IMG/VR virus record: IMGVR_UViG_3300010397_000001
Location: 1-64,000 of that record
From: a virus
Direction: 5' to 3' (one strand)
DNA length: 64,000 bases
Shown here: in pieces, positions 1 to 64,000 of the stretch
Numbering within the stretch: position 1 is the stretch's first letter
Layout of the letters: every line of letters begins with the position of its first letter
Program-made: the position numbers and the translations under genes
The notes under the pieces: generated by a model
Told to the model about the DNA's origin: nothing
Seen by the model: the letters and a program-made list of their open reading frames with translations, nothing else
Database searches by the model: none

Positions 1-26
1 AAGTTCTGCTGCTCGAAGCTCTCGGC

Positions 27-992
27 ATGGAAGTGGCTGAAGCCGTTGTAGCCATCAACCGCGTGCCGGGCGCTGTCAACGAGACGCTGCTGAAGCTGTT
101 CGGCATTACGCGCAACTCCGGTACTACGCCGGTGCTGTCACTGAAGTTCACTGTGGCAAACACTGGTGGTTACACGATTCCTGCCGGTACCGAGAGCCGA
201 CTGTCACTACCTGGCGGCCTTGAATCAGTCGTCTTCTCTACCGACAGTGATCTGGTCATCAGCGCCGGCTTCCTCACAGGAACTGTGAGTGCCACTGGAG
301 ACAGGTTCACCGCAGACGCCAACTCGGTTGCGGTGAACACCTATCTCGACCTACTTGACTCGATCCTGGCCGTGGAAACGGTGCAGCTCGACCAGCATCT
401 AACGAACGGAGAAGATCCTGAAAATGATGCAGATTACTTTGCGCGAGCCGTTGCGCGCTTCGGACGCCTCTCGGACACTCTGGTTCTGCCTTCCCACTTC
501 ACCAGCTTCGTACTTGAAGATCCCACCTTCAAGCGAGCCTTCACCATCGACAACTGGGACGGGACAGGGAGCACTCCAGGGACGGTTGCCGGACACGTCA
601 CCGTTGCTGTGTATGGCGACGGTGCTACGAACACTTCCGGCGAGAAGAGTGCTCTGCTCGCCAAGCTCGAAGCAGCAGCACTTGCCAATCTCACAGTTCA
701 TGTAATAGATCCCACGATCACCGCAGTAGCCGTCACGGCTACTGTGAAGGCCAAGGCTGGCTACGTCACGAGTGACGTACAGACTGCCGTCGTAGCGGCT
801 CTGACGGCATACCTGGACCCCATGGTGTGGCCGTGGTCTGGCACTGTGCGGCGGTTCGAACTCGTTTCGCTGATGGACCAGGTGCCTGGTGTGGATTACG
901 TGGTGTCGGTCACCACTCCAGCGTCTGACGTAACCCTCACTGGCAACGCTCCGTTGGCTGACAACGGCACTCTGACGATTACGGTGACCTGA
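27..992 (+). CDS. Baseplate J-like wedge protein (frame open to the window start, probably 5'-partial)
   Basis: YTIPAGT, NGEDPEND..Y, PGTVAGHVTVAV and VPGVDYV motifs typical of baseplate J/gp47 proteins; followed by a tail protein I-like gene. Confidence 0.85.
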   Translation: MEVAEAVVAINRVPGAVNETLLKLFGITRNSGTTPVLSLKFTVANTGGYTIPAGTESRLSLPGGLESVVFSTDSDLVISAGFLTGTVSATGDRFTADANSVAVNTYLDLLDSILAVETVQLDQHLTNGEDPENDADYFARAVARFGRLSDTLVLPSHFTSFVLEDPTFKRAFTIDNWDGTGSTPGTVAGHVTVAVYGDGATNTSGEKSALLAKLEAAALANLTVHVIDPTITAVAVTATVKAKAGYVTSDVQTAVVAALTAYLDPMVWPWSGTVRRFELVSLMDQVPGVDYVVSVTTPASDVTLTGNAPLADNGTLTITVT

Positions 993-993
993 C

Positions 994-1332
994 ATGAGCA
1001 ACTGGACCGACATCGGATACAGCCATGAAATCCAATTCACCTCATGGAGTCCTGATCGCGATCTGAACCCACAGTATGCCGGCGTGCCTGACATCGAGAA
1101 GTATGGTCTGCTTGTTCGCCACCCCCACAAGGTCACCGGCAAGCCGTGTATGGGTGGAATCAAGTTCGATACCCCTGAGGTCAGAGCGCTCGACGCTGTG
1201 GCGCCTCCTGGCTCGTTCGTCGGAGCTGTGTGGCAGGTGGTGTCCTTCGACCCCATTCATGTCGAGCCGAGCCTGCTGTGTTCATGTGGTGACCACGGAT
1301 TCATCCGTGGTGGGCGGTGGGTGCCGGTATGA
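994..1332 (+). CDS. Small Cys/His protein resembling DUF6527
   Basis: C-terminal EPSLLCSCGDHGFIRGGRW pattern; tightly packed between baseplate genes. Confidence 0.55.
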   Translation: MSNWTDIGYSHEIQFTSWSPDRDLNPQYAGVPDIEKYGLLVRHPHKVTGKPCMGGIKFDTPEVRALDAVAPPGSFVGAVWQVVSFDPIHVEPSLLCSCGDHGFIRGGRWVPV

Positions 1333-1979
1333 CGGAGCCGATATTCGACGCTACGACGGAACGGATGTGGAGCCGTCTTCCGGAGATTTACCGTGCAGAG
1401 GACCAAGAGCAGGGATGGACGTTCAAGAAGTGGTTGTCTGGTATCGGTAGCGCTCTGGACACTGTTAATGTCCTATATGGACGCTTCGACTTCGATACGC
1501 CTGACGACGGTGGCGCTATTGGTGACTCATCAGAGCTGACTGACCCGATGAAGGCCGACGTCGCCTGGCTTCCTTGGCTAGGCCAGTTTGTTGGCGTTCA
1601 TTCAGAGAATTATGCATCCATCACAAACCTTCGTTCTGCCATTAGCTCTGCCCTTACTGGGCTACAGCCAGGGACGAAGTTGTCCATTGTAGAGATTGTT
1701 AAGACTGTTCTCACCGGCACTCAGTATGTGGAGGTGTACGACCACAGCGTTACCACCCCCGGTGATGGTGGGCAATGGGATGTGCTGATCGTGACAGTGA
1801 CGTCTGAGACGGTCAGCGATCCGGCTGCTGCTGTGATCGCCGCCGGTGGCAAGCCGGCAGGGATCCTCTTGCATCATGTGACGTTCGAATCTACCTGGGA
1901 TCAGATCGAGGCCGGCTTCCCAACTTGGGCGGACATCGATGCGACCACCTGGCAAGGCATATCGGAGGTTGGTTTGTAA
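1329..1979 (+). CDS. Baseplate/tail protein (P2 gpI-like)
   Basis: RLPEIYRAED and DP..A...WLPWLGQFVG motifs; position after baseplate J; ATGA overlap start. Confidence 0.75.
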   Translation: MTEPIFDATTERMWSRLPEIYRAEDQEQGWTFKKWLSGIGSALDTVNVLYGRFDFDTPDDGGAIGDSSELTDPMKADVAWLPWLGQFVGVHSENYASITNLRSAISSALTGLQPGTKLSIVEIVKTVLTGTQYVEVYDHSVTTPGDGGQWDVLIVTVTSETVSDPAAAVIAAGGKPAGILLHHVTFESTWDQIEAGFPTWADIDATTWQGISEVGL

Positions 1980-2407
1980 TGGCTGGCGTACATGGTGACC
2001 CTCTCTACGCAGTGTGGGCAACTATGCACCAACGCTGTAGCAACCCAAACAGCCGGTCATACAAGACTTATGGAGCTAACGGCATTAAGGTTTGCAAGCG
2101 CTGGAAATTTTTCACTCTGTTCAAGGCAGACATGGGAACGCGACCTGAAGGTCACTGGCTTGAGCGGATTGATTCAAGCAAGGGCTATCGGCCATCCAAC
2201 TGTCGCTGGGCTACCCCCAAGGAGCAGCAGCGCAATCGGACCAACAATGCACTGTGGACACATGACGGCGTAACGATGTGTGTCAAGGCTTGGGCTGAAA
2301 TGCTCGGCGTCAACCACCAGACCTTGTGGCAACGTCACAGCGCTTACGGTTGGTCTATCGAGAAGACGCTGACTACGCCCGTTCGTCCACGAAGCAAGAA
2401 AGGGTGA
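1979..2407 (+). CDS. Free-standing HNH-type homing endonuclease-like protein
   Basis: W..M.QRC.NPN...Y..YG..GI.VC.RW, LERID..KGY.PSNCRWAT..EQ.RN and a C-terminal HTH-like segment. Confidence 0.8.
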   Translation: MAGVHGDPLYAVWATMHQRCSNPNSRSYKTYGANGIKVCKRWKFFTLFKADMGTRPEGHWLERIDSSKGYRPSNCRWATPKEQQRNRTNNALWTHDGVTMCVKAWAEMLGVNHQTLWQRHSAYGWSIEKTLTTPVRPRSKKG

Positions 2408-2413
2408 ACTCCA

Positions 2414-3844
2414 TTGGCTGAAACACTCACTGCTCGTGTTGGCCTGCGGGTCTACAGCGCCGGCACAGACACCTTCGGCCGTACCGAGTACGACGACAAC
2501 ATGCAGGCCATTGAAAACTTGATGGCCATCGACCAGCAAGGCACACTCGGAAGCCGTCCGGCTGCTGGTCTTACTGGCCGGTACTGGTACGACACCAGTA
2601 CCGCTGTCATCTACCGAGACAACGGAACATCGTGGACCGTCGTTGGGTCTCGTATTCTCGACGAGATCGCCTTCGCCTCTGCCACCAACACGGTTCCGCT
2701 GACTGCGTCCGGCTTGACCAGCCAGACAGGAAACCTGTTCGAGGCAAAGATCACTACCACAACCAAGGCGTTCATCAGTGCTGCCGGTCAGATGAGCGCT
2801 GACAACTTCACCGGTAAGAAGTACGCGGCTTCCGGGGGTGTTGCTACTGACGTGCTGTTCTCTGGTACGGCCGCTTCGTCGCAGTCGGCGGATGTAGTGT
2901 CCATTAAGGACAACAGCAACAGCAACCTCTTCAAGGTATCAAGCGCCGGCACACTCACTACGAGTAGCGCCAAACTTGGTACGGCAGCGGCTGGCTCCGT
3001 GGTGGGCACGTCGGCCAACGACAACGTGGCCGGGCAATCTACATTCACCGGCTCAATGGGGTTTGAGGTCTACAGCGCCAAGGGTGGCAGTGGTAGTACG
3101 TTCACCGATGGCTTGTACCTCAAGCACCAGGCTGCGGACAGCACCGCCGTGCTTCGTCGCTTTGGTGTACTGATGAAGGTTGGAGACGAGATTTCCGGCG
3201 ACGCCACCAAGAGCGCCGGCATGTACCTCGAATCGTCTGCGGCCCTGTTCGCATCTCCGACGTTTGTCCTCTTCAACGGCGATGAACCTGTCATGCAGTT
3301 CCCGATGGGGGCGCCTGCAACGGTTGAGCAGGACTTTACGGTCAACGGGCAGGCAACACTGAACCCATCTTCCTCGTCGAGTCTTGTCATGGGAGCGTCG
3401 TCGGAGCTAGGTGCACAGGGGTCGGGGACCAACCTGTACGCCCGCGTGGGAGCCTCAGGGAAGTTTTCCCTGTATGCAGGTGGGGCACACAGTGGCATCG
3501 CAGGAGACGCCGGATCAGGGGGTGCAACGATAGCTTCCTTCGCGATGTCTGGCGGAGTGGGGCAGATAACCGTCTCCAAAGCGCTCTTCGCAACTTCGGC
3601 GCAGGTTGGTCCATCCAACAGTGGGAACACTGTCTACTCAGGCAACCAACTTCAGTCGCTTAACAACGGGTCCAACGCCGCTTTTTCCATCAACCCGAGT
3701 GGAGGAATCGTCACCATCGGCAGCTCTAGTGCTGGTGCGGTTGTGCCTGGATCTCTTACTCTCCAAGGGCACAAGGTGTCCGTTCAGTCGTCGAGCAGTG
3801 CTCCCAGCTCGCCGGCCGTTGGTGATGTCTGGATTCAGATATGA
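2414..3844 (+). CDS. Tail fibre / minor tail protein
   Basis: Ser/Gly/Thr-rich 476 aa; GRYWYDT..IYRDNGTSW and C-terminal APSSPAVGDVWIQ motifs. Confidence 0.75.
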   Translation: MAETLTARVGLRVYSAGTDTFGRTEYDDNMQAIENLMAIDQQGTLGSRPAAGLTGRYWYDTSTAVIYRDNGTSWTVVGSRILDEIAFASATNTVPLTASGLTSQTGNLFEAKITTTTKAFISAAGQMSADNFTGKKYAASGGVATDVLFSGTAASSQSADVVSIKDNSNSNLFKVSSAGTLTTSSAKLGTAAAGSVVGTSANDNVAGQSTFTGSMGFEVYSAKGGSGSTFTDGLYLKHQAADSTAVLRRFGVLMKVGDEISGDATKSAGMYLESSAALFASPTFVLFNGDEPVMQFPMGAPATVEQDFTVNGQATLNPSSSSSLVMGASSELGAQGSGTNLYARVGASGKFSLYAGGAHSGIAGDAGSGGATIASFAMSGGVGQITVSKALFATSAQVGPSNSGNTVYSGNQLQSLNNGSNAAFSINPSGGIVTIGSSSAGAVVPGSLTLQGHKVSVQSSSSAPSSPAVGDVWIQI

Positions 3845-4491
3845 CACTCGCGTGGCGTGTCAAGCATTGGGACGGCAGCGCATGGGTTAACTCAGACGTA
3901 CGTCGTTGGGATGGTGCAGAGTGGGCAGCCGCCAATTCGTACTACTGGGACGGCAGCCAGTGGGCGTTGCAGACTGATCGCACTCCACCAACTTCAACTC
4001 ATACAACGGACTACGCGCAAGTGTGGAGGGGAACCTACGGAAGCGATAACAACCGACGCACCGACAGCAACGGAGCCAGCCACAACTACCAAGGAGACAG
4101 TGGAAGCAGTTCGTACGGCAACCAGCGGTCCATGTGGTCCTTGGGGCTCGGTCCATTCAGCGATCTGCAAGGAGCGGTGGCGTTCTACGATTCCCTGGTT
4201 TATGTCACCAACCAGTGGACGTACTACAACTCAGGCGGTACGGCGGTGTTCGGGACCAACCCGATCAACTCTGGTGGCGCACCGTCCACGTTCAGCGAAC
4301 GAGACTCGAACGTCATCCAGGTGCACTTCGAGCGGTACCAAGCAAAGTGGATCGGTCTCGGTACTAGCTTGATGGGCTTGTTCCAAGCCGGGTTGATTTT
4401 CGGCTTCACCCTCCACGCCAGTAGCAACGACGTCACCTTCTACGGTTACTACGCAACCACAATTACGTACAGACAGGTCTACGAAAAATGA
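3841..4491 (+). CDS. Minor tail protein
   Basis: N-terminal WDGxxW triple repeat; YQG...YGNQRSM..G as in actinophage tail-tip proteins. Confidence 0.6.
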   Translation: MTLAWRVKHWDGSAWVNSDVRRWDGAEWAAANSYYWDGSQWALQTDRTPPTSTHTTDYAQVWRGTYGSDNNRRTDSNGASHNYQGDSGSSSYGNQRSMWSLGLGPFSDLQGAVAFYDSLVYVTNQWTYYNSGGTAVFGTNPINSGGAPSTFSERDSNVIQVHFERYQAKWIGLGTSLMGLFQAGLIFGFTLHASSNDVTFYGYYATTITYRQVYEK

Positions 4492-4757
4492 GCGACGTGT
4501 ACCAGACCATTCCCCCAGACACTCAGACGACTGTCATCAGGAAGCGCATCAACGAGATTGAACATAACTTGTTGCTGCTCCGGATGCAGTCTGCCGAGTA
4601 CTGGTCGATGCTCGCTACAGAACTTGAAGACAGTGTCAAGACAGACATCGAGACAGCACTTCAGAACGTGAACAAGGATATTTCCCTTCTCATAGTCAGG
4701 ATTGAGGCACTGAACAACATGATCGAGGAGGTGAGGTCGGAGCAGCCATCTGGTTAA
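4488..4757 (+). CDS. Hypothetical coiled-coil protein
   Basis: ATGA-coupled ORF with helical heptad pattern. Confidence 0.55.
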   Translation: MSDVYQTIPPDTQTTVIRKRINEIEHNLLLLRMQSAEYWSMLATELEDSVKTDIETALQNVNKDISLLIVRIEALNNMIEEVRSEQPSG

Positions 4758-4804
4758 GGGACAATGAGGTGTGATCTACCAGCACCACGGGGAAGGCGGC
4801 GCTA

Positions 4805-5023
4805 GTGAACAACAGAGTTCGAACCATCCTCATTACAGTCATCGCTGTTGTGTGGGCTGTCAACTTCACTGCCCCTGTCTTCGTGCACGGCTACGTTCCG
4901 CCTCCTGAAATTCACATCATATTTATGGCTATCGCTGGTGGTCTGGTGGCAGGATATAAGAGTGAGGGTGGAAAGAATGGCAAGAAGGGCAAGCGCGACG
5001 AAGACGAGGAGCTAAAGAAATGA
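4805..5023 (+). CDS. Small two-TM membrane protein (lysis cassette, holin-like candidate)
   Basis: Two hydrophobic segments and a charged C-terminal tail, upstream of the endolysin. Confidence 0.55.
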   Translation: MNNRVRTILITVIAVVWAVNFTAPVFVHGYVPPPEIHIIFMAIAGGLVAGYKSEGGKNGKKGKRDEDEELKK

Positions 5024-5454
5024 ACTGGCAGCATCTACTCGTGCTGATTTTGACGTTCGGGCTGTGCTTGTTCGGCTCTTGGCTGTACATTCACATTTTT
5101 CAGTCACGCCGACCTACCGCAAGTGAAAGCGGCAGTAGAGGTGTGGCAGCCATCGTGCTTGGTCTAGCCCTCGCCAGCGCAGTACAAGTGGTTTGGTTCC
5201 AGGTAACTGACGACCGGAAAAGAGACTGCCAGTACAAGCTGAACACCGCCATTATCGAGACGCTGAAAGATAGGGCAGGTCCAAATAACCAGGCCGACGA
5301 AGCCCTCAAGACGATGGCGCAGTCGATATTGGACGCAAAGACTGCGAACGATACTCGTAGCGCTATTCGAACGTTCATTGACGCGATGAACGCCAAGAAG
5401 AAGGCACAAGAGGAGAACCCTCTGCCTGAGATCCCCAGCAACTGTAGGCCATGA
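5020..5454 (+). CDS. Membrane protein of lysis cassette
   Basis: Two TM helices followed by a helical soluble domain; coupled to the previous gene. Confidence 0.55.
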   Translation: MNWQHLLVLILTFGLCLFGSWLYIHIFQSRRPTASESGSRGVAAIVLGLALASAVQVVWFQVTDDRKRDCQYKLNTAIIETLKDRAGPNNQADEALKTMAQSILDAKTANDTRSAIRTFIDAMNAKKKAQEENPLPEIPSNCRP

Positions 5455-5503
5455 ACTGGCTACACTCGTCCTGAGGGATACACACGATGAAAGGAGGTGG
5501 CTC

Positions 5504-6439
5504 TTGACAAGCCGTCAGCATCAGGACTGGATCAACCGCGGCAGGCCCGACTCCGGTCTCGCTCGCCCGTTGGTCATCATCCGAGACGGACTGCGCCACA
5601 TGGGGTACACGGTGTACGACTTCCCCAACGACGCACACCTCGACGCGCCGAAGCCTGAGGATCACACCTACTACTCAGAGACGGGCTGGCCCGGATCGTC
5701 ACCGAAGTGGTGGCGTCACGCTATCGACATCATGCCGCCGGCAGCCGGCTCAGGACTGCCACCGTTACAAAAGGTTGGGCAAGTCCTTGCCACAGACCGC
5801 AACAGTGGCAAGGCCGGTTGGCTCAAGTACATGAACTGGCCTTCCACGGGCGATCTGAGCCGCGCCGTACAGAACTACTGGGAGGACAGCACCGGCCAGC
5901 GCCCCAGCAGCGACACTGGCCACATACATCTCAGTTCCACTACAGGAGTCGAAACCAGCTCGATGTGGGACAGCTACGACATCGCAGCTCGACTCCGAGG
6001 CGTCGTCCCGTCCAACGTGAACACAAATTCGACTTCAGAAGGTGAAGCACCTATGTTCCTCGCTCAAGGGTCTGACGGTCAGCTGTACCTGTGCGATGGC
6101 AAGGACTCCGATCCGACCGACGTGTCCGCTCTTGCGGACAAGCAGACGTTGGTCAGCGAAGGCCGTATTCCGCCCATCATCGGAGTCGGCAAGGGGTACG
6201 GAGATTTCTACCCTCGTGGTGGTTGGACCGAGCGTGCCTTCGGCAAGCTTCGCACCGCTGCGCCGACTCCGGTCATCACGGACGCACAGGTTGCGGCCAT
6301 CACGAACAATCTCGCCGAGGTTGTGACCGCTGCTCTGGCCGGCGCCGATCACCAGCTCACCGAACAGCAGATCATTGACGCGGTGAAGGCGGCCCTCCAG
6401 CAGGGCGTCGGCACTCTCGCCAAGCTCCACGAGAGCTGA
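5504..6439 (+). CDS. Endolysin, probable Zn-peptidase (M15-like) catalytic domain
   Basis: EDHT...HAIDI...GHIHLS metal-binding pattern; strong RBS GGAGGT; flanked by membrane genes. Confidence 0.65.
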   Translation: MTSRQHQDWINRGRPDSGLARPLVIIRDGLRHMGYTVYDFPNDAHLDAPKPEDHTYYSETGWPGSSPKWWRHAIDIMPPAAGSGLPPLQKVGQVLATDRNSGKAGWLKYMNWPSTGDLSRAVQNYWEDSTGQRPSSDTGHIHLSSTTGVETSSMWDSYDIAARLRGVVPSNVNTNSTSEGEAPMFLAQGSDGQLYLCDGKDSDPTDVSALADKQTLVSEGRIPPIIGVGKGYGDFYPRGGWTERAFGKLRTAAPTPVITDAQVAAITNNLAEVVTAALAGADHQLTEQQIIDAVKAALQQGVGTLAKLHES

Positions 6440-6467
6440 CATCTCCATCTACTGAAAGAGGTATGAG

Positions 6468-7052
6468 ATGCCACTCCCGGTCGGCGTACAGACGGTCCGT
6501 GTGTTCGGCACGTATTTGAAAAGCGACGGGACTCCCGAACGTGGCTTCCTGAAGTTCAAGCCGATCATCGTCACTGTCGGCTCGGGAGTGGTCATCAACA
6601 AGGACGAGGTTCGTGCCAACCTCAACAACCTTGGCCAGTTCAGCATCTCGCTTCCTACGAGCGACAACAGCGGCCTGAACCCTGACGGCTGGACCTACGA
6701 AGCGAAGGTGTTCTTCGAGGGAGGGACGCTGCTGAAGTACAACTTCCAGCTTCCTGTTTCACCCTCTGAAGTTGACTTCAGCACGATCGTCCCGCAACCA
6801 CCAATCGACCCAACGCTCACCTACGTGACCTCCGACCAACTCGATGCCGTGGCGGCAAGGCTTTCGTACGACCACAACCAGGCAACTCCAGCATCCATCT
6901 GGGTTGTCACGCACGATCTGGGCTACCGGCCCAACGTCCAGGTGTTCGACTCCGCAGGCGATGAAGTCAAAGGCGCTGTCGAACATGACGACGTGAATGG
7001 CTTGACCATCGCCTTCTCGGCCGCCTTCAGTGGCCACGCGTATCTGAGTTAG
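6468..7052 (+). CDS. Virion structural protein (BppU-like N-terminus, THxLG module)
   Basis: G.FSISLP.SD...LNP.GWTY and W.VTHDLGYRPNVQVFDS motifs. Confidence 0.55.
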   Translation: MPLPVGVQTVRVFGTYLKSDGTPERGFLKFKPIIVTVGSGVVINKDEVRANLNNLGQFSISLPTSDNSGLNPDGWTYEAKVFFEGGTLLKYNFQLPVSPSEVDFSTIVPQPPIDPTLTYVTSDQLDAVAARLSYDHNQATPASIWVVTHDLGYRPNVQVFDSAGDEVKGAVEHDDVNGLTIAFSAAFSGHAYLS

Positions 7053-7063
7053 GAGAGCAACAC

Positions 7064-8203
7064 ATGGGTGTCAAGTTCGGTTACAGCGTCGACTTTCAGA
7101 AGAACCAGCTCCTCAACGCGGTTATCCAGAACCTCAGCTCGGCACCATCTTCACCGGTTGAGGGACAGGTCTACTACGACACCACCGGCCACACGCTCTA
7201 CTACCGCAACGACAGCACTTGGGTCGCTGCTGGTTCAACTGGTGCCAGCGGTTCGGCCGGCGGAGACCTGACCGGTACGTACCCCAACCCCACTATCGCG
7301 GCGAACGCGGTCACGACTTCGAAGATTCTCGACGCCAACGTGACCATCGCGAAGATCGGTGCGAGCACCTTCAACACGCAGGTTCAGTTGAGCCGGCTGG
7401 ACCAGATGGCCGCACCGACTGCCGCTGTGTCACTAAACAGCCAGAAGATCACGAGCCTGGCCGACCCCACCAGCAACACCGACGCGGCCAACAAGCAGTA
7501 CGTGGATGCTCTGTCCGGCGGTCTGGACGCGAAGAACTCCGTACGTGTCGCGTCGACAGCCAACGGCACCATCTCCACCGCGTTCGCCAACGGCCAGACG
7601 GTGGACGGCGTGACGATCGCGACCGGCGACCGAATCCTCGTCAAGAGTCAGACTTCAGGCGCTGAAAACGGTATCTACACCGTCAACGCGTCCGGCGCTC
7701 CCACGAGGGCAGCAGATGCCAACGCGAGTGGTGAGATCAGCACCGGCACGATCGTCTACGTAGAAAGCGGCACGGCGAATGGAGGGCAGCAATGGGTGTG
7801 TTCCGCCACGGCAAGCACCCCATGGGTGCCTGGAACCGACTCGTCTACCTGGGTGTTGTACTTCGCCGTGACGGCCACACAGGCTGGAGCTGGTCTGACC
7901 GCTACGGGCAACGTGCTCGCTGTCGGCGCCGGTACCGGTATTACCGTCGCGGCTGACTCGGTTGGCATCGACACCAGCATTGTTGCGCGGAAGTACACCA
8001 CTCAGGTCGGCGACGGCACTACGACGACCTTCACCGTCACGCATAACCTCGGTACGCGATCGGTGGTCGTTTCAGTGTCTGAATCGGCTACGCCGTGGGA
8101 AGAGGTCATGCCTCAAGTCAAGAAGGCCAGCACCAACACCATCACGTTGACCTTCTCGGTCGCGCCCACCACCAACCAGTACGACGTCGCTGTGGTCGGC
8201 TGA
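7064..8203 (+). CDS. Fibre/decoration virion protein
   Basis: AGGDLTGTYPNPT, KITSLADP....DAANKQYVD, SVRVAST, GDRILVK.Q....ENGIY and FTVTHNLG motifs. Confidence 0.75.
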   Translation: MGVKFGYSVDFQKNQLLNAVIQNLSSAPSSPVEGQVYYDTTGHTLYYRNDSTWVAAGSTGASGSAGGDLTGTYPNPTIAANAVTTSKILDANVTIAKIGASTFNTQVQLSRLDQMAAPTAAVSLNSQKITSLADPTSNTDAANKQYVDALSGGLDAKNSVRVASTANGTISTAFANGQTVDGVTIATGDRILVKSQTSGAENGIYTVNASGAPTRAADANASGEISTGTIVYVESGTANGGQQWVCSATASTPWVPGTDSSTWVLYFAVTATQAGAGLTATGNVLAVGAGTGITVAADSVGIDTSIVARKYTTQVGDGTTTTFTVTHNLGTRSVVVSVSESATPWEEVMPQVKKASTNTITLTFSVAPTTNQYDVAVVG

Positions 8204-8206
8204 TCC

Positions 8207-8941
8207 ATGGGTGTCAAACTGCTCGCGCCACTGAATGACGCGAACAAGGATCCGATCGCCACTCCGGTGCTCGACAAACAGGCGTCCGCGCCGAGCAGCC
8301 CTGTGGAGGGTCAGCTCTACTACGACACCGTCACCAAGAAGGCGTACTACTACAACGGCACGGCGTGGACCGATATGACCGGTGGAGGTGGCGGGGGATC
8401 GACCACCTACCCGGACGAGATGTATCCAACTACAGGAAAGTTCTACCAAGCACCTCGTGGTCGCATCGGTCCCAACCTCGCACTCACCCTCAACGTCACG
8501 TACGCCATCCCGTGTCCGTTCGGCAAGACGTGCACACTCGACACTCTTGGCGTCGAGGTAGCTGTTGCCGCTACGACTGGAGGAGTTGTACGGCTGGGAA
8601 TGTGGGACTGGATCAGTAGCACCGACCCACGACCGGGCAGTCTCATTACTGACTTCGGTACGACGGCCAGCACCGGCACTGGCTTCGTGTCGAAGGCTTC
8701 ACTAGCTCAAGCAATCAGCACGGCACACAAGGCGTACTGGTTCAGTGTTACCGCTCAGGTTGCCGTTTGCACGCTTCGTGTGCTCGACGACGGAAGCCCA
8801 TGGGTGTACGACAATTCCGCCGTCACAGGAACCGGGTCGGCAGGGGCGTTGTACATGACCGGCACCAGCGGCGCACTGCCAGGCACCTTCACCATCGCCG
8901 GTGGAGATGCCGCTCCGCGGTTCAACCTGAAGTTCGTCTGA
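8207..8941 (+). CDS. Fibre-associated virion protein
   Basis: APSSPVEGQLYYDT module shared with the upstream gene; beta-rich C-terminal domain. Confidence 0.6.
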   Translation: MGVKLLAPLNDANKDPIATPVLDKQASAPSSPVEGQLYYDTVTKKAYYYNGTAWTDMTGGGGGGSTTYPDEMYPTTGKFYQAPRGRIGPNLALTLNVTYAIPCPFGKTCTLDTLGVEVAVAATTGGVVRLGMWDWISSTDPRPGSLITDFGTTASTGTGFVSKASLAQAISTAHKAYWFSVTAQVAVCTLRVLDDGSPWVYDNSAVTGTGSAGALYMTGTSGALPGTFTIAGGDAAPRFNLKFV

Positions 8942-8953
8942 AGGAGGAAAGCC

Positions 8954-9307
8954 ATGCATGTTCAGCTGTTGAACATCGGTACCACACTCGATGCGGTACA
9001 GGTCGTGTCGTTCCTCGTGGGGCCGGCACTGCCGGTCATCGTGGGGTTGGTGACCCGTCTCTCTACGCATCCGAAGGTCAAGGCGGTCCTGCTGATCGTC
9101 ATCGCCGCCCTCGCCGGCTTCGGCACGGAGTTCTTGGCCAACCCGTCGCACTTCAACGTGGTGGCGGCCATTCTCACGTGGATCGGTACATGGCTGGTGG
9201 CGGTGGCTAGTTACAAGGGAGCGCTGAAGAACTTCGACTGGATGAAGTGGATCCAGGCCAACGCCGGAGCGACGGAGGGTTCACACGCGTTGCGGAGTGG
9301 TAGCTAA
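8954..9307 (+). CDS. Holin
   Basis: Three TM segments with LP..VGLVT and KAVLL motifs typical of actinophage holins; RBS AGGAGG. Confidence 0.7.
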   Translation: MHVQLLNIGTTLDAVQVVSFLVGPALPVIVGLVTRLSTHPKVKAVLLIVIAALAGFGTEFLANPSHFNVVAAILTWIGTWLVAVASYKGALKNFDWMKWIQANAGATEGSHALRSGS

Positions 9308-9408
9308 AAGGCGGCTACAGAGTCCGTGACGGGCGGACTGGCCGCTACTGGTACCCAGACCCACCCTAGGGCGTTGCTGGGCGCTTAGAAGGGCAGAGGA
9401 CGGGTACA

Positions 9409-9466
9409 CGAAAGACCCCCACGGGATCCCGAGAAAGATGGGAAGGGGATCCGTGGGGGTCTTTCG
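9409..9466. terminator. Bidirectional terminator-like hairpin between convergent units
   Basis: CGAAAGACCCCCACGG(G)ATCCC ... GGGATCCGTGGGGGTCTTTCG inverted repeat. Confidence 0.75.
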
Positions 9467-9501
9467 TCTTAACAAGGGCCTACAGAAACGCTGTAGGTCG
9501 A

Positions 9502-10455
9502 TTATCGCATCAAGAAGCGGCTCGACGCAATTCGGGCCTTGATCTCGTCGACTGTCATGTCTCCAGGATCCTTTTTGCGCAGCTTGCCGTAGCGCACTCG
9601 CTTGACCAGGAAGTGCCGGCGCAGGTCGCGCTCACGGTCATAGCGCCATGAACCGTCAGACCTTTCGGTGAAGCCCTTGGCTCCTTGGTGCGCCGTTTCT
9701 CCGCCGGCATCGTTGTCGTAGAAGAGCACGACAGTCACGGTGCCCATGCGCCGCAGGATCTTGATCTGTTCCGCCGTGACGTAGGTGCCGTACTGCGCGA
9801 GACCGACGAAACCGGCCTGCCACACCTTCATCGCGTCCTTCGGCCCTTCACAGAGCACGACGGTAGACGACGGGTGTTCGACGGCCAGCCAGGAACCGAA
9901 GAGGTTGTGTTTCTTGTCGAAGCCCTTCGGGTCCTTGTAACGATTCTGTGCGTCCGGTCCGAGGAACCGCTTCGTCACGCCCAACAGCCGGCCGTGATAG
10001 TCACGTACCGGGATCACGGCCGCCTCAGCCATGATGTCGTAGCCCAGGTCGAAAGTATCGATGATGTCCTGGGTGAAACCACAGTGCTCCGTCCAGTAGC
10101 CGCTTTCGTAGCGGTACCGGTCGAGCGTGTCTTCTGGCAGCCACGTGGGCACGTCCGTACCGTCCTGTTGCGCACGGAGCTTCGCGAGCTTCGTCGTCAG
10201 AACGTGCAAGGCTTCCTCCGTCCGGTCCCATGTGTAGTGGACTCCGACTAGCTTCGCGAGCTTCTTCATACCGCCGGAGATGTGACAACCATGGCAGAAG
10301 AAGACGCCCTTCGCAACATTAATGCGCATAGAGGCGTTTCGGTCGCCGTGGGATGGGCACAGCACGCCGTACTCATCACCTGAATGTTCCTTGACGGTGA
10401 AGTGGGCTTCGACGAACCTCGCGTGACTGCTTGCTGTGACCGTCGAGCTTCCCAC
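9502..10455 (-). CDS. DNA primase (CHC2 zinc finger + TOPRIM)
   Basis: CPSHGD...FFCHGC; CEGPKD and YDNDAGG TOPRIM motifs; KDPGD. Confidence 0.92.
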   Translation of the reverse strand: MGSSTVTASSHARFVEAHFTVKEHSGDEYGVLCPSHGDRNASMRINVAKGVFFCHGCHISGGMKKLAKLVGVHYTWDRTEEALHVLTTKLAKLRAQQDGTDVPTWLPEDTLDRYRYESGYWTEHCGFTQDIIDTFDLGYDIMAEAAVIPVRDYHGRLLGVTKRFLGPDAQNRYKDPKGFDKKHNLFGSWLAVEHPSSTVVLCEGPKDAMKVWQAGFVGLAQYGTYVTAEQIKILRRMGTVTVVLFYDNDAGGETAHQGAKGFTERSDGSWRYDRERDLRRHFLVKRVRYGKLRKKDPGDMTVDEIKARIASSRFLMR

Positions 10456-11747
10456 TACCCACGCTCCCTGATTGAGTTTTTGTCGTCCTCGTCCGCGTCA
10501 GCTTCCATGAGAGCTTCGGCGGCGTCGTACGAGATGCTCTTGATGAGTCCCTTACCTGGTTGGAACTGAACCCACCACATGAACCCTCCAGGTCCATTGC
10601 GGTTCTTGGCCATCTTCATCTTGATGACCGATCTGCTCTTCTGACGTTGAGTCACCAACACATCAGCATCCTGGCCGATGGCGTCTGAGCCGGCCAGTGC
10701 TTCGGCGTCGGGTGGGTCACCCTTACCGGCACCGTCCGATCTATTGAGCTGAGCGGCGGCCACGATGGGGATCTGGTAGGTGGCGGCCAGACCCTTCAAC
10801 TCTCCGGACAGCTTGGCGATGCCCTGCCAGTCCGCTTCACTTCGCTTCATCAACGTGAGGTAGTCGATGAAGACGATGTCCGGCTTGTGTGTCTCGATCT
10901 GTGCGGCCACAGTGAATGGGGACACCAGGCCGCGCGACGCATCAGAGACGTGCAGGCGTCCCTTGATGTGCTTCTTCATCTTGGCAAGGAACGCCTCGTA
11001 GGCGGCGAGGTCGAACCCCTTGCCCTGCATCAGTGAGGTGTTCTGGAAAATCTGCTTGCCGTACGTGCTGGACAGCAAGGCGTGGATGCGCATGCCCACC
11101 TGCGCTCTGGTCTGTTCCAACGCGTCGAACACGACGGCGTAACCATTGGCCGCAGCCATGGACGCCTCGTTCTGGATGACCCACGACTTTCCCTCGCCCA
11201 GTCGCGCGGCCCAGATAATCAGTTCGCCAGGGTTGTACCCGCCGAGACGTTCGTTGATGACATCAAGTGCTGATGGCACGCCGGCTGACCCGTTGGCGTC
11301 TGCACGTTCCTTGCGTTCCCTGACGTCTAGCAGGATGTCCTGATAGGAGCTGAATATGTCTTCGTCGCCTAGTGTTCCGATGGACGCCTGGACAGTCACC
11401 AGTCGAGACGTCATGGTGCGTACTGCTGTGTCGATGTCGCCATCGCTGATCGACTCTGCCACATCGGACAGCACTTCGGTCAGCATGTGTTTCACATGCG
11501 ACTGACGTACCTCGTCGCAGAAGTGTTCAGTGTCAGAAGTCTTGCGGATCACAAAGTCAGGGAACTTGGCCTTGAACGCCTCACGCCCTGGTGTGCGCTT
11601 GTACTTGCGCTGGAAGTCTTCCAGCCATTGCCACTCTTCATCGTGCGAATGGAACATGTCACTTGTGATGCCGCGCCGTAGAGCCGTGCGTAGCTCTTTG
11701 CTGTTCAACACACTCGATATCAAGTGCACTTCCGGTGACACTGGCAA
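10455..11747 (-). CDS. dnaB: DnaB-like replicative helicase
   Basis: ARLGEGKS Walker A, IDYLTLM, AQLNR, SDAIGQDAD and KNRNG motifs. Confidence 0.92.
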   Translation of the reverse strand: MPVSPEVHLISSVLNSKELRTALRRGITSDMFHSHDEEWQWLEDFQRKYKRTPGREAFKAKFPDFVIRKTSDTEHFCDEVRQSHVKHMLTEVLSDVAESISDGDIDTAVRTMTSRLVTVQASIGTLGDEDIFSSYQDILLDVRERKERADANGSAGVPSALDVINERLGGYNPGELIIWAARLGEGKSWVIQNEASMAAANGYAVVFDALEQTRAQVGMRIHALLSSTYGKQIFQNTSLMQGKGFDLAAYEAFLAKMKKHIKGRLHVSDASRGLVSPFTVAAQIETHKPDIVFIDYLTLMKRSEADWQGIAKLSGELKGLAATYQIPIVAAAQLNRSDGAGKGDPPDAEALAGSDAIGQDADVLVTQRQKSRSVIKMKMAKNRNGPGGFMWWVQFQPGKGLIKSISYDAAEALMEADADEDDKNSIRERG

Positions 11748-11913
11748 GGCGTCCCCCTATCTGGCCCATATGCAGATGAAGCCTCGCAACGGATGGGCTT
11801 CCCATTCCCGTCCATCGCAAGGCATGCCGAGATCATTAGCAAGATCACGACTTGGATACCCAACCAGTTTATGACCTTGCTAAACCCCTTGTCCTACAAC
11901 GGATTCAGAGCAT

Positions 11914-11949
11914 AAAGAAACGGCCACCAGCTTTGTCGCCAGTGGCCGT
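11914..11949 (-). terminator. Intrinsic terminator after the 11968-12474 gene
   Basis: ACGGCCAC/GTGGCCGT stem followed on the minus strand by TTCTTT. Confidence 0.6.
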
Positions 11950-11967
11950 CCTTTGTGTACTGTCCAG

Positions 11968-12474
11968 TTAGGACTTCTTCGCCCTCTTCATCTTTACAGT
12001 CTTCTTGGCCGACTTCTTCACCTTCTTCATGGCCTTCGCCGGCTCTGCTTTCTTGCTGGTGCGCTTCTTGATGTTGGCCTTGCGGTAGTCCGGGATCTCC
12101 TCCGGCGGCACCAGACGCCATCCGCCCATCTCCACGGTGAAGCCCAACTGACGCGCGCGCGTCAGCACCTGGTTGAAGATGGTCGAGACCGGCTTGACGT
12201 TTCCACCAGTAGTGGTCTCACCGTCGAAGCACGTGACCAGGGCGTCATGGACTGCCTTACGGTCCTGCCCTCCGAGTCTGATGACTTCGTAGGCCCTGTG
12301 CAGATCCGAGTTCATGAGGAAGCCCAGCTCGTCACGCGTCTTGTCGTCAGGTGTTTCAACGACCTCCACCACGACGTCAGCCGGCTTCGCGCGCATTGCC
12401 TTCTTGGCGCTCTTGGCGGCTTTCGGCTTCACAGCCTTGCGCGCGCTCTTCACTACCTTCTTAGCCACAGCCAT
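11968..12474 (-). CDS. Basic protein with Lys/Ala-rich termini, putative DNA-binding
   Basis: KKAxK-rich N- and C-termini around a roughly 90 aa core; RBS GGAG. Confidence 0.6.
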   Translation of the reverse strand: MAVAKKVVKSARKAVKPKAAKSAKKAMRAKPADVVVEVVETPDDKTRDELGFLMNSDLHRAYEVIRLGGQDRKAVHDALVTCFDGETTTGGNVKPVSTIFNQVLTRARQLGFTVEMGGWRLVPPEEIPDYRKANIKKRTSKKAEPAKAMKKVKKSAKKTVKMKRAKKS

Positions 12475-12586
12475 CTAATTCACTCCATGTAGTTCCAAAG
12501 TTCAGTTAAGCCACTGTAGCACTAGTACTTAACTCTATGAAGATCAGCACTCTGTAGTAGATGTCTACTGTGTTCAGCCACTCAAG

Positions 12587-12645
12587 GGCGTAGGTGTGTA
12601 GGCTAGCTGCGCTTTAGGCTGCGCTTAAGCCTACACACCTACGCC
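12587..12645. repeat. Perfect 18-bp inverted repeat in the divergent intergenic region
   Basis: GGCGTAGGTGTGTAGGCT ... AGCCTACACACCTACGCC; the spacer holds GCTGCGCTT twice. Confidence 0.85.
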
Positions 12646-12846
12646 AACTCTTGTCCTTAAAGGACTTTAGCCATAGTTATCTCGCGCATGCGTACGCGCG
12701 TAAGGGAAGCGTGAGGCGACGTGGTCCGATTTCCTTGCTGCGCAGTGTTTTCATGAGGTGATCACAAGTCGTCAGAATGTCCGATTCACACCATGAATCC
12801 ACCCAAACGGCCTGCCATTTGCTGACCGAAAGTATGATTCAGGGGG

Positions 12847-12875
12847 TTGATTTACCGGGGGTAAACGACTAGGCT
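12847..12875 (+). promoter_or_regulatory. Housekeeping-sigma-type promoter
   Basis: TTGATT - 17 bp - TAGGCT at the head of the plus-strand early region. Confidence 0.6.
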
Positions 12876-12879
12876 TGCG

Positions 12880-13041
12880 TTGCACGGCAAGCAAGGGGAC
12901 AGGGTCGGCGCAAGCGGCCCACACGTTCATTGGCAACTACACGCGGTTTACGGATCACCCCTAGTGGGATGGCGAAGCGCTAGCAACAGGCTTACCGCGT
13001 GTGGCGATGTCAAGTGCGTGCACAACCAAGCACCGTTGCAC
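12880..13041 (+). ncRNA. Candidate structured leader or small RNA
   Basis: GGGTCGGC-GCAA-GCGGCCC hairpin; TACACGCGGT (12938-47) pairs with ACCGCGTGTG (12994-13003), extended by TTGGCA/TGTCAA; no convincing ORF. Confidence 0.45.
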
Positions 13042-13189
13042 TTGTTCTTTGATGAACTGAATATCTGGCTTCACTAGCTAGCCCTGCTGACGCGTCCCTG
13101 TGACGCGCGTAGGCCAGGAAGGTACCTGGACTAGGGCTAGCCGTGGAAGGACGGTCACACGCGCGCACAGCGTCTTTAAGGGGCATCCC

Positions 13190-13369
13190 ATGACTGCTGT
13201 CGCACCGACCACCTATGGTCCTGCCGCTCGGCGCTCCGCACTGGCGGACTACCGACGTAAGCAGGCCATGACGGACCAGGAACGCGATTCGCGAACCTGG
13301 ACGGCCATGGCTTCCGAACTCCGCGCCGACTATGACGCGACGGAAGCCAAGCACCCCGGCTGTTTCTGA
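13190..13369 (+). CDS. Small hypothetical early protein
   Basis: RBS AAGGGG before ATG; phage-like codon usage. Confidence 0.5.
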   Translation: MTAVAPTTYGPAARRSALADYRRKQAMTDQERDSRTWTAMASELRADYDATEAKHPGCF

Positions 13370-13495
13370 CCGCAACCGCTCACAGACAACCCAACCATTC
13401 ATCTGTGCGCGTTTGTGACTGTCCTTCCACGTTCTGTGCACTCCAGTGGGCCACGCTGGCGCACGCGTCCTGCCACCCCTGAAAGGGGAATCGAC

Positions 13496-14101
13496 ATGAC
13501 CCGTCACCAGCTCTGGCTTGTGTACGCCGCTCTTACGCCTGTTCTCGCAGCGTCGGCGTACGCGTCTTTCAACCACACGGTGCACGTGGCGCAACGGTAT
13601 GGGCAGGATGTTGTTTCCGCCCACCTGTTGCCGCTCTCGATCGACGGCCTGATGCTGGTTGCCAGCATCGTGCTCACGTCGGCGAAAACCAGGCGCGCGA
13701 TCTTCATCGCACGCGCCACGCTGGTGCTCGGCTTCACCGCTTCGTTCGCAGCGAACATGCTGGCGACTCAGGGCGGCGTAATCGCGCACATCATCAGCGG
13801 ATGGTTCGCCGCCTCGTTGTTGCTGGGAGTTGAACTCCTCCAGCACACGAACACGCGCAGCATGAAGGTTCGCGCCACCAAGGCCGAACTAGAGGCAGCC
13901 GCGATCGAGGCAGAAGCTACGGCAAAGGCCGAAGAAGAGGCGCGCATAGCCGCTGCCCTTAAGGCCAAGCGCCAGGAATCCGCTCGCAAGGGCGTAGAGA
14001 CCAAGCGCGCCAAGAAAGCTGCTGTTGCCACCAAGCGCCCCTCACGCAAACTCACGATCGTTGCAGCGTCCGATGACGTTCCGACCGCTCAAGTTTCCTA
14101 G
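13496..14101 (+). CDS. DUF2637-like membrane protein (actinomycete plasmid spread-protein-like)
   Basis: ASF.H...VA..YG......LLPLSIDGL..VAS and S..AN motifs; four TM segments and a basic tail. Confidence 0.7.
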   Translation: MTRHQLWLVYAALTPVLAASAYASFNHTVHVAQRYGQDVVSAHLLPLSIDGLMLVASIVLTSAKTRRAIFIARATLVLGFTASFAANMLATQGGVIAHIISGWFAASLLLGVELLQHTNTRSMKVRATKAELEAAAIEAEATAKAEEEARIAAALKAKRQESARKGVETKRAKKAAVATKRPSRKLTIVAASDDVPTAQVS

Positions 14102-14242
14102 ACCTTTTCCTACGCCGCGCGTCAGCGTGGCCCTCTAGGGTGCACAGGATGTGAAGCCATTCCGTTTTGCTTGCGGACACCTGCCTAGGGTATGGAGCGC
14201 GTTCAGTAGACGAATGCTAAACCCCTTCCCAAGGAGCACACT

Positions 14243-14617
14243 ATGGCAGTTTTGGCGCGCAGAATGTTTGTTTCCGGCCCCGTTGGTGCCACCCTCAGGG
14301 CGGACTACGTGAAGAAAGTTCGTCAGTACTACCGCGCGGTTGCGGCTGACATCAAGTCCGTACCTCGCGTTCACATCACGGTGGAAGGTACCTCGCAACT
14401 CGTGTTGAACGTGCCCGATCGTGACGTGTTCATCAGAGTTACTCACCCTGAAGAGATGTTCGAACTGACCGGAGACAAGGCCGACCGCAAGTGGTGGGTC
14501 GGCGTGGTCGACTCAGAAACCGGTGAAGACCTGTCGTACGCGATGTATGGCGCTAATTCCGACACAGCGACCATCGCTCGTCGGGTTGATGCGTTGTTCC
14601 GCAAGGTTTCCAAGTAA
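14243..14617 (+). CDS. Hypothetical protein
   Basis: RBS AAGGAG; 124 aa. Confidence 0.6.
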   Translation: MAVLARRMFVSGPVGATLRADYVKKVRQYYRAVAADIKSVPRVHITVEGTSQLVLNVPDRDVFIRVTHPEEMFELTGDKADRKWWVGVVDSETGEDLSYAMYGANSDTATIARRVDALFRKVSK

Positions 14618-14710
14618 GGCCGAACTCCAGCCCCTAGGCATATGCCCGCAAGCAAGACGGACCCTGTAGGCAGACACACGCGCACGGTTCACCCTTTGAA
14701 AGGGGTGGCC

Positions 14711-14971
14711 ATGCCTCCGGTCAAGAAAACACTGCCGGCCGCTCTGACTCCAGTCAAGAAGACGGCCAAGAAGGTTGCTCCTCGTCCTGTTCGTGCGGTT
14801 GCGCCGCCGGCTGGCATCGAGGTACGTATGACGCGTTCGCGTGAAACCAAGGGAACATACGTCTACGAGGACAGCACGGAAGGTACGCCTATCCGTGCGC
14901 TGTACATTTCGAAAGGGACCACAGACCAGGAACCTCCACTGTCCATCGTGGTCACTATCCTGCCTGCCTGA
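14711..14971 (+). CDS. Hypothetical protein with basic N-terminus
   Basis: RBS AAAGGGG; RETKGTYVY..LYI.K motif. Confidence 0.55.
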   Translation: MPPVKKTLPAALTPVKKTAKKVAPRPVRAVAPPAGIEVRMTRSRETKGTYVYEDSTEGTPIRALYISKGTTDQEPPLSIVVTILPA

Positions 14972-15267
14972 TTCATTCAGCCCGTGCGCGTGTGCGTGCC
15001 TACAGGGGTATTCGGGTCAAACTACACAGAGGAAAGTGGGTAGGGGACTTAGCACCCCTGCCACCCTCTCGTACGTCCTAGTGGAGGCACGCGCATTCAG
15101 GGCGTACGGGGGTAGGTAGATGCCCCATGGGGCACAGAACGGCGCTACACGGGCCTTACAGGGGCCTTGACGCGCGTCGCCTAGACAGGGTGGCAGGCTG
15201 CCTTACGGGCAGTTAGGGGCTGTGCGCCTCTACCGATGTTCGTAGACATGCGCCACGGATTCACACT

Positions 15268-15654
15268 GTGAATGGAGTGGTGAACATGGACGCCAATGCA
15301 GCACTCAAAGAGATCCGGGAAATGATCAAGGACCTGGACGGCGCCGACCAGAGCAGCCAGCGGTATCGAGGGCTGGTCGCCGATTTCATCGGGACGGTTA
15401 GCGGGCTCGACGACAGCCTGTCACGTGGTGGCTTCCTGCCCAAAGAGTGGCAGCAGAAGGCAGACGCTGATCTGCTGAAGCTTGAGGGCCAGGTTGAGTC
15501 AGCTCGTACCAACCTGGCCTTGTTGGAGAGGTACTTCGAACAGCATCCACTGGGATCAGTCTTCGTGGAAGAGCAACTGACGTTCGGCATGGAAAATGTG
15601 AAGCGCGCTCAACAGCTGGTCGACAGGATGCTGTCACGCGCGCAGAACCGCTAG
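15268..15654 (+). CDS. Hypothetical protein
   Basis: MDANAAL...LD..LSRGGFLP.EW pattern, reminiscent of actinophage early proteins. Confidence 0.6.
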   Translation: MNGVVNMDANAALKEIREMIKDLDGADQSSQRYRGLVADFIGTVSGLDDSLSRGGFLPKEWQQKADADLLKLEGQVESARTNLALLERYFEQHPLGSVFVEEQLTFGMENVKRAQQLVDRMLSRAQNR

Positions 15655-16240
15655 AGCAACGTCGTTCCGTGGCGCTTGCCTGCGAACATCGGTAGGGGAA
15701 TGGGAGCACAGGCAGCCAAGAGACTCCGACAGGCAAGCTTCAAGCGCTGAAAAGCAGAGACGGTTGCGGGCGGTACATCAGCCGAATCGGGTTACCGGTT
15801 ACGTCTAGGCGAAGTAGAGCGCGACGACCACGGATACACAGCGATCCAACTACCGGGGGTGCCCGGGGTGACGGGGACTCGCTTGACCACGTGGACAGCA
15901 CGCGTTAACGGAGACACAGCAGGCGAACAAGCAGTCAGAAAGCAGTCCGCAGCGCGAGGCGCAAGGGACGCAGGCATGGCACTCATAGAGAAGTGCCCAG
16001 CCGATGCCCTACCCGACCACACCAGCGGTACGCCAGTACAGAGCCGGCTAGGTGTGGGAAGTCCCTGGGAGTGTTGGCTCCCGCATAGGGCAGATCCTGG
16101 CGATAGCTGACGTGAATCTCCACCGCGTAGACGTGTCCGCAGGTGTAGCAATGACGTTGGACGTGAACCTCATGCGTATCCCGGGCGTCGGGTGCCTTTG
16201 TGCCCCCGACGTACCGGCAAGTCGCATGATGGGGCGACTG
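15655..16240 (+). ncRNA. Candidate large structured non-coding RNA
   Basis: About 590 nt without a credible ORF; closing helix 15657-66/16150-59 and many nested stems (see findings). Confidence 0.5.
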
Positions 16241-16256
16241 GAAAGAGGACAGGGCA

Positions 16257-16415
16257 ATGCAGACAGTGGATCGAATCAGGACAGTGGTCACTGAGATCAA
16301 GCAGTGGCGCTACGAAGAGGGGTACCCGCACAACAGGGAAGCGCGGATCATCTTTGACAGCAGGACCGGCACTCCTCGGCTCGTACCTTCGGAGCCGGTG
16401 AAGTGGAATGGTTGA
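16257..16415 (+). CDS. Small hypothetical protein (52 aa, not in the ORF track)
   Basis: RBS GAGGA then MQTVDRIRTVVTEIKQWRYEEGYP...; overlaps the next start codon. Confidence 0.5.
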   Translation: MQTVDRIRTVVTEIKQWRYEEGYPHNREARIIFDSRTGTPRLVPSEPVKWNG

Positions 16416-16692
16416 CATCTACAAGCCTGGAGTGGGGCGGCTGTTCGTCTACCCACGTACGGGTGAGCCGCTACCGAAACGCGGAGATCCAGCGCTGCTG
16501 ATGGCGCACCACTACGGCGAACAGATCGGAGCGTGGCGCGGACAACACCACCACAGCAAGTGGGGCAGCAACCCCTACAGGAGCGCGTGGCGTCAGTTCG
16601 TGACACAGTTTCCGGAAGAAGATCGGGAAATGCTGTACGAGTGGTACATCCATGGTTTGTACAGCGCTTTCAAGGTACACAACGTAAGGTGA
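16408..16692 (+). CDS. Hypothetical protein
   Basis: Operon-coupled ORF. Confidence 0.5.
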   Translation: MVDIYKPGVGRLFVYPRTGEPLPKRGDPALLMAHHYGEQIGAWRGQHHHSKWGSNPYRSAWRQFVTQFPEEDREMLYEWYIHGLYSAFKVHNVR

Positions 16693-16779
16693 CCCAGCGG
16701 CATCGGTTTCCGCACGGAAGAGTCCGTGCGGTTTCCTGCTGTTGGGTATTGTTCACTCATTGAATGATGAGAGGTGCAC

Positions 16780-17394
16780 ATGCCGACATACACGGGTCAT
16801 GGTGACTACAGCGAAGACGAGTGGCCCTACGATCACATCCCGGAGGGCGATACCAAAGAAGATTGGGTTGCCTGGATCCCAGCCATCAAGGAAGTTATTG
16901 AGACCGGCTGGTTTGACGGCTACCTGAAGGAGATCGGAGCGGCGGCGCGCGACCGGTTCATGAGGTTGAAGGCTGCCGAGGCGGCCAACCCCACCGTTGA
17001 CCCGATGCATTCGGCAAGCTCACTCGGTGTGTACTACGACCCTACGGATGACGCTTACTACCGTGTGCGGCGTACGAAGGACAGGGCACGCACTTACGCC
17101 GAAAAGCTCGTCGTGGAGACGGCGGCTGTGGTCGACTCGGCTGGCAAGGTCACCACTCCGGCCAAGGTGCGTTTCAGCTATGAAGATGCCAAGGGGAAAG
17201 TTTTCGACCTTGTGCGGCGTCCTGAGTTGAAGATCGACCTAGACAAAGCGCGTGACTTTGGTGCGGCGTACGGGGTCTGCCTCCGGTGTGGCCGTGGTTT
17301 GAAGTCCAACTCGCCTCACATCAAGGAAATGATCGGTCCAGTCTGTTACCGGAAGATCAAGGATGGCGAAGGAGCCGACGATGGCGATTCGTAA
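16780..17394 (+). CDS. DUF6011-like zinc-finger protein
   Basis: C-terminal CLRCGRGL...IGPVC motif. Confidence 0.6.
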   Translation: MPTYTGHGDYSEDEWPYDHIPEGDTKEDWVAWIPAIKEVIETGWFDGYLKEIGAAARDRFMRLKAAEAANPTVDPMHSASSLGVYYDPTDDAYYRVRRTKDRARTYAEKLVVETAAVVDSAGKVTTPAKVRFSYEDAKGKVFDLVRRPELKIDLDKARDFGAAYGVCLRCGRGLKSNSPHIKEMIGPVCYRKIKDGEGADDGDS

Positions 17395-18406
17395 GTTGAA
17401 GTCTGCTGAGGCACGGTTCCTACCGACCAACAAGGTCGCCACCATCCCCAGCCGGAAGATCCTGGAAAAGTACAAGCCGCGCACCATCTACGGTGTGGAG
17501 GACATGGAGCTGCTGGAAAAGGCACGCCTTAATGGAATGAACGTCCTGCTTGAGGGTCCAACCGGCGCAGGCAAGACGATGCTCACGAAGGCGTACGCGG
17601 CGAAGTACCGCAAGCCGTACTTCGCCAAGCCGAACAACGCCGGCATCGAGCCGGAGGAGCTGATCGGCAAGTGGATCCCTGATCCCAACAACGCGGGCGC
17701 GTGGCTGTACGTGCCTGGCGGTCTCTACGACGTCATCGAGCATGGTGGTGTCAGCTTGAGCAGTGAAATCAACTTCCTGCCTGACCGCGTCGCGTCGATC
17801 CTATACGAGGTGTTCGATGGTCGTCGGTCAGTTACTGTTTCCCGTGACGACCACACTCACGTGATCCAGGCGCACCGTCCGAACTGCTGGTGTGATCTTT
17901 CACTAGCTGAATGCCAGTCGAAGTGGCCGCTCCTGATTGCGGACATGAACCCTGGTTACAGCGGCACTAGAGATCTCAACCAGGCGCTACGAAACCGATT
18001 CGGTCTGATCATTGCGATGGACTACGACAAGGATGTCGAGCAGCAGCTGATCAAGTCAAAGACGCTGCTCAAGATGGCGTGGGATATCCGCACCTCAGCC
18101 GAATCTACTGGTGCTTACACCGATCCAGTCAGCACCAACATGCTGGAAGAGTTTGAAATCGTGGTTCGTGTTGCCGGTCTCGATGCGGCCATGGAAAACT
18201 TCGCCAACCACTTCGTGCAGAGCAGCGAGCGGGCAGCGATCCGCGGCCTGTTCTCCAACCTGCACAGCAACCTTTGGTCGGATTACCGGCGCATCGCTGC
18301 CGAAGCTGAGGGCGTGGAGTACGACCCGATCGAAGATGAGAAAGATCCGGTGCTCAACTCTTCTGACTTCGATGATGGCATGGATGACGATTGGTTGAAG
18401 TCATGA
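17381..18406 (+). CDS. MoxR/CbbQ-type AAA+ ATPase
   Basis: LEGPTGAGKT Walker A, LSSEIN Walker B variant, MNPGYSG..LNQALRNRF. Confidence 0.9.
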   Translation: MAIRKLKSAEARFLPTNKVATIPSRKILEKYKPRTIYGVEDMELLEKARLNGMNVLLEGPTGAGKTMLTKAYAAKYRKPYFAKPNNAGIEPEELIGKWIPDPNNAGAWLYVPGGLYDVIEHGGVSLSSEINFLPDRVASILYEVFDGRRSVTVSRDDHTHVIQAHRPNCWCDLSLAECQSKWPLLIADMNPGYSGTRDLNQALRNRFGLIIAMDYDKDVEQQLIKSKTLLKMAWDIRTSAESTGAYTDPVSTNMLEEFEIVVRVAGLDAAMENFANHFVQSSERAAIRGLFSNLHSNLWSDYRRIAAEAEGVEYDPIEDEKDPVLNSSDFDDGMDDDWLKS

Positions 18407-20172
18407 AGCTTGATCAAACAGAGCGACTTCGTATGGCTGCTGTTCATCTGTCGAAGATGGACAGTGTACTGGCTGCTCGTGAAGTTGTGTGCGGAGTGTC
18501 GGAGGTAGCGCCACACCCAGCATGGTCGTACGGGTCGGAGATCAAATTTCACGCTACCCAAGCGCCTGCTCTGGTCGACCTGGCGGATTACGTGGACCTG
18601 ATGGGTCTGAACAATCACGAGCTAGCTCACATCCTTTTGACGCCGGCGCCTGACACCATCCAAGCCGTGCTCCGTGATGTCTTTCCTTCCGACTCCATTC
18701 GTCTCGACGTACTGCTTCGCACCAGTGCTGAACACCGCATGTCATACAACATGCTGGAGGACCAGCGCATCGAGAACATCATGGCCAAGATGTACCCGTC
18801 CATGGCCAAGTTCTTCACCGCTGCCGTCACACGGTACTGCCTCGAAAAGCCTGACTATGCGTGGCTACTGTTGTGCGGTCGGCTTTCACTTCCTCAAGAG
18901 CTTCGGCGTGCGGCGCGTGCTTACTTCGCCGCCGACAAGAGCATCAGGTTGCTGGCCGAGAGGGTGATACGGGAGTACATCACTCTGGACCTTCGGAAGA
19001 AGACGGATCTCATTCGCGCCGGTGAGCTGGTGGACGCGTTCACCGATATCCGACGTCGGATCAACATCAACCCGGCGGACCAACCTCCGTCTTGCGATCG
19101 GTCTGGTGATCGGGTAAGTGAAGCTCGTACGGCGGCTGACCGCGAGAAGATTTCCAGTGACATCGACAAGGCGATTGAGAAGGTTAAGCAAGAAGGCCAA
19201 GGTGTCAAGAAATCTGACGAGAAGTCAGAGGCTGCTGATGAAGCTGCATCGAAGAAGGGTGACGGCAAGGACCTGGGGGAGAAGCACAGCGACCTTCAGG
19301 AAGCCAAGAAGGAAGCGCGCGAAGACGTCAACAGCGACGCAGAGGTGATCCGGCACGCCAAGGACACCAGAGACACCGTTCAGGGTGACAAGCCGTTCTA
19401 CAGCTCGAATAGGGAACAGCCGGTGATTGCCGGCGCCATCGAGGCTTCGAGCAAGTTGCTGATGAATTCACTCGTGAAGCAGATCCGCAAGGTTGAGGAC
19501 GAGGTCGATTCCGGCTGGGAACTCAGGACCAACAGCGGCAAGCTGAACATGGGGCGTGTGCGACGCGCAGAGCACTCCTTCCGTCCGGGCCTGTACGACC
19601 GATGGCAACCAGGTGCTAGCCCTGACCAGTCGTTCGAAATCTGTGTTCTGCTCGACAAGTCCAGTTCGATGCGTGAGTCGAAGCACGGCCTACAGCAAGC
19701 GGCGTGGATCCTCAAGCGCATGGGCGATGTCGTTAACGCCAACACATCAGTGTGGACGTACAACAGCACCTCTCATCTGTTGTACCCGGCGTCAGAGAGG
19801 GTTGATCCTGCGGCAGGTGTCCCAGCTGTCAATCCGTCCGGTACTACCGACCCCTCTGGTGCGCTGCGCGATGCCTACTACACCTTGATGCGTACACGCC
19901 GTCGGCGTCGGCTGTTGCTCATCATGACCGATGGACAGTGGAACGCGAATATCGGCTACACGCAACCTTGGTTGTTCGAGAACCCTGATGACCTTATTCT
20001 CGGCCTGGGCGAGGCAGGCGTTGTCACTGCGATGATTCAATATGGCAAGGGTGCCAGTGCCAGCTCTGACGCGCACAAAGCGATGCTGTCGTTGCACATT
20101 ACAGACCTGGCTCGGCAGATGCCGATCCTGATGAAGGACATCGTCACGACAATGTTGAGGATTGGTGCTTGA
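18403..20172 (+). CDS. VWA-domain partner protein (CobT-like) with N-terminal HExxH
   Basis: NHELAH and LEDQRIE; MIDAS LLDKSSSM, SGTT and MTDG. Confidence 0.85.
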   Translation: MKLDQTERLRMAAVHLSKMDSVLAAREVVCGVSEVAPHPAWSYGSEIKFHATQAPALVDLADYVDLMGLNNHELAHILLTPAPDTIQAVLRDVFPSDSIRLDVLLRTSAEHRMSYNMLEDQRIENIMAKMYPSMAKFFTAAVTRYCLEKPDYAWLLLCGRLSLPQELRRAARAYFAADKSIRLLAERVIREYITLDLRKKTDLIRAGELVDAFTDIRRRININPADQPPSCDRSGDRVSEARTAADREKISSDIDKAIEKVKQEGQGVKKSDEKSEAADEAASKKGDGKDLGEKHSDLQEAKKEAREDVNSDAEVIRHAKDTRDTVQGDKPFYSSNREQPVIAGAIEASSKLLMNSLVKQIRKVEDEVDSGWELRTNSGKLNMGRVRRAEHSFRPGLYDRWQPGASPDQSFEICVLLDKSSSMRESKHGLQQAAWILKRMGDVVNANTSVWTYNSTSHLLYPASERVDPAAGVPAVNPSGTTDPSGALRDAYYTLMRTRRRRRLLLIMTDGQWNANIGYTQPWLFENPDDLILGLGEAGVVTAMIQYGKGASASSDAHKAMLSLHITDLARQMPILMKDIVTTMLRIGA

Positions 20173-20615
20173 TGGGATACAAGGCTACAAAGCCAATGAG
20201 GCGCCGAGTCAAGAAGGCAGTTCAGGAAGCGGAAGAGCCGCGTGACGAACGCCTTGACTTCTGGTTCAGCAAGATTCAGACGCTGAAGAAGGTCACTCAG
20301 GACGACCGGGCGATGATCGACATCCTCCAGGACACGGCCATCAAGTACATGGATGACCACGGCATCGAGAAGTACCGTGGCGTCGGTGTCATTCGTGGCG
20401 AGATGACCACCATCGACGTGGAGGAGCTGCGCGTTCAGTGCATGGAGCAAGATCCATCGGGTAACTTGTGGCGTTCGATCACGACGCGCGTCCTTGACAA
20501 CGGGTTGTTGGAAGCGGCGCTGGAGCAGGGGCGCATTCCACCTGCCCTGGTGCAGGCAGCCACCAAGACGGTCCCCAAGAAGGAGTATCTGGGTCTTCAG
20601 TACCTGAAGAAATGA
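20172..20615 (+). CDS. Hypothetical protein
   Basis: Coupled to the VWA gene; good codon usage. Confidence 0.6.
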   Translation: MGYKATKPMRRRVKKAVQEAEEPRDERLDFWFSKIQTLKKVTQDDRAMIDILQDTAIKYMDDHGIEKYRGVGVIRGEMTTIDVEELRVQCMEQDPSGNLWRSITTRVLDNGLLEAALEQGRIPPALVQAATKTVPKKEYLGLQYLKK

Positions 20616-20759
20616 CCAGCATCACCAGGTGCCCCACAGGGGCTGTGACGTCCTGGGAAAGGCAGGGGGTAGACGTCCCTACCCCCTGTGACTAAAAGCC
20701 TGTCAGCGACCCTTACAGGCGCCTTAAAACGGCCATTCATTCACTGAAAGTTACGACGC

Positions 20760-21050
20760 ATGAAGAAGATCAAGACTGATCCGCCCATCTATCTGGAGAC
20801 GATGGCAGCGGTTGCATGGCTGAACCGTAGGCGTCGTGATGTTCCGTCGGGGTATCCGGTTGGCAAGCGGCACCTTGACCCTCGGATGAACCCAACCGGT
20901 TGGAAGGCTGGCGGGCGTGACGCTGAGGAGTATCAGTTCAATCCAGAAATGGTCGGTGCGTCACGTGCTAGCGGTGTTGAGTTCGGGGAGGTGACTTCAG
21001 TCAGTGAAAACTGGGATGCGGATGCGACCCAACATTCAGGGGACGAATGA
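20760..21050 (+). CDS. Hypothetical protein
   Basis: ORF after an intergenic spacer. Confidence 0.5.
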   Translation: MKKIKTDPPIYLETMAAVAWLNRRRRDVPSGYPVGKRHLDPRMNPTGWKAGGRDAEEYQFNPEMVGASRASGVEFGEVTSVSENWDADATQHSGDE

Positions 21051-21378
21051 CCCCCAGAACGAGAACTGCACGCTTGTTCCTGTGACGACAGTGAACCGTC
21101 TGCTCCCCAAGCTGTCACCTAACGTGCCGGCGGGGAGCTTCTTCCGCTTCAATGAGGAGACGAAGCTGGTAGAAGCGATCGTCACGCCGGTTGCAGGCTA
21201 CACAAGCATGGTCCCGATAGCGTGGGATACATGCGCAGACTGCACACGACCCCTCAGGCGCTGTGAGTGCGCCCGTGGTGTATCTGCCAAGTCTTGGATG
21301 GTGGAGGCCGCGGAGAAGCGACCTGAGCTGATGCCAGAGGAGGCGCCCAAGAAAAAACTTCGGAGGATGAAGTTGTGA
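21047..21378 (+). CDS. Hypothetical Cys-motif protein
   Basis: CADC...CEC; ATGA coupling. Confidence 0.5.
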
Positions 21379-22103
21379 CGGAAGACTTTAGCAATATGGC
21401 GCGCCGGCTTAGTCGCCTCAACGAGCTTCTGTCCAAGGCCATTCAAGAGGTGGACAAGTACGAAGAGATTATTGCCGACAACGTCGCTGACTTGCCGGCG
21501 TACCTCCACTTCGCGGTGGAGAACATTCTTGGTGTGCTAACCGTCGGCTCTCCGATCAATATGAAGTACCTGTTGACGGAAGGTCAAGCGATCGAGGTTC
21601 ACAAGATGTTTGCTCAGATCGACATCCGGTACGCCGGCCAGATGCCGATCACGTGTCAGCTTGGCATGTGCACTCCTTCCACCGACGCGGCCATGCGCAT
21701 CCTTACCGCGAGGACGATCGACTGGGACACGTATCAAGAAGAGGCGGCAGTCCTTCTAGAGGGGCGCAATGCTTTCGGCGCCAGACCGGCACACACGACG
21801 TGGCTCATTCACGCCGGCATGTCGACCGCCGTACAGAGCTGCGATATCCCTCATGGCACCATGGTGGCCTACGCGGCTTCCGCTCGAAACCAGATGGTCA
21901 ACATCATGGAGATAATCGCGGAACACGAGTGGCCACCTGAATGCACCGAAGTCGTCCTGCGCTTGATGGGAGCAATGGACGACTCAGCTTTGGGCACCTA
22001 CAGCAATCCGCTGGACGATCGCATAGAAGGGCAGAAGGATGGAACAGGAGACGGACCAGGCGTCAGTGCCGACGAACTCGACCGATGGTTCAACCTCGGA
22101 TGA
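21375..22103 (+). CDS. Hypothetical protein
   Basis: GTGA coupling; 242 aa. Confidence 0.6.
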   Translation: MTEDFSNMARRLSRLNELLSKAIQEVDKYEEIIADNVADLPAYLHFAVENILGVLTVGSPINMKYLLTEGQAIEVHKMFAQIDIRYAGQMPITCQLGMCTPSTDAAMRILTARTIDWDTYQEEAAVLLEGRNAFGARPAHTTWLIHAGMSTAVQSCDIPHGTMVAYAASARNQMVNIMEIIAEHEWPPECTEVVLRLMGAMDDSALGTYSNPLDDRIEGQKDGTGDGPGVSADELDRWFNLG

Positions 22104-22572
22104 TGAACCGGTGGTGTTGAGCGCACCGGTGTCGGCTCACCTGTTCAGCGAGATGAGGTCGCATCTCGTTGTTCAGGTGAAGGATGACGGTACGGGCATC
22201 AACCAACTGACGAACGCTCTGGTTGCGCGGTACCAGGCCGCAGTCGCCGAGCTGGGAGAAGCAACCGCCGCGATCGTCAAGCACTGTCGGAAGACCGGGC
22301 AGACGGTGCCGTTCGACTTCCTCTACCCGTCGGCCCGCACCGTGTCGAAACTTCCGGCGAAGACCAAGAAGGGTAAGCCGCTCCCGCCTTGGTTGCTTCC
22401 TTCCGACGAGGTGTTCCCCGCTGACTCGGAGGCCGCCAGCTACCACGAGTGCCCGGAGTGTAAGAAGCAGGTGCAGCACGACACCAGCAATGTCGCTTGT
22501 CCGCACTGCCAGGAAGAGCAGCGCAAGAAAGAAGATCCAGCAGCCAAGCCCGGCACGATCTTCGCAGCGTAG
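22039..22572 (+). CDS. Zinc-ribbon protein
   Basis: CPEC...CPHC near the C-terminus. Confidence 0.55.
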   Translation: MEQETDQASVPTNSTDGSTSDDEPVVLSAPVSAHLFSEMRSHLVVQVKDDGTGINQLTNALVARYQAAVAELGEATAAIVKHCRKTGQTVPFDFLYPSARTVSKLPAKTKKGKPLPPWLLPSDEVFPADSEAASYHECPECKKQVQHDTSNVACPHCQEEQRKKEDPAAKPGTIFAA

Positions 22573-22776
22573 ATATGATCGGCCGTCACAGCATTCAGTA
22601 CGACGAGCGGTGGTTCGTGTGCAAGCGCTGTAAACGGGCCGTTCGTGTCATGCTGGCCAAGCCTCTGCTCGGCTGGCGGTTCCTACACATCCCACGTCGC
22701 TGCCACGACTGTTCAACTAGGAGGCACTAGCGACAGACCCTGACTGAATTGGATTCAGTACCTGAAGGAGAGAAGG

Positions 22777-23046
22777 ATGACGCAGCATAGAGGCGGGGCG
22801 CTGTCACGAATTGCCCCGGAAGGTTGCTACACCACGTCTGGTTTTGCCAAGGCGGTCGGTATATCTACCGACACGGCCAAGCGTTGGCGCCTGACGGGGA
22901 CGCTCATTCCATCCGGTGAACCACACGAGAGTGGTGAACTGACGATCTACATCTACACGGAGGAGGACGTGCAGCTTGGGCGACAGCTTCGTGTCAGCCC
23001 GGGTTCGCTCGATCGGCGCCTCAAGCACCTGGAAGTTGCGTCTTGA
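22777..23046 (+). CDS. MerR/excisionase-like HTH DNA-binding protein
   Basis: YTTSGFAKAVGISTDTAKRW...G.L.P and YTEEDV motifs; RBS AGGAG. Confidence 0.75.
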   Translation: MTQHRGGALSRIAPEGCYTTSGFAKAVGISTDTAKRWRLTGTLIPSGEPHESGELTIYIYTEEDVQLGRQLRVSPGSLDRRLKHLEVAS

Positions 23047-23161
23047 ACTTCATGAAGTGAACCGTACAGGTTGTCTCGTTTGGTAGTGTGATGGCCTGTA
23101 CGGTTCAACATGTCAATGACGAACGACTCAGCAAATAACGCACGTGGAAGGTAGGTGGCGC

Positions 23162-23905
23162 GTGCCCATTGGCCAAACAGTCGGCAGTAAGCAGAACATG
23201 AAGAGTCTGCTCGCCGGCGGAAACAGCAACGACGAAGTGTGGCGGCTGAAGGACGGCGAGGCGGCTCACGTCCGCTTTCTGACCGAACCGTCCGGATGGT
23301 CGCGGTACTACGAGCACTTCGATTCCAGCCGCGAAGGAAGTCCGTTCATCCCGTGTATCGGGCGTGACGAGGGCTGCCAGTACTGCGACGACGGTGTCAG
23401 GTCTGGAAAGAAGTTCCTCGCGAACATCGTGGACCTTCAGACGGACAAGGCGCGGGTGATCGTGCTCCCGCAGACGGCGGCCGACTTCCTCTACAAGCGG
23501 TGGGCTTCCAAAGACACCATCATGGACCGCCCCTTCACGATCGAGCGCGAGGGGTCCGGCAAGGACGACACGACGTACACCGTCGACCACGAGTCTCCGT
23601 CCAGGTTCAACACCAAGCGGTTCGAGATCAAGGACCTGGAGGAAGTCCTCCAATCCATGCTCGACGGTCCCACGGTCGCGGATGACGATGACGATGAGCC
23701 ATCGTGGTCGCGCAAGAAAAAGAAGTCGGCGGCGAAGAAGGCTGCTCCAAAGAAAGCTGGTCGTCGTACGATCGCTGACGAAGACGACGACGAAGACGAC
23801 GAGGACGAACGTCCGCCGCGCCGGCCGGTCAAGTCGGCCAAGAAGTCCGTACGCAAAGCGCTCCCTCCCAGCAAGGGCGTCAAGCGCATGCGCAAGATGA
23901 ACTGA
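23162..23905 (+). CDS. Single-stranded DNA-binding protein (gp32-like)
   Basis: RLKDGE...VRFL, H...PC...C..C zinc site, I.R.GSG.DTTY; acidic/basic tail. Confidence 0.7.
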   Translation: MPIGQTVGSKQNMKSLLAGGNSNDEVWRLKDGEAAHVRFLTEPSGWSRYYEHFDSSREGSPFIPCIGRDEGCQYCDDGVRSGKKFLANIVDLQTDKARVIVLPQTAADFLYKRWASKDTIMDRPFTIEREGSGKDDTTYTVDHESPSRFNTKRFEIKDLEEVLQSMLDGPTVADDDDDEPSWSRKKKKSAAKKAAPKKAGRRTIADEDDDEDDEDERPPRRPVKSAKKSVRKALPPSKGVKRMRKMN

Positions 23906-23954
23906 CCCAGCGAACACCATTCACACCATCAAGCACTGAGAGGGAACAACCAAG

Positions 23955-24803
23955 ATGGCAGTCAGCAAGAAAGCCGCCGCTCCGGTGAAGTCCGCGAAGT
24001 CCAAGGTCGGTCCGGCGAGGATCGCCAAGGCGGAGCCCGCGAAGGTCGCTCCGAAGAAGGCTCCGGCCAAGGCGGCGCCGAAGCAGGACGTCGAGCAGAT
24101 GTCCGTTCCGGACTTCCTCAAGTCCCTGCGCGACCAGATCGACGCGTTCCTCGGCTCCGCGCCGTGGGACGAAGCCGAAGCCTCCGGCACCGACGAGGAG
24201 GCGGACGAAGAGACCAGCGCGATCGACGCGCGGCGCGCGGAGCTGGAGGACATGACGCCGGCCGCCCTGCGCAAGTTGGCGAAGGCCGCGGAGTTCGACC
24301 CCAAGGACATCAAGGCCGCGTCGGTCGAACAGCTCGTCGAGAACCTGTTGGAAGCCGAATTCGGCGACGCCGAGGACGACGAGGACGAAGACGAGGAGGA
24401 CTCGGAGGAGTCGGAAGACGAGGAGACCGAGGACGACTCCGACGACGAGGACGCCGAGGACGAGGAGGAAGAGGAGGACGACGGCGAGGACGATTACACC
24501 CGCGAAGACCTCCTGGCGATGTCGCTGTCCGACCTGAAGAACCTCGCGGTGCAGCTCGGCAAGGCCGACAGCAAGGCGGACCTGAAGGGCCAGGACAAGG
24601 ACACCGTCGCCGATCTGATCCTAGAGGACGACGAGGAGTCGGAAGACGAGGAAGGCGAGGACGACTACTACACCCGCGAGGACTACGAGGCGATGAAGAT
24701 CGACGAGCTGAAGGCCCTCGCCGACCAGTGCGGCATCTCCTACAAGAAGACCGTCAAGGCCGCCGAGCTGATCGACGCCTTGGAGGCGTACGAGGAGGAC
24801 TAG
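23955..24803 (+). CDS. Very acidic protein with three short helix-extended-helix (Rho-N/SAP-like) repeats and a basic N-terminus
   Basis: LEDMTPAALRKLAK, LLAMSLSDLKNLA and YEAMKIDELKALA repeats separated by D/E runs. Confidence 0.65.
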   Translation: MAVSKKAAAPVKSAKSKVGPARIAKAEPAKVAPKKAPAKAAPKQDVEQMSVPDFLKSLRDQIDAFLGSAPWDEAEASGTDEEADEETSAIDARRAELEDMTPAALRKLAKAAEFDPKDIKAASVEQLVENLLEAEFGDAEDDEDEDEEDSEESEDEETEDDSDDEDAEDEEEEEDDGEDDYTREDLLAMSLSDLKNLAVQLGKADSKADLKGQDKDTVADLILEDDEESEDEEGEDDYYTREDYEAMKIDELKALADQCGISYKKTVKAAELIDALEAYEED

Positions 24804-24829
24804 CTACATCGTCCATCCGGTGAAGTAAT

Positions 24830-24863
24830 GGGGCACCCCATACCAGGGGTGCCCCTTCTGTTT
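24830..24863 (+). terminator. Intrinsic terminator
   Basis: GGGGCACCCC/GGGGTGCCCC stem followed by TTCTGTTT. Confidence 0.75.
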
Positions 24864-25021
24864 GTAGGAGATGAAGTGAGTAATCGGCGCAAGTACAAGC
24901 GCTTGCTCAAGTGGTACCGGCATTACAACCGATGTGCCAAGCTGCATGCGGCGCCCAATCTCTGCCAGACCTCTTCGGTGTGCGCGTGGTGGGCGTGCTG
25001 CGAAGCGGCTCGTTCTAGTGT

Positions 25022-25345
25022 GTGGAGATAGTCATGCGGGGTAAGCAGGATCACCAGCCGCCTGCTCGTACACAGCAGGAACCGCTGGACAACACCAGCA
25101 ACTACATCGCTGAGCAGATCGAGGTATGGCGGAAGACCGGTCAACTGATCCACCCCGAAACCGCGATGGAGATCGCCGCGTGGTGGCAGATGCCAAGCAA
25201 CAGCTTCAGCCAGTTTGCCTCTACCGGTCACATCGCAAGTGACCTCATTCAGACCGTGAAGGATCAAATGGAGGTGGCTCCAGAAGCGTCGCCCCACACC
25301 CAGGAGTTGTCAGCGCTCCTGGCCTATCTGGAAGCGTGTAGCTGA
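25022..25345 (+). CDS. Hypothetical protein
   Basis: TA.EIAAWW...FASTG motif. Confidence 0.55.
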   Translation: MEIVMRGKQDHQPPARTQQEPLDNTSNYIAEQIEVWRKTGQLIHPETAMEIAAWWQMPSNSFSQFASTGHIASDLIQTVKDQMEVAPEASPHTQELSALLAYLEACS

Positions 25346-25373
25346 TGATGATGTACCACTACAGAATCGGAGA

Positions 25374-26153
25374 ATGAACGTGGCACGGAAGAACCGGACG
25401 GACGCCGTCAAGCGCGCCGCTCAGTATCAGGGTTCGTCGACCGTCGTGCGTGGTGCGAAGCGTGCACCCCACGAACACACCCTCTCGTTCATCCGGGGCC
25501 GGCAGCGGTGCACCACCTGCCCCCACGTCGAGCCGCGTCCGAAGGTGGCGACCAACAACCTGGCCTTCGGCCAAGCCTTCACCGACGCCTTGGGCGAGTT
25601 CGACAAGGCAGCCAAAAGGATCGGCGACGGCTTCAAAGACATCTCTGCGCAGATCCTCAAGAGCAGCAAGAAGGAAGTCGTCACCATCGACTTCCTCACC
25701 ATGTCGAAGCGATTCCCGGAAGAAATCTCTATCGGCTTCAACGACTCGTTGCCGCACCGCGAACCGACTGACACGCCCGCCCCTACGGCCGACGTCGACC
25801 CGGAGACGCTGTACGCCATCGTTGACAAGCTGAAGACCGACGACCAGATCGGTGAGGCGAAGAGTGAGCCGACGCCGGCCGACATCGAGGCCGCCGTGCC
25901 GCTCGTCGCACCGGTGGTCGTTCAGACGTCCTTCCCCACGGAGCAGCAGACCCGCGAGACGATGATCCTCCACTTCACTAACCAGCCGGACTCTGCCATG
26001 CGTGACGAGTTGGTGCAGACCGTTCAGTGGCTGAACCTGCACGGGTTCAACTTCAAACTGACCTCGAAGACGAACAAGTCGCAACTGTGGGCGTGGATCC
26101 GCGAGGCACGCGCCACGGTGCAGGACACCAACGTTCCGCAGGACGACGCGTGA
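25374..26153 (+). CDS. Hypothetical protein
   Basis: 259 aa; strong codon bias. Confidence 0.6.
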   Translation: MNVARKNRTDAVKRAAQYQGSSTVVRGAKRAPHEHTLSFIRGRQRCTTCPHVEPRPKVATNNLAFGQAFTDALGEFDKAAKRIGDGFKDISAQILKSSKKEVVTIDFLTMSKRFPEEISIGFNDSLPHREPTDTPAPTADVDPETLYAIVDKLKTDDQIGEAKSEPTPADIEAAVPLVAPVVVQTSFPTEQQTRETMILHFTNQPDSAMRDELVQTVQWLNLHGFNFKLTSKTNKSQLWAWIREARATVQDTNVPQDDA

Positions 26154-26596
26154 ACGAAACTCGCGCAAAATTCGGTGCCCTGATCCCCTTCGCTATCGTG
26201 GTCGTCGCCATCATGGTCGGATGGTGGTTGATTCCGCCGCTGTCTCCGACGCAGGCCGACGTTAACATGCCGTTGCACTACCAGGTGTCTTCTGTGCCGT
26301 CTACGGCCGGCAGCGACGCTCTGGTGCCGTCTATGCGCCCCACCACTGTGACGGCAGTGATGCCCAACCTGGTGGGGATGGACGTACCCACCGCGCAGGG
26401 GCACATGAAGACCCTCGGCTTCACACGCGTTCTGTTCATGTCGAACGACTCGACTCTCCGATCGATCGACACACCGCAGAACTGGATCGTCGACACTCAG
26501 CAGTTCACAGCCGGCGAACCCATCTGGGTGGACGAGCTGATTACGATTGAGTGCCGGTGGAAAAACTGGGGGCTGGAATCCCCCACCAAGAAGTGA
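26150..26596 (+). CDS. Membrane-anchored PASTA-domain protein
   Basis: One TM segment then VMPNLVGM...AQ....LGF and NWIV..Q...AG. Confidence 0.65.
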   Translation: MNETRAKFGALIPFAIVVVAIMVGWWLIPPLSPTQADVNMPLHYQVSSVPSTAGSDALVPSMRPTTVTAVMPNLVGMDVPTAQGHMKTLGFTRVLFMSNDSTLRSIDTPQNWIVDTQQFTAGEPIWVDELITIECRWKNWGLESPTKK

Positions 26597-26628
26597 CCGT
26601 GGCAAACCAACACAGGAGGACGTAACCA

Positions 26629-26793
26629 GTGAGTGGCGGCAAGTTGCCCGTGACCGGGCTCAGCACAATCATGGTCGGTGGTGTCGCGATCAACCAGGTG
26701 AACTTGGCTCTGATCGCCGTGGGCATCGTCATCGTCGGAGCGGTACTCTACCGCTTCGGCTGGCGCCGCCGGAAGCCGATCAGTTCTCGGTGA
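26629..26793 (+). CDS. 54-aa LPXTG + TM + basic-tail microprotein (not in the ORF track)
   Basis: RBS AGGAGG, GTG start; MSGGKLPVTG...IAVGIVIVGAVLYRFGWRRRK; GTGA overlap with the GT2 gene. Confidence 0.7.
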   Translation: MSGGKLPVTGLSTIMVGGVAINQVNLALIAVGIVIVGAVLYRFGWRRRKPISSR

Positions 26794-28283
26794 CCTATAG
26801 GGCATGGATGGTGCGGCGTCGTGCATTGCTCGGCGCCGCTCTTCTTGTAATGGCAGGTGCTGGTTGGTCATACCGACACATCCAGTCGACCATTCAAGAG
26901 GTAAATGGCAACGGATCACAGTACGGGCTGATCTTCACCTTCGCCTTTGTGATCCTGGTGTGGCAGACGTTCCTCTGCTATCGCGAAAAGCCGTGGCGGG
27001 CGAATGCCGCGCAGCAGCAGATCCTCAACGCCATGCGTATCGGTGTGGTCGTTCCCGTCTACAACGAGGACCCCGCAGCGCTGCGACACTGCCTGGCGTC
27101 GCTGATCGATCAGAGCCGACCATTCAACATGATCTACGTCGTGGATGACGGCTCGACGAAAGTGGACTACGCGCAGGAAGGGGTGATCACCTGGTTCAAG
27201 CTCGCGTGCAAGCGCGCTGGCATTCCGTGTGCGTGGGCTGTGAAGGGCAATGGCGGAAAGCGGTCCGCTCAGGGCGTGGCGTTCATGAACGCAGACGTAG
27301 ACCTGTGGGCGACGTCTGACTCAGACAGCATCTGGGCGCCCAACGCACTTCACGAGTTACAGATACCGTTCCGAGACACACGGGTGTTCAGCGTGGCCGG
27401 CATTGTGGTGGCGCTGAACAACACGAAGAACCTACTCGCCCGGGTAACCGATCTGTGGTTCGTTACCGGACAGTTGATCGACCGCTCAGCGATGTCAACG
27501 ATGGGTTCGGTGTTGGTCAACAGCGGACCCATCGCCATGTACCGCTCCGAGGTCATCATGAAGAATCTCGACGGCTATCTCAACGAGACGTTCTTCAAGT
27601 GGAAGATCGAGATGAGCGATGACTCGCTGCTGACGCTGTACGCGCTTCAGGAAGGGAAGGCTGTACAGCAGCCGACAGCGTTCGCGTTCACTCTGATGCC
27701 GGAAACTCTGAACCATCACGTACGCCAGTACCTCCGATGGATGCGCGGTGCGTTCATTCGGTCGGCCTGGCGGTTCAAGTACCTGCCGCTGAAAACCTAC
27801 GCGTTCTGGGGTCATCTGCTGGGGTGGATCCAGATGCTGATGAGCACCGTCATCTTCGTGACGTTGTTCTTCGTTCAGCCGGTGAAGTCAGGCCAGTACT
27901 TGTCGGCCTGGCCGTACCTGCTCAGCATCCCGATCCTGATCGGCTACGCCCAGTCTCTGAGGTACCTGGCTATTCGTCGCAGTGACCAGACGTTGTGGTC
28001 ACAGTTGTTCACGGTGGCACTGACACCTCTTGCCACGGTGTGGGCTTTCTTCGGACTCAGGATCATCCGGTGGTACGCCATGTGCACGCCCACGGTCGGT
28101 GGTTGGGGCACTCGGGAGAACATCGAGTTGACCATGGGTGGTGGCGCCGAACCAAGTGCACCGCAAGTCGAGGTGCGCCGTATCGTTCCGTGGTACGCGG
28201 ACCCTGATCGAACGGTGGTCCTGGCAGGCAGCCGTGCGGCCGCGCAACCGACCATCTACGGGCGCCACAGGGCCGCTGAATAG
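26790..28283 (+). CDS. Processive GT2 glycosyltransferase (hyaluronan synthase/NodC-like)
   Basis: VPVYNED, VDDGS, GKRSAQ, DSDS, SG, SDD and QYLRW (D,D,D,QxxRW); N- and C-terminal TM helices. Confidence 0.88.
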   Translation: MTYRAWMVRRRALLGAALLVMAGAGWSYRHIQSTIQEVNGNGSQYGLIFTFAFVILVWQTFLCYREKPWRANAAQQQILNAMRIGVVVPVYNEDPAALRHCLASLIDQSRPFNMIYVVDDGSTKVDYAQEGVITWFKLACKRAGIPCAWAVKGNGGKRSAQGVAFMNADVDLWATSDSDSIWAPNALHELQIPFRDTRVFSVAGIVVALNNTKNLLARVTDLWFVTGQLIDRSAMSTMGSVLVNSGPIAMYRSEVIMKNLDGYLNETFFKWKIEMSDDSLLTLYALQEGKAVQQPTAFAFTLMPETLNHHVRQYLRWMRGAFIRSAWRFKYLPLKTYAFWGHLLGWIQMLMSTVIFVTLFFVQPVKSGQYLSAWPYLLSIPILIGYAQSLRYLAIRRSDQTLWSQLFTVALTPLATVWAFFGLRIIRWYAMCTPTVGGWGTRENIELTMGGGAEPSAPQVEVRRIVPWYADPDRTVVLAGSRAAAQPTIYGRHRAAE

Positions 28284-28402
28284 CCCAGGGTAGGGGCGAA
28301 CTACCCAACGTCAAGATGATCTACGCAGGGGCCTCTACAGGCCCCTTTCTTAACGTTCGTTCAGTTCATGAATTGAAGTCGGACAGAAGGGTCATTCAGG
28401 AC

Positions 28403-28735
28403 ATGAACAAAACCAGGTTGACGCTTGCAACGTTGGTGGTCGGTGCCGTGGTTTCTCTCACGGCTGGCTGCGGCGGTGGGAACGCGACGAGTGCAGATGT
28501 GACCGGCGTGACGGCGGTGAAGCCGGATGTGATCGAGGCATACAGCAATATCGACGGCTACCCCAACATCGTGGTGCTCTGCATCCACAAGGTGGCCTTC
28601 GCAACCACGCAGCGAAACGCCGGCCAGAACTTTGTCCGCGTACCGGAGCTGGACGTGACGCTGTGCCACGGCACACCATCCCCTTACAACCTCAACACGC
28701 CGAACGACGGCGCACCGCGACCGGCGTCAAGCTGA
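28403..28735 (+). CDS. Lipoprotein
   Basis: Signal peptide with lipobox LTAG-C. Confidence 0.65.
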   Translation: MNKTRLTLATLVVGAVVSLTAGCGGGNATSADVTGVTAVKPDVIEAYSNIDGYPNIVVLCIHKVAFATTQRNAGQNFVRVPELDVTLCHGTPSPYNLNTPNDGAPRPASS

Positions 28736-29134
28736 TGACAGAAGAGGAGTTAGCCAAACGCTTGAAGGCCGCACAGCCGGACGCACCTCAGCCGAAACAG
28801 TCGCGATGCAGCGGCTGCTATGACTCATTCAGTGGGCCGTGGTGTGAGAACTGTGACCAGTGGCCGTGTGTCTGCACGGACGACGCCAGCTAGCGTCTGC
28901 TCGGGGCATCGGCGGGTGTCGGTGCCCCCTGCTGTCGATTAGGTGGTGAGGGCGTCGATCTGTACTACATCTATTTCCGTGTGGTTGGCGGCTACATTCA
29001 TGTAGTAAAAGCGCGAACGAGAGATCAAGCGCTTAACATGATTGCGCCAGTAAACGCATCTGGCGGAGCCAAGTTGTTCTTTGGATTGCCTACCTACCAA
29101 GAGGCAATGGCGTACATAGAAAGGCTGTCAGGGG

Positions 29135-31891
29135 ATGAGCAAGTGGTTCACGGTTCACAGCCACACCAAGTTCAGCGTGATCGACGGGATGACCTCCCCA
29201 CGTGACATGGTGGACAAGGCCGCAGCACTCGGTTACCCGGGGCTCGGCATCATCGATCACGGGAACATGGCCGCCACCGTCCAGCTCTACACGCATGCCA
29301 AGAAGCGTGGCATCTTGCCTTACCCTGGCTTCGAGGGATACATCGTCGATCCCAACGCTGATGATCCGATGGCCGGCACCAACGCCAGGTTCCACATTGG
29401 ACTGCTCGCACTTGACTTCATCGGGTACAAGGCGCTTGTTCGGTTCAACAGTCTTTCGCATACGAGGCCGCGGTTCAACAGGTTTCCTCGCTTGACGGTC
29501 AACGACCTCGCGCAGCTGGGTGATGAAGCCGGTGAACATGTTGTACTCCTTACCGGCTGTTACTTCGGCTTGTTGCAGCAACGACTGACCAGCGAGGGGC
29601 TGAAGCCGGCACAGCGTGTGCTGAAGTTCTACGCCAAGCACTTCCCACATACCTTCGTGGAGTTGCAAAACCACGGCATCACGCACAACGACGGCGGGGC
29701 GATAGCCGATGACGACGAGATGGTCAGCGAGTTGGTAGCCATGGCGGAGCACGCGGGGCTACCGACCATCATCACGTCGGACAGCCACTACACGGACCAG
29801 CGCCAGAAAGTCGCTCACGCAATGATGAAGCAGATGGTCTACGGTGGGGCAGAGGACGCCTTCCCCGGTGACAGCATGCATCTCCCGTCCGCTGACTGGA
29901 TCCGTGGTTACTTCCCCCGCGATGTGTGGCGTAAGGCGTTGGAGTCCAACAAGTGGCTGATCGAGAATCACCGCCTGGTCATCCCGCAGCTCGATGCTTA
30001 CAGGGCTTACCTGCCCAAGGTGACCACCAAGGACCCGAACAGAGTGCTGGCCAAGCTGTGTTACGCGGCGCTCGACAAGATGGAGCTGAAGCCGGCACAG
30101 TACAAGAAACGTTTTAACGCGCTGAACAATGAGCTGTCCGTTATCAAGGACGTGGGACAGGCCAACTACTTCCTCATCGTGCAGAAGATCATTCAGTATT
30201 GCAAGGAAAAGGGGATCTGTGTCGAGGCTCGTGGTTCGGCCAACGGGTCGTTCGTGTGCTACCTGCTCGGCATCATCTCGGTCGACTCGGTGACGTGGGA
30301 TCTGTGGTTCGAGCGGTTCCTGTCGCGTGACCGCATCAAGCCGCCGGACGTCGACATCGATGTAGAGGATGAACGACGTGACGAGCTGGTGCGCTGGATC
30401 GGTACGCAGTGGCCGACTCTGCGAATCGGGTCGTGGGGCGCGCTTGGTTCATCGGCCGACAACCCTGAGCGTGGTTCAGTGCTGGTGTCCTACGTGTCGT
30501 ACCTTCGGCGTCTGTGCGAGGCGAAGGCGCGTGACATCATCACACAGCGCGGGGGTCGGGCATCCGAGATAGGCCCCTACTCGCACGCCTTGTTCGCTAA
30601 CAGATATGGCAAGGTCGAGAGCATCGAAGATATCGCGCGGATCAACATTGAGCACTACCAAGCGATTCGAGAGCTAGCCGACATGGGCAGCGTCTACAAG
30701 TCGTACGGCAAGCACGCTGCCGGCGTACTCCTGGGGACAGACGAGCTACCGATCGCCGATGTCATCCCCTCGATGCTGATCGCATCGTCCGATTCACTGG
30801 TGACACAGTTCGACATGGACGACGTGGAGCAGTGGGGGCTCCAGAAGCTTGACATCCTGGGCCAGGCAACGCTGACCGTCATGCGCCGATGCCAGGAGAT
30901 GATTGGTCGTCCTGACCCCACAGACTTCGAGTGGATCCCCAACGACGACAAGGATGCGTGCCGGATCCTGCGCGAAGGCAAGACAGACAACGGCATCTTT
31001 CACTTCGAGGGATGGACGAAAGCCAAGGGCGGGCAGGAACTGGGCATCAAGTCCACAAAGGACGCCATCGTTGCTGGTGCCTTGTACATGCCTGGAGTAG
31101 ATGAAGTCAGCAAGTCGCAGTACCTCCGCTCTCGCAAAGATCCGGCCTACAAGCAGAAGCTCATGCAGAGGGCCAGAAACACCCACCAGATCGTCGCTGA
31201 CGTGTTGGCGGAAACGAATGGTGTCATGGTGTACCAGGAGCACCCGCTAGTGATCCTGCGACGCCTGGGGATGTCGATTGAGTCCATCAACACGCTTTAC
31301 AAGATCTTGAAGGACAGCGGTAGTGGTGCCATCGAGCGCAACAAGGACCGGCTGACGTCGATCCGCGCTGAGTACGACAAGGTGTGCCTGGCCGAAGGAG
31401 TAAACGACCACGATGGATTGTGGCACGCCATCATCGGGTTCCAGTCTTATGGCTTCAACAAGTCTCACGCTACTGGCTACGGCATCCGGTCCTACCGGTG
31501 CGCGTACCTAAAGGCGCACTACACGCTGGAGTTCATGACGGCACTGTTGTCCGTGTGGGCCGGCAGGGACAAAGAGGTGCTGTACGCCAGGGAAGCCCGG
31601 AGGGTCGGTCTGCGGCTGCTACCTCCGCATGTCAACATCAGCGGAGCATCGTGGACCATCGACCGCAAGTACAAGGCGATCAGGAAGGGTCTCGTGTCCA
31701 TCAAGGGCATCGGTGACACTTCGGCTGCTGAGATAGCGGCCAACGCGCCATACACCTCGATCACTGATCTGGTGACCAGATGCAGCGGTCGGGCGGTGTC
31801 CGGCGGCAACGAGTACATCAAGACCGGGAACATCAGTGGCAAGCTGTTCACACTCCTAGAAGCAGGAGCGCTTGACGGCTTGCCCAAGTAG
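29135..31891 (+). CDS. dnaE: DNA polymerase III alpha subunit (DnaE-type; C-terminal OB region absent)
   Basis: HSHTKFS..DG PHP domain, SDSHY, RGSA.GS, FERFL, PDVDID, KHAAG, KLDILG, YQE and YGFNKSHA. Confidence 0.96.
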   Translation: MSKWFTVHSHTKFSVIDGMTSPRDMVDKAAALGYPGLGIIDHGNMAATVQLYTHAKKRGILPYPGFEGYIVDPNADDPMAGTNARFHIGLLALDFIGYKALVRFNSLSHTRPRFNRFPRLTVNDLAQLGDEAGEHVVLLTGCYFGLLQQRLTSEGLKPAQRVLKFYAKHFPHTFVELQNHGITHNDGGAIADDDEMVSELVAMAEHAGLPTIITSDSHYTDQRQKVAHAMMKQMVYGGAEDAFPGDSMHLPSADWIRGYFPRDVWRKALESNKWLIENHRLVIPQLDAYRAYLPKVTTKDPNRVLAKLCYAALDKMELKPAQYKKRFNALNNELSVIKDVGQANYFLIVQKIIQYCKEKGICVEARGSANGSFVCYLLGIISVDSVTWDLWFERFLSRDRIKPPDVDIDVEDERRDELVRWIGTQWPTLRIGSWGALGSSADNPERGSVLVSYVSYLRRLCEAKARDIITQRGGRASEIGPYSHALFANRYGKVESIEDIARINIEHYQAIRELADMGSVYKSYGKHAAGVLLGTDELPIADVIPSMLIASSDSLVTQFDMDDVEQWGLQKLDILGQATLTVMRRCQEMIGRPDPTDFEWIPNDDKDACRILREGKTDNGIFHFEGWTKAKGGQELGIKSTKDAIVAGALYMPGVDEVSKSQYLRSRKDPAYKQKLMQRARNTHQIVADVLAETNGVMVYQEHPLVILRRLGMSIESINTLYKILKDSGSGAIERNKDRLTSIRAEYDKVCLAEGVNDHDGLWHAIIGFQSYGFNKSHATGYGIRSYRCAYLKAHYTLEFMTALLSVWAGRDKEVLYAREARRVGLRLLPPHVNISGASWTIDRKYKAIRKGLVSIKGIGDTSAAEIAANAPYTSITDLVTRCSGRAVSGGNEYIKTGNISGKLFTLLEAGALDGLPK

Positions 31892-31925
31892 ATGTTCAAT
31901 ACGTAAACGAAGGTGACGAGAGCAG

Positions 31926-31961
31926 GGCCGCCCATCTCCGGTGGGCGGCCTTCGTTGTTTT
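31926..31961 (+). terminator. Intrinsic terminator
   Basis: GGCCGCCCA/TGGGCGGCC stem followed by a T-rich tail. Confidence 0.7.
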
Positions 31962-32197
31962 AGGAGGGAGCTACATGCCAGTCAGGCGGCCAGACCCATA
32001 CCCGAAGTCCTACGTCTCTACCTACTGCTGGAACATGTGGCTCCGCTGTACCCGTCGATCCCCCATAGCCAGCTTCAAGGGCAACTGTGTGCGTTGTCGT
32101 CGAGAAGGGATTCTCGGCTATGACCTACTGCATGCGGGTGACCTACGCCCCACCAACATCTTTTGCTTCAGAGCTGGCTGCTACAAGGGTGGTGCAT

Positions 32198-32644
32198 ATG
32201 AAGATAAAGAAATATCCCCCACCAGAAAGAGGATGGCACCGAAGGGCGGCGTGCCGCGACTTCGATCCGGCGATGTGGGATCTGGACGGCGAAAAGGTCG
32301 ACCACCCCATCGCTCAAGAGATATGTAACTCCGCCTGCCCTGTCCGTAGGGACTGTTTGCTCGACGCGTTGACCACATTGCATCAAACCGACCTTGGCCC
32401 CCGCTCCGATGTCGGTGTGATACGCGGTGGCATCAGGATGCGAGAAGGATGGAAGAGCCGTTCCATCTGTCTAATGTGCACACTGTATGTCTGCAACAGT
32501 GACACCCCCTCGATCTGTTATAGCTGTAGGAAGTACCGGCCGTGTGGAGGTGGCTGCGGTAGAGGTGTGTGGCGCCGAAGCTCAGCCAAGTACTGCGAGA
32601 CGTGTGAAAAAGAGATGGCCGAACGAGGAGAGCTTGCGGCATGA
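32198..32644 (+). CDS. WhiB-family transcription factor with an extra Cys-rich C-terminal domain
   Basis: W..RAAC, IC...CPVRRDCL..AL and GVIRGG; further CxxC pairs. Confidence 0.8.
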   Translation: MKIKKYPPPERGWHRRAACRDFDPAMWDLDGEKVDHPIAQEICNSACPVRRDCLLDALTTLHQTDLGPRSDVGVIRGGIRMREGWKSRSICLMCTLYVCNSDTPSICYSCRKYRPCGGGCGRGVWRRSSAKYCETCEKEMAERGELAA

Positions 32645-33795
32645 GCAAGGCGCAGGAACTGGCCAAGATGATCAATAAGGAGTTCGGCACCAACACGGTC
32701 AGGATGGGCAGTGATTCAACTCTTGAAGTGAAGTATGTATCAACAGGGTTGACACCGTTCGACGTCTGGCTCGGTGGTGGCTGGGCTCGTGGGCGTTTCA
32801 TCCAGATCACCGGGAACTACAGCACTCTGAAGTCATACATCGCGCTACACGCCATCGCCGAGGTGCAGCGGCAGAACGGTGTCGCCGCACTGATAGACAC
32901 GGAGCACGCCTTCGACCCTGACTGGGCAACGGTCATCGGCGTGGACGTGGACAAGCTGATACTTCAGCAGCCGGCAACAGGTGAAGAGGCCATAGACATC
33001 GCTCAGGTGTTGGTGGCAAACGAGATCGACCTCATCGTGTTCGACTCTATCGCTGCGACGCTTCCCCAGCAGGAAGCCAATAAGCGTCTGTCCAAGGAGA
33101 ACATCCAGCCAGCGCGGCTGGCCGCTCTGATGTCTGCCGCCTGTCGTCGTTTGACCGCCGCAAACCGTCGTACAGCCATCATCTGGGTAAACCAGCTACG
33201 CGAACAGGTGGGAGTGACGTTCGGCCCCACAGAGAAGGCCACAGGGGGACGCGCGATGGGGTACTACGCGAGCACCATCGTGAACATCCGAAAGGTCGGT
33301 AGCGAATTCGAGACCGTCACGACGGACGACGGCAACAAGACAGTGAAGAGCAAGCGCCTTCTCTTCCAGAGCTTCAAGGCCACCTTGGAAAAGTCGAAGC
33401 TTTCCGCTCCGTGGACAGAGTTGTTCTTCGACTTCAACCTAGTCATGGGTGGTGAGATTGATGTCGTGAAGTATGTCTTCGCGCAGTGCGTGGACCTGAG
33501 CATCATCAAGCAGGAAGGCCGGTCATGGGTGTACGAAAAGGTCCGCGCCGTGGGAAGGGAAGCGTTCCTGCGGAGGATGACCGAGGACACCCAGCTTCTG
33601 ATGACGCTGGAGAACCTGGTACGGGAAGCCAACTCCCTGCCTCCCTCCAGCTCCCCGCATGGAAAGTCAACACACCGCAGCAGGAAGGTCGCCGCGTCGA
33701 GCGGCTCATCGCGAAAGAAAGGGGCGCGAGGCTCCACCCGAACAGCGGTGCAGGCCGCATCAAACGGGACGCGTCGAATGAAGAAGACCTCTTAG
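32641..33795 (+). CDS. recA: RecA-like recombinase
   Basis: STG...FD..LGGG, IDTEHA, QP.TGEEA, FDSIAA, NQLR, TGGRAM.YYAS; Walker A degenerate (GNYSTLKS). Confidence 0.9.
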   Translation: MSKAQELAKMINKEFGTNTVRMGSDSTLEVKYVSTGLTPFDVWLGGGWARGRFIQITGNYSTLKSYIALHAIAEVQRQNGVAALIDTEHAFDPDWATVIGVDVDKLILQQPATGEEAIDIAQVLVANEIDLIVFDSIAATLPQQEANKRLSKENIQPARLAALMSAACRRLTAANRRTAIIWVNQLREQVGVTFGPTEKATGGRAMGYYASTIVNIRKVGSEFETVTTDDGNKTVKSKRLLFQSFKATLEKSKLSAPWTELFFDFNLVMGGEIDVVKYVFAQCVDLSIIKQEGRSWVYEKVRAVGREAFLRRMTEDTQLLMTLENLVREANSLPPSSSPHGKSTHRSRKVAASSGSSRKKGARGSTRTAVQAASNGTRRMKKTS

Positions 33796-33947
33796 AGATC
33801 AAAAACGCACGACGTGTTCACACCATGAAAGGAGCAGACCTTAGCGACCTGTACACCCAAGCGTTGAACCTGGGCAGGGATCCGTTGTACGTCATCAGGT
33901 TCGAGGAAGCCGGCATCGAGGTCGAATGCCGAATCAGGAGGTTGTGA
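33486..33947 (+). CDS. PD-(D/E)XK Holliday-junction-resolvase-like nuclease (true start uncertain, overlaps the recA 3' end)
   Basis: EG...E..IA...G....PNSGA...K.DA......LEIK pattern. Confidence 0.6.
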   Translation: MRGPEHHQAGRPVMGVRKGPRRGKGSVPAEDDRGHPASDDAGEPGTGSQLPASLQLPAWKVNTPQQEGRRVERLIAKERGARLHPNSGAGRIKRDASNEEDLLEIKNARRVHTMKGADLSDLYTQALNLGRDPLYVIRFEEAGIEVECRIRRL

Positions 33948-34222
33948 TGGAAGAACAGGAACGGCAGCGCGAGGAAGTGTTTGCTGCACTGGAAGCGAAA
34001 ACCGCCTACGAATGGGATGAGGACCCGCGCAACGGCCTTCGTATCGTGAGTTGGTCCGACTATGGATGGGCGGCCAACAAGGGCGGCCACGGAACACGCG
34101 AATCACGTGTCACGTGGAAACAGTTCGAGAGATACCGGGCCGGTGCGACGGTTCAGCTCAAGCCAGGGTTCACGTGGGACACGGCCGACGGCATCACGCC
34201 GAAGGTGGTCGCCGATGAGTGA
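33947..34222 (+). CDS. Hypothetical protein
   Basis: RBS AGGAGG; coupled to neighbours. Confidence 0.5.
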   Translation: MEEQERQREEVFAALEAKTAYEWDEDPRNGLRIVSWSDYGWAANKGGHGTRESRVTWKQFERYRAGATVQLKPGFTWDTADGITPKVVADE

Positions 34223-34610
34223 TTACGACGTCGGTGATATTGAGTTGATGAAGTCAAGAGTCAACTCGCGCATGTGCGACACGTGTGCCTTCCGCAAGGG
34301 GGTGATGTCGCCTGACTCTCTACGCGAGATCATCGGGTTCAGGCTGCGGAAGGGCACGTTCCTACCGTGCCACAGCACACATCCTCCGCTTGCTCCGCAG
34401 GGCTGGACCAAAGCGGCCATCTGCCGAGGGTTCTTCAACGGACACCATAATGTAGGGGTGTTGAAGGTCATGAAGCAACTCTGGGGCTTCGTGTTCGTAG
34501 ACCCTCCGAAGGAGCATGATGTCGCTGAAGAGGACTCTGGATCGGCTGATGGATTCAGGGAAGATAGTCACACCGAGGTATCTGAAGTTCCTCGCAGAGC
34601 ACGGAGATGA
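34215..34610 (+). CDS. Cys-rich hypothetical protein
   Basis: CDTCAFR...PCH...ICRGF. Confidence 0.5.
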   Translation: MSDYDVGDIELMKSRVNSRMCDTCAFRKGVMSPDSLREIIGFRLRKGTFLPCHSTHPPLAPQGWTKAAICRGFFNGHHNVGVLKVMKQLWGFVFVDPPKEHDVAEEDSGSADGFREDSHTEVSEVPRRARR

Positions 34611-35325
34611 CCCATATCCGCCGTGGGTCGTCGACGTCATCGCTGAGCAACTGAAGAAGACTCCGCGTGACAGGTCTGGGACGTTCAGCGCTGCATCGGC
34701 AGGTGCATGTCTTCGCGCCCAAGAGCTGGAATACCTGGGCGCCGGCCCTACCGACCTGACCGGAGAGGTGTCGCCTGGTCTGATGGCCATCTTCAAGGAT
34801 GGCAAGTGGCGGCACCTCAAGTGGCAGGCCGACCTGTTAGCCGCCGGCATCATCGAAGAGATTGAGTACTCGGCGCCGTGGCGGTCCAAGAGGGCTGTAG
34901 GGACGCTGGACGGCCTGGGGGTAGTGCCGGATACCCACGGCGTTGGTTCGTGGCGTGGTGAACTCTTCGGGGCGGAACTAAAGGGGGTCAACGCGTGGCA
35001 GTACCCCAAGCTAGTGTCTGCTCCATACCCCAAAGAAGACCACATGCGCCAGGTGCACCGGTACTTCGTACTGACGGGTGTTCGGCTCTTCAGCGTCATC
35101 TACGAAAACAAGTCCACACAGGACTTCCACGAGTGGGTGGTGCGTCCCATCCCGCGCTTGTTGGATGAAAGCCGTCAGGAACTTGAGGAGTTGAATCGTG
35201 CAGTCGAGCGGAAAGAACTTCACCGGATACTCGCACCCTGCCGGCACCGGTCTGGAAAGCAGTGGGAGGGATGCAAATTCTCAGGAGAGGACGGTCCCTG
35301 CGAATCAGCCGGTACTTGGCTATGA
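34516..35325 (+). CDS. Cas4-like PD-(D/E)XK exonuclease
   Basis: SAAS...CLR, G...H, GTLDG, ELK, Q...Y and C-terminal C...C..C cluster. Confidence 0.75.
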   Translation: MMSLKRTLDRLMDSGKIVTPRYLKFLAEHGDDPYPPWVVDVIAEQLKKTPRDRSGTFSAASAGACLRAQELEYLGAGPTDLTGEVSPGLMAIFKDGKWRHLKWQADLLAAGIIEEIEYSAPWRSKRAVGTLDGLGVVPDTHGVGSWRGELFGAELKGVNAWQYPKLVSAPYPKEDHMRQVHRYFVLTGVRLFSVIYENKSTQDFHEWVVRPIPRLLDESRQELEELNRAVERKELHRILAPCRHRSGKQWEGCKFSGEDGPCESAGTWL

Positions 35326-35562
35326 CTACTGGCGCCTGCTCGGTAGGCCGAACGCGGTAGGCGTCATGTGCGAACAGGACCAGTCGCACTACGAGGAGTT
35401 GCTGCGTCACGCCGACAACTGTCCCATGCTTTCGGCTGGGCCGTACGGAGGTAGGAAGTATCGCTCGCCGAGCCGTGGTGTGTACCTCAGCGAAGCGTCC
35501 TACATCAGGTGGAAGTGCATGAAGGGCAATCACATCCGACCTCGTTCCATGTCGAGCTACTG

Positions 35563-35955
35563 ATGCTGATCAAGAAGCGGCCGACCGCACCTCGCCATTC
35601 ACTGCGTAAATTCACGTTGGGGACAGGGCTGCCTAGCCTCATGCTCTTGGAAGCCGAAGTGCAGGATATGTGGGACGTCTTGTTGGGGCGCAAGGAACCT
35701 CCGTACTGGAACGGCACCAGCACCCTGATGGAAGTGGCCGACGCATTTTTCGCTCGGGCCAGCGAGATCACCGCGCTGATTCAGGAAGCGGAGCGTAAGG
35801 GAGTCGGCATCTCCCCGTCCTACAAGCGGTTCAGGACAGGCGCTCTTCGAACCTTCATGGAAGCGGCCAAGCGGTCCGCAGATCTTGGCAGCCGTCGCAT
35901 CACCGTGGACCAACTGGAGTTCGAGCAAGCAAGGCTAGGAAGGGAATCAGCATGA
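35563..35955 (+). CDS. Hypothetical protein
   Basis: Coupled ORF, helical. Confidence 0.5.
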   Translation: MLIKKRPTAPRHSLRKFTLGTGLPSLMLLEAEVQDMWDVLLGRKEPPYWNGTSTLMEVADAFFARASEITALIQEAERKGVGISPSYKRFRTGALRTFMEAAKRSADLGSRRITVDQLEFEQARLGRESA

Positions 35956-36227
35956 TTACTGAGATGTGCTGGGATCCGGACAACCCACTTGAGGCAGTGG
36001 AGTTCCTAGGCCAGGGCAGGTGGTTCTTCTGGCGCGAAGGTGATTCCCTGATCATCTCGGCGCTCGACTTCATGCCAGCAACAGTGAAGACGATGGGCCG
36101 CATTTTCGCACAGAACAGCTTGAACGAAGTGGACCCACACAGCCAGCGAACGATGATCGTCACTCCTGGACAGTGGATCGAGTTCGACGGGGCAACGTTC
36201 GGATATGGGAGGAGAGACAAGGGGTGA
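35952..36227 (+). CDS. Hypothetical protein
   Basis: ATGA coupling. Confidence 0.5.
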   Translation: MITEMCWDPDNPLEAVEFLGQGRWFFWREGDSLIISALDFMPATVKTMGRIFAQNSLNEVDPHSQRTMIVTPGQWIEFDGATFGYGRRDKG

Positions 36228-36679
36228 AGAAGCCCAAGCCCAAAGTAGACAGTGGAGTGCACGGTGCGCCGGCACACGTCATCGCGGACAAGAAGCTCTA
36301 CTACTGCGACAAGCATCCAGGGTCTGCACCAATGACGTACGACCCATCAGAAGACGCACTCGTCTGTCAGGTTGATGGCTGTACGTACATACGACGTCGC
36401 AGACTCTCATTCAGCACCATGTTCGCGCCTGGTGAAGCACGGCCAGCCGCTTACCGTGGCGCGTTGGAAGTGCGGATCGACGACGAGGGAAAACCATGGC
36501 TGTACCTCGTTGACGTGAACGGTATGGTTGACTTGAGCAGGTTAATCGACGAACCGACTACGGTCGTGGGCAGCAAAGAGGGCATGCCGCCTGACGTAAT
36601 TGCGGCTTTCCTTGGCGAACCAGACGCGGTAGAGGTCAAGATCGGTTCGACCACCTACAAGAGGCCAGCCAACATTTAG
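36224..36679 (+). CDS. Hypothetical zinc-ribbon protein
   Basis: YCDKH...CQVDGC; GTGA coupling. Confidence 0.5.
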   Translation: MKKPKPKVDSGVHGAPAHVIADKKLYYCDKHPGSAPMTYDPSEDALVCQVDGCTYIRRRRLSFSTMFAPGEARPAAYRGALEVRIDDEGKPWLYLVDVNGMVDLSRLIDEPTTVVGSKEGMPPDVIAAFLGEPDAVEVKIGSTTYKRPANI

Positions 36680-36689
36680 GGCGTGAAGA

Positions 36690-37217
36690 ATGCACGACGT
36701 GATATTCGGAGTGGACCCAAAGAAGACGGCGTTGGCGGGTGTAGTCATCCGCGAGGACGGCTTCAGGGTCTACACGCGCACCATGCCTGACGATCTCACG
36801 TTGTGCTGCCACAAGGCGTTCCTATGGATGCGGCGTGTGGTGCTGGAAGAGATGAAGCTCAACCCGCTTGCCACCGTTCATGTCTACCTTGAAAAGGCGT
36901 TGGTAGGTCCAGGCAGAAATGCCACCATCGTGCAGGCATATGTCCAAGGTGGACTGATTGCCGGAGCGGTGGACGCGGGAGCCATAGTTCATCAGGTGAA
37001 TCAGGCTCGTTGGAAGTCCCAGATCGTGGGGGTGGGCAACGCCACCAAGTCACTAGTCGCTCGTCACGTGAAGCTTCAGTGGCCGGAACTCTTCGCTCAG
37101 GTTCAAGCGCTACCCAAACTGCACGCACAAGACGTACTCGATGCCGGCTGCATAGCCTGGTACGGAGATAACGAACAGAAGACCCTGAGCAAGAGGAGAG
37201 GCCGTGGCCGGCGTTAG
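36690..37217 (+). CDS. RuvC-like Holliday junction resolvase
   Basis: FGVDP, YLE, W K..IVG.GNATK and D..DA..IA. Confidence 0.8.
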   Translation: MHDVIFGVDPKKTALAGVVIREDGFRVYTRTMPDDLTLCCHKAFLWMRRVVLEEMKLNPLATVHVYLEKALVGPGRNATIVQAYVQGGLIAGAVDAGAIVHQVNQARWKSQIVGVGNATKSLVARHVKLQWPELFAQVQALPKLHAQDVLDAGCIAWYGDNEQKTLSKRRGRGRR

Positions 37218-38658
37218 GAAGATGAAGCGTAAGAAGCTTGACGAGATAAAGGCTAAGAACATCGTTCTGTTCCAGCAAGTTACCAACGTTCCGATCGATT
37301 CGTTGAAGCCTCACCCACAGAACGCCAACGAGGGTGACATCGACATGATCGCTGAGTCGATCCTGGAAAACGGGGTCTACCGGCCGATCGTCATCAACAC
37401 TCGGAACGGCTTCATCGCGGCCGGTCACCACCAGTGGTTGGCGATGAGGAAGCTTGGCTGGGATCAGGTGCCAGTCATCACCATCGACGTTGACGAGCGC
37501 CGGCACAAGAAAATCATGCTGGCCGACAACGCTACGGCAGACCGCCGCACCTACAACGAGCGGTTGTTGGATGAGCTTCTTCAAAGTGTCGGTGACGTCA
37601 CGGGTACTGGTTACACGGAGCTGGAGGTGGAAGACATCCACACCAGGGCCACTGAAGCGGCACGTGAAGCCCTGAAGAACATCGAGTCGGGTCCAGGTGC
37701 CGCCGACATGGCCGCGGAAGCTCTACGGCGTGCCAGGGGCGGCCAAACGCTGGACAATGACGATGAGTACGACGAAGGTGTCGATGAAGGCGCCGGCGGC
37801 AGTGACGATTCAGAGTTTGAAGACCTCGGCGGAAAGAAGGACAAGGGTATCGAGGGTGCCGGTGATGAGCTGGCTGGCGCATTCCAGTTGAAGGAGGATA
37901 TGGCCTTCGACGGAGTGGGCGTGTGGGGTATCCCTCGTATCCGTACCGACGCCGGCACGCTGGCCACATGGGACGACCTGCCAGAAAACCTCTTGGCGTG
38001 GGCCGGAAGCGCAACGAAGGACTGGCCTGACCCCACCACTCACTGGCTGTACAACGTGGGGATCGACAGCGTGTCAGGGATGCCGCGCGACAAGAACGGT
38101 CTCTTCAGCCACGTCATCGCCGCGTTCTACTGCCACGACGAGTACTTCGACCCGTACTGGTGGAATCCGTCCAAGCACACCACTCGGCTTCTCAACTCAG
38201 GTATCAGCACCATCGTGATGCCTGACTTCAGCATGCACACGCCCGGAGAGGAATCACGAGTACTCAGCTTGTGGTCCTTGTACCGCAGCAGGTGGCTCGG
38301 TAGATACTTCCAGGAAGCTGGTATGAAGCTGATTCCTGAGGTGACGTGGGCTACTGCAGACGAAGGGTTTCTCACCGACTACGTTCTCCCCACGCTCCCG
38401 AAGAAGCTTCCGTTGCTGTCGATCCAGGTGCAGACGATCGATCCGGACTCGCCGCTGAACGCTGCCTATGTCAAGCAGCTACGCCTCATCCTTGACACGG
38501 TTAAGCCAAAGGACCTGTTGATTTATCACGGTAAGCAGGGTCGGAGGCTCTTCGACGATGGCTTGGTTCCGTTCAAGGGGCGAATCAAGTTCGTCGCATC
38601 TCGCCTGTACGCTCTTGGTGAGTCAGCCAAAAAGAGAGAGAAGAAGACAACTTTGTAG
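37204..38658 (+). CDS. ParB/Srx N-terminal domain fused to a DUF4417-like domain
   Basis: LKPHPQN...SI.ENG..RPIVI...AGH...A...LG...VPV...LADN; C-terminal FY..D..F, PDFS, YRSRW...YFQ..G...IP.V.W. Confidence 0.75.
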   Translation: MAGVRKMKRKKLDEIKAKNIVLFQQVTNVPIDSLKPHPQNANEGDIDMIAESILENGVYRPIVINTRNGFIAAGHHQWLAMRKLGWDQVPVITIDVDERRHKKIMLADNATADRRTYNERLLDELLQSVGDVTGTGYTELEVEDIHTRATEAAREALKNIESGPGAADMAAEALRRARGGQTLDNDDEYDEGVDEGAGGSDDSEFEDLGGKKDKGIEGAGDELAGAFQLKEDMAFDGVGVWGIPRIRTDAGTLATWDDLPENLLAWAGSATKDWPDPTTHWLYNVGIDSVSGMPRDKNGLFSHVIAAFYCHDEYFDPYWWNPSKHTTRLLNSGISTIVMPDFSMHTPGEESRVLSLWSLYRSRWLGRYFQEAGMKLIPEVTWATADEGFLTDYVLPTLPKKLPLLSIQVQTIDPDSPLNAAYVKQLRLILDTVKPKDLLIYHGKQGRRLFDDGLVPFKGRIKFVASRLYALGESAKKREKKTTL

Positions 38659-38857
38659 TGAATGAATCTATCGAAGCCGTGGTCGGTGACTATCCACTGT
38701 GTACCTACATGTGGTCGAGTACAACCATGGAAAAATTTGAATCAGATACTGTCTTCGGCGTAGTGAACGTTGAAAGAGTCAAGCACCATTACTGTGGCGC
38801 TCTTAAAGGTCATGAAGACAATCACTTCTGCCGTGGCTGTGGCGAGGAGACACCTCT

Positions 38858-40240
38858 ATGACGTATAACGACTATCCCGAGTCAACAGACGGATACGAGT
38901 ACGACGAAGCCGGACGGTCTACAGCCATCCGGCCCTCTCACATTGCCATTCTGGGCGTTCCGTTCGATGGTGGCACTCTAGGCGAGAAGGTCGGTCAGCG
39001 ACTGGCTCCACTGGCTATCCGCAACCTCGAAGCGCTCAGCACGATGCTCAGCGCTTACAACGATGACGTAGATGGTGAGCAAGTGAGTGTCGTCGACTGT
39101 GGCGATGTTCAGCTCGACAGGGCGTCTTCGGCAGGTGCTGCTCACGATCTCATCGAAGAGCGAGCTAGGGCCATCAAGCCGAACACGAGCATGCTGCTTG
39201 CCGTCGGAGGTGACCACAGCATTACCCCCTGGCTGATGAAGGGCGCGCTACTTGAACAGCTATACCTCGACGACACGCTGAAGCCGGTCGTTATCCACCT
39301 CGACGCGCACACGGACACCTGGGCGCACGAGGAATACGAGGAATACGGTACGGCTAACCACGCGTCGTGGGTGCGGTGGGTGCTGGAGAACAACTGGGCT
39401 CACGAGGTTCACCAGTTCGGTGTGCGTGGTTTCGCGCCGGACGAGAAGGATCTCTACGGTAAGCCGCTGTTCCGTCACCAGTTGCCGCCGGAAGAGTCGT
39501 TCACCAGGGCCATGCAGGTGATCAGCACTGCCGGCCGACCGGTGTACCTCACTGTTGATCTGGATGTCTGCGACCCATCCTTCGCTCCAGGTGTGGTAGC
39601 CCCTGAGCCAGGGGGATGGACGTCACTTCAACTCATGAATTTCATCACGTCCATCGTGTCATCCGGTGCTGTTAAAGGGATGGACATCGTGGAGTGTTGT
39701 CCGCCTCAGGATTACGCCGACCTTACGGTACGCTTGGCGCATCGGTGTATTGCGGCTTCCATCATCGGATTCTCTTGGTACCTGAAGGGGGTTCGGGACG
39801 TAGCCGCACTACGACAAATCAGGATGTCGGGAGAGGATGAGCCGGCATCCAGTCTGGAAGGAGAAGCTGTGCTCGACGCGAACACGAACGTCACTCTCCC
39901 GACCGAGGGTGACGAGATCGAAGAGCTGGACATGGACACCGACGACATCATCGAGGGTGGCATGGCCACCCGCAGCACCAAGGCCGTGAAGAAGGCCGGC
40001 CGAGGTGCCAAGAAGGTCGGCCGTGGCACCAAGAAGGCCGCGAAGGGAGCCAAGAAGGCGACCAAGACGGCGAAGAAGGCCACCAAGGGAGCAAAGAAGG
40101 CGACCAAGGCCGCGAAGAAGACGGTCAAGAAGGCCACCAAGACGGCAGCCAAGACCACTCGGGCCGCGACCAAGCCGGCGGCGAAGACGGCGAAGAAGGC
40201 CGCGACCAAGGCCGTGAAGAAGGTCGGCAAGCGAGGCTGA
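38858..40240 (+). CDS. Agmatinase/arginase-family ureohydrolase with an acidic linker and histone H1-like tail
   Basis: GVPFD, GGDHSIT, HLDAHTD, DLDVCDPSFAPG...PEPGG and DIVE; last 92 aa K/A/T-rich. Confidence 0.88.
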   Translation: MTYNDYPESTDGYEYDEAGRSTAIRPSHIAILGVPFDGGTLGEKVGQRLAPLAIRNLEALSTMLSAYNDDVDGEQVSVVDCGDVQLDRASSAGAAHDLIEERARAIKPNTSMLLAVGGDHSITPWLMKGALLEQLYLDDTLKPVVIHLDAHTDTWAHEEYEEYGTANHASWVRWVLENNWAHEVHQFGVRGFAPDEKDLYGKPLFRHQLPPEESFTRAMQVISTAGRPVYLTVDLDVCDPSFAPGVVAPEPGGWTSLQLMNFITSIVSSGAVKGMDIVECCPPQDYADLTVRLAHRCIAASIIGFSWYLKGVRDVAALRQIRMSGEDEPASSLEGEAVLDANTNVTLPTEGDEIEELDMDTDDIIEGGMATRSTKAVKKAGRGAKKVGRGTKKAAKGAKKATKTAKKATKGAKKATKAAKKTVKKATKTAAKTTRAATKPAAKTAKKAATKAVKKVGKRG

Positions 40241-40295
40241 TCGTCGGTCGACGTAAGATCGGAGCCGTGGTACGCCACGGCCACAGCAGTACAAG

Positions 40296-40336
40296 AAGGC
40301 GCTCCGGGGTTGCGACCCTCCCTGGGGCGCCTTTTT
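40296..40336 (+). terminator. Intrinsic terminator
   Basis: AAGGCGCTCCGGGG/CCCTGGGGCGCCTT stem followed by TTTTT. Confidence 0.7.
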
Positions 40337-40359
40337 GCTGCCCTTAAACAGGTGGAGCG

Positions 40360-40764
40360 ATGGATCACTTCAAATACTTACGCCAGCGGTTGAGCACCAT
40401 CAAGCAGGATCCGGACGATCGTGAGCTGGTCTTCTTCATCATGCGGGACCGGGTCGGCTACTACTGGCTCATTCAGCAAGTGAACGAGTCTGAACGACCG
40501 GACAGATTCAAGGTCACTCACCATAGGTACCGCGCGTGGCAGACGTCGGAACGACATGACATGCAGTACATGGGGGTCTTGCACACTCATCCGGATCCTG
40601 AACGGCCCAACCCTTCTCCGGATGATTACTGCTTGGCCAGCAAAAGCCGGATCCTTCTTTACGCGGTCTACTGTCCTACGCTGCGCCGGCTCACTTGGCA
40701 CAACAACGAAAATGAACTGTGGCGCGTGACGATTCCTATGAAAACCAGAGCGAGGCACAAATGA
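40360..40764 (+). CDS. JAB/MPN-domain metalloprotease
   Basis: N-terminal catalytic E (RE) and LHTHP......PSPDD (HxH-x7-S-x2-D). Confidence 0.75.
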   Translation: MDHFKYLRQRLSTIKQDPDDRELVFFIMRDRVGYYWLIQQVNESERPDRFKVTHHRYRAWQTSERHDMQYMGVLHTHPDPERPNPSPDDYCLASKSRILLYAVYCPTLRRLTWHNNENELWRVTIPMKTRARHK

Positions 40765-41699
40765 CTGACCTGGACATGTGGGCGAGCAATCAGGCCGACG
40801 CACGGACGGAGTGGATCGAGTTCGTCATGGGTCCTTTCCCTGATCGCATGGACGAGATGCCGCGTCGGTACAGAATCAACGTCTCGTTCATGCTGTCCAA
40901 CTGGAAGTGCATCTTCGGTGAAGGGTGTCCGGGCGTCCTGGTCAGCGGCGCGATGACGGATCGAGGGTGCTGCCAGATCGGCGTGCACATCGAGCGTGAC
41001 GAGCTGGCCAGGGTGAACAAGTACGTCAAGATGCTGACGCCGGCCGACCTCGATTCCGAACTACTTAAGGACGTGAAGCAGAACGGTTGGAAGTACAACG
41101 AAACCGACGAGGAGCACCGTAGTGACGGTTACACCAAGCACACGCGAGTTGTTGACGGCGCTTGTGTGCTGGCAAATCGCGCTGGTGGGTCAAGCGGTCA
41201 GATCGGCTGCTCGCTTCACGTTCTCGCGAAGCGGATCGGGATCAGCCCCACGGAGACCAAGCCCAACATCTGCTGGCAGCTCCCAGTCGTCGCACAGGAA
41301 GAGTACGACGAGGACCGCGACGAATACGTCATCACCGTCACCAACACCCCCGGCGAACAGTGGGGGAGCAGGTACACCACCGAGGTAACACACCCCGGTT
41401 GGTTCTGCACCGAGACTCCGGACGCCTACCGGGGTGACGACACGGTGTACGTGACCAACGAGGACAGCCTTCGCAAGCAGATGGGAGATGACGCCTACGA
41501 CAAGATGTCCGCGGAACTCGATCAGCTCGCCAGGCGGTTCAGGATGCCCGGCGAGAAAATCCACAATGGACAGCCACTGATCCCACTCATGGTGGCGAAG
41601 CGGATGGGCGAATGGAAGATCGACGCCGCCGATCCGGACAGCGAGACGACCGACGAGAGCAAGGAAGCGCTCAAGCGGAGCGCGAACTACTCAGCCTAG
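40761..41699 (+). CDS. Cys-rich Fe-S/Zn cluster protein (DUF3109/YkgJ-like, as in actinobacterial chromosomes)
   Basis: WKCIFG.GC.G, GCC..G, GACV, GCSLH, KP.ICWQLP and WFCT motifs. Confidence 0.7.
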   Translation: MTDLDMWASNQADARTEWIEFVMGPFPDRMDEMPRRYRINVSFMLSNWKCIFGEGCPGVLVSGAMTDRGCCQIGVHIERDELARVNKYVKMLTPADLDSELLKDVKQNGWKYNETDEEHRSDGYTKHTRVVDGACVLANRAGGSSGQIGCSLHVLAKRIGISPTETKPNICWQLPVVAQEEYDEDRDEYVITVTNTPGEQWGSRYTTEVTHPGWFCTETPDAYRGDDTVYVTNEDSLRKQMGDDAYDKMSAELDQLARRFRMPGEKIHNGQPLIPLMVAKRMGEWKIDAADPDSETTDESKEALKRSANYSA

Positions 41700-41970
41700 G
41701 GAAGGCCGTGGCGTGCTAAGACCCAAGGGTTACGAGAACAAGGCTCTGACCGGCGACGAAGACAAGGTAGTGGGCGTCGAAGGTATGGATGGCGCATTGC
41801 GCTATCTGGCTCACTGCCTCAACGAACATCCGGAACTGCTCAAGGAAGAAGACGAAGAAGCTTCCGATGCCGACTGGCGAGATACGCAGCGGTTGCTATA
41901 TCAAGATTCACTAGACGATGACGAGCGTTCCGGGCTCAACGAAGACATCGACCCTCTGTAGAGCACACAA

Positions 41971-42018
41971 GGAACGGCACCGGTCGGGGACAGTGGCGAA
42001 CCCAACCGGTGCCGTTCC
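41971..42018. terminator. Strong hairpin, probable terminator
   Basis: GGAACGGCACCGGT/ACCGGTGCCGTTCC inverted repeat. Confidence 0.55.
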
Positions 42019-42450
42019 GCATGGGAGGGAACACCGCACGCAAGGGTGAGCGTAGCCGTGGCGGAGCGCTCACACAATAGTCAGGGTGCAGTGATGTACC
42101 CCTGGTGCTTGAAAACCCGCCAGCGTGCAGCTCAGCGGGCTACAGATACCATCACGAAGGGTCGAGTTATGAGGGCAAGGTTGAGGCTCAAGTGGCGTGC
42201 GCGGTGGCACCGGGGTAGTGCACTCATCTACCTGCGCAACGGAACGGTCATCAGGGTGAAGCGCGACCCCAAGGTACCGCCGGCCAAATACATGGAGACC
42301 TACAGCAACTCGCTGAAGACCAGCAGTGAGCCGGTATGGGTCTTCTCCTGGAACGGCACGGCCGCTGTCACCGTCATGAAGAGCGAAGTGGTGGCGATAG
42401 AGGCTTTCTGATGGCACGAGGACCGATAGACCCCAACACCAGACGGATCA

Positions 42451-43182
42451 ATGAACACAAGGAACGAAGAGATGACAGACGACGACGCGTTCGCTGTTGC
42501 ACCCACGGCGAGTACTGCATCTGCGAACCAGGGTGCGACTGTGAATGTTTTTCTTGCGAGTGTTAAAGCCATGGTCAGTTGGATGGTCGGCGCTCTGTTC
42601 GGTGTGTGCCTGACCCTGCTCTGGCCGCACACCGTTCTGGTGGTCGTATTCATCGGCCTGGTGTTCGTGGCCACACTGATTTGGTTCCTGCTCAGCCATC
42701 GACTTGATGTGTTGAATCGACGATGGCACATCGAGCAGAACATGCTCCTACTTAACAAGTTGAAGGGAGCGAAGCTAAACCCTGAAGAGACGGTGGTACT
42801 CGCCGATAACCCCCACATCCAGCCTAATACCGGTGAGCAGCGTGGTAGCGAAATCCATGCCGGCCGCTTTGGCAGTGACACGTTCGATTTCTCTGGACTG
42901 ACCAAGGGGTATGTATGCACACCGAAGTGGTACGAAACCTCACTGGAACACTGTGGTGACTTCAAGCGGGACGGCAGGACCGTCTACGTCGTCATGCACA
43001 ACCTCATGGAACCTCGGCCCAATGTGCGGTTGCACTACGAAGGCGCGGGAGAAGCAAGCGTGCCGGCGGAAAAACACTACCTCGATCCACGCACAGTCGA
43101 GGTGTCGCCGGGCTACTACTCCCGGAACAACAAGTGGATTGACTACCCCGCCACCAACCTGAAGGTGCAGGTTTGGGTCTGA
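42451..43182 (+). CDS. Membrane protein
   Basis: Two TM segments followed by a soluble domain. Confidence 0.55.
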   Translation: MNTRNEEMTDDDAFAVAPTASTASANQGATVNVFLASVKAMVSWMVGALFGVCLTLLWPHTVLVVVFIGLVFVATLIWFLLSHRLDVLNRRWHIEQNMLLLNKLKGAKLNPEETVVLADNPHIQPNTGEQRGSEIHAGRFGSDTFDFSGLTKGYVCTPKWYETSLEHCGDFKRDGRTVYVVMHNLMEPRPNVRLHYEGAGEASVPAEKHYLDPRTVEVSPGYYSRNNKWIDYPATNLKVQVWV

Positions 43183-43673
43183 TGCTCTACCTCGTGTATA
43201 CAGTCGGCCTCCCAGGATCCGGCAAGACAACCTGGGCCATGAAGTTCATTGAAGGAAGAGAGGGTGCCTGGTCGCGGGTGAACCGTGATCTCATTCGCGC
43301 CATGTTGCACAACAGCGTGTACAAAGAGGCACTGACCGAGAACCTGGTTTATGAAGGTCAGGAGGCTCTGATCCTCTCCTTGCTGCGCAACGGTTCATCG
43401 GTGGTGTGTGACGACACTAATCTCAGTCCGTCATCACTCCAGCGCTTCGCACGCTTGATAAGCGATCTGAAACCACAGATCGTCGGCCTGCGGATGAAGT
43501 CCTTCCTCGACGTGCCGCTGGAAACCTGTCTGGAACGAAACCGTCTGCGCGACGGCGTACAGAGGGTGTCGGAATCAGTGATCCGCGACATGTTTGAGGG
43601 GGTGAAGAAGAACGTCCTCGAACTGGCGAAGAACAACAGGATGATCGGCATGGACGGAGAGGAATACTTCTGA
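43182..43673 (+). CDS. Polynucleotide-kinase-like P-loop kinase (AAA_33)
   Basis: GLPGSGKTTWA, NRD.IR, DDTNL and PLE.C.ERN..R motifs as in the T4 PNK kinase domain. Confidence 0.85.
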   Translation: MLYLVYTVGLPGSGKTTWAMKFIEGREGAWSRVNRDLIRAMLHNSVYKEALTENLVYEGQEALILSLLRNGSSVVCDDTNLSPSSLQRFARLISDLKPQIVGLRMKSFLDVPLETCLERNRLRDGVQRVSESVIRDMFEGVKKNVLELAKNNRMIGMDGEEYF

Positions 43674-43674
43674 A

Positions 43675-44055
43675 ATGAGTCCGTTTCTGAGAATGCCGAT
43701 GGGTCTGGCAATGCGCATCGCTGAACGTATGTCCGAGCAGTGGAATTACAACCCTGACGACTACACCGAAGGTCAGAAGGGAGCGGATAACCACAGGCGC
43801 TACGACATTCGTTCAACTGCTGAACAGTTGGCCGCCGAAGAGCCGTACAACTTCGGATATGGCGACCACATCATGGTGATGCGGGAGACAGTGAAGTTCT
43901 TCTGTTCACACCCTGAATCACTCATCGGATTCCAGCGCTTGTTCGAACAGCTCGACGCAGATCAGGACGATTACCCTGACTGGCAACGCCTCAAAGACAT
44001 CAAGCCGATGATCGAACGAGCGTTTGAGGAGGCGAAGCGTGACTTCACCAAGTAG
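43675..44055 (+). CDS. Hypothetical protein
   Basis: Operon ORF. Confidence 0.5.
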   Translation: MSPFLRMPMGLAMRIAERMSEQWNYNPDDYTEGQKGADNHRRYDIRSTAEQLAAEEPYNFGYGDHIMVMRETVKFFCSHPESLIGFQRLFEQLDADQDDYPDWQRLKDIKPMIERAFEEAKRDFTK

Positions 44056-44359
44056 CGCTACCATCGCGCATCTTGAGTTCCTTAAGTTTCTCGCCAGGCA
44101 TCGTGACTTCCATGACATGTACCTGACGGACAGCACGCCGCGTGCGTTCATCAACAACATCAGAGACACCATGCGCGCCGTGGAGCTGGCTACCTATGAC
44201 GGACTAAGGATCCTGAACGATGAACTCGTCACGGTGCTCTGTAGGGCCGTCTACGAAGGCATCTACAACGAGTGGGTGGACGCCGAACGCCGGATGAAAA
44301 TAATCTCGGAGAATGTACGTGTCAAAAAGTACGGCCAACACGAAGGTGAGATGTAGTAC

Positions 44360-44845
44360 ATGAAGTACGTAATTCAGATAGAAAACGCGCGCACCGAGGT
44401 GATGGCCGCACTCGCTGGTCTGGGGTATGTCCAGCGCACCTACCTCAACGTGACCAGCGGGATGTACGACGTCACCTCCGTCCCGCTCTACGCCGGCCCA
44501 GCACAGCACTTCGTCAACATCGTGGAGCAGATCCAAAAGGAAGCTGGCGAGAAGGCCAAGGAAGAAGGGAGGACGGTCAAGAAGAAACCGATGATTGACC
44601 TCTTCGAGCTGGCGAAGTCAAGCCCTGCCTTCAAGGTGCCGGTAGAGGTAAACGGACATCTGTACTGTCCCTACCACGCCGACATCTCGTTGGAATGGGC
44701 GGGGTCTGAAAACTCATACTGGTGTCCTGCGATCACTACGAGCGGCTACGACGAATACCCCTGTAAATATCGGTGCCCGGGGCCGTTGCACATCAACGAC
44801 GAAGGTGTGCTCGCCTACGGCACTAGGGGCGGCTTCACGCCGTGA
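44360..44845 (+). CDS. Hypothetical protein with Cys motifs
   Basis: YCPYH...WCP...C. Confidence 0.5.
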   Translation: MKYVIQIENARTEVMAALAGLGYVQRTYLNVTSGMYDVTSVPLYAGPAQHFVNIVEQIQKEAGEKAKEEGRTVKKKPMIDLFELAKSSPAFKVPVEVNGHLYCPYHADISLEWAGSENSYWCPAITTSGYDEYPCKYRCPGPLHINDEGVLAYGTRGGFTP

Positions 44846-45201
44846 AAGACAGCTACTACATCACAGACGGCAAAGGCCAGATCGTGTGTACGGCGTGGCT
44901 CACGCCTGACGTGACCGATTGGCCGCCACCAACGTTCCTGCTCAACCGGATACAGGTTACGCGGCATCAAGGCCGCAAGGGCTATGGAAGCAAGCTCTTG
45001 CAGATCGTCTGCGAATTGGCGGACGAGGAAGGGGTGGTACTGATCCTCGGAGTGTCGCCGGACGACAGTGACGACTTCGATTGGTTGGTGAAGTGGTACG
45101 AGAAGTTCGGCTTCACCGCCAAGCACAAGGACAGAGAACTCAACCTCTGGTTCAACCTCATGGAACGTCTACCGATTCAAGGAGTGAAAGACAGTGGCTG
45201 A
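44842..45201 (+). CDS. GNAT acetyltransferase
   Basis: V...HQGRKGYGSKLL (motif A) and L..WYEKFGF (motif B). Confidence 0.8.
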   Translation: MKDSYYITDGKGQIVCTAWLTPDVTDWPPPTFLLNRIQVTRHQGRKGYGSKLLQIVCELADEEGVVLILGVSPDDSDDFDWLVKWYEKFGFTAKHKDRELNLWFNLMERLPIQGVKDSG

Positions 45202-46096
45202 AGAAAACGAAGAAAAGCTCGGCCTGCCGGTAGCAGAGCTGCGCTTCATCCTGAAAAGCAAGTGTGGGCTGGACGAGGAGATGGCCAAGTTCGTCGCCGA
45301 AAGGCTGATCTCCAACGGAGTGCATGTACCCGCGTCCATCACGCCGGAGATGTTCCTGGTGCAGTCGACGGACCGTTTCCTCAACCATGACGCGCGTCGA
45401 CTGCTGCTTGACCAGATGAACGCAGCAATCTTGCTGCAAGAGCACCGCGCCACAATGAGCTTGGCCGAACAAACGCGCGACGGCCACGAGAACCTGGCGC
45501 GTTCGATCGCCGAAGCATTCCAGCACTCGCACCAGGTGAAGAAAGACCTGCTGAAGGTGTCCTACGGCGCGAAGAAGGACATCGAAGAGCTGAACGCTCG
45601 GGTGACCGAGGTCGCCGATACTCTTACCGACCTGCTGAACAAAGCCAAGACGCGAGGGATGATCTTCGACGGCAAGAACTGGGTGCCGAACTTCACCTTC
45701 ACTGGTGATGTTCCGAAGTTCAGTCTCCGCACGGCAGTGCCGGCGTTCAGTGCGGACTTCGCTACCGGGGAGGTAACTCACTTCAACCTGCCGAAGCAGC
45801 ATGAAGACGCCGAAGATCAGGTCAGCGTCTACGAGGAGGGTGTCAAGCAGCATTCAGTCGATGAAACAGATCTCGGCACTGGCGTAATCCTGAAGGCGGA
45901 TCAACTTCCGATGGAGGTGGTGATTGAGGCGATGAAGACCGGGCGCATCAAGAGCTGCGTCCGTGACATGGACACCAACCTGTGGGAGATCGAGACCGTA
46001 CCGATGCTGCCGGCGGAAACCGAAAAGTTCGCACAGTGGGCGGGGAAGAAAGAAGAAGAGCTGCACGCCCAGCAGCACGAAACGGAACAAGGCTGA
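45194..46096 (+). CDS. Hypothetical coiled-coil protein
   Basis: 300 aa; strong codon bias. Confidence 0.6.
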   Translation: MAEENEEKLGLPVAELRFILKSKCGLDEEMAKFVAERLISNGVHVPASITPEMFLVQSTDRFLNHDARRLLLDQMNAAILLQEHRATMSLAEQTRDGHENLARSIAEAFQHSHQVKKDLLKVSYGAKKDIEELNARVTEVADTLTDLLNKAKTRGMIFDGKNWVPNFTFTGDVPKFSLRTAVPAFSADFATGEVTHFNLPKQHEDAEDQVSVYEEGVKQHSVDETDLGTGVILKADQLPMEVVIEAMKTGRIKSCVRDMDTNLWEIETVPMLPAETEKFAQWAGKKEEELHAQQHETEQG

Positions 46097-46450
46097 GAAG
46101 TAGGGCGGGCAACAAACAAACACACCCGCCCCAGGGATGAAGACAGAAGAAGGCAGAAGAAAGAGAGCACACAACACACGATGGCTACCAAGTGTGGACC
46201 GTGCAACGGACAAGGCGGTAAGTGGGAAGGGTACACAGACGAGAGGACAGGAATGTACAAGCTTCGTTGGAAGCTGTGTACGTCATGTGCCGGTAATGGT
46301 GAGCGGTAGGTATCAAGCGATGCCGTCTTTTGCTTCAGGTCATACACTTAGTACTGCTCTGTAGGTTATGAAGATGGCAAACCCAGCAGAAAGCCTGTTG
46401 AGCAGCTAAGATTCATCAGAGCAATCGTCCGAGAATAGACCAGATGAACG

Positions 46451-47377
46451 ATGGCCGCCCTCTCATCCAGGCGCGGGAAGGGGCTAGAAGTGCCTGTGCG
46501 TAAGGGAACCAAGCTCCCACCAGTGCTGAAGAAGCAGCCACCAAAGAAGAGTGACGCACGTGTGGTCACGCCTCCCAGTGGTGGCAAAAGAAAGATGAAG
46601 GCGCTAGGTGCTCGCAAGGGTGCGGGGGCGGTCGTCGATCGGGTGGCGTTGGACAAGTACGACAGCCGGAGAAAGTACGACTGGGACGCCATCCGCCAGT
46701 GGTATATCGAGTTCCCAGGTACGAAAGTTACACACGCCATGGTGTCGCGTGAGTTCGGTCCACACGTGCAGCAGGTGTCCACGCACGCCAACAAGGAGCG
46801 GTGGGCATACCTTCGTTCAGCGCATCAAGCGGAAAAGATGAAGGAGCGGATGCGTGACCGCACACAGTGGACCGTGGACGAAGGGGAGAAGTTCGACAAG
46901 TCTTCCTTGGACACCGCGCGCCTAGGAATGTCACTTGTCACCTCCCGCCTCATTGAGCTGAACGAAGTGTTCGCCGCAGCCCGTGGGAAGCACGCAGAGC
47001 TTGTCAGGAAGGTAAACAGTGGTCTGCCCCTGGACAAGGGCGAACGGTACAGCCTGATGGACTACAGGGAGCTTGAAAGCCTTGCTCGCGCGGCGCTGAC
47101 GTTCCAGGAAGTAGGGCGTAAGGCTCTTGGTACCGATGTGATGGACCTGTCCGTCACGTTGAACGGTGAGGTGTCCGTCGAAGAGGTCGTGCACATCGGT
47201 GAAACACTCACACGTGATGACCCTGACCGCCTGGCGAAGATCCTCGACGTGATGGAACGCGCCGGCCTGATGAAGGCCATGTTGGGCGAGCACACCGTCA
47301 TCGACATGTTGCCCAAGGGCGAAGAGATCCTGGAAGGTTCATTCACTGAAGAACCAGACGTTCCAGAGGACGTCTAA
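46451..47377 (+). CDS. Terminase small subunit-like HTH protein
   Basis: KYDWDAIR..Y.....T...VSREFG......V..HA.KERW followed by long helices. Confidence 0.55.
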   Translation: MAALSSRRGKGLEVPVRKGTKLPPVLKKQPPKKSDARVVTPPSGGKRKMKALGARKGAGAVVDRVALDKYDSRRKYDWDAIRQWYIEFPGTKVTHAMVSREFGPHVQQVSTHANKERWAYLRSAHQAEKMKERMRDRTQWTVDEGEKFDKSSLDTARLGMSLVTSRLIELNEVFAAARGKHAELVRKVNSGLPLDKGERYSLMDYRELESLARAALTFQEVGRKALGTDVMDLSVTLNGEVSVEEVVHIGETLTRDDPDRLAKILDVMERAGLMKAMLGEHTVIDMLPKGEEILEGSFTEEPDVPEDV

Positions 47378-47622
47378 ACACCTATCGCGCAAGTATGATT
47401 CCATTTGCACTCTGACCAGGCAAAACTATATTGCCTGTCGCCCTACGGCTTAACGAGGTTTTTGGTGTTTTCCAGGTACGAAATCGTGCGCACAATCTCT
47501 GGCATCGACTTCACCTTGGGTGCCTACCCATTCAAGTGGATGGCGGAGATGCGCTGTAGGTCGATAAATCAGTACCGGTACGGCCTTAAGTACAAGGTGC
47601 GCAAGATTGAGAAGGTGAAGTA

Positions 47623-48084
47623 ATGGACCTGTTCGATTACCGGTTCTTTATCAGTGAAGATCTGCTCGAAAACACAGCCGTGTTGTCCATGTTGACCACG
47701 GAGTGGCGTTCAGAAGCTGAAGATCGACATCTGCTCGTACAAGGGCCGGCGGAGATGAAGGTCTTCACGAACAACGACCTACTCCCGCACAACGGCTTCG
47801 TGCGGCTGCCACCAAAGATGGTGCTGGTGCGTATCTCCGGTCCGATCATCGACGACTACCTGAACCCTCACGCCAACTGCCCTGACTGGGCCTACCTTCA
47901 TGTCACGTGTCAGAGGTGTAGGCGCAAGTATCAGTGCAACCCTTTCGACGACTACTACTGCACTCCTGAAGGCGACCATGCGTGCGGTCCGTGTCTGTTC
48001 AAGGGAAAGAAGGTCGCGCACATCGACCTGGAAGCACCGCTAGAGAAACCCATCTTCGTGCAGTACCCGCCTTCACCGAGTTAG
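47623..48084 (+). CDS. Cys-rich hypothetical protein
   Basis: CQRC...C...C...CGPC. Confidence 0.5.
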   Translation: MDLFDYRFFISEDLLENTAVLSMLTTEWRSEAEDRHLLVQGPAEMKVFTNNDLLPHNGFVRLPPKMVLVRISGPIIDDYLNPHANCPDWAYLHVTCQRCRRKYQCNPFDDYYCTPEGDHACGPCLFKGKKVAHIDLEAPLEKPIFVQYPPSPS

Positions 48085-48120
48085 TAGACTGTTCAATACA
48101 TTAACTGAATGGAGCTGACA

Positions 48121-48321
48121 GTGGCGCGTGTGTAGATCATCATCACAGCCGACGATGGAAGGACTGAAAGCTTCGAGTTGTCGGCACGCGAAGACTTGCT
48201 GTCCATGAAAAACATCAACGAGTCGAGCCAGGAAGCTGGCAAGTTCTTTCAATCCCTGTACACGAGGTTCACCTTGAAGTACTTCAAGCTCTTCGACACC
48301 AAGGGCGGAATGAAGGAGTAG
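48121..48321 (+). pseudogene. Paralogue of the next gene interrupted by TAG at codon 5
   Basis: MARV*IIITADDGR...AREDLL versus MALVRMVITADNGR...VREDLL; RBS GGAG. Confidence 0.6.
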
Positions 48322-48324
48322 ACG

Positions 48325-48507
48325 GTGGCGCTTGTACGGATGGTCATCACAGCGGACAACGGTAGGAAGGCGGTCGCGCTCTTTCAGGTGCGGGAAGACC
48401 TGCTCACCACTGCTTCAGACGCTGTACAGGATGCGGAACTGAGTAGGGTCAGTCGCCAGTTCACAGACGCATACGCACAGCTCTTCAAACAAAAGGATCA
48501 GACGTGA
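48325..48507 (+). CDS. Small hypothetical protein
   Basis: RBS AAGGAG; tandem paralogue of the upstream ORF. Confidence 0.6.
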   Translation: MALVRMVITADNGRKAVALFQVREDLLTTASDAVQDAELSRVSRQFTDAYAQLFKQKDQT

Positions 48508-49841
48508 CGAACACACCGGCTACCGTCATCCACCTGTCGGCTCATGATCCCAAACGCATGATCGTGGTGAAGCCGGCCAGGGAGGTGCACTGGTGGAAGC
48601 GGTGGCAGGCGGAACGCGAGTGCAGCAAGATGTGGGGCCACTGCTACCACCCTGAGGGAATGGTCGACTGGTTCTGCTGCATGTGCGGTCACGAAGAAGA
48701 CGGCATGCCAGAAGACGAGTGCAAGATCTGCCGAATGACTACAAAGGATGAATCATGAGCATTGAGTTCAAGCTCGACAACTTCCACGTCGTGGGCTACG
48801 TCTGCGGTGTGTGTGGCAACAAGCTCTTCTTCGACATGTCCGTGCGTCCGGAACACAACGGCCGGATCGACTCGGTGCGCGCCGACGTGTTGCGCCATCT
48901 CATGGTGGACCACAAGCGCCGGCAGGTCGACATGTTCAGCGTGCTCTCGCCGATCAACGCCGGCCACGAACTTGTTGTCGCCGAGGACGGTGGTGCGCTA
49001 CCGGGCTACTTCCACGAGGCGTGCGAACAGCCGGTCGACACGTTGCTTCAGGTACTGGAGCACGAATGCCGGCAGCGGCCCAACTGCTCGGACCTGACAC
49101 TAGTCCTGCTGAAGGAAACGCGTACTCGCCTTGGTGGTGTGACGGCGTGAAGGTGATCGTCCGCTACATCGACGGCACGGAGGAGAACTTCGAAGACGTA
49201 TACAAGACTTCTATCCAGAATGGTGTGTACTACCTCTGGGCCAAGAGGTATGTCAGCCTGCCGCACGACGACAGCCGTATCCACATCGCGTGCATCCCCT
49301 TGACTGCGATGCTCAAGTGGAAGGAAGTAGATTGATCGACTACACCGAGCCGCGCAACTACGACGAGTGGGTGGCTGCACAGTCAAAGCACATCCAGCTC
49401 ATTGGAACTGGGGCGGAGACAGCGACCATCTTCTGTTGCCCCTTCTGCACCTACCCGAACTTCTCCAGGGTGCGCATCACCCACACCAACGAAGACATGT
49501 CCAGGCCGCGTACATGCCAGCATTGCGGACGCGTCTCGTGCTTCCTGGTCGGCCTGACAGAACAAGGCGGCGTCGCTGTGGAGGTCGTACAGTTCGCTGG
49601 TGCCGAACCCCAGGACTTCATACGTGATTCTCCTTCTGGGGCGCCACGGTGGTTCCTGGGCTGCCCTGTGTGGCGCGTGGAAGACAAGGTGACGCGACAG
49701 GAAGTGAGCTACCTGACCGCGCCCAGGGGTTCATACGATCAAGTTGTGTGTACCTGGGAGTTCAACCACACTAGTCCGCACTCCTTCGTGCCAATCAGTT
49801 CTGCCGAAGGTTACATTGCGAGGAACAACTTCAGGGAGTGA
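48504..49841 (+). other. Run of small coupled ORFs, mostly Cys-rich (48504-48758, 48755-49150, about 49147-49335, about 49332-49841)
   Basis: Overlapping start/stop codons; CxxC motifs in most. Confidence 0.55.
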
Positions 49842-50023
49842 AGCGTGGCTGATTCAATGCGCGAAAAGAGCGCTGAATGCTTGTGTCGTTGGGGGCCAGT
49901 CACTCGCAGGCATGGGCAGTATGTTGATGCAGGAGACGAACTGCTCGAACTTCATCCAAACTGTCCTGATCACGGACACCAGATGGGCGAAGAACTTCGA
50001 GAACTGAGGAAAGGGGACCGTTA

Positions 50024-50890
50024 GTGGCAACAACACTCCGCACCGATGGGTCACGATTGGCAGACCCGCGTCTCGGCCGTATCCCGAAGTTCGACCCGCG
50101 TTCGCTGAACTACAACATCCGCGGTCTCGTGCAGGAAGTCCCGCAGGAAGTCCAGCCGCAGCACCTCCGGTCGTACACGTGGGGCGACAGTGACCACCTC
50201 GACCAGGGTCAGTGCAGCGGTTGTGTCGGCTTCGGCATCAGCGGCGACCTCGCGGCCAACCCGGTTCCGGTGCACGGTATCGACAACAAGTACGCGGAAG
50301 AGGGGGTGTACTGGAACATCCAGCGCGCCGACGACTACCCCGGTGGCGAGTACCCCGGTGCGTCCCCGCAGTCCGGCGGCACCTCGGTCACGGACGGCAT
50401 GCGGTGGGCCAAGTCGCAGGGCTGGTACCTCGAATACCGATGGGCCACCAACGAGCTGGATCTCGCCTACGCGGTCGGCCACATCGGGCCGGCGATCATC
50501 GGAGTCAACTGGTACGAGTCCATGATGGACACCGACAAGGACGGCAACCTCGAAATCAGTGGTTCCGTCATCGGTGGTCACTGCGTGCTCGTGCGCGGCA
50601 TCCACGTCATGTCCGGTGGCAAGCGCCGCTACCGCATCCGCAACTCGTGGTCGGCACAGTGGGGCATGGACGGTGACGCGTGGATCACCTCCGAGGACAT
50701 GGACCGCCTGATGCACGAAGACGGCGAGTTCGCCATCCCCACGCGTCGCAACCCGGCCAAGCTGACGGTCGTCTCGGACAGCGCCATGTTCGTGCAGGGT
50801 TCCACGGAAAACACGGTGGAGTACAAGCCGTTGTGGAAGCAGCAGTACGAAGCGGAGCAGACGAGCGTTACCGGTACGCCGGCACTCTAA
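50024..50890 (+). CDS. Papain-like (C1 family) cysteine peptidase
   Basis: LDQG..SGCVGF (Q, C), GGHCVL..G (H) and IRNSW...WG..G (N). Confidence 0.9.
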   Translation: MATTLRTDGSRLADPRLGRIPKFDPRSLNYNIRGLVQEVPQEVQPQHLRSYTWGDSDHLDQGQCSGCVGFGISGDLAANPVPVHGIDNKYAEEGVYWNIQRADDYPGGEYPGASPQSGGTSVTDGMRWAKSQGWYLEYRWATNELDLAYAVGHIGPAIIGVNWYESMMDTDKDGNLEISGSVIGGHCVLVRGIHVMSGGKRRYRIRNSWSAQWGMDGDAWITSEDMDRLMHEDGEFAIPTRRNPAKLTVVSDSAMFVQGSTENTVEYKPLWKQQYEAEQTSVTGTPAL

Positions 50891-51593
50891 CCGCATGAAG
50901 CCTGTGGACTGGGTGGCGTACGAGCGTTGTCCAGTCTGCTTCAGGGCGTGGAGCTGCGTGGCGAAGACGCCCAAGTTCGTGGAACTCAAGAAACCGCACA
51001 AGGGACGGAAGTTGAAGTGAGCATGTTGACGTTCAACATCAAGGGCCACGTGTTCGAGTGGAACGGCACGAAGGACCGCGACGCACTGCAACAGTTCCTC
51101 GATCAGTACGCGCTGGTGCCATGCACCATCGACTCCATCGGTGAATCGGCCGGTATCAGGGGTGGAGACCTCGGGAGTTTGGCGAGCGGCTTCAGCGTTT
51201 CCTCCAGCCAGATCAACCCCGGCGCGTACGTTGCCATCATCGGTCCGTCGGTGGTAGTGCTCAGCAAGCAGCAGGTTAGCTCGCTGATGGCGCCGTAGTG
51301 GGGCGTCACAGCGCGGAAGAATACGATTCAAAAGATGAAGTGACAGTGGTGCTGAGCCATCGGCGGTCGTCTGACGACGGCTGGTACATCGTGGCTCTGC
51401 TGGCGGTCATCTTCTTCGCTGGATCTGTGATGCTGGTGTGGGATCCACTCGGTTTGACAAGGTTGGTAGTGTCGTTGCTGTCAAGGGTCTAGCGAACTTG
51501 GCAAGGTTGTGATCGGCCCTCACGTCGCAGGGGTGGGGGCCGCTTACTTCTCAACGTGAAGCTTGCTAAGTCCATAGTGGATATTCAGCTCTT

Positions 51594-51746
51594 GGAAGGC
51601 GCGCGGTGCCTGTTTTAGCCGCCGTCGTACACACGTGGGTCTCCAGGCGGTGGTTACAACTCTCGTCGTGGTCAGTTCTTCCATCACAAACACGTGCGCG
51701 CGACGGGTCCACGGCGAACAGTGGGGTTCGACTCCTCGGCCTTCTA
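51594..51746 (+). ncRNA. tRNA-like RNA 1 (acceptor stem + T-arm, large central insert)
   Basis: GGAAGGC/GCCTTCT acceptor stem; TGGGG-TTCGACT-CCTCG T-arm; no canonical D or anticodon arm. Confidence 0.5.
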
Positions 51747-51994
51747 CTAGGGGTGGTACAACTATGCTCCTTCAAGATTCGCGGTTGGTATCGGCATGCG
51801 CAGGCTCTCTTGGTCGGGAACTTCTGTGAAGTCAAACGCCTGTAATCCGGATGCCTCCTGTTCTGCAAGTTCAGGCTGTAAAGGCACCGGTACGCGATAG
51901 ACGTGGTGACCCGTCTAATGAAGCTCATGGTCATCGCCGGCGGCTGAAACTGTCCGGCATGTCGCAGGAAGCGGCGCCTCTGGGGGATAGGGGC

Positions 51995-52034
51995 GGCTTG
52001 TGGGTAGGGTCATGGGTGTTCCTACCCACAAGCC
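51995..52034. repeat. Strong hairpin immediately 5' of tRNA-like RNA 2
   Basis: GGCTTGTGGGTAGG/CCTACCCACAAGCC. Confidence 0.75.
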
Positions 52035-52038
52035 ACTA

Positions 52039-52177
52039 GGGGAGTTAGCTGAAGCGGCCTACAGCTGATAGCACTAGATGTAAAGGTGGAATGTGCTTAG
52101 TCGTCCTACTGGCGACATTCCGAGTGTGTTTTGCTCGGACCACCTGGCCACCGTGGGTTCGAATCCCACACTCCCCA
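52039..52177 (+). ncRNA. tRNA-like RNA 2 with expanded anticodon domain
   Basis: GGGGAGT/ACTCCCC-A acceptor stem, TA-GCTG..GG..CAGC D-arm and GTGGG-TTCGAAT-CCCAC T-arm; 139 nt. Confidence 0.7.
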
Positions 52178-52321
52178 CTCGCTGCGCACCGTCGCAGAGA
52201 CAACAAATAACGGTAGCTACGGAGTGATCAACCGTGGCGGCTAGGTGATACGGGGCCTAGAGCCGGCGGTCGGGGAACCGGGCCACCTCCCTACTTAACC
52301 CCAATGACGCGCCGGCAACCC

Positions 52322-52438
52322 GGGGATGTAGCTCAATGACAGAGCGGAAAAGCCATCACTAGGAACCACCGTGAGAACAGGTTGCGGCATGGACCGTGCG
52401 TGATGGATTCGATTCAGGTTCAAGTCCTGACATCCCCT
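52322..52438 (+). ncRNA. tRNA-like RNA 3 with extended anticodon arm
   Basis: GGGGATG/CATCCCC acceptor stem, TA-GCTC-AATGACA-GAGC D-arm, TCAGG-TTCAAGT-CCTGA T-arm and CCATCAC/GTGATGG stem; 117 nt. Confidence 0.7.
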
Positions 52439-52805
52439 CTGCGTTGACCAGGTGAATCACGACTGCACACAATGCGGCTCGACGTTCATCAGCAACCTGG
52501 CCGGCGTAGTCCTGTAGTCGACGAAAGGGATGGTTCGTGCTTCAGCTCACGGAACGACCGACGCGTCAGAAGGCCAAGAAGTTCAGGCGCGCAGGCAGTA
52601 CCGAGAAGGGAAGCGAGGCGGCCGATCTCGGCTACGTCTACTTCTCCCCAGAGGAGTGGGCGGCAATCGAAGCGGCCGCGCAGAACAGGTCCGCGGAGTA
52701 GTTGTACTACGAGAGACGAACGGCGTGTTGGTGGCTTACCCCCGTGGGCCATCGGCACGCCGTTCTTTCATGTCCGGAGTTTGTGACACTTCATAGGATG
52801 AATCC

Positions 52806-53462
52806 ATGACTTCTATTCCAGATGACTACCCGCTGCGCCCTCGTGGCCCGCTGAAGGGTGCGATCCCAGGACATCCCGAGTACGACAATCTGCGGTGGTG
52901 GAGCAGCGCGGTTAAAGCCCACCCTCAGATTGGCGATGTGCTCAAGGATGACACCGGCCGCGATCTATTTAGGTTCGTTGGTCCCACTGACGACCCTGAA
53001 GACGGCACAGACTATGAGTGGCGCCCCATCCCTGCTGTGCCGGCAGAACCAAAGCCTGAGCACGCACCTGGATGCCATGCTGTGCACTACCCAGGCACTC
53101 CGTGCTTCGACACCCCTGTTCGCACGGCATTCGTGCATCAACCTGGCTGCAACACCGACCACACGCCGGAGCAGCGCTGTATCAAGGTGAACAAGTTCTT
53201 CGGCCGCGATGGCATCGAAGATCTCGGTATGGCAGTGGACCGCGAAGCACAGATCCGCAACAACCACGCCTACCACGCTCCGAATGACGCCAACACGATT
53301 CACGCGCATCAGATCGTGCGTGCTCAAACCACAGACCTCGCCATCTTCTTCGAACGCCTGCTCCCGGAAAGCCACGAGAAGGAATACGCCCTGAAGGCCA
53401 TCCGCGAGGCGATGATGTGGGGCAACGCCGCCATCGCCATTCATGGGGTGAAGCAGTCATGA
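52806..53462 (+). CDS. Protein with C-terminal Acb2/Tad1-like helical hairpin domain and His/Cys repeats
   Basis: YHAP......H..VR.......F...LP.S.EK..AL..I.EAMMW.NAAIA. Confidence 0.6.
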   Translation: MTSIPDDYPLRPRGPLKGAIPGHPEYDNLRWWSSAVKAHPQIGDVLKDDTGRDLFRFVGPTDDPEDGTDYEWRPIPAVPAEPKPEHAPGCHAVHYPGTPCFDTPVRTAFVHQPGCNTDHTPEQRCIKVNKFFGRDGIEDLGMAVDREAQIRNNHAYHAPNDANTIHAHQIVRAQTTDLAIFFERLLPESHEKEYALKAIREAMMWGNAAIAIHGVKQS

Positions 53463-53797
53463 CGCTCAACATGAAGGCCAACCCTTCTGACGCCGACTGG
53501 TACTGGTCCGCCATCATCGTTGACAGCTTCGGTGAGACGGACAACTACGACGGCTACGCGGTTGGTGACAGGCCCACTCAGTCAAACTTCCAGGAATGGC
53601 ACGGACAGGGTTCGTTGGGCCACAACCACTCATGGGTGGCCGGCATGATGCACGTGCACGACGAAGACCTCGAAACCGTATCCAAGATGCGACCGGTCAC
53701 GTGCGAGGTGTGCGATCTGGTCTACGGCAGCAAGCCGAAGAAGATCAAGGTGCTCGACTGGGAAGTCACGGCCATCCCCAAGAAGTCGCGCATGTGA
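53459..53797 (+). CDS. Hypothetical protein
   Basis: ATGA coupling; CEVC. Confidence 0.5.
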   Translation: MTLNMKANPSDADWYWSAIIVDSFGETDNYDGYAVGDRPTQSNFQEWHGQGSLGHNHSWVAGMMHVHDEDLETVSKMRPVTCEVCDLVYGSKPKKIKVLDWEVTAIPKKSRM

Positions 53798-54069
53798 AGA
53801 AGCTCAACACCGAATCAAACGGTAGCGGCGAAAGGTACATCGACGGCGTCAAGCACGTATGGAGCATCTTCGACAACGCGTGGGTGACGCTGGACTACTG
53901 GAGGTGGGTCAATGGGAAAGGCGAAAAAGCCGTGGAAGCCGAGACCACAGCCGCCGATTGATGTCCTGGTGCACTGTGACAGGGCCGTGGAACGCCTTCA
54001 GGAGGTCGTGGGGCGCATAAACAGCCTTCTGGCACCCCCAACCAAGGACAAGGCCACCTGGCGGCTCTG

Positions 54070-54663
54070 GTGAGCCTCCTGGAATGGCTGTACGCGGACG
54101 ATCCTGGCTGGTTCAGGTTCTTCACCACAGACGAGTGGGAAGCGATGGTCAACGCCGACCTGTACCTCTCGTACGTTCGCACGCTTGACGACATAGTTGA
54201 CGTCCCCTGGAGACACGGGGGCTTCGATCTGACTGAAAGACCACCTGTTTTGCCCTCGTTGATAGGGTTCGTTCAGCCAGTGAATCAACAGCCACAACCA
54301 AGGAGCGAAGTGAACGCCACCAAGAACGATCCCTATGCCGTCAGGAACGACCCCTACGCGACACCGCAACACGTGCACGTCGAAGCCGGAGTGGAACACG
54401 GCGCGATGGTCGCCAAGCCGGACATCCTGAAGGAGGAGGTGGCCGACGCGAAGAAGGTCGAGGGGTACTTCAGATTCTTCAGTGGCTCCAAGATGGTCGT
54501 GATCGACACCGTGGCGAACACGTACGGAGCCAACCCGACCGATCTGCACGAATCCACGTACGGACTCTTCTTCACCGACGACTCCGGCGGCAAGAACTTC
54601 GTGCCGTGGAGTTCGATCGAGAGCATCCAGGAAGACGAGGACGCTCAGGACGACAGCGAGTGA
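54070..54663 (+). CDS. Hypothetical protein
   Basis: GTGA coupling. Confidence 0.5.
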   Translation: MSLLEWLYADDPGWFRFFTTDEWEAMVNADLYLSYVRTLDDIVDVPWRHGGFDLTERPPVLPSLIGFVQPVNQQPQPRSEVNATKNDPYAVRNDPYATPQHVHVEAGVEHGAMVAKPDILKEEVADAKKVEGYFRFFSGSKMVVIDTVANTYGANPTDLHESTYGLFFTDDSGGKNFVPWSSIESIQEDEDAQDDSE

Positions 54664-54688
54664 TCTACAGCCCCCGCAAGGGGGCACC

Positions 54689-54758
54689 TGGCGTGCATCG
54701 GTTGCACTGTGTATCCGGAGACGGGAAAACACAGCGGGTTCGATTCCCGCTCACGCCA
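54689..54758 (+). ncRNA. tRNA-like RNA 4 (minimal)
   Basis: TGGCGTG/CACGCCA closing stem, CTGTGT/ACACAG arm and GCGGG-TTCGATT-CCCGC T-arm; preceded by a GCCCCC-GCAA-GGGGGC hairpin. Confidence 0.5.
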
Positions 54759-54790
54759 CGACATTCATCCGCTGAAGGGAAGCAGTAGAG

Positions 54791-55321
54791 ATGAACTGGG
54801 AACAAGAAGGATCAGCCAACTGGGAACCGAGTAACCGTGAACGTACGCCGTTAGGGCCACGACTACGTGAAGGCTGGCAAGACCTGACGGACACAGGCAC
54901 CAACGTCATCAAGTGGCCTTGGCGTCTCCGCGCGGCCATGAAGTATCAGGCACGTAGGCAGGCCAAGAAGAACAGCCCTCAGGTGTGGTGGGGGCGACAG
55001 TTCATCAGGATCGCCAAGTTCCTCACGGCCTGCTGGCTACTGATCGCTACCGCTGACGTGATCTGGTCCAGCACTCGGAGGCAGCACGACTGGAACATCG
55101 AGAAGTTCATGTTGTCAATGAGTGTGTACCTCATCGCCGGCATCGTCTGCTGGGCGGACCGCGCTCTGCGGGAGATGGGATTCCGCATGATTGCTGTCGG
55201 TACCGCCCCGTCCTACTCGCTGACAATGGGCCGGCATGTTGCGCAGGATCCGACCAACCTCGTTATCCGTACCTTCGATCACAGTGGACGTCAATTTGCT
55301 TTCGTCGTCAAGGAGGACTGA
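54791..55321 (+). CDS. Membrane protein
   Basis: Two hydrophobic segments. Confidence 0.5.
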   Translation: MNWEQEGSANWEPSNRERTPLGPRLREGWQDLTDTGTNVIKWPWRLRAAMKYQARRQAKKNSPQVWWGRQFIRIAKFLTACWLLIATADVIWSSTRRQHDWNIEKFMLSMSVYLIAGIVCWADRALREMGFRMIAVGTAPSYSLTMGRHVAQDPTNLVIRTFDHSGRQFAFVVKED

Positions 55322-57180
55322 TGCGTGTTCTTGCTGTTACAGGAGCAGTACTGTTGCTGTCTTCGCTTGTGTGCATCATTTTCAACCTCATCAAGATTCG
55401 CGACTATCTAGAAAACATCAATGACGAGCTGAGGCCGTTGGAACGTATCCCACTGAACCCGTTCGCTGTGATCGACAAGCTGAGCGAGATTAACAAGGAG
55501 CTTCAGCGCCTGAATTTTCAGCAGAACAAACCACCCATGGGAGGTAGCCGCGATGTCTGAACGTGATGAACGCATCGCCATGGTGGTTGAAGAGGTCATG
55601 AAGGTACTGGACACGCATGAACTCGACTACGAAGACATCCTCCTCGCGCTTACGGCATCACAACAGAAGGTGATGCGGGAGTATCTGGGCACCAGGGAGC
55701 AGATTCAAAGCATGAAGAAGGTTCTCATGCTGGCTGATCTGGACTTGGTCAGATCTACAGAAGGAGCAGACCCACTGGTCTACGTGGTCGAGATCGACCA
55801 GATCCTCAGGTTCGACTACGACAGCGGACAGTGGGTTCGATTAAGGTCATGGAGCGAAGTGACGCTGCATGATGTCGGAATACCGCGAAGTGAGGAGAAG
55901 GACTAGTGCCCAAGGATGAGTTGTCAGCGCGACGTGACAAGAAGGTTGAACCGCCGGTGATGGGTGTCGTCTCGGCGGCTGACCATCTGAAGAACAAGCG
56001 TGTGTGTCTGGACGTCGCCGGCCGCGTGCTCAATTACAACGTCGCCAGCAACGAATCGGTCAGCAACGACGCGCTCGATGAGCTGGCCGAACGCGTCGCG
56101 TACCTCGCTGACCAGTTGATGGAGTACTTCGCATGATGTGCCCAACGTGCAAGCATCTGGGCACCATCAACGTAGAGCTGGCGGCTGCTGGAAAGCCGTT
56201 GGTACCCCACACAGCAGAAGACTGTGAATGGCCGGCAGGCGACTCTACAACGGGTCAGTTGGCGTCGTGCTTCTGCCAACACAAGGGAGTTGTTCGGGAA
56301 ATTAAGGAGATCAAGCTGGACAGCTACGGCCCTGACGTCGGGGGCTTCGGAAAGATTGTGTCCGTCACTGAAGTTGAGGGGTAGTCCCTATGGATGTTGA
56401 GTTCGGCAAGGAAGAAGCAGACCACGTCACCAACCACATCGCCATGCTCCGCACCGATCTGGCGAACCAGCTAGCGGTAATTCGGACAGCCATGCAACCT
56501 CCTTCTGACGGCGACTACCTCTACGGAACGTTCAGAAACTACGCGGAAGCCATCACCTCTTTTGCCGGCTGTCTGTTGGACATCGCGGAGTTCCTGGACA
56601 AGTTCATGCAGGGGATCGACATCACTGCGAGGGCACTGTCCAACACCCCTACGCAAGACAGTTAGAGTTGATCGCATGACAGACGCCATCACCGTGCCGA
56701 TCACGGCGATTATGGTGCTTGACGCTCGGTATCGCTGGTGGTGGCGTCGTGCGGTCAAGCCTGGCAAGCATCTCCCGTCGGCAGGAATGCTTGATTCAAC
56801 TGATGAAGACGGAACCAAGCACGTACTCGTACCTGTTTCATGTACCAGGTTCGGACGTCTGATGCGTAGCGAGGGGTTGACCGGTGACTGTCGGCCTGGG
56901 CGCTACCTCCTAGTGATAGCTGAAGGGGTGCCACCGCGTCTTGAGAACATACTGGAAACAATTTAAGGACAGTCCGCCACTGTTACAGTGCGCAGTCCTG
57001 GTAGAGGGAGGAGCTTGGTTCTTCTCTGTCAAATTCATTGACAACATTGCTCAATGGAACGAATCAGCTGTGAGGTTCTTCTTCTCAGCGGCGCTAATAA
57101 CGTGGTTCCTGGCGGATCTGTTGCGTTGGAACGTAGAATACGATTCATGCAATCAATCAGAATCTCACGACAAACTCTGA
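55321..57180 (+). other. Run of small hypothetical ORFs
   Basis: Coupled ORFs 55321-55560, 55553-55906, 55906-56136, 56133-56384, 56390-56665, about 56676-56966, 56941-57180. Confidence 0.5.
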
Positions 57181-57773
57181 ACGCCGCGCGCCTGGCTAGC
57201 CATTATGACAACTACCGCACCGCGTTCAACAAGCCGCCTTACAAGCCAGAGGGAACCAATTTCGTGCCAGGGGTGGGCAACACCACCCCTCGGATCGTCT
57301 TCGTCGGTGAAGCGCCCGGCGAGAACGAGGATAGGTTGCGTGTCCCCTTCTGTGGCAAGGCTGGCAGGCTACTTGCTCAAGCTATGGCCGATTCAGGACT
57401 GAACCGTGCGAGGATTCCTTGGTACATAACGAATCTCGTGAAGTACCGGCCACCAGGAAATAAGCTGTCGCACGAGGTTGCCACGCCGGCATATCCTATG
57501 TTGCGTACAGAAATTCAGATCCTGAATCCAAGGATCGTCGTCCCACTAGGACAGTGGAGTACAGCGGCATGGTTCCAGAACTTCAGCATCACTCAGGTGG
57601 CGGGGAACATCTACAGCAAGCGGCACGGCGACCACATGATCGAGGTGATGCCGATGCTGCATCCCTCGTACCTCCTGAGGAAGAACGACCCGAAGTTGTT
57701 TCAGGACTACGTCACCCTCTTCCGGGAGCTGACGACCTACGTGCGTTCGTCGAAGCAGCAGGCCACACGCTAA
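57147..57773 (+). CDS. Uracil-DNA glycosylase (family 4-like)
   Basis: VGEAPG.NED....PF.G.AG.LL, ITN.VK.RPPGN and HPSYLLR. Confidence 0.88.
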   Translation: MQSIRISRQTLNAARLASHYDNYRTAFNKPPYKPEGTNFVPGVGNTTPRIVFVGEAPGENEDRLRVPFCGKAGRLLAQAMADSGLNRARIPWYITNLVKYRPPGNKLSHEVATPAYPMLRTEIQILNPRIVVPLGQWSTAAWFQNFSITQVAGNIYSKRHGDHMIEVMPMLHPSYLLRKNDPKLFQDYVTLFRELTTYVRSSKQQATR

Positions 57774-58093
57774 TCGAGGTGTACGGCGGCTACAGAATCA
57801 AGACCACTCAGTGGTGCCATGTGGAGTTGCACCTCCAGATATTCAACTGGCGCCTAGTAGCCGTGGAGCTGGGTGATCATCGTTACCCCGCCAACCTCCG
57901 TGGCTGGTGCTACCCGCACAATCAGTTCCTCATCGCTGTCATTCAGGCGTGCAACTGGGACGGCAGGCCAGACACCGAACCGAGTGGATGGGTCCGTGCC
58001 ATCGACACCATGGCAGTCAGAAGCCGTCCGGACTATGTGGAACGTCATAACGGCGAGCCACTGGCCGGCGTAACACAGATGTAGGAGAAGACA

Positions 58094-58714
58094 GTGGACA
58101 TCCCTATCCTCGGACAAGACAACAAGACCACAAAGGACGGTGAGGCGAAGGTAGCCATCCGGCAGGTGTTCGCCGTCATCTGTTCGGAACACGGCATCCT
58201 GGCCTACGATGCATCCAGAACACCGCTTCAGGAGAGCGGTATTGTGGCGGCGCACATCAAGATGCACGAAGAGTTCAACAAGCGCGCGGAAGACACGCTG
58301 TCGCGGATCAGGGCCAACACCAACGCTCGTGACAAGATGCAGTCGACATCGCTGTGTCAGTGCCCGTGCAGAGACCACACCGGTTGCATCCCGGAAGACC
58401 GCGAACACGTCGTCAAGGTGCCCGAAGGAGCCGATGGGTTCCCGTTCCCATCGATGATCTGTTGTGGGCCGTGCCGCGACTACTGGGCCTGGCGTGAAGA
58501 GGAGATGGCCAAGCAGCGCGCCGAGTGGGCCAAGCAGGACGAGGAGGCCGGCGAACCACTCCACACGGCGATGGAATGGTCCAAGATGGACAAGCTGTGG
58601 GAGATAAGCGACTGGGAAGGGTTCCGCGGCGTGCCGGCCAACGAGCGGATGACCAAGGACACCTACGAGAAGCGCAAGGCACTGTGCGTCGTCGCGCCCA
58701 GGGTGCAGCCGTGA
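58094..58714 (+). CDS. Cys-rich hypothetical protein
   Basis: CSEHG, CQCPC..H..C and CCGPC. Confidence 0.55.
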   Translation: MDIPILGQDNKTTKDGEAKVAIRQVFAVICSEHGILAYDASRTPLQESGIVAAHIKMHEEFNKRAEDTLSRIRANTNARDKMQSTSLCQCPCRDHTGCIPEDREHVVKVPEGADGFPFPSMICCGPCRDYWAWREEEMAKQRAEWAKQDEEAGEPLHTAMEWSKMDKLWEISDWEGFRGVPANERMTKDTYEKRKALCVVAPRVQP

Positions 58715-58944
58715 CCGACCTTGGTGAGATGTTCAAGAAGATCACAGAGTCGGTCGTTTTCACGCAACCGGCATCGCTGGCCTACCAGGGCAAGCGTGGA
58801 GCTACAGCCGACGAGTTCGAGAAGATGACCGACGAGCAGCTCGCCAAGTCCGTCACGGCTATCAACCTTCTTCGTGATGCCTGTGACGCCGAGTTCAGAC
58901 GTCGTCGAGGCAATGGCGGCAAGGTCGAGGACTAAACCGGACTC

Positions 58945-58983
58945 AAAGTAGCCAGCCCTTCGTGAACAGGGGCTGGCTACTTT
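58945..58983. terminator. Terminator hairpin upstream of terminase
   Basis: AAAGTAGCCAGCCC/GGGCTGGCTACTTT. Confidence 0.75.
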
Positions 58984-59021
58984 GTCATTCACCCCTAGAA
59001 TGACGGAGACACGATCAGGGG

Positions 59022-60560
59022 GTGGACATGACCGCAGCGGTTGCCGAAAAGCCGAAGCAGAAGCTCACGAAGGCACAGAAGTCCTTCATCATCCGACAAG
59101 CCGTTGAGAAGATGAAGGCTGAGCAGCGGCGCAATCTGCTGATGATGGCCATGCCTCGCCTGGTGATGCCGTACATCCCACATGTGCCGCATCCCACTCA
59201 GCAGGTATTCCTTTCACTGGGTAGATACCGCGAGGTGATGTTCGGTGGTGCTGCCGGCGGTGGCAAGTCGGACGCGTTGCTCATGGCGGCGCTTCAGTAT
59301 GTAGACGTTCCGGGATACGCAGCCTTGTTGCTCCGCCGGTCTTGGCCGGACCTGGTGCTTCCAGGCGCCATCATGGACCGAGCTGGTCAGTGGTTGGCAG
59401 ACACTCCAGCACGTAAGCGTGATGGTGGCCGCTTGTGGGAGTTTCCATCGGGAGCGCGCTTACAGTTCGGTTACCTGTCCACGGACAGCGACAAGTACCG
59501 CTACGCCAGTGCGGAGTTCCAGTTCATCGGCTTCGACGAGCTGACGCAGTTCCCTGAAGAAGACACCTATACGTTCCTATTCAGCCGTAACCGTCGTCCC
59601 AAGCTTGCTTGCCTGAATTGCCAAGAGCCGTTGGCGCGGTACGTCAATCGCAGTCGCGGCGAGACAAACCTCTATAAGCACAACACCACCAAGGGGCAGC
59701 TTGGCTGTCGGAAGGTCTACCCCGACCCCGCCACACTCCAGCAGTACAAACCAGCCAGTGACGGCACAACCCTGTTTGACGTACCCCTGCGAGTCCGTAG
59801 CGCGTCTAACCCGGGCGGCAGGGGTATGGAATGGGTCAAGCGTCGTTTGGTCGATTCTGGGACTCGTAGGGCCGGCACAGTGTTCGTGCCTTCGTACCTC
59901 ACCGATAACCCGTCGCTCGACCAGGATTCATATCGTGAATCACTGTCCTACCTGAACGCGGTGGAGCAGGCGCGACTTGAAGACGGCGACTGGGAGATGT
60001 CGGAGCCAGGCGACATGTTCGACCGCGCCGACTTCCTGTACGTGGAGCAGATGCCGGCCAACGTCGTAGCGCGCGTTCGGTTCTGGGATCTAGCTGCTAC
60101 CGAGAACCAGTCATCAGACTGGACTGTCGGCGTGCTGATGGCGTTGCTGGACAACGGTTACGTGGTGGTGGAGGACGTGGTTCGCTTGCGTGGCAAGCCG
60201 GACACCGTCGAAAAGACCATTCTCGCAACGGCGAAGATCGACGGCGTCAACGTGTCGATCCGGTACGAAGAGGAAGGTGGATCGTCCGGGCTGATCGTCA
60301 CGGACACCTATCGCAAGCTGCTCATCGGTTTCGACTTCGACGGCTTGCGACCTACTGGAACCAAGGCCGCACGAGCCAAGGGCTTCTCGTCCTATGTGGC
60401 ATCCAAGAAAGTGCTCTGCCTGCTACGCCCATGGGTGGGCGACTACATGCGCGAACTTGAGGCGTTCCCCAACAAGGGTGTGCACGATGACCAGGTGGAC
60501 GCCAGCTCTGGCGCGTTCAATGAGTTGGTCATGGGCACCCGCGTTCGATTGCTTGCCTGA
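59022..60560 (+). CDS. Terminase large subunit
   Basis: FGGAAGGGKS, GFDELTQF, ASNPGG, WDLAAT and HDDQVDA.S.A. Confidence 0.95.
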   Translation: MDMTAAVAEKPKQKLTKAQKSFIIRQAVEKMKAEQRRNLLMMAMPRLVMPYIPHVPHPTQQVFLSLGRYREVMFGGAAGGGKSDALLMAALQYVDVPGYAALLLRRSWPDLVLPGAIMDRAGQWLADTPARKRDGGRLWEFPSGARLQFGYLSTDSDKYRYASAEFQFIGFDELTQFPEEDTYTFLFSRNRRPKLACLNCQEPLARYVNRSRGETNLYKHNTTKGQLGCRKVYPDPATLQQYKPASDGTTLFDVPLRVRSASNPGGRGMEWVKRRLVDSGTRRAGTVFVPSYLTDNPSLDQDSYRESLSYLNAVEQARLEDGDWEMSEPGDMFDRADFLYVEQMPANVVARVRFWDLAATENQSSDWTVGVLMALLDNGYVVVEDVVRLRGKPDTVEKTILATAKIDGVNVSIRYEEEGGSSGLIVTDTYRKLLIGFDFDGLRPTGTKAARAKGFSSYVASKKVLCLLRPWVGDYMRELEAFPNKGVHDDQVDASSGAFNELVMGTRVRLLA

Positions 60561-60574
60561 ATCAAGGAGAAGAC

Positions 60575-60934
60575 ATGCCTGATCCATACCGCGTCCACCA
60601 AGACGCGCTTCAAGACCTCAAGAATATCGGCAAAGGTGGACACGGTTGGGTCATCCCTAACGGCACGGAGCCGGCTAAGTGCGGCGGTCCCAGGTACTGC
60701 CGTGAGTGTTCGTTGGAGCTGGCGCTGACCAAGTCACGTGACCGCGTCGTCATCACAGAGGGGTTGAAGATCGAAGCAGGCGACCGTTTGTTGCTGATCG
60801 CCCCTCCGACAGCAACGCAAGCTGACTTCGCCGAAATGGTGGAGAAGATGCGCGCCAAGTTCCCTGACGTTGACATCACGGTTGTGGCCGGCTTCACCGG
60901 AGTACAGGTTCATCGCCAGGAACCAGAGTTCTGA
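60575..60934 (+). CDS. Hypothetical protein
   Basis: GHGWV.P.....AKCGGP..C..C motif; RBS AAGGAG. Confidence 0.6.
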   Translation: MPDPYRVHQDALQDLKNIGKGGHGWVIPNGTEPAKCGGPRYCRECSLELALTKSRDRVVITEGLKIEAGDRLLLIAPPTATQADFAEMVEKMRAKFPDVDITVVAGFTGVQVHRQEPEF

Positions 60935-60957
60935 CAGCTACGATTTAGGGAAACTGA

Positions 60958-61134
60958 ATGGAAGACGAAAACAACGAGGGGAACTTGGCAGGTCCAGAGA
61001 TTGCGCAGATTATCTGCGCTCTCGCCGGTATTGCCTGCGGTGTGACTGGCACTCTGCTGGTGGGTGGTGTCGGCTGGATGCTGATATTCCTCTGCTTTGT
61101 CCTTTTCCTGACCGTGTACATCCTGGGTAAGTGA
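60958..61134 (+). CDS. Small two-TM membrane protein before portal (not in the ORF track)
   Basis: MEDENNEG...IICALAGIACG...WMLIFLCFVLFLTVYILGK. Confidence 0.55.
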   Translation: MEDENNEGNLAGPEIAQIICALAGIACGVTGTLLVGGVGWMLIFLCFVLFLTVYILGK

Positions 61135-61148
61135 CGTAAGGAGATCCG

Positions 61149-63587
61149 GTGCCGGAGTTCAAGTTCGCACCTTCGATTGTCAAGAGGGCCATCGGTGGTC
61201 GTGTGAACACCGGTGCCGGCAGTCCGACCTCTCACGCCATTGCAGGCTCGACTGCTGCCTTGGTTGGTCCATACGGCTCTGTGTTTGACCCTGCCCGCAA
61301 CGGCTGGGATGTTGACGAGGTCATGCGCCGCGGTCTCGAACGCGTGATCTGGGTATTCCGGTGTGTTGACGCCATCGCGAGCAATCAGTCGAAGCTTCAC
61401 ATGGTTGTGCGGCAAGGCGATCCGCTCGAAGGGCCGATCGTCAAGGACGTCAACCTGTTCAACCTGCTGAACATGCGAACCAACGACTACGAGACGTCAA
61501 TGCAGTGGCGGTACCGGCTTTCCGGTCAGCTACTGCTGTCGAAGCGCGGTGCTTTCATCGAAGTAGAGCGAGACGCATTCGGCATCCCGGTTGCGCTGCA
61601 CCTGTTGCCACCGTCCCATGTGGAGCCAATTCCGCACAAGGACAAGTTCGTCGATGGGTACCGGCTCACGATGGGCGATGGAAGTTACCGCGATCTGCCC
61701 AATGAGAAGGTGATCTGGCTTCGTTTGAAGCCACACCCCATCGACCCCTATGCGCAGTTGACGCCGATGACGGCTGCCGGTCTCGCGATGGAGACAGACT
61801 GGCTGGCACGGCTGTTCAACGCCAACTTCCTCCGCAACGATGGTCGGCCTGGCCTGGTGATCGGCATCAAGGGCAAGACGAATCCTCAGGATGCGAAAGA
61901 GATCAGGGACCGCTTCGGCAGCGGCGGTCCATCTCGCGCCGGCCGTGTTTCAGTCATTGAAGCTGACGACATCGTTGTGCAAGACCTCGGCGCTAATCCG
62001 CACGATCTTCAGTACCTACAGACAATCGCAGGCAGCAAAGAAGACATCCTGCTTGCCTTCGGTGTGTCGGAGTCAGTGCTTGGTAACGCCAGTGGCCGAA
62101 CGTTCGACAACGCCGACGCGGAGCTTGAAGGCTTCTGGTCCGAGACCATGACGTCGCACTGTGACCCGATGGCTCGTGGTCTCGACGACTTGACCGGTAG
62201 CACGACGGACAACAAGTTCGTCAGCTTCGACTACAACCGAGTCGCTGTACTTCAGCGGCACAAGCAAGCCAAGCTGGACAAGGCTCTGGCTAACTTCCAG
62301 GCCGGCACGATGACGCTTGACGAGTACTTCATCGAAATCGGCAAGGAACCGTGGGATGTGCCGGCGTCACGGGTGATCTACCTGTCCAATGGCGTGGTGG
62401 TGGCGCGTGACCAAGAGGACCAGGACGCCGTTGACAAGCTGCTGCCTCAGCCGATCATTCCGGCCATCATGGCTGGTGCGTTGGCTCAAGGAGGACAGCC
62501 GCCGGTTGGTGGCGCACCTGGACAACCACAGTTGCCTGGTGCTCAGCCGCCTGTGGGACAGGGACAGCCAGCCATCTCGCAGAACCCTCAGCAGGTCCCT
62601 GCCGGCTTCCAGGACATGATTGCCAACCGTGCTCGGCAGTTGGCGTTGACCGCACGTGCTAGCAAGGGTTACACCCCTGTGCGCCCACGTGTCCAGGTCA
62701 TCGAACGCAAGGAAGGTCATCCCTACGAGACAATCCGTGAACGGTATGAAGGGATGTTCAACGGCGCTATCGAGGTGTGGTCGGTTCAGCAGGCCGACTT
62801 CTTCACTGATCGCCTGGACACAACCAGCGTGCGGCGAAACACTCGTCACTGGTCAGTTGACGACAGTACGGAAATCGTCGGCGTCAAGGCACTCGACCCG
62901 TCGAAGGTGGTGGACGACAAACGGTGGACCGGTGATCTCGTTCGCGGAATGTCTTCCATGATGTCCAAAGTGGTTTTCCGTGCCATCAAGGACAGCGCAA
63001 CTCAGATGGACAACATGGGCGTTCTTCGTGTCATGAACGCGAACGGCCTGGGGAGCACGCAGGGGCGTACGAAGGCTGCCAGGGTATACGGGACTACCGA
63101 AGCCATGGAAACGGCCGTCACAGACCTCCTGACACCCCTAAACTGGGTCGTCGAACAGGCCGCTACGGCGCAGTTGGCCAGGATCAAGGAGAAAATCGCC
63201 ACGCTGGACGCTGACGGAAAATCGATGGCGTTCATCAAACGTGAGGTGGCCAGCGCCGCTGGACGAAATTCCGACTGGCGATCCAACCTGGCTCGGTTCC
63301 TGACTACTTCACTGGTTGAAGGCGCCCAGTACAAGACGTGGAGTCAGGCTGGCGATCTGGTAGATCACACGTGGAACACCGTCGAAGACGAGAAGGTGCG
63401 CCACACCCACCGGGAGATCGACGGAACCACGATCCCCATCGGCGTTGACTTCAAGGTGGGTGGTGAGCATGCACCGTACCCGGCTTACCACGGGCTATCG
63501 ATGAAGGAAAAGGCCGGCTGCCGCTGCTGGACCGGCTATGCCATCTCGGACAAGGGGGCTGGCGCGTATGACCGGTTGGCAAGCTGA
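61149..63587 (+). CDS. Portal protein fused to a MuF/gpF-like head morphogenesis domain
   Basis: VFRCVD.IA, NF..N.GRPG, I..AFGV..S.LG portal motifs; C-terminal W.T..D.KVR.TH...DG...F.VGG...YP...CRC. Confidence 0.9.
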   Translation: MPEFKFAPSIVKRAIGGRVNTGAGSPTSHAIAGSTAALVGPYGSVFDPARNGWDVDEVMRRGLERVIWVFRCVDAIASNQSKLHMVVRQGDPLEGPIVKDVNLFNLLNMRTNDYETSMQWRYRLSGQLLLSKRGAFIEVERDAFGIPVALHLLPPSHVEPIPHKDKFVDGYRLTMGDGSYRDLPNEKVIWLRLKPHPIDPYAQLTPMTAAGLAMETDWLARLFNANFLRNDGRPGLVIGIKGKTNPQDAKEIRDRFGSGGPSRAGRVSVIEADDIVVQDLGANPHDLQYLQTIAGSKEDILLAFGVSESVLGNASGRTFDNADAELEGFWSETMTSHCDPMARGLDDLTGSTTDNKFVSFDYNRVAVLQRHKQAKLDKALANFQAGTMTLDEYFIEIGKEPWDVPASRVIYLSNGVVVARDQEDQDAVDKLLPQPIIPAIMAGALAQGGQPPVGGAPGQPQLPGAQPPVGQGQPAISQNPQQVPAGFQDMIANRARQLALTARASKGYTPVRPRVQVIERKEGHPYETIRERYEGMFNGAIEVWSVQQADFFTDRLDTTSVRRNTRHWSVDDSTEIVGVKALDPSKVVDDKRWTGDLVRGMSSMMSKVVFRAIKDSATQMDNMGVLRVMNANGLGSTQGRTKAARVYGTTEAMETAVTDLLTPLNWVVEQAATAQLARIKEKIATLDADGKSMAFIKREVASAAGRNSDWRSNLARFLTTSLVEGAQYKTWSQAGDLVDHTWNTVEDEKVRHTHREIDGTTIPIGVDFKVGGEHAPYPAYHGLSMKEKAGCRCWTGYAISDKGAGAYDRLAS

Positions 63588-64000
63588 CATCGAGCGACTT
63601 CACAACCTTCGCGAACAGATGCTGTCAGAACTCACGCGCTATCAGTCCAATTTCAATGTGCCGGTCTACAACTTCGACGGCACGAGGATTAAAAGTGCTG
63701 AAGAGCTGGCGGCCGCAACAGGGATGCCCTTATCAGAGGCTGTCGAGCGTATGAGCCGTTACCCTTATGAAAGAGAGGTAAAGGACGTCCATAGCGCCTC
63801 TGCTGAAGAAGCGCTATCCGTGGGTGTCGGCACAGTTGTTGAACGAGCGGCGAAGTTGGTTCGCCGCAAGAAGCGAAAGACGAGGACGACATGAGGGTTG
63901 TTACCAAGTCGGCTCCCACCGTCACGGTGACCAAGAGCACGATCACCGGTCTGATGACGGACATCACGCCGACGCAGAACAAGCAGTTCCGCTTCGACGG

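Follow-up and report, generated by a model that had tools for sequence, protein, structure and literature searches.

What lies between positions 15655 and 16256 of this phage genome, within a run of small rightward genes, and is it an RNA with a fold of its own, an overlooked gene, a DNA site, or a stretch defined mainly by what flanks it? The genome, IMGVR_UViG_3300010397_000001, is an 84,364-bp record from a soil metagenome assembly, has direct terminal repeats and is rated complete; the window analyzed here is its first 64 kb. The initial annotation of the window had proposed that positions 15655-16240 specify a large, multi-domain non-coding RNA of no recognized class. The virus is a distant relative of Gordonia phages: its AAA-ATPase/CobT-like gene pair shares 39–48% identity with those of phages infecting Gordonia (for example DalanDe and ChisanaKitsune) and Brevibacterium. 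In DalanDe and ChisanaKitsune, both Gordonia phages, the genes for helicase and primase lie leftward, and after them comes a series of small rightward genes, and in the window a divergent junction is found at about 12.5 kb, with rightward genes from 13.1 kb. The gap interrupts this rightward series, which resumes with the following genes:

16257..16692 (+ strand): next genes after the gap, ORF 16257-16415 (52 codons, codon log-odds 0.21) and ORF 16408-16692 (94 codons, codon log-odds 0.23)

The first of these has a Shine-Dalgarno sequence (SD), GAGGA, at 16246-50 and an ATG at 16257, and the 94-aa protein of the second has one relative (70% identity) among 1.84 billion representatives.

The gap 15655-16256 is non-coding. 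Under a codon log-odds model trained on 38 long ORFs of the phage genome, all seven ORFs in the gap score between -0.28 and +0.09 per codon, compared to 0.19–0.45 for nine neighboring genes, and codon-position GC periodicity is flat over 15650-16050, while it is clear to strong in the flanking genes. The initial annotation had also noted that no ORF with codon bias is present, and no conserved protein ORF was found that would explain the region. None of the six gap ORFs tested matched a Pfam or PHROG family, no protein relatives of the two longest open frames were found, and in a relative of the phage from another soil metagenome (run X5, described below), stops occur in all three + strand frames within 30 letters after 15915.

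The RNA families of Rfam 15, which include GOLLD, ROOL, OLE, HEARO, RNase P, tmRNA, group I/II introns and riboswitches, gave 0 matches across the whole window at gathering score. Relaxing the threshold to E up to 10 over 14600-16400 returned five hits, all with E 0.84 or worse and 14–20 bits against thresholds of 33–70, and only one of these chance-level hits, sR44 at 16253-96, touches the edge of the gap. ARAGORN found 0 tRNA or tmRNA genes in the 64-kb window. The hallmarks of tmRNA, RNase P and introns that the initial annotation could not find are indeed missing, as none of these models reaches even E = 0.8, and its proposed Infernal/Rfam search matched no family, including the GOLLD and ROOL models, neither of which reaches E = 0.8. 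A group I or II intron was ruled out: no intron model matched, each of the two upstream ORFs (14711-14971 and 15286-15654) is closed by a stop codon, and the downstream ORF begins with a separate SD and ATG.

When the gap was compared with the rest of the phage genome, an inverted match was detected just upstream, and it showed that the left end of the annotated RNA is one arm of a long-range helix around the preceding gene. The corresponding features are:

15227..15259 (+ strand): 5' arm of stem 5, pairing with 15666-15698 over 33 nt (88% complementary, -58.4 kcal/mol) and present in the full-length fold
15666..15698 (+ strand): 3' arm of stem 5, inside the stretch initially annotated as an RNA, and 2 nt after the start (15664) of a block of high identity among relatives
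15286..15654 (+ strand): gene enclosed by stem 5, 122 codons from ATG 15286, with SD GGAG at 15273-76 and codon log-odds 0.39
15699..16167 (+ strand): conserved non-coding block beyond stem 5 (identity in X2, X4 and X5; no coding signal; fold z -1.87)

The left boundary drawn by the initial annotation is wrong, since 15666-15698 belongs to this stem. Its 5' arm ends 26 nt before ATG 15286 and its 3' arm begins 11 nt past the stop. A 128-aa reading of the enclosed gene matches PHROG 865 (E 2.9e-12, residues 7-67), and the family name 'HNH endonuclease' applies only to a small N-terminal domain of the protein; the 122-aa protein has no Pfam match and finds only itself among 5.8 billion protein clusters. 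With tblastn, the 128-aa ORF matched seven records, with coverage of at most 66%.

Stem 5 is the last of five such stems, which run back to back from 13142 to 15698 with the arms of neighboring stems abutting. Inside every stem there is a single ORF, preceded by an SD. The remaining stems are:

13142..13431 (+ strand): stem 1, arms 13142-13170/13403-13431, around the ORF ATG 13190-13369 (59 codons); 29 nt, 90% complementary, -55.5 kcal/mol, 39.1 bits
13428..14153 (+ strand): stem 2, arms 13428-13465/14116-14153, around the DUF2637 membrane-protein ORF ATG 13496-14101; 38 nt, 82% complementary, -54.7 kcal/mol
14161..14661 (+ strand): stem 3, arms 14161-14197/14625-14661, around ORF 14243-14617 (124 codons); 37 nt, 84% complementary, -48.6 kcal/mol
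14662..15007 (+ strand): stem 4, arms 14662-14687/14982-15007, around the ORF ATG 14711-14971; 26 nt, 92% complementary, -53.8 kcal/mol

The protein encoded at 13496-14101 was assigned by its match to Pfam DUF2637 (E 3.7e-6). Across the five stems, the arms are 26–38 nt long and 82–92% complementary, with duplex energies of -48.6 to -58.4 kcal/mol, and all five provide long, nearly uninterrupted double-stranded RNA, formed from the flanks, of about two helical turns or more. For comparison, the best duplex per 30-nt window over 12.5–17.5 kb averages -28.3 kcal/mol (sd 5.2), and a few local alternative duplexes in that region reach about -43 kcal/mol. A whole-genome search found eight inverted repeats, among which the five stems rank top (33.4–41.1 bits; next best 29.5), while 30 genomes shuffled in 1-kb blocks gave a total of one inverted repeat of at least 33 bits. 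The arm sequences differ between modules, and the stems are therefore not copies of one repeat.

The placement of the arms with respect to the genes is equally regular. In all stems, 5' arms end 19–45 nt before starts and 3' arms begin 7–33 nt after stops (19 and 33 nt for stem 1, 30 and 14 nt for stem 2). As the arms are confined to spacers outside the start-to-stop spans, ribosomes need never melt a helix. In stem 4, a TTCA-N5-TGAA palindrome at 14688 adjoins the inner end of the 5' arm, with AGGGG and then the ATG next in line. The spacer that separates stem 4 from stem 5 carries an additional element:

15058..15214 (+ strand): non-coding 157-nt insert with its own 14-bp stem, 15057-70/15184-97 (93% complementary)

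This insert occupies the loop of a small hairpin that lies between the two stems, and the surrounding 14972-15267 folds with z -3.86 (0/200 shuffles as good). In X2, X4 and X5 the insert is replaced by seven letters, which then form a small hairpin loop, and X3 covers 15099-15200.

Possible compensatory changes were seen in stem 3 of run X4, in which 18 pairs are visible at two loose contig ends (read by hand) and 16/18 are Watson-Crick. Three pairs have changed on both sides (14164-14658 from G-C to A-U, 14165-14657 from U-A to C-G, and 14176-14646 from G-C to U-A). Another pair, a U-G, has disappeared through changes in both strands, and 14171/14651 is newly mismatched. The first 13 letters of the 5' arm are the same in X5 as in X4. 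We regard this covariation as suggestive, the two arms being on two contigs of one run that possibly come from different strains.

A transposable element (MITE or IS) was rejected as an origin of the stems, each of the five arm pairs having its own sequence and a single occurrence in the genome; the flanks of 15227 and 15698 are not direct repeats, and the enclosed proteins match no transposase family. Mycobacteriophage MPMEs are a type of small transposable element with terminal inverted repeats, and an element of this type was rejected on the same grounds (single-copy arm pairs, no flanking direct repeats, no transposase family). In the syntenic stretches of DalanDe and ChisanaKitsune, inverted repeats comparable to the five-stem array are absent; the best found there are 18–32 nt with 70–94% complementarity, and their positions place most of them within annotated genes.

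The array does not extend around the gap. No sixth clamp was found around or inside it, the internal long-range duplexes (-38.8 to -39.9 kcal/mol) being in the background range, and no outer helix joins 12480-13141 to the gap (best duplex -44.7 kcal/mol, shuffle mean -45.0). What, then, of the structures that were initially assigned to the gap itself? Every complementary pair that had been listed is found where it was placed: CCACACC/GGTGTGG and ACGTCTA/TAGACGT are perfect, and the words GGCAT, GGCACT, AGTGCC, ATGCC, GGGAG, CTCCC, CGTCGGG and CCCGACG are all present. The proposed closing helix, 15657-66/16150-59, exists with one mismatch (a G-U), but it clashes with the 33-bp stem and is absent from the full-length fold. 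Similarly, the CTTGCCTG/CAGGCAAG helix is perfectly complementary, but it uses the arm of stem 5 itself and is also absent from that fold. In the fold of 14972-16257 the 33-bp stem forms and these two helices do not, and their energies differ accordingly (-13.3 kcal/mol for the closing helix, -23.7 for the extended CTTGCCTG/CAGGCAAG duplex, -58.4 for stem 5).

Complementary words are about as frequent in the gap as in shuffled sequence. Over 15655-16257 there are 56, 18 and 3 complementary 6-, 7- and 8-mers, against dinucleotide-shuffle means of 49.5, 12.9 and 3.2, and these counts were reached by 124/500, 82/500 and 278/500 shuffles, respectively. Folded as given, the 603-nt gap reaches -249.7 kcal/mol, with z -3.02 based on only 20 shuffles (0/20 as good), and z -1.41 for its minus strand. 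Without the borrowed stem arm (first 44 nt removed, 15699-16215), the value falls to z -1.87 with 3/100 shuffles as good. Four sub-domains of the gap gave z -1.84, -1.33, -0.17 and -0.48, and nine overlapping 120-nt windows across it ranged from +1.20 to -2.70. The gap folds better than chance only marginally at best. The range of z from -1.87 to -3.02 leaves room for some real structure, as predicted by folding, and one candidate is a three-hairpin core at 15973-16091 that recurs in three separate MFE folds of the gap region.

Could 15655-16240 still specify a large structured RNA of a new type with several domains, which, like GOLLD and ROOL, might serve as a catalyst or scaffold? The stretch is non-coding and 93–97% conserved in relatives, the whole-stretch z of the + strand is more negative than that of the other strand, an asymmetry that favors the + strand, and a strong A-over-T excess (AT skew +0.40 at 15750-16049) would fit A-rich loops. 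The three-hairpin core also lies mostly within the best-conserved piece of X5 (15989-16116). Against this, neither Rfam at E up to 10 (beyond chance level) nor ARAGORN finds anything, stability without the borrowed arm and stem counts are not above those of shuffles, and the closing helix would require a pseudoknot with the 33-bp stem of -58.4 kcal/mol. In X2, moreover, the letters before 15664 (read by hand) make 4/10 positions of the 5' strand of the closing helix non-pairing, unless the 3' strand has also changed. Selection on structure alone does not predict near-identical primary sequence either. The multi-domain architecture of the initial proposal was not borne out: the stretch is non-coding and conserved, but the fold assigned to it is unsupported and in part wrong, and the left end is misplaced. 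Support for a large RNA with many domains is weak, and we consider this reading unlikely.

GOLLD, ROOL and OLE are described as large ornate bacterial and phage RNAs (PMC12286853). Compared with these, the block 15699-16167 is similar in being several hundred nt long, non-coding and carried by a phage, and differs in having no Rfam match, no excess of structure and no adjacent tRNAs. By the Rfam searches, the block belongs to no curated RNA family.

The clearest signal in the gap is conservation of its sequence. Relatives of the region came from Logan contigs that had been assembled from four further metagenome runs on soil (X2–X5) and were aligned to 12500-17000. In X2, 15664-16170 differs by 15 other letters and 2 gaps in 507 (96.6% identity), which makes the block the best conserved of the eight listed pieces, the seven others being 85–94% identical; the adjoining 16166-16991 differs by 111 other letters and 7 gaps in 826. 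The corresponding values are 11 other letters and 3 gaps in 231 (94%) for 15664-15894 of X4, and 16 other letters and 3 gaps in 252 (92.5%) for 15664-15915 of X5, in which a second piece, 15989-16116, shows 4 other letters and 1 gap in 128 (96%) before the sequence departs again past 16116. In all three runs the high-identity block starts at 15664 (X4 and X5 are from one study). Overall, the block is about 92.5–97% identical in relatives, while neighboring genes are 82–94% identical or replaced: in X4 and X5 the gene enclosed by stem 5 retains 82.5% identity over its 5' half (15215-15420), whereas 202 unrelated letters stand in place of its 3' half (15420-15664). X3 is a closer relative, 95–97% identical wherever covered, and has no listed piece over the block. 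In the X4/X5 lineage the middle of the block (about 15916-15988) is diverged, so conservation of the block is patchy, and the 5' half of the DUF2637 gene is also 94% identical in X2, X4 and X5.

Outside these runs, the searches gave no sequence suitable for alignment. A blastn search of the gap against 50,697 phage records gave no match, and three of the four other small enclosed or neighboring proteins were without a match by tblastn. When the 128-aa ORF, the AAA-ATPase or aligned sequences of the 94-aa protein were used to look for related loci in viral, metagenome and genome contigs, one distant locus alone was found (L005), and exact DNA patterns gave 0 matches in the same three kinds of contigs. 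None of the seven listed runs that hold the stretch is an RNA record.

Since the gap is non-coding and yet 93–97% identical, some function of the block at the nucleotide level is likely, judging from the alignments. The high identity could instead reflect a recently exchanged mosaic segment and not selection, and in the extreme case the block would be functionless, a decayed gene cassette or filler that seems conserved through recent exchange between related phages. Phage genomes are mosaic, and identity in this region changes sharply where modules meet, with 13192-13425, 13263-13381 and 15420-15664 wholly exchanged for other sequence. A dead gene could be represented by the open + frame 15751-16110, which has 119 codons and no canonical start, and in the nearby spacer the relatives lack the 157-nt insert, so that spacer content is dispensable there. 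Set against these points, X2, X4 and X5 all keep the block with the same left border while the flanking genes differ by 6–18%, synonymous sites in the neighboring genes should not change faster than a gene that is no longer in use, and the open frame has no residual codon bias (-0.07 for an 83-codon part). A block without function seems improbable to us.

Conserved primary sequence without an excess of structure would also be expected if the block acts as DNA, for example as a control region with promoter and operator sites, or as a replication or recombination site read by proteins. The block does carry one copy of a palindrome found throughout the genome:

15739..15751 (no strand assigned): TTCA-N5-TGAA palindrome, one of 65 copies in 84,364 bp

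About 1.3 copies would be expected from its eight fixed bases at equal base frequencies. The 12-nt sequence GACGTGAAYCTC also occurs twice in direct orientation, at 16109 and 16160, and the TAGACGT words are inverted. The cumulative GC skew turns upward nearby, at about 14.1–15.0 kb, and in the Gordonia phages with syntenic genes, helicase and primase are encoded a few kb further left. The skew minimum, however, is upstream of the block and not inside it, tandem repeats or an iteron array are absent, the GC content of 0.61–0.62 provides no AT-rich unwinding stretch, and no motif common to the block and the rest of the genome was detected at E below 0.57. Sigma-70-like promoters were not found in 12400-17400 either (0, with shuffles averaging 1.0). 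On balance, a role as DNA is a minor possibility.

The reading we prefer, with a probability of roughly one half, is that 15699-16167 belongs to the rightward early transcript as a spacer or leader that is untranslated, conserved in sequence and bounded by RNase III-type helices. It would be a long spacer between the last one-gene-per-loop module and the next gene block, with its left edge set by the 33-bp helix around the upstream gene (15227-59 paired to 15666-98), and its right edge by a local hairpin:

16168..16232 (+ strand): imperfect 65-nt hairpin closing the gap; MFE structure 27% of the ensemble, z -1.84, 8/200 shuffles as good

This hairpin directly precedes the SD and ATG of the next gene. 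It was rejected as an intrinsic terminator, having no U tract and being unmatched in a terminator scan of 12400-17400, which reported one terminator-like site on the minus strand (13714-13693). The scan does not call the hairpin because of the absent U tract, and actinophage terminators without U tails are known, so that termination may still occur at 16168-16232. No promoter or terminator was located in the region, and one continuous transcript is an assumption. In agreement with the spacer or leader reading, a purine-rich skew of the + strand runs through the block, as it does in the downstream + strand genes.

Under this spacer or leader reading, the long early transcript would fold into a chain of 26–38-bp helices with arms only in untranslated spacers. 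From the lengths of the helices, and by analogy with the systems described below, we infer that the double-strand-specific RNase III of the host cuts them. No RNase III gene was found in the phage, and Corynebacterium glutamicum, taken as a control actinobacterium, has one. Cutting would release each small early message with its two ends clamped together, and the block would then either stay attached to the downstream message as its 5' leader or become a fragment of its own, about 0.5 kb long. A bolder version, which we think has a small chance of being correct, holds that cuts in the 33-bp stem on the left and the 65-nt hairpin on the right release from the block a distinct non-coding RNA, some 0.5 kb in length, that acts via its conserved primary sequence and might, for instance, titrate an RNA-binding factor of the host (one for defence or regulation) by serving as its decoy or sponge. 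If true, phages would have a further, new type of early RNA, produced by the clamping-stem machinery of its neighbors.

Bracketing helices of this type have a well-known precedent. In rrn operons, helices between leader and trailer bracket the 16S and 23S rRNA and are cut by RNase III. The phage stems share with these the formation of long-range helices from flanking sequences (about 26–38 bp here), several per transcript, with the arms outside the functional body. They differ in that they enclose protein-coding cistrons with their own SDs, in an early operon, and that cutting is proposed here and established there; in addition, the 0.47-kb block is not itself enclosed by such a helix. In phage T7, RNase III sites (R0.3 to R1.3) lie between the early genes and are local hairpins. 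A host double-strand nuclease would, in both phages, split a long early transcript into stable single-gene messages, and the 65-nt hairpin at 16168-16232 is local and similar in position, whereas the arms of the stems described here are 230–650 nt apart and enclose a whole gene.

Pairing between the two ends of one message provides a further parallel. In icaR of Staphylococcus aureus the pairing reportedly covers the ribosome-binding site, whereas the SDs of the phage genes sit inside the loop, at least 13 nt from an arm. According to the two sources, pairing of the 5'-UTR and 3'-UTR within one mRNA controls translation of icaR (PMC3868564), a similar pairing occurs in hbs of Bacillus subtilis (PMC5737220), and in both cases RNase action and stability are affected (PMC3868564, PMC5737220). 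Both icaR and hbs are single chromosomal genes, while the phage stems form a tandem array. Gene-enclosing stems in phage mRNAs were not found described in a coarse search of the literature, which does not imply that they are unpublished. By analogy, the array may represent a variant of the rRNA-style bracketing helix, applied to phage cistrons.

The main value of these results is corrective: an ornate fold is unsupported, the left end of the presumed RNA is part of another structure, and the signal in the gap is one of sequence conservation. If the spacer or leader reading holds, the first operon of this phage would be a chain of loops, with one long helix per gene, followed by a half-kilobase untranslated stretch that related phages have kept more faithfully than their genes. 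With five helices, one spacer and known relatives in soil data, it offers a testable case, and the 'bracket and cut' logic of rRNA processing would then extend to the messenger RNAs of phages.

Between positions 13142 and 15698 there are five long-range inverted repeats of 26-38 nt, arranged back-to-back, and a single small early gene lies inside each of them. No other inverted repeat in the entire 84-kb genome is as strong as these five. The array lies mostly outside the non-coding gap delimited in the initial annotation (15655-16240), and only the last 3' arm falls within it. In the conserved block of the gap (15699-16167), the segment 15750-16049 has an unusual excess of A over T (AT skew +0.40) and a GC content of 0.62.

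The palindrome TTCA-N5-TGAA is found 65 times in the 84,364 bp genome, in both intragenic and intergenic positions. The copies near the gap, and a non-coding insert within the array, are as follows:

14688, TTCA-N5-TGAA site
15260, TTCA-N5-TGAA site
15739, TTCA-N5-TGAA site
16752, TTCA-N5-TGAA site
15058-15214, non-coding insert of 157 nt with its own 14-bp stem

The first two sites lie exactly at the inner ends of the 5' arms of the fourth and fifth stems (14662-14687 and 15227-15259), with an SD sequence directly after them, and one copy is also present in the loose end past 16116 in X5, one of the other soil metagenome runs with contigs of related phages. The fourth is contained in a region (16620-16799) where one gene, of 94 codons, ends and another begins, and where the local fold z on the + strand is strongly negative (-3.54 and -5.20). 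The divergent junction holds a local structure or palindrome of very high stability at 12540-12659 (fold z of -5.85 and -5.64 for the two strands), which corresponds to an 18-bp perfect inverted repeat.

The 157-nt insert includes 2.1 repeats of an 11-nt unit (15146-15168). It is missing in three related phages (runs X2, X4 and X5), where 7 letters are found instead, as a hairpin loop. Related soil phages also differ within the enclosed genes, the interior or 3' part of which is replaced at:

13192-13425, replaced stretch
13263-13381, replaced stretch
15420-15664, replaced stretch

In each case the replacement is an unrelated sequence of similar length, and both flanks can still be aligned; in X4, the first stretch also takes in the greater part of the first stem's 3' arm (13403-13431). 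Such a pattern suggests that cassettes may be exchanged at or near the stems.
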